64,000 bases of DNA, from contig CAVQSP010000015.1 in the NCBI GenBank assembly GCA_963715985.1, positions 32,001-96,000 on the forward strand, in the 5' to 3' direction. The notes below the pieces were generated by a model. The model made no database searches and was not told the origin of the DNA. It worked only from the letters and a program-made list of their open reading frames with translations. The stretch comes from an uncultured Thermoleophilia bacterium (GTDB lineage: Bacteria; Actinomycetota; Thermoleophilia; UBA2241). Made by a program: the position numbers and the translations under genes. Below are positions 1 to 64,000 of this stretch, one piece after another (the first letter of the stretch is position 1; the number at the start of each line of letters is the position of its first letter).

Positions 1-887
1 GTGCAGGGGTCGTGGTAGGCGAACTTGCCCGCGACCGCTATGGACGGCGTCACGCCCTTCTCCCTCAGCTTCCTCAGGATGAAGTCGGTGACGAACACCG
101 TCTCGATGCCCTCCATGTCGAACCACTTGGGGTACTCACGGATGATGAGCGCGTAGTCGTGCGGGTTGGCCACGACGAGCGTCTTCACGCCCAGGCTCCT
201 GAAGCTCGCCACGTTCTCGGCGGCGTACTTCTTCCACTCCTCGTCGTCCTCGCTGAGCAGCTCGGGGGCGGTCACGCCGGGCGTGGCGTACACGCCGAAC
301 TTGACGCCGATCTTGCCGAGGATCTGCGCGGCCAGCCGCGGCACCTCCGTGCCCTGCGTGGCCGTGAAGAAGTCCACGAACAGCGCCGTCTTCATGTCTC
401 CGGAGAGCTTGATACCTTCGGCCCACTTGGTGACGAGGTCGGCCTGGCCGGCGACGAAGCCGCGGTGCTCGTCGAGGTACTCCTTCACCGCGGCCCAGTT
501 CCTGATCTCGCCGCCGTCCGCCACGTGGTCGCGGCGGACCTTGCGCACGAGGTCCACGGTGGTGGTTGAACGGCGGTAGAAGTCGCCGCCCATCGACGTG
601 TTGGGGCAGCGCAGCTCGCAGGCGCCGCACTCGAGGCAGTACGTGAAGTCGTCGATGAGCCTGTCCAGGTCGCCGACGCCGCGACTCACGGCGAGGATGG
701 ACGTGTGGAAGCCGTAGGAGGTGTGAGCCTCGCGGCGCGTCAGATCGAAGTTTGGGCAGATGTCGCGGCAGAACTTGTGGCGGCACGCGAACACCAGGTA
801 GGCCTCTTTGACGAACTCGTCCGGGATGCCTTTGGTCTTCGTGAGAGGCTCAGCGTAGAAGTCCTTCTTGCTGAGTTGGTACGTCAT
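1..887 (-). CDS. (Fe-S)-binding oxidoreductase subunit, GlcF/GlpC/HdrD-like (runs off the left edge)
   Basis: Not in the ORF track. Manual translation from ATG 887 (overlaps the upstream stop, ATGA) gives MTYQLSKKDFY...ACRHKFCRDICP...YCLECGACELRCP...FAYHDPC, i.e. ferredoxin-type Cys motifs plus the start of a CCG domain. Open to position 1. Confidence 0.85.
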   Translation of the reverse strand, partial: MTYQLSKKDFYAEPLTKTKGIPDEFVKEAYLVFACRHKFCRDICPNFDLTRREAHTSYGFHTSILAVSRGVGDLDRLIDDFTYCLECGACELRCPNTSMGGDFYRRSTTTVDLVRKVRRDHVADGGEIRNWAAVKEYLDEHRGFVAGQADLVTKWAEGIKLSGDMKTALFVDFFTATQGTEVPRLAAQILGKIGVKFGVYATPGVTAPELLSEDDEEWKKYAAENVASFRSLGVKTLVVANPHDYALIIREYPKWFDMEGIETVFVTDFILRKLREKGVTPSIAVAGKFAYHDPC

Positions 888-2434
888 GACCGGGCACCTC
901 CTTCGAACGCCTCGTCGTACGCCTCGTCGAGGCAGTACTTGCCGGGGTTCATGATGTTGTTCGGGTCGATGAGGCGCTTGATCTTCTTCATGATGTCGAA
1001 CGGCCCGTTGGCCATCTCGCGGTGCATGGCGACGTCGTCGTCGCCCTCGCGGCAGGACCCGTGGCAGATGGAGACCGAGGCGTCGTGGTCGACGGCGGCG
1101 TTGGCGATCTCCTTCTTCATGCGGATCCAGGCGTCCCAGGTCTCCGTGTTGTACTGCAGTTCGGCCACGCCGACGTCGATCTCGATGAGGTAGTCGCCCC
1201 AGCCTTTGAACGGGTTGCTGGTGTAGATGAAGATGCCCCAGTCGTCGAACATGCCGGGGTACTCCTGCATGTAGCGGCCGACGATCTCGTGGAACTTCAC
1301 GCGCAGGGCCGGCAGCTCCGAGTGGACGGCCGCCGTGTCCTCGCAGTGCCAGGACATGAGCGTGGCCTGGCCGTCCGGCGTCCGACCGTGGTACGAGAGG
1401 TGGTAGCGGTCGTGGCGTGAGGCCCAGTCGCCCTCGCCCTGCTCGGGGCCGAGGTACTTGCCGCCCCACTTCTTCATGATCTTGAAGCCCTCCTTGACGG
1501 CCGGCTCCACCTCGCACTTGAGGCCGTAGAAGGTCATGAGGTCGACGAACGTGACGTCCTTGTGCAGCGGGATGAAGGCCTCGTCGTCGCGGCGCAGGAA
1601 GTCGATCTTCTTGTCGTCGAAGATCATCGCCGAGGAGATCGTCCCGAAGCCCTTGGTGGTGATGTCGTAGAGCGCGTTGTAGGCGTCGTCCCAGTTGTCG
1701 AAGGCGAAGTAGCCGGCGAACTCCACCTCGGGCTTGGGGTAGAGCTCGAGCACGGCCCTCGTGACGATGCACAGGGTGCCCTGGTGCTGCATGAAGAGGT
1801 CCTTGAGGCGATACCCGGACGAGCTCTTGCGGACCTTCCTGGTACCGCCGCCGCCGACCCAGATCACCTGACCATCGGGCAGCACGCACTCCATGCTGAT
1901 GACGGTGTCGGGGATATGGCCGTAGCGGCCGCCGATGAGAGTCCAGCCGCCGCAGCCGATGCGCCCGCCGATGACGGCGTTGGCGTAGCCGGCGAGGTCG
2001 TCCGGGAAGAACTTGCCCAGCGGCTCGAGGATCTCGTTGAGTTTGAGAGGGTTGATGCCGGTGCCCACGGTGACGCACGAGTTCTCCTCGTCGATCTCGA
2101 AGACCTCGTTCATCCGCTTGATGTCCACGCAGATGCCCTTGCGCAGCGGCATGGCGCCGTCGGCGAGGCCGGAGGCGCCGCCGCGCGGCGTGACGGGGAT
2201 GCGCCTCTCGTTGGCCAGCTTGAGGACGGCGACCACGTCGTCGGTGCCGCCCGGCAGCACGACGACGTCGGGAGTCTGGTCCGCCCAGCGGTGGAGCGGG
2301 AACGGTGCGCAGTTGGCGGCGCGCATGGCCCGCTCGTGCAGCTCGGTGAGCACGTTCTCGTCGCCGAGCAGCGACTTGAGCTCGGCGATCACCTCGTCGG
2401 TGACCGCTCCATACGTGGTGGGTGCGACTGTCAT
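884..2434 (-). CDS. FAD-binding oxidoreductase (GlcD/Dld/VAO-PCMH family)
   Basis: PDVVVLP, VTPRGGASGL, SSSGYRLKDLF and C-terminal IDPNNIMNPGK motifs; SD GAAAGGAG before ATG 2434. Confidence 0.9.
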   Translation of the reverse strand: MTVAPTTYGAVTDEVIAELKSLLGDENVLTELHERAMRAANCAPFPLHRWADQTPDVVVLPGGTDDVVAVLKLANERRIPVTPRGGASGLADGAMPLRKGICVDIKRMNEVFEIDEENSCVTVGTGINPLKLNEILEPLGKFFPDDLAGYANAVIGGRIGCGGWTLIGGRYGHIPDTVISMECVLPDGQVIWVGGGGTRKVRKSSSGYRLKDLFMQHQGTLCIVTRAVLELYPKPEVEFAGYFAFDNWDDAYNALYDITTKGFGTISSAMIFDDKKIDFLRRDDEAFIPLHKDVTFVDLMTFYGLKCEVEPAVKEGFKIMKKWGGKYLGPEQGEGDWASRHDRYHLSYHGRTPDGQATLMSWHCEDTAAVHSELPALRVKFHEIVGRYMQEYPGMFDDWGIFIYTSNPFKGWGDYLIEIDVGVAELQYNTETWDAWIRMKKEIANAAVDHDASVSICHGSCREGDDDVAMHREMANGPFDIMKKIKRLIDPNNIMNPGKYCLDEAYDEAFEGGARS

Positions 2435-2619
2435 GGACCCATCGACTCCTTTCTCGTGCGGCGTCGTGCCGGAGTGCCGCGGGCTGCTGCGGGTCGTGGG
2501 GCCAGGTGCGCGTCCCACGGTCGCCGGCGACGGGCGGCGGACAGGACTCTGCCCGGGCGCGAGGTCCGCCCGGCGGGATGCCCCGAGTGTAGCAACGGGG
2601 GCCGCGGGGAGAAGAGAGT

Positions 2620-2656
2620 ACTATGAGGGTTCAATGATAGTAATAACCCCGTATTG
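2620..2656. promoter_or_regulatory. AT-rich imperfect inverted repeat in the divergent promoter region (possible regulator site)
   Basis: tatgagggtt-caatgatagtaat-aaccccgta in an AT-rich patch between the divergent oxidoreductase and LuxR genes. Confidence 0.3.
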
Positions 2657-2667
2657 AGGAAGGCCCA

Positions 2668-3954
2668 GTGGATACGCCGCCAGAGCCGCCGACCGGCTTC
2701 AAGCTGCCGTCTCTCAACGACCCCATCCCGCGGCCCGACCGGCGCCCTCCGGCCCAGTCGCGCTTCAGCGCCTTCGTGGACTCCGTGTACGACGCGTACT
2801 ACGACTGGCACATCCACACGGGGTACATGGAGTTCTCGGCACAGATGGACGCTCTGCTCGGCCTGGCGCCGGACAGCCTGCCGCGGGCCTTCGCCGCGTG
2901 GCTCGACCGCCTGCATCCGGAGGATCGAGGGGCCACCGTGCGGCTCGTCGGGGCGGCGGTCCGCGACGGCGGCGTGTACCGCGACGAGTACCGTCTGCGG
3001 CGCGAGGACGGCACCTACGTGCGCGTGAGCGACCGAGGGGTCGTGCTGAGGGACGAGGACGGCCGCTCCTCCCACATGGTCGGCGCCATCCGCGACATCT
3101 CCCAGGAACTGGAGGCGCAGCGCGCCCTGCACGAGGCGGCCGAGCTGTACCGCACGCTCTTCGAGAGCGCGGTCAACCCGGCGTTCCAGATCGCCGAGGA
3201 CGGGCGCTTCGTGGACGCCAACGCGGCCGGCACCCGCTTTCTGGAGACCAGCCGTGCGCAGCTCCTGCGCCGGGGCGTGGACGCCGTGTGGGGCGCCGCG
3301 GCCCTGGCGGCCGTGCGCGCGGCCACGGCGTCGGGCGCCGCCGCGTCGCTCGAGCTGGAGCTCGAGCTGGGCGGCGCCGTCAAGGCCCTTGCGGTGAGCC
3401 TGGTGCCGTGCCGCTACCGCGGGGCGCCCACGTGCTTCGCCCTCGGCACGGACATCACCGACCACCGCACCCTGCGCACCGCCCTCGAGGAGTCGGAGGC
3501 GTCGCTGCGCCGCCAGGCCGATGCGCTGTCAGACAGCAACACGGCCCTGCGCGTGATCCTCGAGCAGCGCAATCGCGACCGCGCCGAGCTCGAGCGCACC
3601 ATCTCGGACAACGTGGAGACCATGGTCCTGCCGATGCTCGGGCGCTTGAGCAAGCCGCTCACCGGCACGCCCGAGAGCATCTACCTCGACGCGGCGACGC
3701 AGGCGCTGCGCGAGGTGGTGAGCCCGTTCGCGCAGGCGTTGAGCCCGGCCGCCGAGAGCGGTGCGCAGCTCACGCCGCGCGAACGCGAGATCGCCGGGCT
3801 CATCCGCGTGGGCCGCAGCAGCAGCGAGATCGCGGAGGCACTGTACATCTCCCCCACCACAGTGGCCTTCCACCGCAAGAACCTGCGCCGCAAGCTCGGC
3901 CTGGGCCCCCGCGGGCCGCGTCTGGCCTCGCACCTCGGGCGCACGCCGGGCTGA
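2668..3954 (+). CDS. PAS-domain LuxR-family transcriptional regulator
   Basis: PAS/PAC segments (WLDRLHPEDR, EYRLRREDG, TDITD) and a C-terminal LuxR HTH (LTPREREIA...IAEALYISPTTVAFHRKNLRRKL). Confidence 0.9.
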   Translation: MDTPPEPPTGFKLPSLNDPIPRPDRRPPAQSRFSAFVDSVYDAYYDWHIHTGYMEFSAQMDALLGLAPDSLPRAFAAWLDRLHPEDRGATVRLVGAAVRDGGVYRDEYRLRREDGTYVRVSDRGVVLRDEDGRSSHMVGAIRDISQELEAQRALHEAAELYRTLFESAVNPAFQIAEDGRFVDANAAGTRFLETSRAQLLRRGVDAVWGAAALAAVRAATASGAAASLELELELGGAVKALAVSLVPCRYRGAPTCFALGTDITDHRTLRTALEESEASLRRQADALSDSNTALRVILEQRNRDRAELERTISDNVETMVLPMLGRLSKPLTGTPESIYLDAATQALREVVSPFAQALSPAAESGAQLTPREREIAGLIRVGRSSSEIAEALYISPTTVAFHRKNLRRKLGLGPRGPRLASHLGRTPG

Positions 3955-3974
3955 GGCCGTCTGTCGCCGGATGG

Positions 3975-4006
3975 GCCGCTGCCGCCGCGGCCGCGGCGGC
4001 AGCGGC
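3975..4006. terminator. Perfect 32-bp GC palindrome between convergent genes
   Basis: gccgctgccgccgcgg|ccgcggcggcagcggc between the LuxR and wecA-like stop codons. Confidence 0.5.
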
Positions 4007-4012
4007 AGCGCG

Positions 4013-5182
4013 TCAGTCCCTGGGGTCGATCCCGTTGACGGCCCCCGGGCCACCGGGATCCTGCGGGCCACCCGGTTCGTCAGGGGCGTCCGGTCCGTCC
4101 GCCGCGCCCTCGGGCGGGTTCTTGCCGACGCCGGGGGCCAGCGGATCGGGCAGGCCGCGGTGACGTGACCGGTAACGGCTGAGCAGCTGCAGCATGTACA
4201 CGGTCGCGACAGTCGCGGCGATGCCGAGCAGGATCTTGGCCCAGCTGTTCTCGCGCTGGATGGCGATGGCCAGCCCGCTCAGCAAGATGCACCAGGAGTA
4301 GAGCAGCAGCACGCTCTTGCGCTGCGAGAAGCCGTGGACCAGCACGAGGTCGTGGTGCACGTGGTCCTGGCCCGGGGAGTAGAAAGGCACGCCGCGCCGC
4401 CAGCGGCGCCAGACGATGAGGGACAGGTCGACGAACGGCACGCCCAGCACCAGCAGCGGCAGCACGAGGGCGATGGCCGCCGTGCCCTTCATCACGCTCT
4501 GTACGCTCAGACAGGCGAGAACGAACCCCAGGAGCATGGACCCGGCGTCCCCCATGAAGATGCTGGCCGGGTGGAAGTTGAAGCGCAGAAAAGCGAAGGT
4601 GGCGCCGGCGAGGATGGCGGCGATGACGCCGGCGGCCGGGAAGTTCGTGCTCAGCGAGATGATGCAGAACGTGAGCGCGGAGATGCCGCAGACCCCGGCG
4701 GCAAGACCGTCAAGCCCGTCGATGAAGTTCACCATGTTGATGATCATCGCCATCCAGAAGGCCGTGACGAGGATGGAGACGATCGGCGGGAAGTACCACA
4801 TCACGTCGGTGAACGGGATGCCCATGCGGGCGATGCGGATGTCGAAGTAGATGGCCACGCCGATGGCCAGCAGCTGGCCGATGAACTTGACGATGGGCTC
4901 GAGCTCGTAGAGGTCGTCGAAGAGCCCCACTGCCACCACGATGGTGGCGCCGCCGATGATGCCCCACACGGGCCGGTCGACCTTGACGAAGACCATGACC
5001 GGGATCATCCAGCCGAGGTAGATACCGAGGCCGCCGAGGAGCGGCGTGGCAAGCTCGTGCATGCGGCGGTCGTCGGTGGGTGTGTCCACGGCGCCGGTGC
5101 GGTGCGCGAGGCGCCCCATGAACGGCGTGAGCACGTAGACGAGTGCCGCCGCGACGAGAAAGCCCAGGACCGCAGTACGCAC
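4013..5182 (-). CDS. MraY/WecA/TagO-family polyprenyl-phosphate GlcNAc-1-P transferase
   Basis: TPLLGG, GLFDD, NMVNFIDGLDGL, NFHPASIFMGDAGS and DHVHH motifs; many transmembrane segments. Confidence 0.9.
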   Translation of the reverse strand: MRTAVLGFLVAAALVYVLTPFMGRLAHRTGAVDTPTDDRRMHELATPLLGGLGIYLGWMIPVMVFVKVDRPVWGIIGGATIVVAVGLFDDLYELEPIVKFIGQLLAIGVAIYFDIRIARMGIPFTDVMWYFPPIVSILVTAFWMAMIINMVNFIDGLDGLAAGVCGISALTFCIISLSTNFPAAGVIAAILAGATFAFLRFNFHPASIFMGDAGSMLLGFVLACLSVQSVMKGTAAIALVLPLLVLGVPFVDLSLIVWRRWRRGVPFYSPGQDHVHHDLVLVHGFSQRKSVLLLYSWCILLSGLAIAIQRENSWAKILLGIAATVATVYMLQLLSRYRSRHRGLPDPLAPGVGKNPPEGAADGPDAPDEPGGPQDPGGPGAVNGIDPRD

Positions 5183-5208
5183 CGGGCTGTCGAGGAGGAG
5201 CGGCCCGT

Positions 5209-5694
5209 CTATGGCAGCTTCTCCTGGAGCACCGAGACGCCCGCCTCCGCGAGCATCTCGCGCGAGAGCTCGTCCGGGTACCCTTCGAGATAGTGGATCT
5301 CACGCACCCCGCAGTTGATGAGCATCTTGGCGCAGAGGATGCAGGGGTGAAGGGTCGTGTAGAGCGTGGCGCCCTCGATGGCGACGCCGTGCACGGCGGC
5401 CTGGATGATGGCGTTCTGCTCGGCGTGGATGGCGCGGCACAGCTCCTGGCGCTCGCCTGAGGGAATGCCGAGTTGCTCCCGCAGGCAGCCGATGTCGAGA
5501 CAGTGCGCCGTGTCTCTGGGAGCGCCGTTGTAGCCGGTGGCGAGGAGCCGCTTGTCGCGCACGAGCACGGCTCCGACCTGGCGCCGCAGACACGTGGAGC
5601 GGGTCGCCGCCTGCAGGGCCAGCTGCAGGAAGTACTCGTCCCAGGTGGGACGCGGAGGCCTGGCCCCCGCGGTGTCGGCGGACGCCCCCATCAC
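5209..5694 (-). CDS. dCMP deaminase (ComEB family)
   Basis: [23 protein letters not shown] and PCILC zinc motifs. Confidence 0.92.
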
Positions 5695-6959
5695 AGGAAC
5701 TCGTAGAGCGGGAAGCGGTCGAGCAGGTCGACCACCTCGCGGCGGATCTCGGCGAGCGCCGCCGCGTTGCCGCGGGAGGAGAGGGCGCGCAGCATGAGCT
5801 CGCCGGTCTGCCTCATCTCGGGCTCCATGAAGCCCCGCGTGCTCACCGCCGGCGAGCCCACGCGCAGCCCGCTGGCCACGTTGAACGACCCCTCCTCGAA
5901 GGGGACCACGTTGCGGTTGGCGGTGATGTTCACGGTCTCGAGGAGCTCCTGGTACTCCAGGCCCGTGAGGCCGGTACCGCGCAGGTCGAGGAGCGCGAGG
6001 TGGACGTCGGTGCCGCCGGAGACGAGGCGCAGACCGCCGTCGGCCAGGGTCTGCGCGAGCACCGCGCAGTTGGCCACGATCTGGCGCTGGAGCTTGTGGA
6101 ACTGATCGCTCTGGGCGATCTTGAGGCAGGCCGCCTTGGCGGCGATGACGTGCATGAGCGGGCCGCCCTGCATGCCCGGGAACACGGCCCGGTCCATGGC
6201 CTCAGCGAGCCCTGCGCGGCACATGATGAGGCCGGCGCGCGGGCCCGTGAGCGTCTTGTGCGTGGTGCTCGTGACGATGTCGCAGTACGGCACCGGGTTG
6301 GGGTGCACGCCGGCGGCGATGAGACCGGCGATGTGCGCGATGTCGGCGAGCAGAAGCGCCCCGCACTCGTCGGCGATGCTGCGGAACGCCTGCCAGTCCA
6401 CGATGCGCGGGTAGGCGCTGTAGCCGCAGATGATGAGCTTGGGCCGGTGCTGCAGCGCCAGGTCCCGGACCTCGTCGAAGTCGATGGTCTCGGTGTCGCG
6501 GCGCACGTGGTACGGCACCACGTCGTAAGTGCGCCCCGAGTAGTTGATGTTCATGCCGTGAGTCAGGTGGCCGCCGTGAGTGAGCGCCAGGGCCATGAGT
6601 GTGTCGCCGGGCTCAAGCACGGCGAACAGGGCTGCCAGGTTGGCCGACGAGCCCGAGTGCGGCTGCACGTTGACGTGCTCGGCGCCGAACAAGGCCTTGC
6701 AGCGGTCGATGGCGAGCTGCTCCACGCGGTCCACGATGTCGCAGCCGCCGTAGTAGCGCGCCCCGGGGACGCCCTCCGCGTACTTGTTGGTGAGCACCGA
6801 GCCGGTGGCCTCGAGCACCGCACGGCTGGCGAAGTTCTCGCTGGCGATGAGCTCGAGCGTCTCCTGCTGGCGGATGAGCTCGAGCCGCAGGAGCTCGTTG
6901 AGCTCCGGGTCGAGGTGATAGAGCGGCTCGCGGCGCCACTCGCGGCCGACAGGACTCAC
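5691..6959 (-). CDS. glyA: Serine hydroxymethyltransferase
   Basis: [29 protein letters not shown] and TTHKTL (PLP Lys). Start placed at GTG 6959, overlapping the rpiB stop. Confidence 0.96.
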
Positions 6960-7402
6960 GACCCTGCTTCTTCCAGATCGATGTGCTCCACGCGGCGCTC
7001 GTGGCGACCGCCCTCGAAGGGCGTGGCCAGCCACACTTCGGTGATCGCCCAGGCCTCGTCCTCGCTGAGGATGCGGCCGCCCATGCAGAGCACGTTGGCG
7101 TCGTTGTGACGGCGCGCCATCTCGGCCAGATACGGCGTGAAGCAGTCCGCCGCCCGCACCCCTGCGTGGCGGTTGGCCGTCATGCAGATGCCGAGTCCGG
7201 TGCCGCATGCCAGGATGCCGCGCTCGACCTCGCCGGAGGCGACCATGGCCGCCACCTTGTGGCCGTAGTCGGGGTAGTCGACGGAGGCCTCGCCCGAGTC
7301 CGTGCCGACGTCGATGACCTCATGGCCCTGGGAGCGCAGGCGGCGCACCACGGCCTGTTTCAGGGCGTAGCCCCCATGGTCGGCACCAGCGGCGATCTTC
7401 AC
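6956..7402 (-). CDS. rpiB: Ribose-5-phosphate isomerase B
   Basis: GADHGG, DYPD, CGTGLG, RHNDANVL, FEGGRHERRV; SD GAAAGGA before GTG 7402. Confidence 0.95.
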   Translation of the reverse strand: MKIAAGADHGGYALKQAVVRRLRSQGHEVIDVGTDSGEASVDYPDYGHKVAAMVASGEVERGILACGTGLGICMTANRHAGVRAADCFTPYLAEMARRHNDANVLCMGGRILSEDEAWAITEVWLATPFEGGRHERRVEHIDLEEAGS

Positions 7403-7504
7403 GGTCTGTTCCTTTCGCTCGGTGGCGGCTGACACGGTGGTCGCGCGGGCCGGCGGTGCGGCGCCGCGGCCCGTTCTCAAGCCGCACAGTCTATCAGGAC
7501 GGCG

Positions 7505-8215
7505 TCACGGCACGGCGGCGCCCAGCGGCGGACCCTGCAACAGCGCGCTCACCGCGTCCTCGCCGGCGCCGCCCCCGCGCAGGATCCGCCACGTGCCCTC
7601 CTCCTCGAACACGCTGAGGTCGAGCACGGTGGATGCCTCCCCGTGCACTGGGCCGGCATCCAGGGCGAGGTCGCAGGCGGCCAGCAGGCGCGGGTCCACG
7701 TCGTCAAGGCTGCCGGGAGCCGCCTCGCCGCTGAGGTTGGCGCTGGACGCGAGCAGCGGGAACGGAAGGCCCGCGAGTACGTGCGCGGCGTCCGGCCACT
7801 GCGGCACGCGCACGCCGATCGTCTTCACGATGCGCGTGCGCACGCCGAAGGTGCCCTGCGTGCGGTGCGGTACCTCTCCAGGCGGCGGGAAGGCGAGGCC
7901 GGCCGGATGCGGGAGCAGCAGCGTGAACGGACCCGGGAGCAGGCGCCTCACTGCCTCGCGCAGTCGCGGCGCGAGCGCGAGGCTCGCCTCCAGCAGCTCC
8001 AGGCTCGGGTACACGACCTGCAGCGGCTTGCCGGCCTCACGCCCTTTGGCGGCGACGACTCCCTGCGCCACGAGCGGAGCCAGGATACCGCCCACCCCGT
8101 ACACCGTGTCGGTCGGGAAGCACACGAGGCGGGACGCGGCGATGTCGCCCGCCAGTCGGGCCGCGGCGGGCCCGCCGCTCAGCGACCGCAGGTCGATGCG
8201 GCGCGGGCCGCTCAC
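7505..8215 (-). CDS. tsaC: Threonylcarbamoyl-AMP synthase (TsaC/YrdC/Sua5 family)
   Basis: [29 protein letters not shown]; GTG start overlaps the hisF stop. Confidence 0.88.
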
Positions 8216-9012
8216 GCGCCCTCTGCGGGGACCGCCCGGCGCACGGGGATGCCGCGCTCCGCCAGGTACTGTTTGGTCTCGGCGATAGAGTGCGTGCCGA
8301 AGTGGAAGATGCTGGCCGCGAGCACCGCGTCGGCCTCGCCCAGGGTGAGCCCGTCGGCGAGGTGCCTCAGGGTGCCCACGCCGCCCGAGGCGATGACGGG
8401 CACGTCCACGGCGCGGGCCACGGCACGCGTGAGCTCGAGGTCGTACCCGTCCAGCGTGCCGTCGCGGTCCATGCTGGTGAGCATGAACTCGCCGGCTCCG
8501 AGTTCGGCGGCACGCACTGCCCAGGCCAGCGCATCCAAGCCGGTCGGCGTGCGGCCGCCGTGCACGTACACCTCCCAGTGCGCCGGGCGGCCTTCCTCCC
8601 CGCTCCCCGCCACACGCTTGGCGTCCACGGCGACCACGATGCACTGCGCCCCGAAGCGCTCGGCGCAGCGCCGCACCAGCTCAGGGTCCTCCACCGCGGC
8701 GGTGTTCATCGTGACCTTGTCGGCGCCGGCCGCGAGGATCATGCGCACATCGTCCTCGCTGGAGAGGCCGCCGCCGATAGTGAAGGGTATGAAGACCTGC
8801 TCGGCGCAGCGCGCCGCCAGCCCGGCGATGATGTCGCGGCGCTCGTGTGAGGCCGTGATATCCAGGAAGACGAGCTCGTCGGCGCCTTCGGCGTCGTAGC
8901 GCGCCGCCAGCTCCACCGGGTCCCCGGCGTCGCGCAAGCCGACGAAGTTGACGCCCTTGACCACCCGCCCGTCGCGCACGTCCAGGCACGGGATGACGCG
9001 CTTCATGTGCAC
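8212..9012 (-). CDS. hisF: Imidazole glycerol phosphate synthase cyclase subunit
   Basis: [40 protein letters not shown]. Confidence 0.97.
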
Positions 9013-9024
9013 GGCGGCGCCTCG

Positions 9025-9756
9025 CTAGACCTGGGCGGCCACGGCGGCCTGCGCCGCGGCCAGCGAGAAGGCGTCCTCGTACAGCGCACGGCCCACGATG
9101 ACGCCGACCACGGTCGGCAGGGCGAGCCTGCGCAGGCGGCGCAAGTCGTCGAGCAGCGCGATGCCGCCGGAGAGCACGATCTCCAGCGACGTGGTCTCCG
9201 CAAGGTCGCGAAGGCCGATAAGGTTGGGCCCGCCCAGCATGCCGTCGCGGGCCGTGTCCGTGTACACCACGCGCTTGACGTCGTGCTCCACCAGGATCCT
9301 GGCGAACTTCACTGAGCTCATCTGCGAGCGCTGCTGCCAGCCGTGCGTGGCCACCATGCCGTCGCTGCAGTCCAGGCCGACGACGAGGCGCTCGCCCAGC
9401 CACGCGACGGCGTCGTCCAGGAGGTCCAGCGCCGTGACCGCGGCCGTGCCCATCACCACCCAGCGCACGCCGATGCCGGCGATCAGGGCCAGGCTGGTGG
9501 GCGTGCGGATGCCGCCCCCATACTGCACGGGGATGTCCAGGGCCTTGACGATGCGCTCCACGATGGTGAAGTTGGCCAGCTCACCAGCGCGCGCCGCGTC
9601 CAGGTCCACGACGTGGAGAGCCTCCGCGCCCTGGGCCTCCCACATGCGCGCCAGCTCGACGGGGTCGTCACCGAAGACGGTGACATCCTCGAAGTCGCCG
9701 CGGCGCAGCCGCACGGCCTTGCCGCCTTGTATGTCGACGGCCGGGAAGACGATCAC
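9025..9756 (-). CDS. hisA: ProFAR isomerase
   Basis: FPAVDI, LHVVDLDAA, GGGIR, YTDTARDGML, GRALYE; GTG start overlaps the hisH stop. Confidence 0.95.
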   Translation of the reverse strand: MIVFPAVDIQGGKAVRLRRGDFEDVTVFGDDPVELARMWEAQGAEALHVVDLDAARAGELANFTIVERIVKALDIPVQYGGGIRTPTSLALIAGIGVRWVVMGTAAVTALDLLDDAVAWLGERLVVGLDCSDGMVATHGWQQRSQMSSVKFARILVEHDVKRVVYTDTARDGMLGGPNLIGLRDLAETTSLEIVLSGGIALLDDLRRLRRLALPTVVGVIVGRALYEDAFSLAAAQAAVAAQV

Positions 9757-10397
9757 GGGCGGGCCTCCTGCCGGACGAGGTTCACGAAGGTCGCGAGCAG
9801 TGCCAGACCCACGCTCGAGCTCTTCTCGGGGTGGAACTGCACAGCCCATACATTATCCCTCGCCACGGCCGCCGCCACGCGACCCCCGTAGTCTGTCCAG
9901 GCGGCCACGACGGCCTCGTCGGCCGGCACCGCCGCGTACGAGTGCACGAAGTAGACGGCGGCCGGGTCGGGCAGACCGCGTGCCATGCCCGACCCGGCCG
10001 CCGTCCACTCGAGCTCGTTCCAGCCTATGTGCGGCACCTTGAGGCCGGTCTGCAGCCGCTCCACCGTGCCGGCGAAGACGCCGAGGCCGGGCCAGCGCCC
10101 GCCCTCGCCGCTGCTCTCGAAGAGAAGCTGCAGTCCGAGGCACACGCCCAGGAACGGGGTACCGGCGGCGATGCGCTCGAGCACGGCCTCGGCGAGGCCG
10201 CTCTGCTCGAGCCGCGCCGCCGCGTCCCTGAAAGCGCCCACACCTGGCAGCACGACGGCCGCCGCCTCGCGGACCTGCGCCGGGCCGTCGCAGACGCGGG
10301 CGTCGGCGCCGCTGCGCTCGAGCGCCTTGACCACGCTGGCGAGGTTACCCATGCCGTAGTCAACCACGGCCACGCGCGGGGGTGCCGCGGTCGTCAT
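9753..10397 (-). CDS. hisH: Imidazole glycerol phosphate synthase glutaminase subunit
   Basis: DYGMGN, LPGVGAF, GVCLGLQ, YFVHSY, QFHPEKS. Confidence 0.97.
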   Translation of the reverse strand: MTTAAPPRVAVVDYGMGNLASVVKALERSGADARVCDGPAQVREAAAVVLPGVGAFRDAAARLEQSGLAEAVLERIAAGTPFLGVCLGLQLLFESSGEGGRWPGLGVFAGTVERLQTGLKVPHIGWNELEWTAAGSGMARGLPDPAAVYFVHSYAAVPADEAVVAAWTDYGGRVAAAVARDNVWAVQFHPEKSSSVGLALLATFVNLVRQEARP

Positions 10398-10402
10398 CGG
10401 CG

Positions 10403-10993
10403 TCAGAGCGAGCCCTTGGTGGACGGCACCGCGTCGCCGCGGCCGTGGCGCTCGGCTGCCTGGGCCAGGGCTCTGGCCACGGCCTTGAAGACGGCCTCGA
10501 CGATATGGTGGGCGTTGCTGCCCGCGAGCAGGCGCACGTGCAGCGTGATGCCGGCTTCGAATGCAAGCGACTGGAAGAAGTGGGAGGCCAGCTCCCCGTC
10601 GAACTCGCCGATGCGCACCCCCGAGAGCCGGAGGTCGTCAACGTAGAACGGCCGCCCGGAGAGGTCCAGCGCCACCATCGTGAGCGCTTCGTCCATGGGC
10701 AGGATCACCGAGCCGTAGCGGCGCACGCCGCGCTTGTCCCCCAGCGCCTCCTTGAGGGCCTGGCCGAGCGCGAGGCTCACGTCTTCAACCGTGTGGTGGG
10801 CGTCCACGTCCAGGTCGCCCTTGGCCGTCACCTCGAGATCGAAGCCGCCGTGGTGGGCGAACAGTGTGAGCATGTGGTCGAAGAAGCCGATGCCGGTCTC
10901 GGCCTTGACGGCGCCGGTGCCGTCAAGCACCAGGCTGACGGCGATGTCGGTCTCTCCGGTGGTGCGTCGCACCTCGGCGTGACGGGCGTCCAT
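10403..10993 (-). CDS. hisB: Imidazoleglycerol-phosphate dehydratase
   Basis: TGIGFFDHML, DAHHTVED, NAHHIVEAVFKA, PSTKG; SD GAGGAG before ATG 10993. Confidence 0.97.
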   Translation of the reverse strand: MDARHAEVRRTTGETDIAVSLVLDGTGAVKAETGIGFFDHMLTLFAHHGGFDLEVTAKGDLDVDAHHTVEDVSLALGQALKEALGDKRGVRRYGSVILPMDEALTMVALDLSGRPFYVDDLRLSGVRIGEFDGELASHFFQSLAFEAGITLHVRLLAGSNAHHIVEAVFKAVARALAQAAERHGRGDAVPSTKGSL

Positions 10994-11003
10994 GCGGGTC
11001 TCC

Positions 11004-12263
11004 TCAGGTTGCGCGGAGCCGGGCGGAGCGCGCGTGGGCGCGCAGGCCCTCTTCGTCGGCGATGGCGGCCACGTGCGGCGCCAGGGCAGCCGCCGCCGTG
11101 CGGTCGAGTTGTACCACGGCCATCCGCTTCTGGAAATGCGTGACCGAGAGACCCTGGGCGAAGCGCGCGGAGCCGCCGGTGGGCAGCACGTGGTTGCTGC
11201 CGGCGGCGTAGTCGGCGAAAGCCGTTGCGGCGCAGGCGCCCACGAAGACGGCGCCGGCGTTGCGCACGCGCGGCACGAGCCCGCCGGCGTCGCGCACGTG
11301 CAGCTCCAGGTGCTCCGGCGCGAAGGCGTTGCACAGCTGCAGCGCGGCCTCACGGTCCGGGCAGGCGACGAGCGCCACGTTGGCGTGATCCACGCCCAGC
11401 TCCGCGGCGAGCGCCTCCACAGCGGCGTGCACGGCGTCCATGCGGGTACCGCCGATATCGGCGAGACAGGCCATGGCGCCGGCGCCGTGCTCGGCCTGCG
11501 CCAGGAGGTCGGCGGCAAGCCACTCGGGGTCCGCGCTGTCGTCGGCGATCACCAGCACTTCGCTGGGCCCGGCGAGGCCGTCGATGGCCACGGTGCCCAT
11601 CACCTGGCGCTTGGCCTCGGTGACGAAGGCGTTGCCCGGGCCCACGATGACATCGCACCGCGGCATCCGCTCCGTGCCGAAGGCCATGGCTGCCACCGCC
11701 TGGGCGCCGCCGATGGGGAACAGGTCGTCCACGCCGAGCAGAGCGCAGGCGGCGGCCACGCCTTCGGCCGCGCCGCCTCCCCTTCTCGGCGGGGAGCACA
11801 CCACGACGCGTCCGACCCCGGCCACCTGGGCCGGGATCACGGTCATGAGCACTGAAGACGGGTAGTTGGCGAGGCCACCGGGCACATAGAGGCCGGCCAC
11901 GGCCAGCGGAACGATGTCCTGGCCCACGACCTGGCCCTGCGGCAGCGTCTCGCGCCAGGCCTGGGGCGCCTCCCGCTCGTGGTAGCGGCGCACGTTGGCG
12001 GCCGCGACCTCCAGCGCCGTGCGGAGCCCCGGGGACTGGGCCGCGAGCGCGGCGCGCAGGCGGGCAGGCGGCTCTGCGTACTCGGCCGGCAGTTCCACGC
12101 CGTCCAGGCGCAGCGTGTGCTCGCGCACGGCCGCGTCCCCTCGTTCGCGCACGTCGGCCAGGATGGCCGTGACGACCGCCGTCACGGCGGCGGCGGGCGG
12201 CGCGAACCCGCGCAGCGCCGCCACCACGGCGGTCGCGTCACCGGTCCAGGAGAGCTCGTTCAC
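11004..12263 (-). CDS. hisD: Histidinol dehydrogenase
   Basis: GLYVPGG, GPGNAFV, AGPSE, DLLAQAEH, APEHLEL, DYAAGSNHVLPT. Confidence 0.95.
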   Translation of the reverse strand: MNELSWTGDATAVVAALRGFAPPAAAVTAVVTAILADVRERGDAAVREHTLRLDGVELPAEYAEPPARLRAALAAQSPGLRTALEVAAANVRRYHEREAPQAWRETLPQGQVVGQDIVPLAVAGLYVPGGLANYPSSVLMTVIPAQVAGVGRVVVCSPPRRGGGAAEGVAAACALLGVDDLFPIGGAQAVAAMAFGTERMPRCDVIVGPGNAFVTEAKRQVMGTVAIDGLAGPSEVLVIADDSADPEWLAADLLAQAEHGAGAMACLADIGGTRMDAVHAAVEALAAELGVDHANVALVACPDREAALQLCNAFAPEHLELHVRDAGGLVPRVRNAGAVFVGACAATAFADYAAGSNHVLPTGGSARFAQGLSVTHFQKRMAVVQLDRTAAAALAPHVAAIADEEGLRAHARSARLRAT

Positions 12264-12916
12264 GGTGCGACCGCCGAGGCACGCAGACGCTCCACGATGT
12301 CTTCGAGAGCCGCCCCGGAGAGTGTGCGGGCGGCCCGCCCGCACACCAGCCGGGCGCTGCCGTCCGCCACGACCGCGCGCTCTTCGAGCGCGGCGCCCAC
12401 CGTCCCGAGGAGCCTGCTGCGCAGCTCGACGACGCCGACGGCGAGACCGAGGCCGACGGCGAGCGCCGGTGCCTCGAACTCGAGCAGCTCCACCTGGAGG
12501 CCGGCCGCGTCGAAGTAGCCGCGCGCAACGCGCGGGTAGCGTGTGGCAACGCGCGTGCGCGAGGGGCGTTTGCCGGTTCCGGGCACGCCCGTCACGGCGT
12601 GGACCACCGCATCGCCGGGCACGCCGAGGTCGAGCAGCTCGTGCACCTCCGCGTCGCTCTCGAGCAGCACGTCCTTGCCGACGATGCCGGCGTCCAGGGC
12701 ACCGCGTTCGCAGGCCGCGAGCACGTCCCCGGCGCCGGCGAGCAACCAGCTGCGCACCGCAGTCGAGGGTGCTGACGCGTCCGGGGAGCCGGCCGCCGGC
12801 AGCAGGGTCGGCGGCGCGGCGCCGTCGAGCTCCCCCGCGAGCAGCCCGGCGGCGCGTAGGACACCGAGGACCTCCGTCGGCAGCCGGCCGTCAGCGCAGG
12901 AGATCCCGAGTCTCAT
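12260..12916 (-). CDS. hisG: ATP phosphoribosyltransferase short form, highly divergent
   Basis: Lies between hisZ and hisD. GIVGKDVLLE, ELLDLG and ATRYP are recognisable, but the catalytic/PRPP motifs are degenerate. Confidence 0.75.
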   Translation of the reverse strand: MRLGISCADGRLPTEVLGVLRAAGLLAGELDGAAPPTLLPAAGSPDASAPSTAVRSWLLAGAGDVLAACERGALDAGIVGKDVLLESDAEVHELLDLGVPGDAVVHAVTGVPGTGKRPSRTRVATRYPRVARGYFDAAGLQVELLEFEAPALAVGLGLAVGVVELRSRLLGTVGAALEERAVVADGSARLVCGRAARTLSGAALEDIVERLRASAVAP

Positions 12917-14109
12917 TCCAAGCCCAGAGCGCGCCGCACGTCGCGCCAGCCGCCGGAGCTGGCGGCGCCGTCGGCCGCTTCGAGTGTGTAGCGGCCGCCC
13001 TCGCGCCGCAGCCAGGGGCGCGGCGCCGGCACGCCCTCGGGCAGCGCCGCCACGGCCAATCCGGCGCGGCGCAGCTCCGCCGCCCGCGCCGGCTCCTCCA
13101 GTCCGCCGGAGAACGACAGGCAGGGCGGCGCGGCCACGGCCGGCACGCCTGCCTCGGCCATGGCGTCCAACAGGCGGTCCAGGGCGAGGGCGAAGCCCGC
13201 GGCGGGGATGTCCCAGTCGAAGCGCTCCAGCAGGCCGTCGTAGCGGCCGCCGGTGGCGAGCGGCAGGCCCACCCCCGGGGCGTAGGCCTCGAAGATCACG
13301 CCGCTGTAGTACGTGAGCGTCGGGTAGAGGCCGAAGTCGAAGGCCACGACGTCCTCGAAGCCGGCCTCCTCCACATGCTCGCGCACCTCGACGAGGTGGC
13401 GGATGGCGTCGTCCATGGCCTGGGTGCTGGCCAGCTTGCGCGCTTGCGCGAGGCCGTCACGCGAGCCGCTGAGCTCGAGCACGCGCCACACCACCTTGAG
13501 GGCGGCCGCGTCCACCTCCGCGTTGCCGGCGATGCTCTCCAGCAGCGGGTAGTCGCGTTCGGCGAGGGCCTCCAGGAATTTGTCCCTGTCCTCGTCGTCG
13601 AGACCGAGGGAGTCCACGAGGGCGCCGTAGAACGACACCGAGCCCAGGGCGATGCGGTAGTCGCGCAGCCCGGCCGCCGTGAGGCAGTCGCAGAGCAGCG
13701 TCACGCACTCGGCGTCGGCCGCAGCCGAGGCCACCCCCAGCAGCTCGGCCCCCGCCTGCACGAACTCGCCGTCCTGGCTGCGCTGGGGCGCCCACGGGCG
13801 GATGGACGGCGCTACGTAGCAGAAGCGCAGCGGCAGCGGCCTGTCGTTGTACCGCGCCGCCGCCAGCCGGGCCACGGGCACCGTCATGTCCGTGCGCGAC
13901 ATGAGCTCGTGCCCCTGCTGGTCGTGCAGGCGGTAGCCGCCGGCGATGGTGTCGTCGTGGGCCGCTTCGAAGGTCTCGGCGAACTCGAGCCAGGGGGTGA
14001 CGACCTCGCCGTAGCCGTAGGCGGCGAACCGCGCCCGCAGAAGGGCCTCCACGGCCCGTTGCTCGCCCGTCTCGGGCGGCACCACGTCGCGCATGCCCTC
14101 AGGGATCAT
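12913..14109 (-). CDS. hisZ: ATP phosphoribosyltransferase regulatory subunit
   Basis: IPEGMRD, RTDMTVPVAR, EFVQAGAELLG, YYSGVIF, GGRYDGL; HisRS-like fold upstream of hisG. Confidence 0.92.
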   Translation of the reverse strand: MIPEGMRDVVPPETGEQRAVEALLRARFAAYGYGEVVTPWLEFAETFEAAHDDTIAGGYRLHDQQGHELMSRTDMTVPVARLAAARYNDRPLPLRFCYVAPSIRPWAPQRSQDGEFVQAGAELLGVASAAADAECVTLLCDCLTAAGLRDYRIALGSVSFYGALVDSLGLDDEDRDKFLEALAERDYPLLESIAGNAEVDAAALKVVWRVLELSGSRDGLAQARKLASTQAMDDAIRHLVEVREHVEEAGFEDVVAFDFGLYPTLTYYSGVIFEAYAPGVGLPLATGGRYDGLLERFDWDIPAAGFALALDRLLDAMAEAGVPAVAAPPCLSFSGGLEEPARAAELRRAGLAVAALPEGVPAPRPWLRREGGRYTLEAADGAASSGGWRDVRRALGLE

Positions 14110-14140
14110 GGCCACCGGTCTCCCTCTCCTCCCGCCGGTC

Positions 14141-17100
14141 TCAGCCGGCGCCGACGCAGCTCTCGCCGAGCAGCGCCTTGAGCTCCGCGTACAGTCCGGC
14201 CACGGGATCGACACGCAGCGCGTCCCCGACCCGCAGCTTGGCACAATCCTGACCGCGCACCATCTCCAGCACCACGGGCACGCTCCCGGGGAAGTCCGCA
14301 AGGACGCCCTTGAGCTCGTCGAGCACCGAGGGGCGGAGCCTGTCGGCGTCGATGGTCACCGTGAGTGGGCGGTACTCGCTGACGCCGCTGAAGGGCACCA
14401 CCTCGATGGCGATGAGCGTGGTCTCGCTCTCCGACTTGCGTTCCACGCGACCTCTGACCTTGACGATGGAGTCCTCGACGAGCAGGTCCCTGTACTGATC
14501 GTAGGTGGCGGGCCACGCCCTGCACTCCACGCCGCCGTCCACGTCCTCGAGACGGAAGGCGAGCCACACGCCGCCGTTCCTGCTCACCTTCTTCTGCGCG
14601 TTGGCGACGATGCCGCCCGTCCACACCGCGCTGCCGTCCACGGCGTCGTCCAGGGAGCTTGCCGAGACCTCGATCTCCTCGCGCAGCTGCTCGCGCAGGT
14701 CCTGCAGGGGGTGCGCCGAGACGTACAGGCCCAGGGCCTCCTTCTCGCCGCGCAGCAGTGTGGCCTGGTCGAACTCGCGCTGCGGCACCTGCGGCGCCTG
14801 CGCCCCGCTCTCCTCCGCGGCCACGAGGTCGAAGAGGCCGCCCTGCCCCTGCGCCTTGTCCTTGCGGCGGCGCTCGCCGTCGGCCATCGCCGTGGGCAGC
14901 GCCTCCAGCATGCCGCGGCGCGGGTCGCCGCTGCTGTCGAAGGCGCCGGCGCGGATGAGCGCCTCGAGCACGCGCTTGTTGGCCTGCGCCGAGTCCACGC
15001 GCGCGCAGAAGTCGTAGATGGACGTGAAGCGCCCGCCCTCCTCGCGCGCCGCGATGATGGCCTCGATGGCGCCCACGCCGACGCCCTTGACGGCGTTCAT
15101 GCCGAAGCGGATCTTGCCCTCCACCACGGTGAAGCCGACGACGCTCTCGTTGACGTCCGGAGGCAGCACCTCGATGCCCATCTCGTGGCACTGGTTCACG
15201 TAGAACGGCACCTTGTCTTTGGTGTTCATCACGCTGCTGACCAGCGCCGCCATGTACTCCACCGGGTAGTTGGCCTTCAGCCAGGCGGTGCGGTAGCTGA
15301 TCATGGCGTAGCAGGCGGCGTGGCTCTTGTTGAACGAGTAGTCGCCGGTCGCCTCGAAGTTGGCCCAGAGCTTGTGGCTCACGGCGGGCGGCACGCCGCT
15401 GGCCGCGAGCCCCTGCATGAGCGGCTCCTTGAGGGTGGCCATCAGCTTGCGGTCCTTCTTGCTGATGGCCTTGCGCAGGTCGTCCGCCTGGGCCGGCGTG
15501 AAGCCGCCGACCCGGCGGGCGATGGCCATGTACTGCTCCTGGTAGATAGTCACGCCGTGCGTGGGCTCCAGGATGGGGCGCAGGGCCTCGTGGTCGTAGA
15601 CGACCGAGGCCGGGTCCTTCTTGTTGCGCGCGTAGGTGGGGATGTATTGCATCGGCCCCGGGCGGTAGAGCGCCACGATGGCGATGAGGTCCTCGAACTG
15701 CGTGGGGCGCACGTCGCGCATGGCCTCGCGCATGCCCGGGCTCTCGAACTGGAACACGCCGGTGGAGTCGCCGCGCGCCAGCATCTGGTACGTCTTCTCG
15801 TCGTCCAGCGGCAACTGGTCGATCTCGATGCAGACGCCGCGCGTGTGCTCGATGATGTCCAGGGCCGCCTCGATGACGTCCAGGTTGCGCAGCCCGAGGA
15901 AGTCCATCTTGAGCAAGCCGAGCTTGGCGACGTCGTTCATGTCGAACTGCGTGACGAGCTCGGCGTCGCCCTTCTGCTGCAACGGCAGGTACTCGGTGAG
16001 CGGCTTGTCGCTGATCACCACGGCAGCGGCGTGGATGGAGTCGTTGCGGATGAGGCCCTCGAGGCTCATCGCCAGGTCGACGACCTCCTTGACCTCCTCG
16101 TCGGCGTCGTAGGCCTGCTTGAGCTCGCCGCCCGGCAGCATGGCCTGGCTGAACGTGGCCGGCGGGGCCTGCTCGGGGATCATCTTGGCGATCTTGTCGC
16201 CCACGGCGTACGGCTTGCCCATGACGCGCGCCGCGTCGCGCACGGCGGCGCGCGCGGCCATGGTGCCGAAGGTGATGATCTGCGCCACGTGGTCGCGCCC
16301 GTACTTCTCGGCCACGTAGTCGATGACTTCTTCGCGGCGCTCCACGCTGAAGTCCATGTCGATGTCGGGCATGCTCTTGCGCCCCGGGTTGAGGAAGCGC
16401 TCGAAGAGCAGGTCGTACTTGAGGGGGTCGATGTCGGTGATGCCCAGCGCGTAGCTGACGATGGAGCCCGCCGCCGAGCCGCGGCCGGGGCCGACGGCGA
16501 TGCCGTTGTCCTTGGCGAACTTGACGTAGTCCCAGACGATGAGGAAGTAGGCGTCGAACCCCATGTCGCCGATGACGCCGAGCTCGAAGTCGAGGCGCTC
16601 GCGGACCTCCGGCGCCATGTCGGTGCCGTACCGCCGCAGGAGGCCTTTCTCGCAGAGCTGCCGCAGATAGGAGCCCTCGGTGATGCCGTCCGGGACGGGG
16701 TACGACGGCAGCAGGTAGGTGCCGAAGTCCAGGCTGACGTCGCAGCGCGAGGCGATCTCCACCGTGGCCTCGCAGGCCCCCGGATAGTCCTTGAAGCGCT
16801 CGTACATCTCCGCGCCCGACTTGAGGTAGAACTCGTCGCTGCCGTAGCGCATACGGTTCTCGTCCTCGAGGTTGCTCTGCGTCTGGATGCAAAGCAGGGC
16901 GTCGTGCGCGTAGGAGTCCTCGTGGCGCAGGTAATGCACATCGTTGGTGGCCACGGTGCGCAGGCCGGCCGTCTGCGCGAGCTGCCACAGCCTGGGCAGC
17001 AGCTCGCGCTGCTCCGGCAGGCCGGCGTCCTGCAGCTCGACGAAGACGTTCTCAGGGCCGAGCAGGTCCGCGAGGCGGCGGAGCTCGGCCAGGGCGCCCG

Positions 17101-17554
17101 CGTCGTCACCGTCCCTGAGCATCATCGCGATGCGGCCGCTCATGCAGCCGGTGAGCGCGATGAGGCCCTCGCTGTGCTCCGCCAGCAGCTCCCAGTCGGC
17201 ACGCGGCTTGTAGTAGTAGCCCTCGAGGTAGGCGCGGGTGCTGAGCTTGACGAGATTGCGGTAGCCGGTCTGGTCGCGGGCAAGCAGTGTGAGGTGCGCA
17301 TTGCGCTCCTTGACGCCGGCCCGCGAGTGGCGGTCGGTGGCGACGTACAGCTCGAGGCCGATGATGGCTTTGATGCCCTCGTCCTCGGCGGCGCGGTAGA
17401 ACTTCACGGCGCCGCCGAGCGTGCCGTGGTCGGTGAGGGCCACAGCGGGCATGCCGAGTTCCTTGGCTCTGCGCACAAGATCCTTGACTCGGCAGGCGCC
17501 GTCCAGCAGCGAGTACTCGCTGTGTACGTGGAGATGGACGAAATCGGCGGCCAT
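14141..17554 (-). CDS. dnaE: DNA polymerase III alpha subunit
   Basis: FVHLHVHSEYSLLDG (PHP), GRGSAAGS, MPDIDMDF, KMDFLGL, YSFNKSH; about 1137 aa. Confidence 0.98.
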   Translation of the reverse strand: MAADFVHLHVHSEYSLLDGACRVKDLVRRAKELGMPAVALTDHGTLGGAVKFYRAAEDEGIKAIIGLELYVATDRHSRAGVKERNAHLTLLARDQTGYRNLVKLSTRAYLEGYYYKPRADWELLAEHSEGLIALTGCMSGRIAMMLRDGDDAGALAELRRLADLLGPENVFVELQDAGLPEQRELLPRLWQLAQTAGLRTVATNDVHYLRHEDSYAHDALLCIQTQSNLEDENRMRYGSDEFYLKSGAEMYERFKDYPGACEATVEIASRCDVSLDFGTYLLPSYPVPDGITEGSYLRQLCEKGLLRRYGTDMAPEVRERLDFELGVIGDMGFDAYFLIVWDYVKFAKDNGIAVGPGRGSAAGSIVSYALGITDIDPLKYDLLFERFLNPGRKSMPDIDMDFSVERREEVIDYVAEKYGRDHVAQIITFGTMAARAAVRDAARVMGKPYAVGDKIAKMIPEQAPPATFSQAMLPGGELKQAYDADEEVKEVVDLAMSLEGLIRNDSIHAAAVVISDKPLTEYLPLQQKGDAELVTQFDMNDVAKLGLLKMDFLGLRNLDVIEAALDIIEHTRGVCIEIDQLPLDDEKTYQMLARGDSTGVFQFESPGMREAMRDVRPTQFEDLIAIVALYRPGPMQYIPTYARNKKDPASVVYDHEALRPILEPTHGVTIYQEQYMAIARRVGGFTPAQADDLRKAISKKDRKLMATLKEPLMQGLAASGVPPAVSHKLWANFEATGDYSFNKSHAACYAMISYRTAWLKANYPVEYMAALVSSVMNTKDKVPFYVNQCHEMGIEVLPPDVNESVVGFTVVEGKIRFGMNAVKGVGVGAIEAIIAAREEGGRFTSIYDFCARVDSAQANKRVLEALIRAGAFDSSGDPRRGMLEALPTAMADGERRRKDKAQGQGGLFDLVAAEESGAQAPQVPQREFDQATLLRGEKEALGLYVSAHPLQDLREQLREEIEVSASSLDDAVDGSAVWTGGIVANAQKKVSRNGGVWLAFRLEDVDGGVECRAWPATYDQYRDLLVEDSIVKVRGRVERKSESETTLIAIEVVPFSGVSEYRPLTVTIDADRLRPSVLDELKGVLADFPGSVPVVLEMVRGQDCAKLRVGDALRVDPVAGLYAELKALLGESCVGAG

Positions 17555-17620
17555 GGAGGTCTCCGATTCTAGCACGGCGCATGAGGCCGCCGGCGGTACT
17601 GCTGCCGCGCAACCGCGCCC

Positions 17621-19526
17621 TCAGCCGGTCCGGACCAGCCTCGCCGCGCCGCGCTTGATGCCGCCCCAAACGAAGGGCGCGTAGAGCGCGATGCGCTCCC
17701 CGAGACCGTTGGGGCAGAGCACGCCGAGCATCTCCGCGAAGAACCGTTCACCGTAGCTTCGCGGCAGACCGATGCGCCCGTAGATCTCGTCGACCAGGGC
17801 CTCCATCTCCCCCTCTTCGTAGCCCGTTGGATTGTGGAACCCGACGTAGGTGGCCAGGTCCTCCTCGGGATCCGCCCTCAGCTCGATGCCGTAGGCCTCA
17901 GGATGATGGTACGACGTCCGAGAAGAGGTCGAGGTAGAAGCGGCAGAGCGCGACCTCGCCGCGGATCTTGGCCAGGTTGGCTCTGATGAAGGCCACGGTC
18001 TTGTCGATATCGGCCTCCGTCTCCCCGGGGATGCCGGCCATGAGGAACACATTCACGATGATGCCCGCGGCGTGGAAGTTGTCGATGACCTTGACCACGT
18101 CGCGCAGATCGATCCCCTTGTGCGCGCGGTCCAGGACCTCCTGCGAACCGGACTCCAGCCCGAAGTGCAGGGCGAAGAAGCCGGCCTTGCGGACCTTGTG
18201 GCAGAACTCGATGTCCGTGAACGCCTTCTCCGCACGGACGAAGGAGTAGAACCTGGCCCCGCTGCCGGCCTCGAGGAGGGCGTCGGCCAGCGTCTCCAGC
18301 TGCCGTATCGAGAGATTGGTGTCGCAGATGTGGAAGTAGGAGGGATGATGGCGTTGCGTCAGCTTCTCGACGTCGCGCATGAAGGCGTCCGCCGGCCGCA
18401 CGCAGTACTGGCTCTCGTCCGAGAGGATCTTCGGGAAGTGGCAGAAGCGGCAGCGAGCCCAGTCGCAGCCGGAGGACGTGCTCAGTGTGAGGATCGGATT
18501 GGGCCGCGGGTCGGTGAAGACGGGCGTCGCGGCCTGGGCGATGGTGAAGTCCCTCTCGGGGTTACGGCGCATCGATCCGTCAGCCGTCCGCCAGACGAGG
18601 CTCGGCACGTCGCCGAGGCTGGGCGAGGCAGTCGTCAGCTCGTCGTGAAGCTTTGCGACGGCTTCCTCCCCGGCGCCGGTCACCATGCTGTCGTAGAGTG
18701 GTGACACGGCGCTGTCTCCCGCCAGCGTCTCACGCAACGTGCTGACGGTCGCGCCGCCCAGCGTGATGTGCAGATCCGGCCGCTGCTCGCGTATGACTCG
18801 CGCGAGGGTGAACGCGGGGATGATCTGCGCTTCGTGTGTGACGGAGATGCCGGCAAGCGCCGCGCCGGCCGGGATCGACGGCACGATCCTCCTCCTGTAG
18901 TAGTCGAGAAACGGGTTGACCGTGGCGTCCCCGCTGGCGGCGAGGACCGCCCTGGACCGCTTCGTGCCGCACTCCATCTCGAGCCCGCCGAGAACGCCGA
19001 ACTTGCTCGGCCAGAACGACGCGAAGCACAGGTCCACTGCGACCTGCAGCCGCGCCAGCGCGAGCAGGAACCTGTTCTTCGAGAGCCCCATGAAGCGCTC
19101 GCGCAGGAGGGCCTCGGATCCGTGCAGCAGGCGCACGACGGCTTCGCGCCGCCCGAGAAGCCCGGCCAGCGCCCGGGCCGGCTCATCAGAGCGGAACCCG
19201 AGCTCCTCCGGGATCCGGGCCAGAGCGATCGAGTCGGCCAGGTAGGCGACCTGATCCGGGACGAGCTCGCCCCGCCTCCCGGCGAGCTCGTCCATGGCCC
19301 GCTCCAGCGTCCCGATGCCCGCAAGGTGCTGGTAGAGCTCGTTGTCCAACACCCGCTGCAGGACCGGGTAGCCATGCTCGAGCAGGTACCCGGTCAGCTG
19401 CGGGACCGCCAGCGTGTTGAAGACGTAGAAATGCTCCGGGGAGAACAGGACGATCTCCCCCACTGCCTTCCTCTGCGTGCCCGGTCGCAGGGCAGGCGAC
19501 TCGGCAAGCGTGTCGAGAGGAGTCAT
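17621..19526 (-). CDS. B12-binding-type radical SAM protein (apparent +1 frameshift near 17910)
   Basis: GISVT..Q and ITLGG segments; GCDWARCRFC cluster motif, FGLESGS, HKG, GIPGET. The C-terminus continues in another frame (YHHPEAYGIEL...) to the stop at 17621. Confidence 0.8.
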
Positions 19527-19599
19527 CTGGACACTACCCCTTTCGTTGAGCGGAGGCCGGGGCATCAGCCGGAGCCGAACGCGCTCGCCCTGACGAATC

Positions 19600-19627
19600 A
19601 TCGTAGCCAAGATAGTGGCGCGGTCAA
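19600..19627 (-). promoter_or_regulatory. Putative sigma70-type promoter of the radical SAM gene
   Basis: Minus strand TTGACC-N16-TACGAT, about 70 nt upstream of ATG 19526. Confidence 0.4.
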
Positions 19628-19838
19628 AGGCCCGAGCTGACAGCGCTCGACTCGTCGCACGAGCTCGCCGACACGGCAGGCGCCGCCCGGCCGCGAGTAC
19701 TCGCACCGCACGTGCAGACGGACGATATCGGCGGCCGTGGAGGTCTTCGATTCAAGCACAGTGCGTGCCATCACCCACCGCTGGCAGGCGACGCCTTAGC
19801 GCAGCCTGCGGCACGGCTCCCGCGCGTCTCTGGACTGC

Positions 19839-21281
19839 TCAGTGACCCGTCAGCCCGAGCTTCAGGTCGTTGACGTTCGTGCCGGTCGGGCCGGTGTACA
19901 CACGGTCGCCGGCGGCCTCGAGCGCCGTGCCGGAGGCGTGGGCGGCGATGGCGGCCGAAGGGTCCACCTCGGCGCCCGCAAGGGCGGCGGCGCTGAGGTC
20001 GTCGACCAGGCCGCCTGCGGCGTGACCGGGGCCGTCGATGCCGTCGGAGTCGAGGCACAGGACGCACGCCGGAGAGGAGCCGGGCGGTCTGTGCCCGAGC
20101 GCCTCGGCGCCCGCGAGGGCGCCGTCCTGGCTCGGGCCACCGCCGCCGGAGAGGCCCGTGCCCGACCGCAGCGCGGTGGTGGCCTCTCCCCCGGCGACAA
20201 GCGCTGTACCTGGTCCGGCTTCGGCGAGCCGCTCCGCGAACCAACGCCCGGCCTCGGCGCTCTCGCCCTCCAGGTCGAGGCGCAGTAGCGTGGCCGCGTA
20301 GCCACGGTCCTCCGCCGCCCGTACCGCCGCCTCGCACATCATCCGTGCGTCGGCGACCACGAAGGAGGTGACGCCGGCGAGGCTGTGGCAGCTCTCCTCG
20401 GCCGGGTCGGCGTGCCGCAGGTGAGCGGCCACGCGCGTCGGCAGGTGGCCCCACAGGTCCCAGCGGTCGCAGACGGCCTGGGCGTCCGCAAAGGTCGAAG
20501 TATCCGGCACCGTGAGGTCGGTGACGGCGTCGAGCGGGTCGCCGACCACGTCGGACACCGTCAGGTTGAGCACCTCGCAGCCGGCGGTCCGCGCCAGACG
20601 CCCGCCCTTCAAGCGCGAGAGATGCTTGCGCACCTGGTTCACGGCGACGATGTCGGCGCCGCAGGCCAGCAGCAGGCGATTGGCGGCGATCTTGTCGGAG
20701 AGCGTCAGGCCTTCGGCGGGCGCCACGACCAAGGCCGAGCTGCCGCCGGTGACGAGGGCGATGAGGAGGTCGTGGGGGGCGGCCGCCGCGGCGATCTCCA
20801 GGAGCCGCTGGCCGCCGGCCAGGCTGCTCACGTCGGGCACCGGGTGGGAGGCTTCGAGGACCTCGATGTGCGTCAGCTGCACGCCCTGCCCGCGCTTGAC
20901 CACCACCGCGCCTGCCGCGATGCGGTCGCCGAGCAGCTCGTCGAGGACGCCGGCCATGCCGATCGTGGCCTTGCCGGCGCCCACGACGAACACGCGACGT
21001 CCGCGAAGGTCGAACCGACGTGCTTCGTCACCCGGCGGGGTGACAACGAGGTCGTCACCTTCGAGGTGCACCATCCGCCGCAGGTTGGCCGCCGGGTCCA
21101 CGGCCGCAAGCGCGGTCGTGGCCACGGCGAGCGCGTCCGCGCGCAGCTCCGCGCGCCCGTGGCTGGTCAGCTGCGCATAGTTGACGAAGCGGGTTCGTGC
21201 CGCGGCCGCGCCGAGCGTCGGCTCCGCATCACCGGGCACGGCCCGGCCGGGGCCCGGGGCGTCTGCCGGGCCGCCGCTCAC
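19839..21281 (-). CDS. Glycerate kinase type 2 / MOFRL-family kinase (divergent)
   Basis: GAGKA, ASHPVPD, TGGSSAL, VRKHLSRLKGG, SDVVGD, DGIDG, TGTNVND; GTG start overlaps the enolase stop. Confidence 0.88.
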   Translation of the reverse strand: MSGGPADAPGPGRAVPGDAEPTLGAAAARTRFVNYAQLTSHGRAELRADALAVATTALAAVDPAANLRRMVHLEGDDLVVTPPGDEARRFDLRGRRVFVVGAGKATIGMAGVLDELLGDRIAAGAVVVKRGQGVQLTHIEVLEASHPVPDVSSLAGGQRLLEIAAAAAPHDLLIALVTGGSSALVVAPAEGLTLSDKIAANRLLLACGADIVAVNQVRKHLSRLKGGRLARTAGCEVLNLTVSDVVGDPLDAVTDLTVPDTSTFADAQAVCDRWDLWGHLPTRVAAHLRHADPAEESCHSLAGVTSFVVADARMMCEAAVRAAEDRGYAATLLRLDLEGESAEAGRWFAERLAEAGPGTALVAGGEATTALRSGTGLSGGGGPSQDGALAGAEALGHRPPGSSPACVLCLDSDGIDGPGHAAGGLVDDLSAAALAGAEVDPSAAIAAHASGTALEAAGDRVYTGPTGTNVNDLKLGLTGH

Positions 21282-22568
21282 CGCGCCAACGCCGTCGGCC
21301 GGCGCCAGTCGCGCCCCGCGTACACCGCCTCGAACCCGAGCCACTCCTCGATCTGGAAGAGCCGGTTGTACTTGGCGGTGCGCTCGCCGCGCACCGGCGA
21401 GCCCGTCTTGATCTGACCCGCGTTCAGCGCCACGACGAGGTCGGCGATGATGGGGTCCTCGGTCTCGCCGGAGCGCTCGCTCACGCACACGCCGTAGCCA
21501 TTGCGGAACGCCGTCTCGGCGGCCGTGAACGCCTCCGTGAGCGTCCCGATCTGGTTGACCTTCCAGAGGATCGCGTTGGCGGCGCCGAGCTCCACACCGC
21601 GCCGCACCAAGTCCGGGTTCGTCACGAAGAGATCGTCGCCGATGAGCTGCACCCCGGCCGCGCCAAGACGCCGCGTGATCTCCACCCAGCCGTCCCAATC
21701 GTCCTCGGCCAGCGGGTCCTCGATGGAGACGATGCCGAAGTCGCGGACGAGCTCCTCATAGAACGCGATCAGCTCGTCCGTGGTGTAGTCAGTCCCGGCA
21801 ACGGTGTACACCCGCCGCTCCGCATCCCACAGATGAGTCGCGGCGCAGTCCAGTGCGTACACCATGTCGTTCGCATACCCAGCGGCCGCGACGCCCTCGT
21901 GCAGCACCTCCAGAGCCTCGCGAACGTCCACGATGGGCGTGGCGAAGCCGCCCTCGTCGCCGGTGTTGGCGGCGAGCTTGCCGTAGCGGGCGACGACGAT
22001 CTCCATGAGCGCCATGTGGCACTCGCTGGCCATCCGCATCGCCTCGCTGAAGGTGGCGGCGCCCACCGGCATGCAGATGAACTCCTGGAAGTCGAGGTCG
22101 TTGGAGGTGAGCTTGCCGCCGTTGATGAGATTGACGAACGGCACCGGCAGCACGCGCGCGTCGGCGCGCAGGTAGCGGAACAGCGGGAGGCCCGCGGCCG
22201 CGGCGGCCGCGCGGGCCGCGGCCAGCGACACGCCCAGCAGCGCGTTGGCGCCCAGACGGCTCTTGTCGGGCGTGCCGTCCAGTTCGCACAGAAAGCGGTC
22301 CAGACCCACCTGGTCGGCGGCGTCGCAGCCCAGCATGGCCGGACCGATGACGTCGGCCACGTTGGCGATGGCCTTGGCGACGCCCTTGCCGCGGTACGCG
22401 GCCTCCCCGTCGCGCAGCTCGACGGCCTCGGCGCTGCCGGTAGAGCGGCCGGCGGGCACGTCGGCCCTGCCCAGGTGCCCGCCGGCGATCACGTCCACCT
22501 GCACGGTCGGGTAGCCGCGGCAGTCGAGGATCATGCGGGCGCGGACGTCGGTGATCGGTGGTGCTCAT
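21278..22568 (-). CDS. eno: Enolase-family protein (divergent paralog; one extra base near 22556 separates the ATG from the main frame)
   Basis: ELRDG, GANA, QEF, GDEGG, SIEDP, GDDLFVTN, KVNQIG, RSGETED, QIKTG. ATG 22568 has an SD (GAAAGG) but is out of frame by 1 nt. Confidence 0.88.
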
Positions 22569-22739
22569 GCCTCTCGCCTTTCGTCGTGCGGGCTTGACTC
22601 GGCTCGAGGTGAAGTCTAGAAGGTCGGGTGGGCAGGCGCCAAGGTGGTACGGCGGCCGCCGCAGCCACGCCGGCCCGGCTGTCCACCCCTCACATCACGA
22701 CGAGCACGCCGGCGTCGAGCCCTGCTCTGCCGGTTCCCG

Positions 22740-23250
22740 GCGAGGTCGACCGCGTCGACGCTTCCAGGTCGTAGCGGCCACGGGGCAGCGTACAGGTAAC
22801 GGGTAACGCACCTCCGCGTTGGTGCGCTGTAGCGGGACGTTGAGCTTCATCTCGAGCCTCGCCCCCCGGAGGATCCTCACGGACCCCCACCACTTCGGGG
22901 AGATCGCGTCGTCCGCCCTCAGGCGGAGAGCTCACCCGCCCGCCGCTCGCGACACGCGCGTCGGCCGGCGCCCGGGTCACGGGGCGGGTTTCGTCGTTGC
23001 GCACCGTGGGCTTCTTTGCCGCCTCGGCGTAGCCGTCGAGGTCAGTGGACCGGAAGTCGTACGCGCTGCTGCCGGACGAGCCCACGCGGAAGGGCGCGGG
23101 GTAGACGGTCCAGTCGGCCGCACCGGCCGCCCGGAACTCAGTCGTGGCCACGCCGGAGAACAGGTCCCTCGCGCCGAGCGTGACCGTCACCTCCGTCCTG
23201 TTCCACCCGTAGACGTTGGCCGCCGGCTCAGACGGCCGCGCAGGACCGAT
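22740..23250 (-). pseudogene. Remnant of a secreted Ig-like (OmpL47-type) repeat protein C-terminus
   Basis: GWNRTEVTVTLGARDLFSGVATTEFR...WTVY...YDFRSTDLDG; no credible start and several frame breaks. Confidence 0.5.
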
Positions 23251-23299
23251 GCCATAGTGGATCCCCTCCCCAGAAGGCGGGGAGGCCCGCGGTGGCTGC

Positions 23300-23535
23300 C
23301 TTCGCCGGCCGCGGCGCTCCCCACCTCGGGAGCGTAGTCCCGTGGCGCCGCAGACACAACGACGGCCGCAGGGCGCGCTCGGCCTCCCGTGCCCTGCCGC
23401 GCAGGCTGCACCCCCAGCCCACGATCTCGCGGCCGTGGCAACCGATGATCGCCACCAGATGACCCCAGCCGTCCTCCTCGCAGCAGACGTGCCCGAGAGC
23501 CATGGCCCAGTGCTCGTTGCTGCGAGCGGAGACGG
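23300..23535 (-). mobile_element. IS3-family transposase (rve integrase core) remnant
   Basis: RSNEHWAMALGHVCCEEDGWGHLVAIIGCHGREIVGW...RAREAERAL resembles the IS3 W-x-x-D...VID..R.IVGW region with the catalytic Asp residues mutated. Confidence 0.6.
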
Positions 23536-23726
23536 ACCGCCGTCCCTGGGCCGACGGACGCGGCGTAGCGCCAGCTTCGGGCCCGGCACTCTGATGCCCC
23601 TCGGCTCCCCTGCAGGGGGACGGGACCGGCCTCAGGGGGAGAGGGCGCGTCGTCACACCGGGCGGCGGTGCCGGCTGGTGCGGTGCGCCGCCGCACGAGC
23701 GGTGGGACGAAGTGGACGAGCCCGTA

Positions 23727-24382
23727 CTACTGCAGCTTCCTCGGCGCCGCGATGGTCTTGTCGAACACCTCATGGGCCCGCGCGGCATACGCATCGCCAG
23801 TTTCGAGGTACCCCGCCGACGCCTCCAGTGCCGGCGGGTCATGGCTCAGCGACCTCGTACGACCAGAACACATCGTGCAGAGCCATCTGTTGGAGGAGCC
23901 AGAACGCTTCGTCGGCCCAATGGTTGAAGCGAAACGAGGAGCTCCCTGTAGCGCCGGCGATCGCTCGCGGAGGCGAAGTACCGCGACGCTTTGGCGCTCA
24001 GTATATGCAGATACTTCTCGGTAGCCGTGAACCAAGACTCGGGCTGGCCCTCGAAATCGGTCCAGACCCGACGCGCGTAGTCCTCCCCTGCCAGCAAGTC
24101 TTCCCTCTTGTCGGGGTCGCCGATCATGGGTGCCAGGGTCGCGGCGAGGCTGGACGACTGGAGCTCGAATTCGTCGTACGTGTGGGCGTAACGGCCGAAC
24201 GTCTCCTGCATCCCGGTCAGCATTTGCTTGTACTCGGCCCGATACTTCGCTCTGACGTGAGCGGTGGCCGCGCCCGGCGCACACAGCAGCAAGCAGAAGG
24301 CCAGCAGCACCAGGATGGTGGACAGACGCCACCGGGGGGTCCTCAAGCGTCCGGCCGAACCACGTGCCGTTTCCATGCTCAT
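23727..24382 (-). CDS. Hypothetical secreted helical protein, frameshifted near its 3' end (about 23850-23930)
   Basis: Signal-peptide-like RWRLSTILVLLAFCLLLCAPGAATA; SD GGGAGG; lower GC. The probable C-terminus lies in another frame ending at 23727. Confidence 0.5.
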
Positions 24383-24769
24383 GAGGCCTCCCCGCCGACG
24401 CTCTTCTCTTGCACTTGCAGTGTCCCCCTCGTGCCGAGGCCTGTCAACGAGCCGCATTGCCTCACGAAGAACGTACTCGAACACGATTCGTTGCCTCAGA
24501 TCAGAAGGCACTCGAAGGGCGCCGAACTCCAAGCTCGGCATGCGAGCAAGAACGAGGTCGGATGCGGTGGCCCTGGAGCGACTCGACCCCCCAATGACGC
24601 CGTCCGTTGACCAACGGACCCATGAGGAAGCTCGCCGCGCTGCTCGCCCCCGTCTACGCCTTCGCGCCGGGCGTGTTCGTCGAGGAGGGCGAGGTCGGCA
24701 TCTACCTCTACGAGCTCGATGTCCACGCGGTCGGGGGCACGCTGGACGAGCCCCAGGCGTGCCCGCCGG

Positions 24770-24868
24770 TCAGGAAGCGGGCGCCCAGTAACAGCGCTCG
24801 GGCGACTCGATGCGGCCGTCCTTCTTCCGGTCGGGCATGACCTCGAGCACCTTGTCCGCGTCGCTCAT
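24770..24868 (-). pseudogene. 32-aa remnant of a small winged-helix-like protein (MSDADKVL...KKDGRIESPERCYW)
   Basis: Strong SD (AGGGAGG) before ATG 24868. The termini resemble a family of about 60 aa ending in KxEGKIxSPKRCYW, with the middle missing (recalled, not searched). Confidence 0.4.
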
Positions 24869-24964
24869 CTCGTCCCTCCCTGTGGTCCGCGCGCGACCGC
24901 CGTCGCGGCAGGCGTCACGTCTCGTCGTCGCCGGCCGGCATCGCCGGCCCGCCGCCGGCCTCAC

Positions 24965-26539
24965 TCACTTCTGCTGGCTGCGCACCATCCCGTACTCGAT
25001 GGAGTCGACGAGCGCCTCCCAGCTGGCCTCGATGATGTTCTCGCTCACGCCGATGCTGCCCCACACGTCCTCGCCGTCGCTGGCGTCGAGGAGAACGCGA
25101 GTCACGGCACCTGTGCCCTTGGTCTCATCGAGGATGCGCACCTTGTAGTTGACCAGCTCGATGTCGCTGAGGTGCGGGTACTTCTGCGTGATCGCCTGGC
25201 GCAGCGCGCTGTCCAGGGCGTTCACCGGGCCGTTGCCCTCGGCCGTGCTGATGACGCGCTCGCCGCCCACGTGCACCTTGATGGTGGCCTCCACCACGGC
25301 CTTGCCGTCCTCGCGCTTCTCGACGATGACGCGGAAGCTCTCCAGGCGGAACAGTGGCTCGTGCGGCGAGAGCTCGTCGCGCAGCAGCAGGTCGAAGCTC
25401 GCGTCGGCGGCCTCGTAGTGGTAGCCGCGGTGCTCCTGGTCCTTGAGGTGCTTGAGCACGGCCGCCACCTTCTCGTCCTCGCCCTCCACGCTCAGGCCGA
25501 GGTCGCGGGCGCGACGCAACACCGTGGCCTTGCCCGAGAGCTCCGAGACGAGGATGCGCTGCTCGTTGCCCACGGCGGCCGGGTCCACGTGCTCGAAGGT
25601 CTGGGGCGCGTGCTCCACGGCCGCCACGTGCATGCCGCCTTTGTGCGCGAAGGCGGCCTTGCCCACGTACGGCTGGTGTGTGGCGATCGAGATGTTGCAG
25701 ATATCCGATACGAAGTGTGCGGTCTCCGCGAGCCTGCTCAGCTGCTCGTCGCTGACCACGTCCAGGCCCATCTTGAGCTTGAGGGCCGGGATGATGCTCA
25801 CCAGGTTGGCGTTGCCGCAGCGCTCACCGTAGCCGTTCATGGTGCCCTGCACCTGCAGGGCGCCGCGGTCCACGCCCACGAGACTGTTGGCCACGGCGCA
25901 GTCGCTGTCGTTGTGGACGTGCACGCCCACCGGCACCGGGACTGCCGCCACTACCTCACCGACGACGTCGGCGAGGAACGGCGGCAGCGAGGCCCCGTTG
26001 GTGTCGCACAGGCAGACGGTGCCGGCTCCCGCCTCGGCAGCCGTGAGCGCGCACTTGAGCGCGTAGGCCGCGTCGTCGCGCCAGGCGTCGAAGAAGTGCT
26101 CGGCGTCGTACACCACCTGCTTGCCCTGCGCCACGAGGAACGCCACCGAGTCGGCGATCATGCGCAGGTTCTCCTCGCGGCTCACGCGCAGGACCTTGGT
26201 GAGGTGCAGCCCCCACGTCTTGCCGACGATGGTGACGGTGTCCGTTGACGCCGCGGCGAGCACACGCAGGCCCTCGTCGGCAGCGGCGGTCACACCCTTG
26301 CGGCGCGTCATGCCGAAGGCCACCAGACGCGCCGTCACCAGCTTCTCCCGCTCCATGCGGCGGAAGAACTCGATCTCCTTGGGGTTGGACGAGGGGAAGC
26401 CGCCCTCGATGAGGTGGATGCCCAGCTCGTCGAGCTTGAGGGCGATGCGGACCTTCTCGTCCACCGAGACGGACATGCCCTCTTGCTGCATGCCGTCGCG
26501 GAGCGTGGTGTCGTAGAGCTGCACGTGCTGCCCGTTCAT
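24965..26539 (-). CDS. cimA: Citramalate synthase
   Basis: YDTTLRDGMQQEG, IEGGFPSSNPK, YDAEHFFD, LCDTNG, GYGERCGNAN, YEAADASF, AEGNGPVNALD. Confidence 0.92.
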   Translation of the reverse strand: MNGQHVQLYDTTLRDGMQQEGMSVSVDEKVRIALKLDELGIHLIEGGFPSSNPKEIEFFRRMEREKLVTARLVAFGMTRRKGVTAAADEGLRVLAAASTDTVTIVGKTWGLHLTKVLRVSREENLRMIADSVAFLVAQGKQVVYDAEHFFDAWRDDAAYALKCALTAAEAGAGTVCLCDTNGASLPPFLADVVGEVVAAVPVPVGVHVHNDSDCAVANSLVGVDRGALQVQGTMNGYGERCGNANLVSIIPALKLKMGLDVVSDEQLSRLAETAHFVSDICNISIATHQPYVGKAAFAHKGGMHVAAVEHAPQTFEHVDPAAVGNEQRILVSELSGKATVLRRARDLGLSVEGEDEKVAAVLKHLKDQEHRGYHYEAADASFDLLLRDELSPHEPLFRLESFRVIVEKREDGKAVVEATIKVHVGGERVISTAEGNGPVNALDSALRQAITQKYPHLSDIELVNYKVRILDETKGTGAVTRVLLDASDGEDVWGSIGVSENIIEASWEALVDSIEYGMVRSQQK

Positions 26540-27462
26540 GAGGTGTGGGCGTGCTCCATGAAGTGACCGAACTGCTCGTCGCGCCCCTCCACGATGGCCT
26601 TAAAACGCTCCTGCATATGCCGCGTGATCGGACCCGGCTCACCGATGATGTGGTCGTCCACCTCACGGATGGGCACGACTTCGGCGGCCGTGCCGGTGTA
26701 GAAGAGCTCGTCGGCGATCACGAGGTCGCTGCGCGTGATGCTCTGCTCACGCAGCTCGATGCCCTCGGCCGCGGCGATCTGCATGATGATGTCGCGGGTG
26801 ATGCCTTCGAGCACGCCGTCGCTGGGCGGCGGCGTGTAGAGCACACCGTTGCGGATCACGAAGATGTTCTCGCCGGAGCCCTCGGCCACGTGACCGTGCT
26901 CGGTGAGCATGATGGCCTCGTCGTAGCCGGCGTTCAGCACCTCGATCTTGGCGAGGATGCTGTTGAGGTACTGGCCCGTGGCCTTGGCGGCGCGGGCCAG
27001 CGCCGTGTGGTCCAGCGACTGGATGCTGGACACCTTGGCGCGCACGCCGTGGAGGATGCCCTCCTCGCCGAGGTACGTGCCCCACGGCCACGCCGCGACG
27101 ATCACGTCCACCGGCGCGTTCATCGGGAACAGGCCCATCTCGCCGTAGCCGCGGAACACCAGCGGGCGGATGTACGCGGAGTCGAGGCTGTTGGACGAGA
27201 GCACCTCGAAGGTGGCGTCGTACAACTGCTCCACCGTGTACGGCACCGGCATGTAGTACAGCTTGGCCGAGCGCACGAGGCGCTTGAGGTGCTCGGTGAG
27301 GCGCAGCACGGCCGGCCCCTTGGGCGTCTTGTAGGCGCGGATGCCCTCGAAGACCCCGGACCCGTAGTGCAGGGCATGGGTGAGCACGTGCACTTTGGCC
27401 TCATGCCAGGGCACGAGCACCCCGTTCATCCAGATCGTGTCCATCTCGGGGATGGGGGCCAT
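26536..27462 (-). CDS. ilvE: Branched-chain amino acid aminotransferase
   Basis: HALHYGSGVFEGIRAY, YIRP, KATGQYLNS, EGSGENIF, LEGITR, GTAAEV. Confidence 0.96.
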   Translation of the reverse strand: MAPIPEMDTIWMNGVLVPWHEAKVHVLTHALHYGSGVFEGIRAYKTPKGPAVLRLTEHLKRLVRSAKLYYMPVPYTVEQLYDATFEVLSSNSLDSAYIRPLVFRGYGEMGLFPMNAPVDVIVAAWPWGTYLGEEGILHGVRAKVSSIQSLDHTALARAAKATGQYLNSILAKIEVLNAGYDEAIMLTEHGHVAEGSGENIFVIRNGVLYTPPPSDGVLEGITRDIIMQIAAAEGIELREQSITRSDLVIADELFYTGTAAEVVPIREVDDHIIGEPGPITRHMQERFKAIVEGRDEQFGHFMEHAHTS

Positions 27463-27521
27463 AGGTCCTCCTCGCTGCAGGTCAGCCGTCCGCCGGGGCG
27501 GCAAGAATGGCGTCTGTCATG

Positions 27522-28604
27522 TCACACGCGCTCGGCCACGAGGTCGCCGACCTCGGACGTCGAGTAGCCCATCTGGCCGGAGGCCATGCCCTTCATCTTG
27601 GTGCCCGTGACCTCGGTCACGGCGCGCTCGACATCCTCTGCCGCCTTGCTCTCGCCGAGGGTGTCGAGCATCATCGCGCCGGCCACGATGGCCGCCACGG
27701 GGTTGATCACACCCAGGCCGGTGTACTTGGGCGCCGAACCGCCGATGGGTTCGAACATGCTGACACCCTCGGGGTTGATGTTGCCGCCGGCCGCGACGCC
27801 CATCCCGCCCTGGGTGATCGCGCCCAGATCGGTGATGATGTCGCCGAACATGTTGCCGGTCACCAGGACGTCGAACCACTCCGGGCTCTTGACCATCCAC
27901 ATGCAGGTGGCGTCCACGTGGTAGTACTCGCGCTTGACGTCCGGGTACTCCTCTTCGCCGATCTCGTTGAAGCGGCGGTTCCAGAGGTCGTAGACGTAGG
28001 TCAGGACGTTGGTCTTGCCCACCAGTCCGAGGGTGTTGTCCGCGCCGAGGCCGCGCGCCTTCTTGCCGTGCTTGCGCGCGTACTCGAACGCCCAGCGCAG
28101 ACAGCGGTCGACCTGGGCGCGGCTGTACAGCATGTTCTGCACAGCGACTTCATGCGGCGTGTCCTTCATCATGATGCCGCCGCCGCCGGCGTACATGTCG
28201 CCGGAGTTCTCGCGCACCACCACGTAGTCGATGTCCTTCGGGCCCTTGTCCTTCAGCGGGGTCTCGACGCCGGGGTAGAGACGCACGGGACGCAGGTTGA
28301 TGTACTGGTCCAGCTCGAAGCGCAGGCGGAGCAGGAGGCCCTTCTCCAGGATGCCGGGCTCGACGTCGGGGTGCCCCACGGCGCCCAGGTAGATCGAGTC
28401 GAATCCTTTGAGCTCGTCGACGGCCGTAGCCGGCAGGATCTCGCCGGTGCGCAGGTAGCGCTCGCCGCCGAAGTCGTAGTACGCCAGGTCGAGCGTGAAC
28501 TGGTACTTGGCGGCTGCCGCCTGCAGGGCTTTCAACCCTTCAGCCACCACCTCTGGCCCCGTGCCGTCGCCCGGCAGCACCGCGATCTTGTACGTCCTCC
28601 CCAT
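27522..28604 (-). CDS. leuB: 3-isopropylmalate dehydrogenase
   Basis: LPGDGTGPEV, NLRP, VVREN, NMFGDIITD, FEPIGGSAP; within the leu operon. Confidence 0.92.
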   Translation of the reverse strand: MGRTYKIAVLPGDGTGPEVVAEGLKALQAAAAKYQFTLDLAYYDFGGERYLRTGEILPATAVDELKGFDSIYLGAVGHPDVEPGILEKGLLLRLRFELDQYINLRPVRLYPGVETPLKDKGPKDIDYVVVRENSGDMYAGGGGIMMKDTPHEVAVQNMLYSRAQVDRCLRWAFEYARKHGKKARGLGADNTLGLVGKTNVLTYVYDLWNRRFNEIGEEEYPDVKREYYHVDATCMWMVKSPEWFDVLVTGNMFGDIITDLGAITQGGMGVAAGGNINPEGVSMFEPIGGSAPKYTGLGVINPVAAIVAGAMMLDTLGESKAAEDVERAVTEVTGTKMKGMASGQMGYSTSEVGDLVAERV

Positions 28605-28654
28605 GGTCCCTCTCTCCGCTGATGAATGGTCTTTGTCCGGCGCAGCGGCGCTGT

Positions 28655-29158
28655 TCACGCGCCCTCCCCGGCCACGCGCGACTTCACGTACGGCAGCAGG
28701 CCGCCGCGGTCGATGAGCTCCTGCATGAACGGCGGGAACGCCTCGGCCTCGTAGGTCCTGCCCTTGGTCAGGTTCTCCACCGTGCCGGCGGCCAGGTCCA
28801 CGCGCAGCAGGTCGCCCGACTCGGCGTCGACCGCCGCCACGGGGCACACCACGATCGGCAGCCCGGTGTTGATGGCGTTGCGATAGAAGATGCGCGCGAA
28901 CGACGCCGCCAGGACAACGCTCACACCGGAGTGCTTGAGCGCCACCGGGGCGTGCTCGCGCGAGCTGCCGCAGCCGAAGTTCTCCAGAGCGACGACGATG
29001 TCGCCGGGCTGAACCCGGTCGACGAAGCCGGCGTCGATGTCCTCCATCGCGTGCCTGGCCAGCTCGTCCGGGTCGTTGGTGTTCAGGTAGCGGGCCGGGA
29101 TGATGACGTCGGTGTCGACGTCCCGGCCGTACTTGTGGACGGTGCCTTCGAAGATCAT
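28655..29158 (-). CDS. leuD: 3-isopropylmalate dehydratase small subunit (short type)
   Basis: [36 protein letters not shown]. Confidence 0.95.
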
Positions 29159-30452
29159 CGCGACCCTCCGGTGACGGCGCCGACTGCTTCGGGCGTGGCC
29201 ACGTGGCCGGCCAGCGCGGACGCGGCGGCCACGTACGGGCTCGCCAGGTAGACCTCGGCCCCGGGATGGCCCATGCGGCCGACGAAGTTGCGGTTGGTGG
29301 TGGACACGGCCCTCTCGCCGTCGGCCAGCACGCCCATGTGCCCACCCAGGCAGGCGCCGCAGGTGGGCGTGCTGAAGGCGCAGCCGGCTTCGATGAGGGT
29401 CTGCATGGTGCCGTCGGCGATGGCGTCCAGGCACACCTGCTGCGTGCCCGGCAGGATGATGCAGCGCACGTCCGGGTGCACCTTCTTGCCGCGCAGGATG
29501 GAGGCCGCCTGACGCAGGTCTTCCAGACGGCCGTTGGTGCAGCTGCCGATGACGACCTGGTCGATGGTGATGTCGCCCAGATCGGCGGCAGCGGCGGTGT
29601 TGCTGGGCAGATGCGGCTTGCTGACGGTGGGCGGCACGGCCGCGGCGTCGATCTCGATGACCTGCGCGTACTGCGCGTCGCGGTCGCTGGCGAACACCTG
29701 GCCGGCAGTGCGGGCACGGCTGCCCTCCGGCCGGCTCTGCAGGTACTGCGTGGTCTTCTCGTCGAAGCCCACGATGCCGCTCTTGCCGCCGGCCTCGATG
29801 GCCATGTTGCACATGGTGAAGCGCTCGTCCATGGACAGCGCCTCGATGGCCGCACCGGTGAACTCCATGGCCTGGTACAGGGCGCCGTCGACGCCGATCA
29901 GGCCGATGGTGTGCAGCATCAGGTCCTTGCCGGTGACCCAGGGCTGCGGGCGGCCCGAGTACACGAACTTGATGCTCTCGGGCACGCGCAGCCACACGTG
30001 GCCCCAGGCCATGGCGGCGGCGAAGTCGGTGCTGCCCACGCCGGAGCTGAAGGCGGCCACGGCGCCGTAGGTGCAGGTGTGGCTGTCGGCGCCGATCACG
30101 ACGTCGCCCGGCGCCACCATGCCGGTGTCGGGCAGCAGCACGTGCTCGATGCCCATGCGCCCGACCTCGAAGTAGTTGACGATCTCGTGCTTGTGGGCGA
30201 AGTCGCGCATCTTCGCGGCCTGGCCCGCCGCCTTGATGTCCTTGTTGGGCGCGAAGTGGTCGGGCACCAGGGCGATGCGCGCCGGGTCCCAGACCTCGGT
30301 GAACCCGGCCTTCTCGAACTCCGCGATGGCCAGGGGCGCGGTGATGTCGTTGGCCAGCGCGAGGTCGATCTTCGCCTCGATGATGTCCCCCGCGCTCACA
30401 GCGTCCCGGCCGGCGGCTCGCGCCAGGATCTTCTCAGTTATCGTCGAACCCA

Positions 30453-30453
<1 letters not shown>
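29155..30453 (-). CDS. leuC: 3-isopropylmalate dehydratase large subunit (short type)
   Basis: TITEKIL, GADSHTCTYGA, IGSCTNGR, CGACLG, STTNRNF. Confidence 0.95.
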
Positions 30454-31988
<1,535 letters not shown>

Positions 31989-32065
31989 GAAGCACCCACT
32001 CCTCCCAAGACAGACGTGGTCGTCACTCTTGGTGTCGGGGATCCAGATGTGATCCGAAAAGTGGC

Positions 32066-32091
32066 CAAAAGCCTACGTAGATGGGCTTTTG
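32066..32091 (-). terminator. Attenuator terminator hairpin upstream of leuA
   Basis: Minus strand CAAAAGCC-CATCTACGTA-GGCTTTTG followed by GCCACTTTT. Confidence 0.55.
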
Positions 32092-32134
32092 TGCCGAGCG
32101 GCGGAGCCACTGGCACGAGACGGCCGGCAGGTGT

Positions 32135-32248
32135 CTACACATCCCCCCGAAGGGGGAGGAGCAGGGCGAGGCCGAGGACGCTGAGCACGCTGGCGCGTAC
32201 CTCAATGTGGTCCTCCCGGGTGCCCTCGCTTGTGCTGCCGTGACGCAT
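32135..32248 (-). CDS. Putative leucine leader peptide (attenuator)
   Basis: ATG 32248 (or in-frame GTG 32188) to TAG 32135: MRHGSTSEGTREDHIEVRASVLSVLGLALLLPLRGDV, with 7 Leu in 12 codons near the end. Not in the ORF track. Confidence 0.65.
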   Translation of the reverse strand: MRHGSTSEGTREDHIEVRASVLSVLGLALLLPLRGDV

Positions 32249-32257
32249 CGTCCGGCA

Positions 32258-32287
32258 AGTGTACGTCAGGCGCGCGTGAGCACGCAA
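32258..32287 (-). promoter_or_regulatory. Putative leu operon promoter
   Basis: Minus strand TTGCGT-N18-TACACT, 9 nt upstream of the leader ATG. Confidence 0.5.
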
Positions 32288-32376
32288 GCACTTGGCGATC
32301 AGGGTGGCGGAAGTCCTGTCTCAGGCGCCCCCGCCGGGGAACCTCCAGCGCATCCGACTCGCAAGGAGGTGGGTCA

Positions 32377-32579
32377 CGTGCCCAAGGTAGCGGCGCGCTT
32401 CTCGCAGGCGCCGGCGGCCGCGACCGCGCCGGCCGAGGACCTCAAGAGCGCACATGTGCTCCGGGGACACGCTCGGCTTCGAGGCCGATGACCTCGAGGC
32501 GACGGTGGCAGGACTTCGTGCGAACGGCGTCACGTTCGAGGAATGCCACATCCTCTGCGTCCACCAGACGTTGACCTGA
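32377..32579 (+). pseudogene. VOC/glyoxalase-family gene remnant with internal deletion
   Basis: SD AAGGAGG plus GTG, N-terminal FSQAPAAATAPAEDL, then in another frame LGFEADDLEATVAGLRANGVTFEE, similar to the intact VOC gene at 41207. Confidence 0.55.
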
Positions 32580-32737
32580 CGAGCTGCCGATCCACGGCCC
32601 GGCCTCCGCAAGGCCCGCCGGGCCGCTCTCCCGGTCTGCGGCGGAGACGCGCGCCCGCCCGCCGCACGTGCGATTCTTGACTTTCTCCACCCGTGTGGAT
32701 TAGGTCGGCGTATGACTCCGGGCCGCCCGCACCGCCG

Positions 32738-34420
32738 ATGAAGGACCTCCGCCTGCCCACACGCGCGGAGCTCCCCCACGACCTCCTTGCCGGGCTCACG
32801 CTCAGCGTCACGCAGATCGGCCTCACCCTCGCGTACACCATCGTCGCCGGCGTGCCGCCCGTGCACGGGCTGTACGCCACCATGGTCGGCACGCCCGTGG
32901 GAGCCCTCACCGCCAGCACGCAGCGCATGGCGATGGTCACCACGGCGGCGCTGAGCCTCACGGTGGGCGCCTCGCTGGCGGTGCTCCCGGCCGACCAGCG
33001 CGTCCCCGGCCTCCTCGTGCTGACCGTGCTCACGGGCCTCATGATGCTCGCCGCCGGCCTGCTGCGCGCGGGCGGCCTCACGCGATTCATCTCCAACGCC
33101 GTCATGGTGGGCTTCATGGCCGGCGTGGCGGTGCAGATCGTCCTCGGCCAGTTGGGCGCGCTCACGGGCTTCTCCAGCGACCAGCAGAACAGAGTGATGA
33201 AGGCCGTCGATCTGGCCGGCCACGCGGGCCAGATCGACCCGGCCACCACCGTCCTCGGCGTCACCACCATCGCGCTCATCCTGCTGCTCTCGCTCACGCG
33301 CGCCAAGCTGTTCGCGATGGCGGTGGCGCTGGTGGCGGGCACGGTGCTGGCCGTCCTGCCCGCCTTCTCTTCCGTCGCCGTCATCGGCGACATCGCGCCG
33401 ATCTCGGGGGGCTTCCCACTGCCGCACCTCCCCGATCTCGCCCTGGTGCCTCGACTTCTGATCCCGGCCCTCTCGCTCACGATCATCGGTCTCGTGCAGG
33501 GCGCCGGCATCAGCCGCGCCGTGCGCAACGCCGACGGCACCTCCGGCGACGTGTCTCGCGACTTCACGGCGCAGGGGCTTGCGAACCTCGCCGGCGGGTT
33601 CTTCGGCGGCGCCACGCTGGGCGGGTCCGTGGCGGCCACGTCCGTCAACATGCGCGCCGGCGCGAGGACGCGCTGGGCGGCCGTGTTCGCCGGGCTCATG
33701 CTCATCGCCCTCGTGCTCGTGGCCGCCCCTCTGGTGGCGGCCGTCCCCCAGGCGGTGACGGCCGGCATCGTCATCGTTGCCGCCGGCGGCGCCATCAAGC
33801 TGGTGGCCATGCGCGACATCTGGATGGCCGACAAGCTCTCGGCCCTGGTGATGGCCGTCACGTTCGCGCTCGTGCTCGTGATCCCGCTCGAGTACGCCGT
33901 CCTGGCCGGGACGGCGATCTCGGTGCTCAAGTACATCTACCTGGCGTCCGTGGACATCAAGGTGGTCCGCCTCGAGATCGACGAGCACGGCCGCGCCCGG
34001 GAGTGCGCGCCGCCGCGCACCCTCGAGAACGGCTCGGTCACCGTGATCGACATCTACGGCAGCCTCTTCTTCGCCGCGGGTCCGAAGGTCAGGGAGCTGC
34101 TGCCGGAGCCGGCCGGCGCGCGCCGCGCCGTGGTGGTGCTGCGTCTGCGCGGGCGCGGCACGCTGCACAGCGCCTCCCTGCAGCTGATCCGTGACTATGC
34201 TGCGTCCCTGGCCGCCGGAGGCGGGCGCCTCTTCCTCGCCGGCGTGGGCCCTGAGATGAAGGACCAGCTCGAGCGCACCGGTCTGCTGGCCGCGCTCGGC
34301 GAGGACGCCGTCGTCGAGGCCACTGAGACCGCCTACGGCTCCTGCCAGCTCGCGGAGAGGCGCGGGCAGGCCTGGGCCGCCCCAGGCTCCGGCGCGCCCG
34401 ACGGCCCCGCTCCGCCCTGA
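32738..34420 (+). CDS. SulP-family inorganic anion transporter with STAS domain
   Basis: DLLAGLT, AYTIVAGVPPVHGLY, FISNAVMVGF, AQGLANLAGG; STAS segment IYGSLFFA. Confidence 0.92.
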   Translation: MKDLRLPTRAELPHDLLAGLTLSVTQIGLTLAYTIVAGVPPVHGLYATMVGTPVGALTASTQRMAMVTTAALSLTVGASLAVLPADQRVPGLLVLTVLTGLMMLAAGLLRAGGLTRFISNAVMVGFMAGVAVQIVLGQLGALTGFSSDQQNRVMKAVDLAGHAGQIDPATTVLGVTTIALILLLSLTRAKLFAMAVALVAGTVLAVLPAFSSVAVIGDIAPISGGFPLPHLPDLALVPRLLIPALSLTIIGLVQGAGISRAVRNADGTSGDVSRDFTAQGLANLAGGFFGGATLGGSVAATSVNMRAGARTRWAAVFAGLMLIALVLVAAPLVAAVPQAVTAGIVIVAAGGAIKLVAMRDIWMADKLSALVMAVTFALVLVIPLEYAVLAGTAISVLKYIYLASVDIKVVRLEIDEHGRARECAPPRTLENGSVTVIDIYGSLFFAAGPKVRELLPEPAGARRAVVVLRLRGRGTLHSASLQLIRDYAASLAAGGGRLFLAGVGPEMKDQLERTGLLAALGEDAVVEATETAYGSCQLAERRGQAWAAPGSGAPDGPAPP

Positions 34421-34511
34421 GGCCGGCCCGCACGGCCCGCTCTCGCATTCCGCGGGCCGCCGGGTATGGTCTAGGATGAAGGCGTCACGGAGGGTCTACG
34501 GGGGGGTCGAG

Positions 34512-36344
34512 ATGCGCGGACGCTGGCTCGTTGTGGCGGCGGTGTGTGCCGCAGCCTTGGCGCTGGCCGGCACGGCGCCGGCCTTCACGCCGCTCTGGTC
34601 CCAGCCCGTCAACGGAGCCGCGCGCCTCGTCGCCGCCCGGGGGGCCATGGTCGTCTGGGCCGCGGAGTCGGCGGGAAGCGTCGTGCTGCTCGGTCGTGCT
34701 TACGACGCCGCCGGGGAGCCCCTCGGCACTGAGCCCGTGGCGCTCGTGGACGGCGTCTCGGGTCTCACCGACTGGCTCGCGGCGCCCGCCCCCGGCGGCG
34801 ACGTGACGCTCGCGTGGAAGTCCGGCGGCGTGACCTACGTCGCACGCCGGACCGCCGCCGGTGCGCCCGTGTACGGCCCGGTCGCAGTGTGTTCCGACGA
34901 GGCGGTGGCCGCTGCCCGCGGCGCCGGGGCCACCGCGACGCCGGTCCTGCTTCTGGGCGACGGCGGCGGCGGCGCCTACGTCGTGCTGCAGGCCACGCCG
35001 TCGCAGGCCGGGGGCGACTCGCTGCTCACGCGCGTCTCGGCCGCGGGCGCGCTCGCTACCTCGTCACCGGGCCTGGCCGTCGCCAAGGGCACGGTCGCCG
35101 CCGCGGCCGCGGACGATCAGGACCACCTCTACGTGCTGCTGACCGGCCCAGGCCGCAACGGGGTCGCCGTGCAGCGGTACAACCCGGAGCTCGCGGCGGA
35201 CTGGCCCGCGCCCATACCGCCGTACAACCCGCTGGCGGGGTCGCCGTCGGCGGCGGCGCAGACGCCACTCACCCTCTACACGGCCGGCGCGACGGCCACG
35301 GCCGCGTGGCGCGAGGGCATCCTCGTCAAGCTGCAGCGATACACGCAGGCCGGGGAGCGCCTGTGGCTGCGCCCGGCCTCGGTGGAGGCCGGCGACGATG
35401 CTCAGGTGGCGGGCGACGGGGACCGCGGGTCCTATGTCGCATGGGCTGCCGGAGACGGGCTGCGGGTGCGGCACGTCCTTGGGGAGGGGACCGTTCTTGA
35501 GGCCGCCGAAGGGAGCTCGGTCGGCCTCGGCGCGACCGCGCCGCGCGTGGACGGTGTCAGCGGCGATCAGGCCGGTGACCTCTCGGTGGCCTTCAGCTCC
35601 GGAGGGTCCACCGGCGGCGTCGCCCAGATGACCTGCCTCGGCGCCTGGACGCTGCCTGCCTTCACCCCCGCGGCCGCCGCGTTCGCCGCGCTGCAGGGCG
35701 ATGGCGCCGGCGGCGCCTACGCCCTCGGCTCCGGCGACACCGCCCGCCTGTGGCACCTCGGAGAGGCCGGAGCGGCCCTCACCCTGCGGCCGCGGGCCGC
35801 CAGCGTCACCTACGGCGAGACCGTGAAGATCGCCGGCTACCTGACGCAGGACGGGGCGCCCATCGCCGGCGCGACCGTAAGGCTGGCGCCGGCTGGCGGC
35901 CCGACTGCGTCCCTGGTGACCGACGCGGACGGTCTGTACTCGACGGCGGTCAAGCCGGAGGCGAGCGCCTCATGGACGGCGTCGGCGACGGGCCCGGCCG
36001 GCCAAGCGATCGTCAGCGATCCGTCCCCGGTCATCTCCGTGGCGCCGAACGTGAGCCTGTCGCTCGGCAACATCCCTTCCGGCGGCGGGTACGTCGAGAT
36101 CTTCTCCGGCGAGGTGGAGCCGCACCACGCGGGCAGCCAGGTGCTGGTCCAGCGCAAAGTGGGTGACGCCTGGAAGACGATCTCCTCCGGCAAGCTGAAC
36201 GGCGCCTCGAAGTACCGCGTGACCTGGCGCCTGCCGCTGGTCGCCGCCACGTACCTGTTCCGCACCGTGCTGCCGGCGCACGCCGACCACGCCGCCGGCG
36301 TGTCGCGCACGGCCCGTCTGCGGGTGGTGATCGGGCCGGCCTGA
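34512..36344 (+). CDS. Secreted hypothetical protein (beta-rich N-terminus, Ig-like C-terminal domains)
   Basis: Signal peptide MRGRWLVVAAVCAAALALAGTAPA; repeated GDG.GG.YV motifs; alternative start at 34476. Confidence 0.7.
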   Translation: MRGRWLVVAAVCAAALALAGTAPAFTPLWSQPVNGAARLVAARGAMVVWAAESAGSVVLLGRAYDAAGEPLGTEPVALVDGVSGLTDWLAAPAPGGDVTLAWKSGGVTYVARRTAAGAPVYGPVAVCSDEAVAAARGAGATATPVLLLGDGGGGAYVVLQATPSQAGGDSLLTRVSAAGALATSSPGLAVAKGTVAAAAADDQDHLYVLLTGPGRNGVAVQRYNPELAADWPAPIPPYNPLAGSPSAAAQTPLTLYTAGATATAAWREGILVKLQRYTQAGERLWLRPASVEAGDDAQVAGDGDRGSYVAWAAGDGLRVRHVLGEGTVLEAAEGSSVGLGATAPRVDGVSGDQAGDLSVAFSSGGSTGGVAQMTCLGAWTLPAFTPAAAAFAALQGDGAGGAYALGSGDTARLWHLGEAGAALTLRPRAASVTYGETVKIAGYLTQDGAPIAGATVRLAPAGGPTASLVTDADGLYSTAVKPEASASWTASATGPAGQAIVSDPSPVISVAPNVSLSLGNIPSGGGYVEIFSGEVEPHHAGSQVLVQRKVGDAWKTISSGKLNGASKYRVTWRLPLVAATYLFRTVLPAHADHAAGVSRTARLRVVIGPA

Positions 36345-36373
36345 CCTGCACGCTGCAGGCCGGCCCGATCACC
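36326..36373. terminator. 18-bp stem hairpin at a convergent gene junction
   Basis: ggtgatcgggccggcctg ... caggccggcccgatcacc. Confidence 0.55.
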
Positions 36374-36392
36374 GCTCCTCACATGGGCTCGG

Positions 36393-37994
36393 TCAGAGCT
36401 CGGCCCTGCGCCCGTCCGCGAGCCCGCAGCTCTCGACCAGCTTCGCGAGCTGCTCGGCGCTCAGCGGGTCGTCGAGCGTGACGGCCATGACGGCCTTCTG
36501 GTCCTTGACCTCGCGGCCCACGCCCATCTGTCCGATGTTGATGCCGAACTCGCCGAGCCTGGTCCCGATCTTGCCGATCATGCCGGGCACGTCGGCGTAG
36601 CGCAGGAAGACCATGTGCGGCGCCGGCTCGATGTCCACGTCCTGGCGGTACACCTTGACGAGACGGGGCCGGTGCTTTGGCCCCAGCGTAGTACCGGACA
36701 CCGAGAGCTCACCCTGCGCGTCGTGGGTCGTCACCGTGATGAGGTTGAGGAAGTCCACCGCGGCCGGCTGCTTGCTCTCTTTGGCGGTGATGCCGCGCTC
36801 CTCGGCGATGCTCTGCACGTTGACGAAGTTGACCGGCCCGTCGACCTTGTCGGCGAGCACGCCCTGGAGCACGCCCAGCGTGAGGATGCGCGTGTCGTAG
36901 CGGGCGATGCCGCCGCCGTACGCGATCTCGAAGGCGTCCACGGGGCCGTCGGCGATCTGCACGATGAGCTTGCCGAGCTGCTCGCAGAGCCCGAGGAACG
37001 GCATCAGCTCGTCGGCGTCCTCACCGGGGGCGAGCGGGATGTTGACGGCGTTGCTGGCGAACTCGCCCTTGAGCACCGCCGCCACCTGCTCCGCGATGAT
37101 CATGCCGGCGCGCAGCTGCGCCTCCACCGTGCTGGCGCCGAGGTGCGGCGTCGCGACCACGCTGTCGTACTTGAACAGCGGGCTCTCGGTGGTCGGCTCC
37201 TTGGGGTACACGTCCACGGCCGAGGCGGCGACCTTGCCGCTCTCGATGGCGCGCGCCCAGGCGTCCTCGTCGATGATGCCGCCGCGCGCCACGTTGATGA
37301 CGCGCACGCCGTCCTTCATCTTGGCGAACTCGTCGTCGCCGATGAACCCGAGGGTCTCGGCGTTCTTGGGCAGGTGCACCGTGATGAAGTCGGCCTCGCG
37401 GTAGATCTTGTCCGGGCTGTCCGCGCGCTCGAGGCCGAGCTCGTGGAACTTCTCGGCCGGCACGAACGGGTCGTAGGCGAGCACGTTCATGCCCAGGCCG
37501 CGGGCGTCCTCGGCGACGAGGAACCCGATGCGGCCGAGGCCGATGATGCCCAGCGTCTTGCCGCGCACCTCGACGCCGCCCTTGCCCCACTTGCCCTTGG
37601 CCCAGTCGCCGTTCTTGAGGTCGGCGTGGGCCTGCGCGAGGTTGCGGGCGCAGGCCATGAGCAAAGCGATCGTCTGCTCGGCGGCGGAGAGCACGTTGCT
37701 CTGCGGCGCGTTGACGACGATGACGCCGCGCTTGGTGGCCTCTTTGACGTCGATGTTGTCGACGCCGACACCGGCGCGGCCTACCACCTGCAGGTTGGTG
37801 CCGGCCTGGATCACGTCCGCGGTCACCTTGGTGGCCGAGCGGATGATGAGGCCGTGGTACTCGGGGATGCGCCTGAGCAGCTCGTCGGCGTCCCACTCGG
37901 TGCCGATGTCCACCTGGAAGCCGAGGTCCTCGAGGTACTTGACGCCTTCGGGGGCCAGCTTCTCCTTCACCAGGACTTTCTTCTGTTCGGTCAT
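36393..37994 (-). CDS. serA: D-3-phosphoglycerate dehydrogenase (type I, with ASB and ACT domains)
   Basis: IRSAT, GRAGVGVDNID, GLGRIG, INVARGG, EP, TPHLGAST; C-terminal ACT (DVPGMIGKIG). Confidence 0.95.
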   Translation of the reverse strand: MTEQKKVLVKEKLAPEGVKYLEDLGFQVDIGTEWDADELLRRIPEYHGLIIRSATKVTADVIQAGTNLQVVGRAGVGVDNIDVKEATKRGVIVVNAPQSNVLSAAEQTIALLMACARNLAQAHADLKNGDWAKGKWGKGGVEVRGKTLGIIGLGRIGFLVAEDARGLGMNVLAYDPFVPAEKFHELGLERADSPDKIYREADFITVHLPKNAETLGFIGDDEFAKMKDGVRVINVARGGIIDEDAWARAIESGKVAASAVDVYPKEPTTESPLFKYDSVVATPHLGASTVEAQLRAGMIIAEQVAAVLKGEFASNAVNIPLAPGEDADELMPFLGLCEQLGKLIVQIADGPVDAFEIAYGGGIARYDTRILTLGVLQGVLADKVDGPVNFVNVQSIAEERGITAKESKQPAAVDFLNLITVTTHDAQGELSVSGTTLGPKHRPRLVKVYRQDVDIEPAPHMVFLRYADVPGMIGKIGTRLGEFGINIGQMGVGREVKDQKAVMAVTLDDPLSAEQLAKLVESCGLADGRRAEL

Positions 37995-38009
37995 GTCACA
38001 TCACCCTTC

Positions 38010-39170
38010 TCAGAGCAAGACGGTGCTCTGCATGAACACCTGCTCGGCGGCGCCCACAGAGGCGCCGAACTTGACGTCGTACCCGAGCTCGGCAAGCACC
38101 ATCTCCACGGTGCTCAGGCCGACGACGATGTCGCTGTGGCCGAAGTAGCCGCAGTGGCCGAAGCGGAAGATCTTGCCTTTGACGGCGCCCTGGCCGCCGG
38201 CCAGCCACACGCCGTACTTGTCGCGGGCGATCTTGCCGATCTTGCCGCCGTCGACGCCCTCGGGCACCTTGACCGCGGTCACGGAGTTCGCCTCCGGGTC
38301 CTCGACGGCGAAGAGCTCGAGGCCGAGCGCCTTGACGCCCTCGCGTGCGGCCTTGCCGAGCACGCGATGGCGCTCGAACACGTTCTGCAGGCCCTCTTCC
38401 TTGATGAGGTCGATGGCGGCGTTTTGCGCGACCATCAGATTGACGGCCGGAGTGTAGGGAGTCTGGGCGGAGTCGCCGGTCATCTTCTTGCGCATCGCGA
38501 CGAAGTCGAAGTAGAAGCGCGGCGTGGTGCACGTGTCGATCACGGCCCACGCCTTCTCGCTGACGGCCGCATAGGCCAGGCCCGGCGGCACCATGAGCGC
38601 CTTCTGGGAACCGGCCACGCAGATGTCGACCTTCCACTCGTCGGTCTTCAGGTCGCTGGCGCCGAGGCCGCTGATCGCGTCCACGACCAGGATCGCGGGG
38701 GTCCCGGCGACGATCTCGCCGATGGCCTTGATGTCGTTGACGACACCGGTGGACGTCTCGCTGTGCTGCACGAACACGGCCTTGATGGCCGGGTCGGCGG
38801 CGAGCGCCTTCTCGATGTCGGCCGGGTCGGCCTTGGTGCCCCACGCGTAGTCGAGCGCGGTGACCTCGGCGCCCCACGTGGCGTTGAGCTTCTTCCAGCG
38901 CTCGCCGAAGTTGCCGACGGACGCGACGAGGACGTGGTCGCCCGCGTTCACGACGTTGGTGACGGCGGCCTCCATGGCGCCGGTGCCGCTGGCGGCGTAC
39001 ACCATGATGTCGTTCTCGGTCTGGTAGATGTACTTCATGCCCGCGACGACCTGCGTGAGGATCTCGGTGAAGCGCGGCGCGCGGTGATGGATGACGGGCT
39101 CGGCGAGGGCGGAGAGCACCTCCGGCGGGACGGGAGTCGGGCCGGGAGTGATCAGGAAGCGCTTCTGCAT
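38010..39170 (-). CDS. Class V aminotransferase (AGT/serine-pyruvate type; probable phosphoserine aminotransferase role next to serA)
   Basis: ITPGPT, HHRAP, SGTGAME, HSETSTG, DAISGLG, GSQKALMVPPG. Confidence 0.9.
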   Translation of the reverse strand: MQKRFLITPGPTPVPPEVLSALAEPVIHHRAPRFTEILTQVVAGMKYIYQTENDIMVYAASGTGAMEAAVTNVVNAGDHVLVASVGNFGERWKKLNATWGAEVTALDYAWGTKADPADIEKALAADPAIKAVFVQHSETSTGVVNDIKAIGEIVAGTPAILVVDAISGLGASDLKTDEWKVDICVAGSQKALMVPPGLAYAAVSEKAWAVIDTCTTPRFYFDFVAMRKKMTGDSAQTPYTPAVNLMVAQNAAIDLIKEEGLQNVFERHRVLGKAAREGVKALGLELFAVEDPEANSVTAVKVPEGVDGGKIGKIARDKYGVWLAGGQGAVKGKIFRFGHCGYFGHSDIVVGLSTVEMVLAELGYDVKFGASVGAAEQVFMQSTVLL

Positions 39171-39243
39171 CGGTGGTCCTTTCGTGTGCCGGCGGCGGCC
39201 GCAGCGTGGTCGGCCGGCGGTGTGGACAGACGGTGAAGGCGGC

Positions 39244-39273
39244 ATTCTAGCCGCCTTGCACGGGAGTTCACAA
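39244..39273 (-). promoter_or_regulatory. Putative promoter of the aminotransferase-serA operon
   Basis: Minus strand TTGTGA-N18-TAGAAT. Confidence 0.5.
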
Positions 39274-39357
39274 GCAGGACGATCGGGGTATCGTGAGGCG
39301 CGGCAGCAGACGCACGGGCCGGAGACGGAGAGGGGCTTCGTGGTGAGGTGCGGGAGC

Positions 39358-39404
39358 CGGCTGGAGCGGGCGGGGCGGTGAGACCGCCCCGCCCGCTCCA
39401 GCCG
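39358..39404. repeat. Perfect 22-bp inverted repeat (hairpin)
   Basis: cggctggagcgggcggggcggt-gag-accgccccgcccgctccagccg. Confidence 0.75.
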
Positions 39405-39489
39405 TCACGACGGGCGATGTGAAGACTCTCGCATGGGTGGGATGATAGCGGACCGCCCGCGAGGGTGTCCAGCCGACCCGCCCCGCAGC

Positions 39490-41053
39490 CTAGAGCTCTA
39501 CCGCCCGCGCCAACACGAGGCCGCAGGCGCCGACCAGCTCGTCCGCCTGGGCCGGCGTGAGCGGCTGGTCGAGCGTGAGCGCCATGACGGCCTCGTCGCC
39601 GAGCCTGCCCCTGCCGACCGACATGTGGGCGATGTTGACCCGCCACTCGCCGAGCAGCGTTCCGACCTTGCCGCCGATGCCGGCCGCGTCCACATAGCGC
39701 AGTACCGCCATGTGGGCGGCGGGCTCGATGTCCACGTCCTCGCCGAACACACGGACCAGGCGAGGCTTGTGCGCCGGGCCCAGCGACGTGCCGGCCACGG
39801 TCACGCCGCCACCGGTCACCGTGATGAGTCGCGGGAAGTCCGGTATCTCCGACTGGCGCTGTTCCGCGGCCGTCACGCCCAGGTCGCGGGCGAGACCCTG
39901 GGCGTTGACGAAGTTCACCGGGCCGCCCGCGCGATCGGCGAGCACACCGCCGAGCACACCGAGGGTGAGCAGGCCGGTGTCGAAGTAGGAGATGCTGCCC
40001 CCGTACGTGATGTCCACGGCATCCACCGTGCCGTCGGCGAGCTGCACGAGCAGACGCCCGAGCTGGTCGCACAGCGGCACGTAGGCCATGAGCTCCGCGG
40101 CGTCGTCGCCGGCCGCCACCGGCACGTTGACGACGCCTGCGGGGAACCTCCCGCAGCAGAGCATCGGCGACCGCCTCGGCCACGCTGGTCCCGGCGCGCA
40201 CACGGGCGTCGACCGTGGCTGCGGCCAGGTGGGCCGTGAGCAGCACGTTGGCCGTGTGTGCCAGCGGGTCCGAGGACGGCGCCTCGTCGGCCGAGACCTC
40301 CACGGCAGCCGCCGCCACGTGTCCGCTCTCGAGGGCGCGCACGAGCGCCGCCCGGTCCAGTGCGTCGGGACCAGACAGGCAGACCACCCGCACGCCCGGC
40401 TTGAGGGCCGCGAACTCCGCGTCCCCGAACAGGCCGGCCCCGGCGGGCAGCTGCACCACGAGGAAGTCGGCCTCCGCGTACACCTGCTCGGGCTCCATAC
40501 GCTCGAGCGGCGCGTCGGCCGCCGTCGCGGCGCCGCGCGGGTCACACGCGAGCACCGTCATGCGCAGGGCGCGAGCGGCCTCGGCGAGCAGCGGCGAGCT
40601 CGCACCGAGGCCCACCAGACCGAGCGTCTTGCCGCGCAGTTCCACGCCAGAGTCCGTCCAGCGGTCCTTGAGCCAGCGCCCGTCGCGCAGGTCGGCGTCG
40701 GTGCTCGCAAGGTCGCGCGCGGAGGCCAGCAGCATCGCCAACGCCTGCTCCGCCTCCGAGACCGCGTTGCTGTGCGGCGTGTGGACGACGAGCACGCCGC
40801 GCCGCGTGGCCTCCTCCACGTCCACCCCGTCGACCCCGGCGCCGGCGCGGCCGACGACCCTGAGCCGCCGCCCCGCCCGCACCACCTCGGCGGTGACCGG
40901 CGTGTCGGGGCCTACGACGAGCGCGTCGGCGTCGGCCACCAGGCCCACCAACTCGTCGTCTCCGGCGACCTGCACGCGGCTGACGCCGAGCCCGTTGTTC
41001 TCCAGCGAAGCGACGCACTCGTCGGCGACGTCGCCCAGGACCACGACCCTCAT
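39490..41053 (-). CDS. SerA-like paralog with degenerate active site (frameshift near 40160)
   Basis: Colinear with serA (GRAGAGVDGVD, GVELRGKTLG, PVNFVNA, GPAHKPRLV, ACT), but GLGRIG is GLGASS and NVARG is CLSGP; split over two frames. Confidence 0.75.
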
Positions 41054-41140
41054 GCTCGCGATCATCTCACGCCCCAATCCAGAGTGACGGCCATCTCCCG
41101 GCAAGGCTAGACCACACCGCCCGTCGCAGTCCACCGCCCC

Positions 41141-41186
41141 GCATACGGAGTGATTCGGTATTCAAGAGGGAATCACTCCCGTATGC
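41141..41186. promoter_or_regulatory. 16-bp inverted repeat upstream of the VOC gene
   Basis: gcatacggagtgattc ... gaatcactcc(c)gtatgc with one bulge, just before the SD AAGGAG. Confidence 0.5.
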
Positions 41187-41206
41187 CATCAACAAGGAGC
41201 GACTAG

Positions 41207-41617
41207 ATGAGCTTCAAGGATTCCTCCATAATGCCGGTCCTCGCCGTCGATGATCTCGAGCGCGCGAAGGCCTTCTATAGCGACAAGCTCGGCTTCCGCG
41301 TGCGTGAGGACGACTCCATGCCGGGCGGCGCTGTGGTCGAGGTAGGGTCGAGCTCCTACATCTTCCTCTACACGACCGAGTTCAAGCGCGGCGAGAACAC
41401 CGTCGCCTCGTTCCTGGTCGCGGACGTCAGGGAGACGGTGCGCGAGCTTCGCGGGCGCGGCGTGACCTTCGAGGAGTACGACCTCCCCGGCCTCAAGTCC
41501 GAGGACGGCGTCGTCACCATCAGCGAGGGCAACGAGGGCGCCTTCTTCAAAGACAGCGAAGGCAACACCATCGCAGTCTCGACCGACTTCACGGAGGCCT
41601 TGCGCAAGGCCGCCTGA
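41207..41617 (+). CDS. VOC/glyoxalase-family protein
   Basis: LAVDDLERAKAFYSDKLG, GVTFEEYD, AFFKDSEGN. Confidence 0.9.
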   Translation: MSFKDSSIMPVLAVDDLERAKAFYSDKLGFRVREDDSMPGGAVVEVGSSSYIFLYTTEFKRGENTVASFLVADVRETVRELRGRGVTFEEYDLPGLKSEDGVVTISEGNEGAFFKDSEGNTIAVSTDFTEALRKAA

Positions 41618-41640
41618 CACGTCTGAGTCGTCGGACGAGA

Positions 41641-41681
41641 ACGGGGCGGCGGGGAGCGCGATGCGCTCCCCGCCGCCCCGT
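41641..41681. terminator. Perfect 19-bp hairpin between the convergent VOC and ilvC genes
   Basis: acggggcggcggggagcgc-gat-gcgctccccgccgccccgt. Confidence 0.7.
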
Positions 41682-41702
41682 CACATCGGGCGTGACGATG
41701 GC

Positions 41703-42707
<1,005 letters not shown>

Positions 42708-42761
42708 GCGGTCTCTCCTCCTCTGGACGGCCCCCACGGGCCGGGTCACTCCGAACGATGA

Positions 42762-42790
42762 ACTTTACTTCGTCGGAGCGTCACCGGCAA
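42762..42790 (-). promoter_or_regulatory. Putative ilvC promoter overlapped by an imperfect dyad
   Basis: Minus strand TTGCCG-N17-TAAAGT; ctccgaacga...tcgtcggag dyad around the -10. Confidence 0.5.
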
Positions 42791-42940
42791 TTCGCGAGGC
42801 GCGGACGACGCCGCGATCGCAGACGCCCCGTCCTCAGGCTTGTGGAGAGCGCTGGTGCCGGCGACGTGATCCTCGATTCACGAGAGGCCGACCCCGCCGC
42901 GCGGATCTTCGGCATCACGACGTTCGATCCGGGCTGAGCC

Positions 42941-43798
42941 TCACCACGGGACTGCGGTCGCTTTCACCATGCCGGCATAGAAGGTGCCGTCCTCGCCGAG
43001 CAGCAACAAGCTGGTCTCGGCGGGCAGATCCGTCGTCGTCACGGTCACGGAGACCTTGGGGGAGAAGAGCAGCGGCCAGCGCTGCTCGGCCTCCTGTACC
43101 GCCTCGAGGCTCGAGTGCGTCTGGACGATGAGCCGTGGCTTCACCTGCTCCATGAGGTCGAAGCCCTTCTTGTTGTCCACGTCCATCTGGCTGAACGAGT
43201 TCTCGAACTGCATGACGGCGATGTCCACGTCGCCGATCGCCTCGAGCTGCTCCGGCGTCAGCGAATCCTGGCCGAGGTCGCCGAAGTGGACGATGCGCAT
43301 GCCTCCCATGTCGATGACGAAGATGTAGTCGCTGCCTCCCTCCGGCACGATGGGGTCGCCCTGGGAGTGAGCCGCGGGAATGGAGAGGATCCTCGCCGCG
43401 GAGGTGTCCAGCTCGCCGGCCTTCACGAAGAGCTGCTCGCCGGGGAAGTCGGCGCGGAAGTCGGCAGACACGTGGTCGTCGTGCGCGTGCGTGGTGAGCA
43501 GCACGTCTTCAGACGTAGCCGGCGCGGACAGCGCCTCCGGGTTCCAGACGTCGACGAGGACGCGGGCGCCGCCGTTCGCGCTCAGCTCCACCTGGGCGTT
43601 GCCCCCGTAGCCGATCGTCACCGCGCCGGAGGAAGAACCCGGAACGGGTGTGGCCGGAGCGGAGGCCGGCGCTGACGAAGCCGTCGAGCCGGCTGAGGCA
43701 GGCTCACCTCCGCCGACCTGCCCTCCTCCGCAGCCCGCCGCCAGAGCGGCCAGCGCCAGCAGCGCCCAAGTCGCGACCGCCATGCACTGCACCTTCAC
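42941..43798 (-). CDS. MBL-fold metallohydrolase lipoprotein
   Basis: Lipobox LAAGC, a low-complexity linker, and THAHDDH, AAH and HFGDLG motifs. Confidence 0.8.
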   Translation of the reverse strand: MKVQCMAVATWALLALAALAAGCGGGQVGGGEPASAGSTASSAPASAPATPVPGSSSGAVTIGYGGNAQVELSANGGARVLVDVWNPEALSAPATSEDVLLTTHAHDDHVSADFRADFPGEQLFVKAGELDTSAARILSIPAAHSQGDPIVPEGGSDYIFVIDMGGMRIVHFGDLGQDSLTPEQLEAIGDVDIAVMQFENSFSQMDVDNKKGFDLMEQVKPRLIVQTHSSLEAVQEAEQRWPLLFSPKVSVTVTTTDLPAETSLLLLGEDGTFYAGMVKATAVPW

Positions 43799-43845
43799 AC
43801 GGCACCCCTTTCGTCAGCACACCCGACAGGTACTCGCGGCGGGCC

Positions 43846-45055
43846 TCAGGCCACCGCGAGCGCCTGCTCCAGGTCGGCGATCAGGTCGCCGGCGTCCTCG
43901 ATGCCCACCGAGTAGCGGATCAGCCCCTCCGGGATGCCCATCGCCTCGCGCTCCTCAGGGCTGCACTCCACGTGGCTCGTGGTGGCCGGCGGGCCGGCGA
44001 CCGTCTCCACGGCGCCCAGGTTGGCGGCGCGGTGGGCCAGGCGCAGCCTGGGCAACACGCGCCGCACGGCCTCGAAGCCGCCGTCCAGCATGAAGCTGAG
44101 TACGCCGCCGTAGCCGCGCATCTGACGGACGGCGACGTCGTGGTCCAGATGGCTCTCGAGGCCCGGGTAGTTGACCTTGACGACCCCGGGCCTGCCCTCC
44201 AGCCAGCCGGCGATGCGCAGGGCGCTCTCGTTCTGGCGCGCGATGCGCAGGGCCAGCGTCTTCATGCCGCGCAAGAGCAGATAGGCGGCCATCGGGTCGA
44301 GCGATGCCCCGGTGATCTCGCGGTAGTGGTACACCTTGGCCACGAGGTCGGGAGCGCCGCAGTATCACGCCGCCGAGCGCGTCGGCGTGCCCGCCGAGGA
44401 ACTTGGTGGCGCTGTGGACGACGAGGTCCACGCCCAGCGCCAGCGGGTTCTGGTTGATCGGCGTGGCGAAGGTGTTGTCGGCCAGCACGACGGCGCCCGC
44501 CTCGTGCCCCGCGACGGCCAGCCGGGCGATGTCCAGCACCTTCAGCGTCGGGTTGGTGGGCGTCTCCAGGTACAGCAGGTCGCAGCCACGCGCGACGGCC
44601 GCCTCGATCTCCTCGTGATCGCTCGTGTCGATGAGGTCCACTACCACGCCGATGCGCGGCAGGAAGTCGACGAACATCTGGTTGGTCCCTCCGTACGTGT
44701 CCTTGACCGAGACGACGCGGTCGCCGGGGCCGAGCAGGGCGAAGAGGCTGTTGCTGATGGCGGCCATGCCCGTGGCGAAGCTGGTGGCCGCCTCCCCGCC
44801 CTCGAGCACCCGCACCTTCTCCTCGAAGGCCTGGGTGGTCGGGTTGGTGTTGCGTGAGTAGATGTGACCGGGCGCCTTGCCCTGCGCCACCTCGAGCCAC
44901 GCGTCGACGTCCGCATAGCCGTAGGCGGCGCTGTAGACCACGGGCACCTGCGTGGCGCCCTGCACCAGATACTCGTCCTCGCCGGCCCACACGGCCTGCG
45001 TGTCGCGTGAGATCCGGGCAACGTTCGGCTCGGATGCTGCGGGTGTGTCGCTCAT
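43846..45055 (-). CDS. Cystathionine gamma-synthase/lyase family PLP enzyme (frameshift near 44360)
   Basis: YSRNTNPT, FATGMAAI, ETPTNP, DNTFATP, HSATKFLGGH; the C-terminal half (RGMKTL...AANLG...IRYSVGIED) is in the adjacent frame. Confidence 0.88.
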
Positions 45056-45139
45056 GCTCGCGCCCCTCCTGGATCGGCTGCCTGAAAGGGAGTCTACCGC
45101 AGGCTCATGGGGCCAAAGGCCGGCGACCTCCCCCGCCGC

Positions 45140-45170
45140 TTGACCCTACCGCTACGTGAGGGTCTACCCT
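45140..45170 (+). promoter_or_regulatory. MerR/TipA-type promoter with 19-bp spacer and operator dyad
   Basis: TTGACC-N19-TACCCT with a GACCCT...AGGGTC dyad across the spacer. Confidence 0.8.
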
Positions 45171-45181
45171 GAGCACGGGAG

Positions 45182-45949
45182 GTGAACGACGTGGCTCACA
45201 CAATCGGCGAGGTCGCGCGGCTGGCTCACGTGAGCGTGCGCACGCTGCACCACTACGACGAGATCGGCCTGCTCCGCCCGTCGGCGCGCAGCGAGGCCGG
45301 CTACCGCCTGTACTCGGAGGACGACCTCGCGCGCCTGCAGCAGGTGTTGCTGTACCGCGAGCTCGGCCTCCCGCTGCGCGACATCGGCGTCCTCATGTCG
45401 GACCCCGCCTTCGAGCGCCGGGGGGCCCTGCTGCGGCAGCGGTCGCAGCTGGCGGCGCGCGAGCGTCGGCTGCGAGCGATGATCGACCTCATCGACAGGA
45501 CCCTGGCGACCACAGGAGGCGCCGCGACCATGACCCACGAGGAGATGTTCGAGGTGTTCGGCGCCTTCGACCCCGCCGCGCACGAGGCCGAAGCCGAGCA
45601 GCGATGGGGCGGCGGCGGCGCCTACGAGGAGTCGCGGAGGCGTACCAAGGCCTACACCAGGACGGACTGGCTCCGCTTCAAGCAGGAGAGCGATGAGGTG
45701 AGCTGGGCGCTGGCGGCGCTCACGGACGAGGGCGCACGCCCGGACGACCCCCGCGCCCTCGAGCTCGCCGAGCGGCACCGCCTGCTCATCGACCGCTGGT
45801 TCTACCCGTGCTCACGGGAGATGCACGCCGCCCTCGGCGAGATCTACGTGGCCGACCCGCGCTTCACGGCGACGTACGACGCGGTCCGCCCGGGTCTGGC
45901 GAAGTACGTCCGCGACGCGACCTCCGCGGCACTCGAGCACGGGGGCTGA
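45182..45949 (+). CDS. MerR-family regulator with TipAS antibiotic-recognition domain
   Basis: TIGEVA, VSVRTLHHYDEIGLL, GYRLY; C-terminal EAEQRWG, FYPCS, YVADPRF. Confidence 0.92.
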   Translation: MNDVAHTIGEVARLAHVSVRTLHHYDEIGLLRPSARSEAGYRLYSEDDLARLQQVLLYRELGLPLRDIGVLMSDPAFERRGALLRQRSQLAARERRLRAMIDLIDRTLATTGGAATMTHEEMFEVFGAFDPAAHEAEAEQRWGGGGAYEESRRRTKAYTRTDWLRFKQESDEVSWALAALTDEGARPDDPRALELAERHRLLIDRWFYPCSREMHAALGEIYVADPRFTATYDAVRPGLAKYVRDATSAALEHGG

Positions 45950-46018
45950 ACGGCGGCAGCGACGCGGAGCTGACGCGCCGTCAGGCAGGGGCGGCGGCCT
46001 CGCCGGGCTGACGCGCCG

Positions 46019-47140
46019 TCAGGCCGTGGCGGCGCCGACCGCAGCGCGCGGAGCCAGCAGTAGCGAGGCCGTCAGGCCGAGGAAGGATCCGTATCTGGCC
46101 GCCTCGGCCTCCAGCGCCTCGAGTTGCGGGGCGGTGAACTCCTGCCGGAGCGCGGCCTCGACGACGACGCCGTCCGGCTTCACCGTGCGGCGCCAGAACC
46201 CGGCGAGGCGCCCGTCCAGCAGGATCACCAGCCTGAACACCGGTGGCGCAGCCGGCGACCACCCGGAGCCCGGAGGGGCCACGATGCGCCGGGACTCGCT
46301 GTAGCCCATGATGTACTCGTCGTAGCCCTGCAGCAGGCGGACAGACGGACTGCGGAGTCGCGGTCCGGCACCGTGGCCGGCAGCCACCCAGAAGCTGAAT
46401 CCGCCGATGACCTCGCGTCGCACGCCGGGCCCGGCGGCGTCGAGCGCCGCCCGCACCTCGGCGAGGGTCAGGCTCGCCCATGTCGCGAAGTCCTTCTCCG
46501 TCGCCGGACCATGGCTGCCGAAGTACCGGCGCGCAAGCTCGGCCAGCGCCTCGTCACGCGGCAGGTCGCGCGCGTCCGGCGCCCGCTCCTCGAGCAGCGC
46601 GTAGGCGTGCTGCGCACCACGGCGCGGGCCGCTGCAGATCAGCCCGTCCAGCTCCGCGTTCATGAGGATGTAAGGCAGGCGCTGACCGGCCGCGTCCACG
46701 CCGCCGCGCTCCAGCAGGGCTGCGACCTCGGCGCGGGTCAGCAGGTTCCCGCCGCGCAGGGCGCCCACGAGCAGGGCGGCACTGCGGGCCAGCGTGTCCG
46801 CGTCCAGGCCCAGCTGCCGGAAGCGCGGCGCGTCGCGCAGCCGGATCCGGGGCGCCGTCGCGGTGAGCAGCCAGCGGATGTCGGCCGGCAGCACGAAGTG
46901 CCAGGTCGGTCGCAGCACGTGGGTGCGCAAAATGGCGCCCTCGGACAGGAGCCGCTCGATACCCCCGTCTGTGGCGCCGGCGGTACGGCTGCCGATGGCC
47001 CACTTGGCGGGACCGTAGTCCTGCGCCTGGATGGCGACGAGGCCGCCGACCACGTCCTCGGGGGTGCGAAAGGGTCTCCCGGTCAGGTGCAGCGCGCCCA
47101 GCCGGCGCCGTACCACTCCACCGGTGCAGTCGGCATCCAT
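46019..47140 (-). CDS. HTH_42 winged-helix protein, AlkZ-like DNA crosslink glycosylase
   Basis: IQAQD (QxQ), RTHVLRPTWHFV, GPATEKDFATWASL, YDEYIMGY. Confidence 0.82.
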   Translation of the reverse strand: MDADCTGGVVRRRLGALHLTGRPFRTPEDVVGGLVAIQAQDYGPAKWAIGSRTAGATDGGIERLLSEGAILRTHVLRPTWHFVLPADIRWLLTATAPRIRLRDAPRFRQLGLDADTLARSAALLVGALRGGNLLTRAEVAALLERGGVDAAGQRLPYILMNAELDGLICSGPRRGAQHAYALLEERAPDARDLPRDEALAELARRYFGSHGPATEKDFATWASLTLAEVRAALDAAGPGVRREVIGGFSFWVAAGHGAGPRLRSPSVRLLQGYDEYIMGYSESRRIVAPPGSGWSPAAPPVFRLVILLDGRLAGFWRRTVKPDGVVVEAALRQEFTAPQLEALEAEAARYGSFLGLTASLLLAPRAAVGAATA

Positions 47141-47171
47141 GCCGGTCGCCTCCCCGGTGCGGGCGCCGGAG

Positions 47172-48413
<1,242 letters not shown>

Positions 48414-48458
48414 GTGGCACCTCGTACACCCTGCGCTCGTTGCCGGCCGGGCGTCAGT

Positions 48459-49226
48459 CTACGCGCTGGTACGCCGGGCGACGACCTCCAGCGCGCCGGC
48501 GATGCGGTCCAGCACCGGCACGCGGCTGAGCCTTTCGTCCACGGCGATCAGCTCGCGGGCACAGCGGCTGTATGCCGTGCGCAGGCGCTCGGGCATGCCG
48601 GTGAGGTTGCGCGGCACCAGGTTGGTGCGGCGCAGCGTCTCGACCTCGAAGCCCGTCTGCCGAAGCATCGTGGTGATCTCCGCCGCCGTGAACCTGCGCG
48701 GATGGCCCTCGCCGAGCTGTAGCCGCCGCACGAGCGCCTCCTGCCAGGCGCGCCGTTGGGGCAGCTGGTAGATCAGCAGCCGGCCGCCCGGGCGCAGCAC
48801 CCTGCGCAGCTCCCGCAGCGAGACGAGCTCGTTGCCCGGCACGCTGTACTGGTCGACGTGCTCAAGCACGCCGCAGCTCAGCACGGCGTCGAAGCTGCCG
48901 CCGGCGAAGGGCAACTCCGTCGGGTGCGTGGAGCGCACCACCTCGAGGCCGCGGCACAGCGGGATGTCGGGCAGCGCCGCCGCGGGATCGCCGATGTCGA
49001 ACGCGGTCACGCGGAAGCCTCTGCGTCGCAGCAGGTAGGTCATCTGCCCCCAGCCGCAACCCCAGTCCAGGAGATCGCCGGGCGGTACGCGCGTTGCGAT
49101 GTCGTCGGCGATCCTGAGGTAGCTGAGGATGCCGATCGGCTGATCGAGGTGGATGAAGTCCGGCAGCCCCAGGGCCTTGGCGGCCCGGGCGTTGGCCAGC
49201 AGGAAGTCGAAGTCCGGGTCGGTCAC
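48459..49226 (-). CDS. Class I SAM-dependent methyltransferase
   Basis: LLDWGCGWG, LPFAGGSFDAV, VLEHV, RVLRPGG. Confidence 0.88.
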   Translation of the reverse strand: MTDPDFDFLLANARAAKALGLPDFIHLDQPIGILSYLRIADDIATRVPPGDLLDWGCGWGQMTYLLRRRGFRVTAFDIGDPAAALPDIPLCRGLEVVRSTHPTELPFAGGSFDAVLSCGVLEHVDQYSVPGNELVSLRELRRVLRPGGRLLIYQLPQRRAWQEALVRRLQLGEGHPRRFTAAEITTMLRQTGFEVETLRRTNLVPRNLTGMPERLRTAYSRCARELIAVDERLSRVPVLDRIAGALEVVARRTSA

Positions 49227-49257
49227 GCAGCCTCCGCGCGCCCATGGGGCGCGGGCG

Positions 49258-49737
49258 CTACCCGCGCCCGCGCCCCATCGCGATCGTCCCCGTGCGCACG
49301 ACCTCGAGCACGCCGAGCGGCTGCAGCAGCGCCAGCAGCGCCTCGAGCTTGTCGTTGGTGCCCACCACGCGCAGGGTGATGGACTTGCGGTCCACGTCCA
49401 CGATCTTGGCCTTGAAGATCTCGGCGATCTGCAGCGCCTCGGTGCGTTTGTCGCCCTCGCCGGCCACGCGCACCAGCAGCAGTTCCGCGGAGACGGAGCT
49501 CGCGGCCTCGAGGTCGCGGATCTTGACCACGTTGATGAGCTTGTGCAGCTGCTTGGTGACCTGGTCCACCGGGTGCTCGTCGCCGTCGATGACGATGGTG
49601 ACGCGCGAGAGCTGCGGGTCTTCGCTGACGCCGACGGCGAGGCTCTCGATGTTGAAGCCGCGGCGCGCGAACAGCCCGGCCACGCGCGTGAGCACGCCGG
49701 GCTTGTTCTCCACGAGGACGGAGAGCGTGTGCTTCAC
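49258..49737 (-). CDS. ilvN: Acetolactate synthase small subunit
   Basis: LSVLVENKPGVLTRVAGLFARRGFNIESL, KQLHKLINV, EVVRTG. Confidence 0.96.
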   Translation of the reverse strand: MKHTLSVLVENKPGVLTRVAGLFARRGFNIESLAVGVSEDPQLSRVTIVIDGDEHPVDQVTKQLHKLINVVKIRDLEAASSVSAELLLVRVAGEGDKRTEALQIAEIFKAKIVDVDRKSITLRVVGTNDKLEALLALLQPLGVLEVVRTGTIAMGRGRG

Positions 49738-51455
49738 GGCTTCCTCCTCTTCTGCGAGGTGCCGCCGATCATCTCGGTGATCTCGCTGCCGGCCGGCACC
49801 ATCGGGAACACGTTCTCTTCCTGCGACACCTTGAAGTCGATGACGGTGGGGCGGCCGTTGGCGATGGCCTCACGCAGCGCCGGCTCCACCTGGTCCTTCT
49901 CCGTGACCCGCATGCCCACGGCGCCGAACGCCTCGGCGAGCAGCTTGAAGTCGGGCTGGCAGTCGATGCAGGTGAAGGAGTAGCGCTTGTTCCAGAAGAG
50001 GTCCTGCCACTGGCGCACCATGCCCAGATACCCGTTGTTGAGGATGCAGACCACGACGGGCACCTCGAAGCTCACTGCAGTGGCGAGCTCCTGCACGGTC
50101 ATCTGGAAGCCGCCGTCGCCGCAGATGTCGATCACCGTGCGGTCCGGGAGCCCGATCTTGGCGCCGATGCTGGCCGGCAGGCCGAAGCCCATGGTGCCCA
50201 GGCCGCCGGAGCTCACGAACTGCCGCGGGAACGTGTACGTGTAGTACTGCGTGGCCCACATCTGGTGCTGGCCGACGTCGGTGCAGATCACGGCGTCGTG
50301 GGCGGTCACGCGGTCGATCTCCTGGATGACGAACTGCGGGGCCAGCGTACCGTCCGTCGGGTCCTCGTAGTGCAGCGGGAACTCGTCCTTGCGCTCGGCG
50401 ATGCGGGCCAGCCACGGCGCCGTGCGCTCGGGCGACCACTCGAGGCCCTCCAATTCCTTGACCAGGGCGGCGGAGACGTGCTTGGCGTCGCCGACGATGG
50501 GCACGATGGGCGCCACGTTCTTGCCGATCTCGGCCGGGTCGACATCGACATGGACGACGCGCGCGTGCGGCGCGAACGCCTTGAGCTTGCCGGTCACACG
50601 ATCGTCGAAGCGCGCCCCGATGTTGATGAGCAGGTCGCACTCGTGGACGGCGTAGTTGGCCGTCACCGTGCCGTGCATGCCGAGCATGCCCATGGAGAGC
50701 TCGTGCGTCTCGGGGAAGGCGCCAAGGGCCATGAGCGTGGTGGCCACGGGCAGGCGCCGCATCTCCGCCAGGCGCAGGATCTCGGGGGCGGCGTTGGAGC
50801 TGATCACGCCGCCGCCCAGGTAGAGCACGGGCCGCTCGGCCTCGTTGATGACCTTGGCCGCGGCACGGACCTGCTTGATGTGCCCCGTCACGGTGGGCTT
50901 GTAGCCGGGAAGGTCGATCGTCGTGGCCTCGTGGTAGGCCGCCTCGGCGAGCGCGACGTCCACGGGGATGTCGATGACCACCGGACCCGGCCGGCCCGTG
51001 GAGGCGATGTGGAAGGCCTCGTGCACGATGCGCGGCAGGTCGGCCGCGTCCTTGACGAGGTAGGAGTGCTTGACGATCGGCAGGGTCATGCCGGTGATGT
51101 CGGCCTCCTGGAAGGCGTCCGTGCCGATCAGGTCGCTGCGCACCTGCCAGGTGATGGCGACCAGCGGCGAGGAGTCGAGATACGCGGTGGCGATGCCGGT
51201 CACCAGGTTGGCCGCTCCGGGACCGCTGGTGGCCGTGCACACGCCCACCTTGCCGGTGGCGCGGGCGTAGCCGTCGGCGGCGTGCGCGGCGCCCTGCTCG
51301 TGGCGCACCAGCACGTGCCGCAGCCCGGAGTCGTAGAGGGCGTCGTAGAACGGGATGGCGACGCCGCCCGGGTACCCGAAGAGCACGTCGACGCCCTCGT
51401 GCTCGAGGGCCGCCACGAGGGCTCTGGAACCTTTCATCTTCTTGTCTGGAGTCAT
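49734..51455 (-). CDS. ilvB: Acetolactate synthase large subunit
   Basis: [57 protein letters not shown]. Confidence 0.97.
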
Positions 51456-53113
51456 TGAAGCACTGCTCCCTTCTCCGCACCGGAGACGAGTTTGACGTAG
51501 CGGGCGAGGTACCCGGATACGCCGTCGCGCGGCGTGATGGGCGGCTGTGCCGCCCTGCGCCGCGCGATCTCCTCCTCGGAGACGTCGAGCGTGAGGGAGC
51601 GAGCGGGGATGTCGATGCTGATGGTGTCGCCGTCCCGCACGAGGCCGATGACGCCGCCGGCGAAGGCCTCGGGGGCCACGTGGCCGATGGCGGCGCCGCG
51701 CGTGGCGCCGCTGAAGCGCCCGTCGGTGATGAGAGCGACGTCCTTGTCGCGGCCCTGGCCGGCGAGCATGGACGTGGCGCTGAGCATCTCGGGCATGCCG
51801 GGAGCGCCCTTGGGGCCCTCGCCGCGGATGACGACCACGGAGCCGTCGGCGATGTCGCGGGCCGAGATGGCGGCCACGGCCTCCTTCTCGCTCTCGAAGA
51901 CGCGCGCCGGGCCGGTGTGGCGCAGCATCTCGTCGGCCACCGCGCCCTCCTTCACCACGGCGCCCTCGGGCGCGAGGTTGCCGAACAGCACGGCGAGACC
52001 GCCGGTGGCGTGCCACGGGCGGTCGAGCGGGCGGATGACCTCGTCGTCGAGCACGCGGGCGCCGGCCACGGCCTCGCCCACGGTGCCGCCGGCCACGCTG
52101 AGCGCCGAGCCGTCCATGAGGCCGGCGGCGATGAGGCGGTTCATGACCGCCTGGATGCCGCCGGCGAAGTACAGGTCTTCCATGTGATGGGTGCCGGCCG
52201 GGGCGATCTTGCAGATGTGCGGCACCCTGGCCGCCACCTCGTTGATCTGCCGCAGGTCGAACTCCAGCCCGGCCTCGGTGGCGATGGCCGCCAGGTGCAG
52301 CACGGTGTTGGTGCTGCAGCCCAGGCTGGCGTCGGCGGCCAGGGCGTTGCCCACGGCCGCGTCCGTGAAGATGTCGCGCGGCCGCCGGTCGGCGGCGAGC
52401 ACGTCCATGATCTTCTCACCGGTCTGCTTGGCGAAGCGGATGCGCTCGCTGTACGGGGCCGGGATGGTGCCGTTGCCGGGCAGCGCCATGCCGGTGATCT
52501 CGGCGAGACAGTTCATCGAGTTCGCGGTGAACATCCCGGAGCACGAGCCACAGGTGGGGCAGGCACCGCACTCGATGGCCTTGAGCTCGTCGTCGTCGAT
52601 GGTACCGGCCTGGTGCTGGCCCACGGCCTCGAACACGCTGTTGAGGTCGAGGGTGCGCTTCTCGAGGCGGCCGGCCAGCATGGGACCGCCGCCGACCATG
52701 ATGGCGGGCACGTTGAGGCGCATCGCCGCCATGAGCATGCCGGGGACGATCTTGTCGCAGCACGGCACGAGCACGATGGCGTCGAAGGCATGGGCGATGG
52801 TCATCGACTCCACGGTGTCGGCGATGAGCTCGCGGCTGGGCAGCGAGTAGTTCATGCCCAAGTGGTTCATGGCGAGGCCGTCGCAGATGCCCATCACGCC
52901 GAACTCCATGGGCACGCCGCCGGCCGAGCGCACGCCGGCCTTGACCGCCTCGACGATGCCACCGAGGTGCATATGGCCGGGCACGACCTCGCTGTAGGCG
53001 TTGGCGATGCCGATGAACGGGCGCTCCATCTCGGCGTCGCTCACGCCCAGGGCCCGCAACAGCGAGCGATGAGGCGCGCGCGCCACGCCGCGCTTGATCT
53101 CGTCGCTTCTCAC
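51452..53113 (-). CDS. ilvD: Dihydroxy-acid dehydratase
   Basis: [56 protein letters not shown]. Confidence 0.97.
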
Positions 53114-53327
53114 GATTCCCTCATCCTCTCCGCGCACTCGGGGACGGCCGAGGCCACTCTGGCGCCGACCGTGAATGCAGAATGATACCCGAAACCGTCC
53201 GCTCACCGTGAAGCCGGACCGCTCACAGCGACGTGCGCGCGCCCTGCGCGAGCGCACGCGGGATTGGCCGCCGCTCCCCGTGGGCATCGTAGCCCTGAGT
53301 GCCGACAGCGGCGCGGATGCATGGAGA

Positions 53328-53345
53328 TATACCCCCGTGGGTATA
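53328..53345. promoter_or_regulatory. CsoR/RcnR-type operator
   Basis: TATACCC-CCGT-GGGTATA dyad with a C/G tract, upstream of DUF302-trxA. Confidence 0.65.
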
Positions 53346-53377
53346 CGTGGTCATCCCCGTCCTCCAGGAGGTTCGCC

Positions 53378-53770
53378 ATGGACTCAGTCATGTACGGTAT
53401 CGGGCGAGAGCTCGCCGAACCGTTCGATTCAGCGCTGCCGCGCGTGCTCGACGCACTCAAGGCAGAGGGTTTCGGCGTCATCACCGAGATCGACGTGCAG
53501 CAGACCATGAAGGAGAAGCTCGGCGTCGACGGCAGACCACACCGCATCCTCGGCGCCTGCAACCCCAAGCTCGCGCACGCCGCCATGGAAGTAGAGCCGG
53601 ACCTCGGCGTGCTGCTTCCGTGTAACGTCGACGTCTACGAGGTCGACAGTGGCACGCGTGTGGTGGCGATCAATGCCGGCGCCATGATGGGCATGATCGG
53701 CAACGAGGCACTCACGCCCATCGCCGATGAGGTGCAGACCCGGCTGGGTCGCGTCCTCGAGAGCCTGTGA
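53378..53770 (+). CDS. DUF302 domain protein
   Basis: GFGVITEIDV, ILGACNP, GVLLPCNV; SD AGGAGG. Confidence 0.88.
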   Translation: MDSVMYGIGRELAEPFDSALPRVLDALKAEGFGVITEIDVQQTMKEKLGVDGRPHRILGACNPKLAHAAMEVEPDLGVLLPCNVDVYEVDSGTRVVAINAGAMMGMIGNEALTPIADEVQTRLGRVLESL

Positions 53771-53825
53771 CCTGTACACGCGAGATCAAGGCGGGGCCGT
53801 CCCGCCGCGCCAAGGAGGAGTCAAG

Positions 53826-54146
53826 GTGAGCGAAGTCAAGACCCTGACCGACGCGACGTTCGACGACGAGGTGAGCAAGTCCGCGACCCCGATGATCGTG
53901 GACTTCTGGGCGCCCTGGTGCGGCCCGTGCCGCATGGTCGGCCCCGTCATCGACCAGATCGCCGAAGAGCACGCCGGCAAGGTGACCATAGGCAAGGTCA
54001 ACGTCGATGAGAACCCCGGCACCGCCGGCAAGTACGGCATCATGAGCATCCCCACGATCATCCTCTTCAAGGATGGCGAGCCCGCCAAGAAGGTCATCGG
54101 GGCGCGCTCGAAGGCCGATTTCGAGCGCGAGTTCGAGCTGGTCTAA
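53826..54146 (+). CDS. trxA: Thioredoxin
   Basis: VDFWAPWCGPCRM, KVNVDENP, IMSIPT; SD AAGGAGG. Confidence 0.96.
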   Translation: MSEVKTLTDATFDDEVSKSATPMIVDFWAPWCGPCRMVGPVIDQIAEEHAGKVTIGKVNVDENPGTAGKYGIMSIPTIILFKDGEPAKKVIGARSKADFEREFELV

Positions 54147-54337
54147 GCGAGGGCCGACAGGCCCACCGAGTGAACGGGCGGCCGCAGGCCGGCCGTTCGC
54201 GCGTGGGCGGATCTATGGGCGTCCGGCACTCCGCGAGGACGCTCCCTGCCTGCCCTCGTCTCGCGTAGAATCGCTGCGGGACGCTGAGCTGCTTCGCGAG
54301 GTCGAGGCTCAAGTGCTACTCGGGTCACGAGGGGGAT

Positions 54338-56440
54338 GTGCCGCCTGTGATCGCTTGCCCTTCATGCGGGACCGGACTGCCCGACGACGCGCGGTTCTGC
54401 CTTCAGTGCGGGACACGTGTCGCTGCCCCCGTCCCGCACCCCGAGGAGCGCAAGGTCGTGACGACTCTGTTCTGCGACCTCGTCTCGTTCACGGCGATGA
54501 GCGAGACCGCCGACCCCGAGGACGTCGACGCCCTTCTCAGCGGTTACCACGACCTGGCCCTGGAGGGTGATCGAGAACCACGGCGGCACAGTCGAGAAGT
54601 ACATCGGCGACGCCGTAGTGGCCGTGTTCGGCGTGCCTGCGGTGCACGAGGACGACCCGAGCGCGCCGTGGGGCCGCACTGCGCATCCTGAGGGAACTCG
54701 ATGACGCCGGCCTCGCCCGCCCCGACGGCACGCCCCTCCAGGCGCGCTGCGGCGTCAACACCGGCGAAGCTCTGGTGCGCCTCGACGTCGATCCGGCTTC
54801 GGGGCGCGGCTCCTGACGGGCGACGCCGTCAACGTCGCCGCCCGTCTCGAAGCGCAGCGGAACCGGCGGAGTGGTGGTCGGAGGTGCCACCCACTCCCTG
54901 ACCGAACGCGTCATCTCCTATGAACAGCTGCCGCTGCTCGCCCTGAAGGGAAAGACCGAACCGGTCGCGGCCTGGCTCGCACTGGAGGCGAGAAGCAGGA
55001 CCGGCCTCCGAACGCCCGGCGTCGCCGACACCCCGTTCGTCGGGAGGGAGAAGGAGCTGGACGGCCTGCTCGCGACCTTCCAGCATGCGGTCTCCTCAAG
55101 CGAGGCCCGCTTCCTCCTCGTCGTGGGCGAGCCCGGCATTGGCAAGAGCCGCCTCGTCCTCGAGTTCGCCCGCGCCATCGAGGCGCGGTCTGAGCTCGTC
55201 ACCTGGCGCCAGGGCCGCTGCATCGCCTTCGGCGACGACACTGGTTTCGCAGCTCTTGCGGACATCGTCAAGAGCCACGCCGGCATCCTCGATTCCGATG
55301 ACGTCCTCACGTAGAGGCGAAACTGGAGCGGGTCCTTCCCGAGAGCGAGGAGCGGAACTGGCTGCGTCAGCACCTGCGCACGCTGCTCGGCCTTCAAGCG
55401 GCTCCCGCCTCGCGTGACGAGAGCTTCACGGCGTGGTCGCGGTTCTTGGCTCATGTGGCCTCACCGCGCCCGGCCATCTTCGTCCTCGAAGACCTGCACT
55501 GGGCTGGGGAGGGGATGCTGGCCTTCGTCGAGTTCCTGGCAGGCGCCCAGTGGGAGACGCCGGTCACCATGGTGGCCACAGCCCGCCCGGAGTTGCCGGC
55601 GAGGCTGCCCGACTCCCTCGCTCGTGCGGAGCGCCTGACTCGGCTGGTCCTCGAGCCGTTGGACCGCGACGGCGCCCGGCGGCTTCTCTCTTCTTGCTGC
55701 CCGAGCAGGCGGTGAGCGACGGACTCGAGCGCATCCTCGACCTCGTGAGCGGCAACCCGCTCTTTGCGGAGGAATACGTGCGCCTCCTGGTCGATCGCGG
55801 GCTCTCGCCGGAGGCCGATTCAGCTCCTCGGTCCGCAGGAGGAATCGGTATGCCTTTGCCCGACACCGTGCAAGCCGTCATTGCCGCCCGCCTCGATGCG
55901 TTGCCTGCAAGCCACAAGGCAGTGCTGTGCGACGCGGCCGTCCTGGGGGAGACCTTCTGGGACGGTGGCGTCATGGCCCTCTCTGACCGCGATCGGGACG
56001 AGGTCGATGACGTTCTAGCCGCGCTCATCGAGCGACAGTTGGTCAGACCGGTGCGCAGCTCTTCATTGAAGGACGAGAACGAGTACCTGTTCTGGCACGC
56101 CCTAGCCCGCGACGTGGCCTACGAGCAGCTGCCCAGGCGTGCGCGACTGCGAAAGCACCAGGATGCCGGCGAGTGGATCGAGCGCAAGGCCGGTGAACGC
56201 ATCGACGACGTCGCCGAGATCCTTGCGCATCACTTCGACACGGCTCACGGCCTGGCGCAAGCTGCGCGAGGAGGCCCGGCGCCGCTCTCGCGCCGCGAGC
56301 CGGCCACTACCTGTGGCGGGCGGCAACGCGGAACCGCGCGATAGCCGGAGAGACCGCGCAGCGGCAGCTCGGCCGGGCGCTCGAACTTCTGCCCGCCTGA
56401 GTCGCCGCTGCGCACGAACGCCCTGTTCCTGCTGGGCGAA
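54338..56440 (+). pseudogene. Zinc-ribbon adenylate/guanylate cyclase-AAA ATPase, multiply frameshifted and truncated
   Basis: CPSCG..ARFCLQCG, EERKVVTTLFCDLVSFT, EKYIGDAV, GDAVNVAARL, FVGREKEL, GEPGIGKSRL, EDLHWA, GNPLFAEE and FWHALARDVAY spread over several frames; ends abruptly near 56440. Confidence 0.8.
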
Positions 56441-57084
56441 CTTCCCACGACGGGCGGCTTGTTGGCGAAGCTGGTCGTCGCCGCCTGCGGACTGATCCGG
56501 GACCAGACGTGCTCTGGAAGGACCGGTACGGCGGCAGCCGTCGTGAGCATGTCGGCCTTGGGGTGGTCGCACATGATCCTCACCGTGTAGTCATCCGTCG
56601 CTTCCACGCTGCGGATGCCGACGGTGTTCGCGGTGAAGATGCTCGTGCCACCGTCGATCACGTAGTTGTACGTGAAGGCGACATCTCTCGCGGTGACCGG
56701 ACCGTGGCCGTTCTGCCAAGACGCGGTGCGTCGCAGCGTGAAGGTCCAGACGGTCCCGTCCGGGCTCGTCGTCCAGTCGGTGGCGAGACTGCCCGCGTCA
56801 ACGCCCTTGCGCGGCTTCAGAGTGACCGGGTCGACGCCGACGAGCACGTCATAGTTCAGCGAGCGGATGAGATTGGACGTGACATTGTTGCCGAGGAGGG
56901 GGTTGAGGCTGTCCACGTCAACGATCAGCCCGACGCGGAGCGTGACCGTGCCCTCGGAAGGTAACGGGCTGACCGACGCTGACGCCACCGGTGAGAGTCC
57001 CATGTAGCAGCCTGCGAGCAGCAAGAGCAGAACGACGCGCACAGCAACGTCGCCCCGTGTGAGACGACGGGTTCGGATGTGCAT
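56441..57084 (-). pseudogene. ABC transporter family-5 solute-binding protein, N-terminal part only
   Basis: Signal peptide, DSLNP, LATDWTTSPDGTVWTFTLR, TARDVAFTY, VLPEHVW, PPVVGS; then runs into the reverse strand of the cyclase gene. Confidence 0.75.
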
Positions 57085-57338
57085 GTGACCCCTCCCGATC
57101 ACGACGTCGCCCTCGCGCCCGGCGGCGAGACTCACCCCCCTGCCGAGACCGACTCTACGCAGTCATCCCAGCCGGCACAAGACCCTCCGCCAGGGCGAAG
57201 ACCAAGCCATGGCGCGCGCCCTGTGAAGTGCAGGGGCTCAGCGCCCACCGGGGGTGCGACAGGCGGGAGCGGCCGCCGAGGGGCGGCGAACTAGGCGGCA
57301 CGGGACCAAGTGCTCGGCCCGTCTCGCGCGCGGTCCGC

Positions 57339-59580
57339 TCACTGCTGCTGCTTCGCCTCAAGCTGGCTGATGGCCTCGGCCACCCCCGCCTGGCCGGGGG
57401 CGCGCGCGTTCACGTCGAGCAGGATCTGGAGCGCCTCCGCGGTCTTGCCCTGGTCGTAGAGGAAGGTGGCCAGCTGCAGGGCAGCCTGACCGCCCATCGG
57501 GTCGATCTCGAGGCAATACCTCAGGACCTTCTCCGCCTGGGCCTTCTTGCCCTGGTCCCACAGCGCCCTGGCCATCTGCACGCGGATGGTGGTCCCGTAC
57601 GGCTCCACCTTGAGCCCCTGCGCGACCACGTCGAGGGCCTGCTGGTAGTAGCTCTTGTCGAACACCTGGCCGGCGATGGTGTAGAGCTCCGCCAGGGAGA
57701 CGTAGTCGTCGTACTCGTCGGGCACGAATGCGATGGCTTCCCTGAACGCGGCCTCCGCGTTGACGAACGCCTGCTTGGAGGCCTCGTAGTAGGGCGCCGT
57801 GTCCTCGCCGGCCTGCTGCGCCTTCGACCCCTCCTGCAGCAGCAGCTTGAGCTCCTCCATGTAGGCCACGCCCAGGCCCCAGCGATACGTCTGTGAGTAG
57901 GGGAAGAGCCGCACGGCGCGCTTCGCATCCTTGATGCGCTGCTCCGCGGAGCTCGAGGCCTGCGCCTTCATGTAGGCGTTGTCCGCCGCCAGCACCACGC
58001 CCTGGTAGCCGATGCCCACCACGCAGACCGCGAGGACGGCGGCGCCGGCCACCACGCCCCAGCGCGGCGCCCGCACCTCCACCAGCCTCGCCGTGGGCGC
58101 CAGCGCGACCGCGAGCGCGATCCAGAGCAGGAAGGTGACGCCGGTGACGGACACTCCGAACAGCAGCTGCACGAGGTAGCCCAAGGCCGCCGCCCAGAAC
58201 GCCCCGACGAGCAGGCGCCCGGCGTCGTCATCGCGCCGGAACACGGTGGAGAACGAGCGTACGCCCGCCCACACCACGACGCCGTAGAACATCAGCATGC
58301 CGGGCACGCCGATGCCCGTCGCGAGTTGCAGCGGGTAGTCATGCGCGTTGTCGGCCACCGAGAGGCCGCCGGCATCGCGCACGTACTCCACCGGCTTGAA
58401 CTTGGGGAACACCAGCCGGAACGTGTCGGCGCCCCAGCCCAGCAGCGGCCGCTCCTTGATGGCACTGCCGGCCGCCTGCCAGATCTCCGCCCGCGTCTGG
58501 CCGCTGCCGCTGTTGAACTGGAAGATGGACGCCAGCCGCTTGCCGAAGTTCATCACCTCGTTGGCGCTGGACAGGCTGCGGACGACGACGGCGATGCCGG
58601 CGGCCACGAAGACGCCCGCGGGGACGAGAGTCGACGCGGGCCAGATGGGCGCGTTGCCGCCAGGCCACCACACCGAGCACAACGAGAGCGACCGCACCAC
58701 CGATCCAGGCCCCGCGGGTGAAGGCCACGATGAGGGCCATGCCGTTGAGGCCGAACCCGATCCAGTACACGAGCCGCCAGCCCAGACGGCGCTCGAACAG
58801 GGCGAGCGCCAGCGCGATGGTGACCGAGAAGATGAGGAAGGCGCCCAGGAGGTCGGGGTTGCCGTAGGTGGAGAAGGCACGGTTGACCTCGAACGGCAGC
58901 GTGCCCCAGTCGAACGGGTCGCGACCCGCGTACTGCAGCAGACCGTAGACGGAGACGACGACACTGGACCAGAACAGGGCCTGCGCCAGCTTGAGCACAC
59001 GCGCCGTGCGGTCGGCGAACTGCAGGACGAGGAAGTAGATGAGGGCGTAGTTGACGAAGGAGAGCAGGCCTTCGTAGCGCCTGGGCTTACCGAACACCGC
59101 CGTGGGCGGATGCAACGACGTCACCGTGCTGAGCGCCACCCAGGCGAGAAGCGCGAGGATGAGCCAGTCGACGGGCGTGTGGCGCACCTTGCCGCCTCTG
59201 CGCAGCAAGTCCCAGGCCCATGCCCCGAGCGCGACCAGGCCGAGGATGCGCAGCAGCGACATCTTGACGATGTCGAAGGAGTCGTAGGTCAGGGGCAACG
59301 AGATGCCCAACGCCGTGAGGTTGCTCATGGCGATAGGCACGAGGACGACCATGGCCAGCAGCGACCACCAGGCCACGCGACGCGCGGCGCTCATGGGCTC
59401 GACGGCGGCGGGCGCGCCGGCGTCCCGGCGGGACGCGGCCGCATCGGGCGGGCGCGACGTCTCGCGGGTGGGCTTGGCGGAGGCAGCGGGAGCAGCGGCC
59501 GCAGCGGTCCGGCGGGCGCCCGACTGGCCTCCCGTGGACTGGCCGCCGCTCGCCCGCTTCTTCTTCCTGGACTTGGCCAC
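57339..59580 (-). CDS. O-antigen ligase (Wzy_C)-family membrane protein with C-terminal TPR (frameshift near 58630)
   Basis: STYGNPD, FTRGAWIG, RAEIW, RPLLGWGADTF, DNAHDYPLQ, TPR-like tail; split over two frames. Confidence 0.82.
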
Positions 59581-59592
59581 CGCGCCCCTTCG

Positions 59593-60981
59593 TCACCTGG
59601 CTCCGCGCCCGGTGAGCACCACGCGCAGGGTCTCGGCCACGATCTGTGCGTCCATGGCCAGTGTCTGATGATACATGTAGATCAGGTCGTACTTGAGCTT
59701 GCGCTCAGGCGTGGTGGCGTACCCGCCGCTCACCTGTGCGAGCCCAGTGACGCCCGGCTTGACGTTGAAGCGCTCCCTGTAGCCGGGCGTCTCGGCGATG
59801 TACTGCTCGACGAAGAACGGGCGCTCGGGGCGCGGGCCCACGAAGCTCATCTCCCCCTTGATGATGTTCACCAGCTGAGGGATCTCGTCGAGCCGGTACC
59901 TGCGGAGAAGACGCCCGGGGCGAGTGACGCGTTCATCATCCGGCTCAGCCATGACGGGGCCACAGGCCGCCTCCGCGTCGCAGACCATGGTGCGGAGCTT
60001 GTGGATGCGGAAGGTCCGCTGATGACGCCCCACACGCTCCTGGGAGAAGAAGACGGGCAGTCCGTCGCTCGCGGCGATGGCGATGGCGGCGACGAGCAGC
60101 ACCGGGCTCGAGACGACCAGGAGCAGCAGGGCGGCGGCCACGTCGATGATGCGCTTGGCCGCCGCGTAGTAGCGCGGCACCGTGGCGTGCGTGATCTCCA
60201 TGAGAGGGACGTCGCCGACGATGGCGTCCACCGTGCCGATGAAGATCTCGTAGAGCTCGGGGACCACGTCCACGCGCACGTCGGCCTCGTCGGCGAGCAC
60301 GAGAGACTCGACGAGCTCACGCAGCGCCACGGGGCTGACCACGATGACCCGGTTGGCGCGGTGCTCGGCGGCGATCCGCGCCACGTCATCCGCCTTCCCG
60401 AGGATCGGGAACCCGGCGTCCGGCCCCCACCCGCCGTCCGGGCCGCCCGTCGCGAACGCCTCGGTGTCGGTGGCGAGGAGGCCGGTGACCTTCCAGCCCC
60501 AGTGACCGCGCGCCGAGACCTCGCGGGCAAGGTCGACGGCCGCCTCGGTCGTGCCCACGATGAGCACGCGCTGTTCCGGCCACTTGACCCGACCCACGCG
60601 CAGGAAGACCAGCCTCCAGCCGGTGAGGAGCGCCAGATCGAACACCCAGGCGATGAGGATCGTGGAGCGTGCAAACGAAGCCGTCCGTTCGCCGCCGAAG
60701 AAGGCGACAGCGGCCGTCAGCAGCGTGCCGAGCGTGACGGCCGCCACCGCCCCGCGCACCACCGCCCAGGCGGTGTCGGCGCGCTCGGGATCGTAAAGCC
60801 CATAGGTCCAGGCGCCGCCCAGGTACAGCACCGTGAGCAGCGGCGCCAGCAGCACGTATGCGTTGAAGTTGAACGACGGCAGCTGGCCCTCGAAACGCAG
60901 CAGGAAGGCCAGCACGAAACCGACGTTGACGAGCGCGGCGTCCACCGCCACGGAGAGGACGATGAAGGAGCGCCTGGACAT
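59593..60981 (-). CDS. Priming sugar transferase (WcaJ/WbaP-like)
   Basis: N-terminal TMs, CoA-binding-like region, KRIIDV, QERVG, KLRTM, RLDEIPQL, GEMSFVGPRP, KPGVTGLAQV, YDLIY. Confidence 0.93.
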   Translation of the reverse strand: MSRRSFIVLSVAVDAALVNVGFVLAFLLRFEGQLPSFNFNAYVLLAPLLTVLYLGGAWTYGLYDPERADTAWAVVRGAVAAVTLGTLLTAAVAFFGGERTASFARSTILIAWVFDLALLTGWRLVFLRVGRVKWPEQRVLIVGTTEAAVDLAREVSARGHWGWKVTGLLATDTEAFATGGPDGGWGPDAGFPILGKADDVARIAAEHRANRVIVVSPVALRELVESLVLADEADVRVDVVPELYEIFIGTVDAIVGDVPLMEITHATVPRYYAAAKRIIDVAAALLLLVVSSPVLLVAAIAIAASDGLPVFFSQERVGRHQRTFRIHKLRTMVCDAEAACGPVMAEPDDERVTRPGRLLRRYRLDEIPQLVNIIKGEMSFVGPRPERPFFVEQYIAETPGYRERFNVKPGVTGLAQVSGGYATTPERKLKYDLIYMYHQTLAMDAQIVAETLRVVLTGRGAR

Positions 60982-62217
60982 CTAGCTTCGACTCCCGCAC
61001 GGGGCGGCGCTCGGGCGGCGCCTCACGCCCGGGCGGGCGACGTGCAGCGCGGCCGCCTCCCTGTAGACCGCGACGGTGCCGGCCACCATCCGCGGCACCG
61101 TGAACTCGCGGCGGGCGCGCCGCTGGGCCTGCTCGCCGAGACGCGCCCGCAGGGCGTCGTCCTCGAGCAGGCGCCGCAGGGCGCCCGTCAGCGCGGCCGG
61201 CTCTCCGGGCGGCACCACGAGCCCCGTCACACCGTCCCGGTTGGCGAACGGCACACCGGTGGGCAGCGACGTCGAGACGACCGGCGTGCCGGCGGCGTGC
61301 GCCTCGATCTGCACCAGCCCGAAGGCCTCGCTGCGCGCCACGCTGGGCAGGCACAGGAGGTCGGCGGCGTGGTACCAGGCGGCCAGCTCGCCGTCGTCCT
61401 GCGCGGGCAGGAAGGTGGTGCGGGCGCCCATGCCCAGCGACAAGGCCAGCGCCCGCAGGTCGTCCTCCAGCGGGCCGCGGCCGATCAGGACCAGGTCGGC
61501 ATCCACGCCGGCCATGGCCCGTACCAGCACGTCGGCTCCCTTGTAGTACACCAGGCGCCCCACGAAGAGCACCAGCGGGCGCCCGGCGTGCGCGGCGCGC
61601 ATCTGCGCCGCGCGCTCCCGCACGCCGGGCGCCGCAGTCAGCTTCGCCGCCGGCAGCCCGAACGGCACCACGCGGCACTTGCCGGCACGCGGCGCCAGGA
61701 ACGGGGAGTACTTCACCATGTCCGGCGACGACGTCACGATGAGGTCGACTCTATCGAGAAAGCGCTCCAGGAAGGGGGCGTACGCGGCGAGCAGGCGCCT
61801 CTGGCGGACGATGTCGCTGTGGTAGAGGACGACGCTGGGGACATCCGGACGGGCCATGAGGAATGAGAGTTCGCCCCACGGGTACGGGGCGTGGAAGTTG
61901 AGCACGTCTGGGCGGTCCGGCCGCCGGAGCTCCTCGCGCAGGGCCGCCGGCATGCCTGCGGCCACCGGCGCGGAGGACACCACGAGTCGCCTCGGCAGCC
62001 GCGTGACGCGCACCGCGCCCACGGTCTCTTCGAGAAGGCTGGGCCCCTCGTTGCACACCAGGGCGTGCACCGCGGCCCCGGCGTGTTCCACTAGACCCTC
62101 GGACAGCGTGCGCACGACGGTCTCCACGCCGCCGAGGTGCGGCGGCGAGTAGTACTTGTTGATCATCGTCACGCGCGGCGGGCGGCGGGCGCCCGGAGGG
62201 GAGCCGGCCGCCATCAC
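60982..62217 (-). CDS. GT4-family glycosyltransferase
   Basis: GGVE, YHSDIVRQ, FVGRLVYYKG, SEAFGLVQIEA. Confidence 0.92.
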   Translation of the reverse strand: MMAAGSPPGARRPPRVTMINKYYSPPHLGGVETVVRTLSEGLVEHAGAAVHALVCNEGPSLLEETVGAVRVTRLPRRLVVSSAPVAAGMPAALREELRRPDRPDVLNFHAPYPWGELSFLMARPDVPSVVLYHSDIVRQRRLLAAYAPFLERFLDRVDLIVTSSPDMVKYSPFLAPRAGKCRVVPFGLPAAKLTAAPGVRERAAQMRAAHAGRPLVLFVGRLVYYKGADVLVRAMAGVDADLVLIGRGPLEDDLRALALSLGMGARTTFLPAQDDGELAAWYHAADLLCLPSVARSEAFGLVQIEAHAAGTPVVSTSLPTGVPFANRDGVTGLVVPPGEPAALTGALRRLLEDDALRARLGEQAQRRARREFTVPRMVAGTVAVYREAAALHVARPGVRRRPSAAPCGSRS

Positions 62218-62284
62218 CCGTCCTGACGGCGCTTCGTGCGTCTGCTCACACCACGGCCCGAAGTCGACATGCGTTGCTCCGATG

Positions 62285-63373
62285 TCAACTCGCCAGCATC
62301 AGGGCTGGCTGAGTCGACGTTGTGGTTGCGGCAAGCATAGCATCCCGGCGCGCCTCGGCGGCGCGCAGAGCCCGCCAGACGGTGCGCGCCAGGTGACGCT
62401 TCAGGCAGCGAGAGCCTCGCGCTTGGTCTTGCCCTCAGCGCGTCTGCGCTCGAGGTAGACACGCGCCGGGTCGTGCATGCGTATCTGCGTGACGGCGATG
62501 CGGTGCAGGGCGCAGTTGAGGCGGCGGTTGCCGCGGCGGTTGAGGCGGTAGCGGTCACTCCTGCCGCTCGAGACCGGCACGGGGGCGACGCCGGCTGTGC
62601 ATGGCGAAGCGGGCCGCACTGCGCGAAGCGCGCCGCGCCCGCCGTCTCGCCGACGAGGCGCGGCAGCGGTGAGGCCGCCGCAGCCCAGGCAGGGCGAGCA
62701 GCTCAGGGGCGAGCGCACCGGCCATGGCGCCGACCTCGCCCTCCAGGGCGCGGATCTCGGCGTTGAGCGCGCGGCAACGGTCGGTCAGCTCGCGGGCGAT
62801 GCGCACCTGGATGCGCCCTCGAGGCCGCCCAGCTGCGCCTCGACGCGGTCGAGCCAGCGGGTGCTGCGCAGGGCCTTCGGCGGGACCTCGAGCGCCGATG
62901 CCGAGGTCGTGCAGATGCCAGCGCAGCCGTCCCTGGAGGCGGGTGCGCTCGGCCGACGAGGTCGTCGCGGTGGTCGGCCAGCAGGCGCAGCTCGCGCTCG
63001 GGGCCGGCGAGACAGCGCCGCGGGCAGGTCCGGCTCACGGAGCGCGGCGCGGGCGACGGCAGCAGCGTCGATCGGGTCGCTCTTGCCGCGGGTGCGCGCG
63101 CTACGGCGCACGCCGGCCATGAGCTTGGGGCGGCACACGCACGCAGCTCTCGCCGCGCTCCACGAGGAAGCGCTCGAGACGTCCGGAGACGTGGCGGCAG
63201 TCTTCGAGAGCGAAGCGGCGCTCGGGGGCGAGCGTGCGTGCCCAAGCCAAGAGGCGGCCATGGCCGCGATCCGTGGCCGGCACCGTGAACTCGCCGACGA
63301 GTTCTCCGGTCACCGCCTCGAGGGCCACCGCGGTGTGGCTCTTCTTGTGCGGGTCGATCCCGAGTACGATCAT
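62285..63373 (-). CDS. IS110 transposase/recombinase (several frameshifts)
   Basis: MIVLGIDPHK, ALED, GKSDPIDA (RuvC-like DEDD); GVAPVPVSSG, RLNRRGNRRLN, LKRHLARTVW (Tnp domain). The reconstructed stop TGA overlaps the TTGACA. Confidence 0.85.
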
Positions 63374-63384
63374 CTCTGTCCCCT

Positions 63385-63612
63385 TTCGGTGCGCATCCCG
63401 AACTGCGGGACCGCCGGTGGACAGCTCTTGGTCGGGGCCTCTCAGCCAGGCTCCTATCAGGTCACGCCGGCGAACCTGCGGCAGGTGGCGGGGGACACAA
63501 CGCATGCTGGTCAGTCCCGTCGGACGACACGGAGCCTAGGAGTCACCCCGCCACCACGCTGCAGGCTACCCGATCGAGATCGGGAACCCTACGAGACAGA
63601 GCCTGACACCAA
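63385..63612 (-). ncRNA. Putative IS110 bridge RNA (target-binding and donor-binding loops)
   Basis: Two similar stem-loops (TGAC...guide...inner hairpin...guide...TGTCC) at 63484-63555 and about 63412-63472; guide segments match the insertion flanks and the downstream element end. RNA boundaries are approximate. Confidence 0.7.
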
Positions 63613-63763
63613 CACGATTCTACGCGACAGGGAGCGACCCCGGCGAAGCGCGCCCTCCGGCAGCGGCGCGCCGGACGCCTCCCCCCGATACGAACGTGAG
63701 AGGATGTGGGTCGTGGACCGACTCCGCGGCAGCTCCGCGGACGAGCCCGGAGGGGACGTACTG

Positions 63764-64000
63764 GTGTTGACGGTCGACGCGATCGTGGTGAACCACAACA
63801 CGAGGGACCTGCTGCGCGCCAGCCTCACCTCCCTGCGCGCCTCGCGCCGGCCTCTCAGCCGCGTGCTCGTCGTCGACAACGCCTCGGTCGACGGCAGCGC
63901 GGAGATGGTGCGCACCGAGTTCCCCGAGGCCGGCCTCTTCCGCATGCGCGAGAACGTCGGCTTCGCGCGCGCCAACAACGTCGCCTTCGCCGAGACCTGC
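63764..64000 (+). CDS. GT2-family glycosyltransferase (runs off the right edge)
   Basis: Manual translation: DAIVVNHNTRDLL...VLVVDNASVDGS...ENVGFARANN; SD GGAGG. Confidence 0.88.
   Translation, partial: MLTVDAIVVNHNTRDLLRASLTSLRASRRPLSRVLVVDNASVDGSAEMVRTEFPEAGLFRMRENVGFARANNVAFAETC

Follow-up and report, generated by a model that had tools for sequence, protein, structure and literature searches.

A probably inactive IS110-group element with a bridge RNA in a Thermoleophilia genome, and the fit of its guides to its insertion site

The locus and its boundaries

The window (the whole 64,000-nucleotide stretch of DNA that was analyzed) contains an insertion sequence of the IS110 group, which lies between two glycosyltransferase genes of its host:

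60982..62217, minus strand: GT4 neighbor, a group 1 (family 4) glycosyltransferase, host gene; intact, 411 aa
62268..62272, minus strand: host right flank GCATG, the right-target half-site; homology to the G056 genome starts exactly at 62272
62273..63612, minus strand: inserted IS110-group element, 1340 bp; left end TTGGTGTCAGG..., right end ...TTGACATCGGAGCAAC
63613..63622, minus strand: host left flank, TAGAATCG, then TG at the target core position (63614-63613)
63704..64000, plus strand: GT2 neighbor, a family 2 glycosyltransferase, host gene; 301 aa, continuing beyond the end of the window

The GT2 and GT4 genes are divergent, so that the element sits in their shared upstream region; its insertion there made no target duplication. 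Its boundaries are given by an uninterrupted site in a genome of the same genus (G056), which carries orthologues of both genes and reads ...CGCGTAGAATCGCG directly followed by GCATGG... between them, without a break: positions 2743 and 2744 of its locus L105 correspond to 63613 and 62272 of the window. The left flank of the window and G056 have CGCGTAGAATCG(C/T)G in common at 13 of 14 positions, and TAGAAT (63622-63617) is accordingly host DNA, outside the element. A contig that is 99% identical to the window over 63445-63612 (X2) ceases to match it exactly at 63612. L005, the nearest of the related loci, has 81% identity to the window over 63609..62268. (A technical note: G056 came out of a genus-wide GT2 search of 54 genomes, four of which, G000 included, had a match. 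Five same-genus loci with a GT4 orthologue (L007-L010 and L014) lack the window's left-flank gene nearby. As an empty site, G055 (L106) was rejected: about 1.1 kb separates its two orthologues, and there is no alignment.)

The first-pass annotation, made by eye, had suggested looking for the empty site in related genomes and had predicted that it would join GTCGCTCC to AACGCATG, with the element spanning 63630..62276. The site exists, with the boundaries 63612..62273 instead. An empty site reconstructed by eye, its boundary guessed from a 5-nt identity, can be 18 nt off.

The transposase gene

62285..63373, minus strand: IS110 transposase reading frame, with about ten single-base frameshifts (three-frame translation)

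The last frame of this gene ends at a TGA that overlaps the TTGACA box of the right end. Both domains of the family can be recognized in its fragments, as the IS110 assignment of the first-pass annotation requires: 63373-63104 matches PF01548 (N-terminal, DEDD RuvC-like; 32 bits, cut-off 29) and 62718-62404 matches PF02371 (C-terminal, Tnp; 38.6 bits, cut-off 21.3). The latter fragment contains VPVSSGR, which, aligned by way of the intact relative P0001, probably corresponds to the ESG stretch of IS621. P0001 itself matches PF01548 (79.3 bits) and PF02371, and an intact relative matches NF033542, "IS110 family RNA-guided transposase" (188.9 bits, cut-off 140). The protein family thus already carries that name, and the element adds one member to it. 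It is very probably a single copy of an IS110-group clade that is common in Thermoleophilia and Solirubrobacterales-like Actinomycetota, equipped with a bridge RNA and most likely dead.

Death is read from the recombinase gene: alignment to the intact gene of L013 places eight one-base insertions and two one-base deletions in the window copy, and with some ten frameshifts that copy is most likely inactive. The claim depends on the assembly. It is conceivable, if on balance doubtful, that the element is intact and potentially active, and that its frameshifts are consensus errors of a long-read metagenome at a repeat with many close relatives in the community. Eight of the ten indels are one-base insertions and several lengthen short runs; L005 and L006, which come from other MAGs, are frameshifted too, at other places. 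Three observations count against long decay and for this alternative: 1) None of the homologous protein fragments of the three-frame translation contains a stop, and the stretches GIDPHK, EDCRH, KSDPIDA and VSSGR, which we take to be the catalytic motifs, are all readable. 2) Divergence from L005 is concentrated in third codon positions (45, 41 and 98 differences at the three positions). 3) The window's indel is absent from relatives' contigs at all six of the places that they cover (near 63127, 62953, 62812, 62622, 62593 and 62410; coordinates mapped by hand, +/- 3 nt). However, these contigs come from other samples and are 88-99% identical, and therefore do not show what the source reads contain. 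Both flanking genes are intact (411 and 462 aa), the same assembly has two intact 366-aa IS110-family genes of another subgroup, and the right end departs from the family consensus (ATCGGAGC vs ATAGGAGC), as is expected of decay.

Architecture of the bridge RNA

63569..63584, minus strand: 5' stem-loop of the bridge RNA (CCCGAT/ATCGGG), from the window fold; relatives have a hairpin at the same place
63484..63555, minus strand: target-binding loop, closed by a 10-bp stem; the outer stem extends to about 63476-63567
63412..63472, minus strand: donor-binding loop, from the window fold and the family consensus

The element is asymmetric: its reading frame ends 12 nt before the right end, while the non-coding left end measures 239 nt (63612-63374) and has the two-loop fold that identifies the bridge RNA which the first-pass annotation had placed upstream of the transposase. 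The strings quoted there are all present on the minus strand where it put them. The two strands of the stem, GGTGGCGGGG (63555-63546) and CCCCGCCACC (63493-63484), complement each other exactly, and the fold of the window sequence (-111.1 kcal/mol, z -2.66) is equaled by none of 200 shuffles. It is also the consensus fold of 38 relatives (40 were picked and the two most divergent, L017 and L019, were left out beforehand), with 36 pairs, 14 of which show compensatory changes. In the relatives' alignments the first loop is variable, its inner segments differing from one relative to another, and the second is conserved, its 5' side GTGACYYGATAGRAGC being found in 77 of the 100 sequences examined. 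Between 61500 and 64000, Rfam 15 (E <= 1) yielded no bridge RNA family; its sole match, to neisseria_FSE at 62191-62230, is below threshold (22.7 bits vs 50).

Element ends, donor guides and core

62273..62288, minus strand: right end; TTGACA (62288-62283), left-donor half-site TCGGAGCA (62282-62275), donor core AC (62274-62273)
63600..63612, minus strand: left end; TTGGTGT (right-donor half-site), then CAGGCT
63450..63458, minus strand: left-donor guide GATAGGAGC, equal to the family right-end sequence ATAGGAGC
63424..63432, minus strand: right-donor guide ACCAAGAGC, whose reverse complement GCTCTTGGT matches the left end TTGGT

The right-end box TTGACA, present in 64 of 77 loci, is the inverted-repeat partner of TGTCA in the left end, where T1, T5, A9 and T13 are the same in all 38 sequences compared. 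Both donor guides of the window copy fit. The match of loop 2 to the right end of the element, noted in the first pass, covers 7 of 8 positions (ATAGGAGC at 63457-63450 vs ATCGGAGC at 62283-62276) and is beyond chance, the motif being conserved in the 77 sequences already mentioned. The right-donor guide covaries across the family with four left-end bases (TCAG, TCAC, TCTG, TCAA, TTAG and TTGG); relative to the family's CTGA/TCAG pairing the window copy has a compensatory change, its left-end TTGG being met by CCAA in the guide. It had appeared to match only partly because the left boundary was wrong: with the true left end (TTGGTGT, 63612-63606) the comparison is of TC-TTGGT with TG-TTGGT.

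The core is less sharply defined. In 43 of 58 family pairs the left and right junctions have the same second core base (26.6 +/- 3.5 in shuffles); two registers were compared, of which bases 9-10 after TTGACA fit best, with some families fitting the other. The window reads TG at the left core position vs AC at the right, and its crossover can be placed only within about 2 nt.

The boxes at the two ends suggest a promoter. TTGACA is -35-like and TGT-CANNNT, also conserved, resembles an extended -10 box; brought together they would be separated by a computed spacer of 17 nt (10 + 7). A linear promoter scan of the integrated copy (62150-63760) found no sigma-70-like site. Among sequencing runs screened for sampled words of the stretch, the best share was 0.16; three RNA runs (X17, X19 and X20) contain 0.06-0.08 of the sampled words, and the four best DNA runs contain relatives only, the source organism not being among them.

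Target guides in the family and in the window copy

63530..63539, minus strand: left-target guide position CTAGGCTCCG; no match to its own site
63496..63510, minus strand: right-target guide and handshake bases; reverse complement CA-AC-GCATG-CTGG

That the loop-1 guides covary with insertion flanks, a check which the first-pass annotation had proposed, is evident in the family for both halves of the target. Across 77 related loci the junctions and the loop segments change together: 32 distinct left-target guides make 170 matches (99.6 +/- 9.7 in shuffles) and 25 distinct right-target guides make 184 (103.7 +/- 8.1), and in neither case do any of 10,000 shuffles reach the observed number. Taken pair by pair, 63 of 67 distinct left guide/junction pairs match at 7 or more of 10 positions (99 of 3478 null pairs do), as do 37 of 50 right-target pairs. 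The left-target guide register is 0 in 45 cases and +1 nt in 17. It follows from this covariation that loop 1 binds the target and loop 2 the donor, as had been proposed. Two loci (L029 and L101) share their bridge RNA with a third (L030) and differ in their left 8-mers, which are therefore flank and not element. Several multi-copy families among the relatives have sharply defined ends, and intact recombinases exist, that of L013 for example. A literature search on actinobacterial bridge RNAs found nothing relevant.

The first-pass annotation described the window copy as programmed for this insertion site; that holds for the right half of the target and fails for the left. On the right, CATGCGTTG (63506-63498) and CAACGCATG (62276-62268) are exact reverse complements, and each of these 9-mers occurs once in the window. 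Its identification as the right-target guide region is sound: the guide scores 8/10 in the family register, a value reached by 2 of 1402 mismatched guide/junction pairs. The guide is not unusually long, as had been thought, since the nine contiguous bases that match the right junction CA-AC-GCATG comprise two handshake bases, two core bases and five right-target bases: CA pairs with the last two bases of the element, AC is the core position, and GCATG, the right flank, which pairs with the guide in the family register, is all that is target.

On the left, the guide matches its flank at 1 of 10 positions in register and at best at 5 of 10, at a 1-nt shift (P(null>=5) = 0.35). The earlier case for a left match had been an identity of GCTCC in loop 1 (63535-63531) with GCTCC upstream (63635-63631). 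Both strings are real, but the second belongs to the host, 19 nt beyond the element, as the empty site shows, and a random 60-nt piece of the window contains some 5-mer of the 10-nt left guide in 24% of cases (P about 0.24). A loosely similar left motif, TAGAATC against TAGGCTC in the guide, is 3 nt out of register.

How the element may have landed here

For active relatives a course of events can be sketched by analogy with IS621: 1) In the excised circle the two ends would meet, with TTGACA of the right end and TGT-CANNNT of the left on either side of the 17-nt spacer. 2) That junction would form the promoter for the bridge RNA, a transcript predicted to measure roughly 180 nt and to begin about 7 nt past CANNNT. 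3) The donor loop would pair with the joined element ends and 4) the target loop with the left and right target halves. 5) The DEDD/serine recombinase would then swap strands just past the two-base core.

If the bridge RNA guides insertion in this way, why is one of its guides at odds with the site at which it is found? Since the right-target guide (8/10 in the family register), the handshake and both donor guides fit, and the left-target guide does not, two readings of the insertion fit best: a right-half-matched event, or an older one after which the left guide changed.

The first of these, a half-matched (off-target) insertion in which the right-target half and donor recognition placed the element, is a tenable but tentative explanation. 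Handshake, core and GCATG are all matched exactly on the right, whereas the left half does no better than chance, and the flanks are contiguous in G056, so that the left flank was not moved by a later rearrangement. L029 and L101 tell a similar story: they have the bridge RNA of L030 and an identical right flank, CCCCGCGACC, and on the left they match the guide at only 5/10. There is also a precedent, half-match insertion by IS621 being reported in the available part of a preprint (10.64898/2026.08.31.748434), though such activity is shown only for IS621, a distant relative. Against this, the window offers one site only, and its guide could have mutated after insertion. Moreover, the flank of X2, CTAGACTC, fits the guide at 7/8 with an offset of 2 nt from the family register; the fit, which is suggestive only, leaves the guide register unsettled in the sub-lineage of the window copy.

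That the left guide CTAGGCTC has drifted since a matching insertion, or that the bridge RNA of a sister copy acted in trans, is rather unlikely. The window copy does look decayed, and sister copies differ mainly in loop 1 (CTAGGCTCCG in the window, ATTAGGCTTG in L005, CTTGGGTTGC in L015). The left junction of L005 fits the guide of L015 and not its own, so guide and junction can uncouple in this sub-lineage. However, drift would have to account for at least 5 changes in 10 nt, far above what the other guides have undergone (right-target 8/10, left-donor 7/8), and the genome assembly of the window (88.8% complete) contains neither another copy of the element nor a second donor-loop motif. The only extra match to the donor-loop pattern in that assembly contains a single mismatch, and the closest IS110-family gene on its contig is about 42 kb away.

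The original model (an element spanning 63630..62276 in the empty site first proposed, with loop 1 fully programmed for the site and an unusually long right guide) is very improbable: GCTCC and the 9-mer exist as strings, but G056 assigns 63613-63630 and 62268-62272 to the host, GCTCC matches no better than chance predicts and the 9-mer divides into 2 + 2 + 5 in the family register.

Returning to the half-matched insertion, one can go a step further and think of the window copy, L029 and L101 together as half-matched bridge recombination recorded in nature, in a clade only remotely related to IS621; the right-target half and donor recognition would then have sufficed, with the left half unread. 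This is possible, though somewhat unlikely. If true, right-half specificity would constrain where such elements land in wild genomes, and the clade's tolerance of half-matches would include its apparently relaxed core, in which the left and right positions need not agree.

What the locus and its relatives offer

By itself the locus matters little: it is one probably dead copy, and the mechanism of its family has been in print since 2024, with the proteins already automatically named RNA-guided transposases. The comparison set is more useful. Its 77 high-GC relatives, with their clean guide/junction covariation, constitute a panel for testing how well the rules of IS621 on core identity, handshake bases, guide register and half-site tolerance hold in a distant clade, and are candidate bridge recombinases native to Actinomycetota.

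Comparison with known systems

The classical actinobacterial members of IS110 (IS110 itself, IS116, IS117, IS900 and IS901/902) belong to the same family and phylum; they are reported to be site-specific and to make no target duplication.

The element was at first suspected of representing an uncharacterized subtype. Its architecture and pairing logic instead match those of IS621 of E. coli, as set out in the available parts of two papers (PMC11208160, PMC11208158). In common with IS621 as described there, 1) the protein consists of a DEDD (RuvC-like) domain plus a Tnp domain; 2) the RNA comes from the left end, the longer of the two; 3) two stem-loops with internal loops come after a 5' hairpin, and of the two loops the first varies and the second is conserved; 4) left guides are read as top strand and right guides as complement; 5) next to the right-target guide stand two handshake bases that match the donor's final two; 6) the core is less strict at its first base than at its second; 7) the right end has a box like a -35 element and the left end one like a -10 element; and 8) repeats are targeted, in the present case by some relatives of the window element.

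There are also differences from IS621. The protein, only a distant relation, matches in its C-terminal domain alone (E 6.5e-8). The core of the clade is not CT, its donor cores being AC or AG; its left-donor guide stops 3 nt before the junction, with the last LD base and the 2-nt core between; and its left-target guide register varies by 0 or +1 nt. The host of the window element is high-GC, and the window copy is frameshifted, with its left-target guide unmatched. ISCro4 (PDB 9t56), the second solved IS110-family recombinase, is as distant as IS621, with a sequence match to the same C-terminal domain (E 1.9e-7).

With the IS1111 group, in which the seekRNA or bridge RNA lies in the right end according to the part of the source available (PMC11208160), the element shares its protein family, RNA-guided logic and sub-terminal inverted repeats. 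It differs from that group in that its own RNA lies in the left end and its right end is kept minimal by a reading frame that stops only within TTGACATAG; its inverted repeat, moreover, is only 5 bp (TGACA/TGTCA).

Boundaries of the element and its empty site

The element sits in the common upstream region of two host genes:

Start 62217, minus strand: group-1 glycosyltransferase (GT4) gene, host neighbour
Start 63704, plus strand: family-2 glycosyltransferase (GT2) gene, host neighbour

With the GT2 gene as query, a genus-wide search of 54 genomes gave four matches, the window's own included, and one of these, the same-genus genome G056, has both flanking genes and no element between them. 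Its uninterrupted site reads ...CGCGTAGAATCGCG|GCATGGCGAAC...; in a local alignment the host sequences meet at window 63613|62272, which makes the insertion 63612..62273 (1340 bp), with no target duplication and no loss of host bases relative to G056. Sequencing run X2, from another sample, independently supports the left boundary: a contig is 99% identical to 63445-63612 (one letter different, one gap) and diverges exactly past 63612. It follows that the left boundary of the first-pass annotation, 63630, lies 18 nt too far out, that the TAGAAT assigned to the element and the GCTCC read as a left-target match are host DNA outside the true left end (among random 60-nt pieces of the window, 24% would show such a 5-nt identity), and that the reconstructed empty site, GTCGCTCC|AACGCATG, is wrong. 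The strings quoted in that annotation are all present at their coordinates, and the 10-bp loop-1 stem is exactly complementary. A known kind of system had been correctly recognised; its boundaries were wrong and its fit to the site was overstated.

(Some notes on the locus: the TAGAAT box (63617-63622, minus strand) is host intergenic sequence conserved in G056, and the element's left end now lies 5 nt away from it; the insertion may have parted a host -10 box here from the GT4 gene. At the related locus L106 (G055:C29, ~2539-3675) the gap between the GT2 and GT4 orthologues is ~1.1 kb, as against ~220 nt in G056; the surplus is DNA other than this element. At window 62191-62230 (+), across the minus-strand GT4 start codon at 62217, neisseria_FSE scores below its Rfam threshold (22.7 bits vs 50, E 0.059), most likely by chance in GC-rich sequence.)

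Rules of the clade

A family scan with P0001 (the intact transposase of the close relative L013), taking one genome per species, gave 80 loci. Thermoleophilia or Solirubrobacterales-type MAGs contribute nearly all of them, and many are multi-copy inside one genome. Of 100 sequences examined, 77 have the loop-2 motif GTGACYYGATAGRAGC, and in 64 of those 77 there is a right-end motif, TTGACATAGRAG.... Multi-copy families yield sharp ends: the left end opens with TCA(C/G)TGTCA, ~255 nt upstream of the ATG, and the right end stops 10 nt past TTGACA. Alignment of the non-coding ends shows that 1) in loop 1, the target-binding loop, the 10 nt following TGAC(C/T)C copy the 8-10 nt immediately outside the left end; 2) the 3' side of the same loop is complementary to the right junction; 3) the 3' side of loop 2, the donor-binding loop, is complementary to the first bases of the left end.

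These correspondences were compared with shuffled ones (one element per distinct guide, partners shuffled 10,000 times). Left-target guides (n=32) match at 170 positions vs 99.6 +/- 9.7 shuffled, and right-target guides (n=25) at 184 vs 103.7 +/- 8.1; the observed count is reached by 0 of 10,000 shuffles in either case. When the register may shift by 0-3 nt, at least 7 of 10 positions match in 63/67 distinct guide/junction pairs vs 99/3478 mismatched pairs. Loci L029 and L101 have the same bridge RNA as L030 and different left 8-mers, which must therefore be flank and not element. The right-donor guide tracks the left-end tetranucleotide (TCAG, TCAC, TCTG, TCAA, TTAG, TTGG). At the core position, the left junction shares its second base with the right one in 43 of 58 pairs (shuffles 26.6 +/- 3.5), its first in only 4 of 58. 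This pattern fits IS621, for which passages of PMC11208158 describe a looser first core base and junctions that each retain the core from their own left arm.

The consensus structure of the bridge RNA, from 38 sequences (40 were chosen; L017 and L019, more divergent than the rest, were excluded beforehand), has 36 pairs, 14 with compensatory changes: a hairpin comes first, then two stem-loops whose internal loops are large and which each enclose a small inner hairpin. The architecture is shared with IS621 and its orthologues as excerpts of PMC11208160 present them, down to the variable first and conserved second loop. Rfam 15 contains no family matching the window element's non-coding region. 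Since the clade obeys published bridge RNA logic, the proposal of a new subtype falls away: the element is a new IS110-group member, of a distant high-GC clade, that follows this logic.

The window's bridge RNA at its own site

Do the guides fit the site at which they are found, as had been claimed? Right-target, left-donor and right-donor guides do; the left-target guide does not. On the right-target side the reverse complement reads CA-AC-GCATG-CTGG vs CA-AC-GCATG-TCGA at the junction (family register), and 8/10 positions match in register, a score that the null reaches in only 2 of 1402 pairs. The 9-mer that had been singled out (CATGCGTTG, 63506-63498, the exact reverse complement of CAACGCATG, 62276-62268; one occurrence each in the window) is, as judged by this register, real and meaningful, yet it is not an unusually long guide: it comprises two handshake bases (the element's last two), the donor core position and five target bases. 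For the left-donor guide ATAGGAGC, 7/8 positions agree with the right end, and the mismatch lies where the window's right end has changed away from the family consensus. The right-donor guide fits the true left end (TTGGT), a compensatory change because most relatives have TCAG/CTGA pairing. The left-target guide CTAGGCTCCG matches the left flank at 1/10 in register and at 5/10 with a 1-nt shift, and 35% of mismatched pairs reach 5/10. The flank of the X2 copy, CTAGACTC, fits a window-type guide at 7/8, but 2 nt off the family register, and is suggestive only.

The unmatched left guide is the most interesting residue of the finding. G056 has the two flanks side by side, which excludes that the left one was rearranged after the insertion. 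Three explanations remain. The guide may record a natural half-matched insertion, with only the right half fitting; half-matched events have a precedent in IS621, reported in a preprint (10.64898/2026.08.31.748434). Alternatively, the left guide changed after insertion, or the RNA of a sister copy acted in trans to guide the insertion. Guide and junction do become uncoupled in the window's sub-lineage: at L005 (G011:C22; 81% identity to the window across 63609..62268 and, like the close copies L006, L013 and L015, found in a search of 41 related genomes), L015-type guides fit the left junction and the opening bases of the left end (TTGGGTTGCA-TCAG), and its own left-target (ATTAGGCTTG) and right-donor (TTGG) guides do not. 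L005 looks chimeric. At L015 (G014:C152, ~1498-1724) a left end with its bridge RNA stands alone as a remnant: it shares 83% identity with the window's, and no IS110 transposase follows it. The left guide there has kept a 9/10 match to its flank.

The transposase gene

The IS110-type transposase gene (minus strand, ATG at 63373, MIVLGIDPHKKSHTAV...) can be traced only via ~10 frame changes in a three-frame reading; its fragments match PF01548 (DEDD_Tnp_IS110) and PF02371 (Transposase_20). The NCBIfam model NF033542, 'IS110 family RNA-guided transposase' (cut-off 140 bits), recognises P0001 at 188.9 bits. Among solved recombinases P0001 matches IS621 (E 6.5e-8) and ISCro4 (E 1.9e-7) in the C-terminal domain only: these are distant relatives. 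The element is single-copy in the window's genome assembly, G000. That assembly also carries L113 (C14:181597-182649) and L114 (C17:78663-79718), both of them intact IS110-family genes of 366 aa from a different subgroup, which match NF033542 at ~219 bits and are 98.6% identical to each other across 1320 bp; tblastn with P0001 at E 1e-3 gave no match to L113.

Is the window copy dead, or only badly assembled? Alignment to the intact 373-aa gene of L013 shows ten one-base indels in it, eight insertions and two deletions. We regard it, with moderate confidence, as a true pseudogene: neighbouring genes are intact, the same assembly holds those two intact genes, and the right end departs from consensus. 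Assembly artefact or very recent inactivation would account for the bias of the indels towards insertions, the stop-free homologous protein fragments in three frames, and the motif stretches that are still readable. The same explanation draws on differences to L005, which fall 98 times at third codon positions vs 45 and 41 at first and second (~2x), and on relatives' contigs, which do not have the window indel at 6/6 covered places (hand-mapped coordinates, +/- 3 nt).

A putative junction promoter

TTGACA at the right end and TGTCA at the left form a 5-bp inverted repeat. Left-end T1, T5, A9 and T13 are invariant in 38/38 sequences, giving TGT-CANNNT, a putative extended -10-like box. Arithmetic on the conserved ends puts the circle-junction spacer at 10 + 7 = 17 nt. 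Circle formation would bring TTGACA and TGT-CANNNT together across it, and the joined ends would mirror the junction promoter of IS621 described in excerpts of PMC11208160. A promoter scan found no promoter-like sites in the integrated copy.

Other arrangements among the relatives

Three loci of one MAG (L072, L073, L079) have >99.8% mutual identity for at least 2.9 kb, reaching the ends of the fetched loci and running into what seems to be the beginning of a second IS110-type gene; the element may here be larger, or tandem. In another set from one MAG (L036-L039, L091), the copies have 17 nt in common beyond the left end and 13 nt beyond the right; three copies have homologous flanks further out, which suggests that the insertions are in paralogous sequences. 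In one family (L026, L029-L032, L034, L101) the right flanks all adjoin the same palindromic repeat (CCCCGCGACCGC ... GGCCCGGGGG), which suggests that it targets a REP-like element, as IS621 is known to do.
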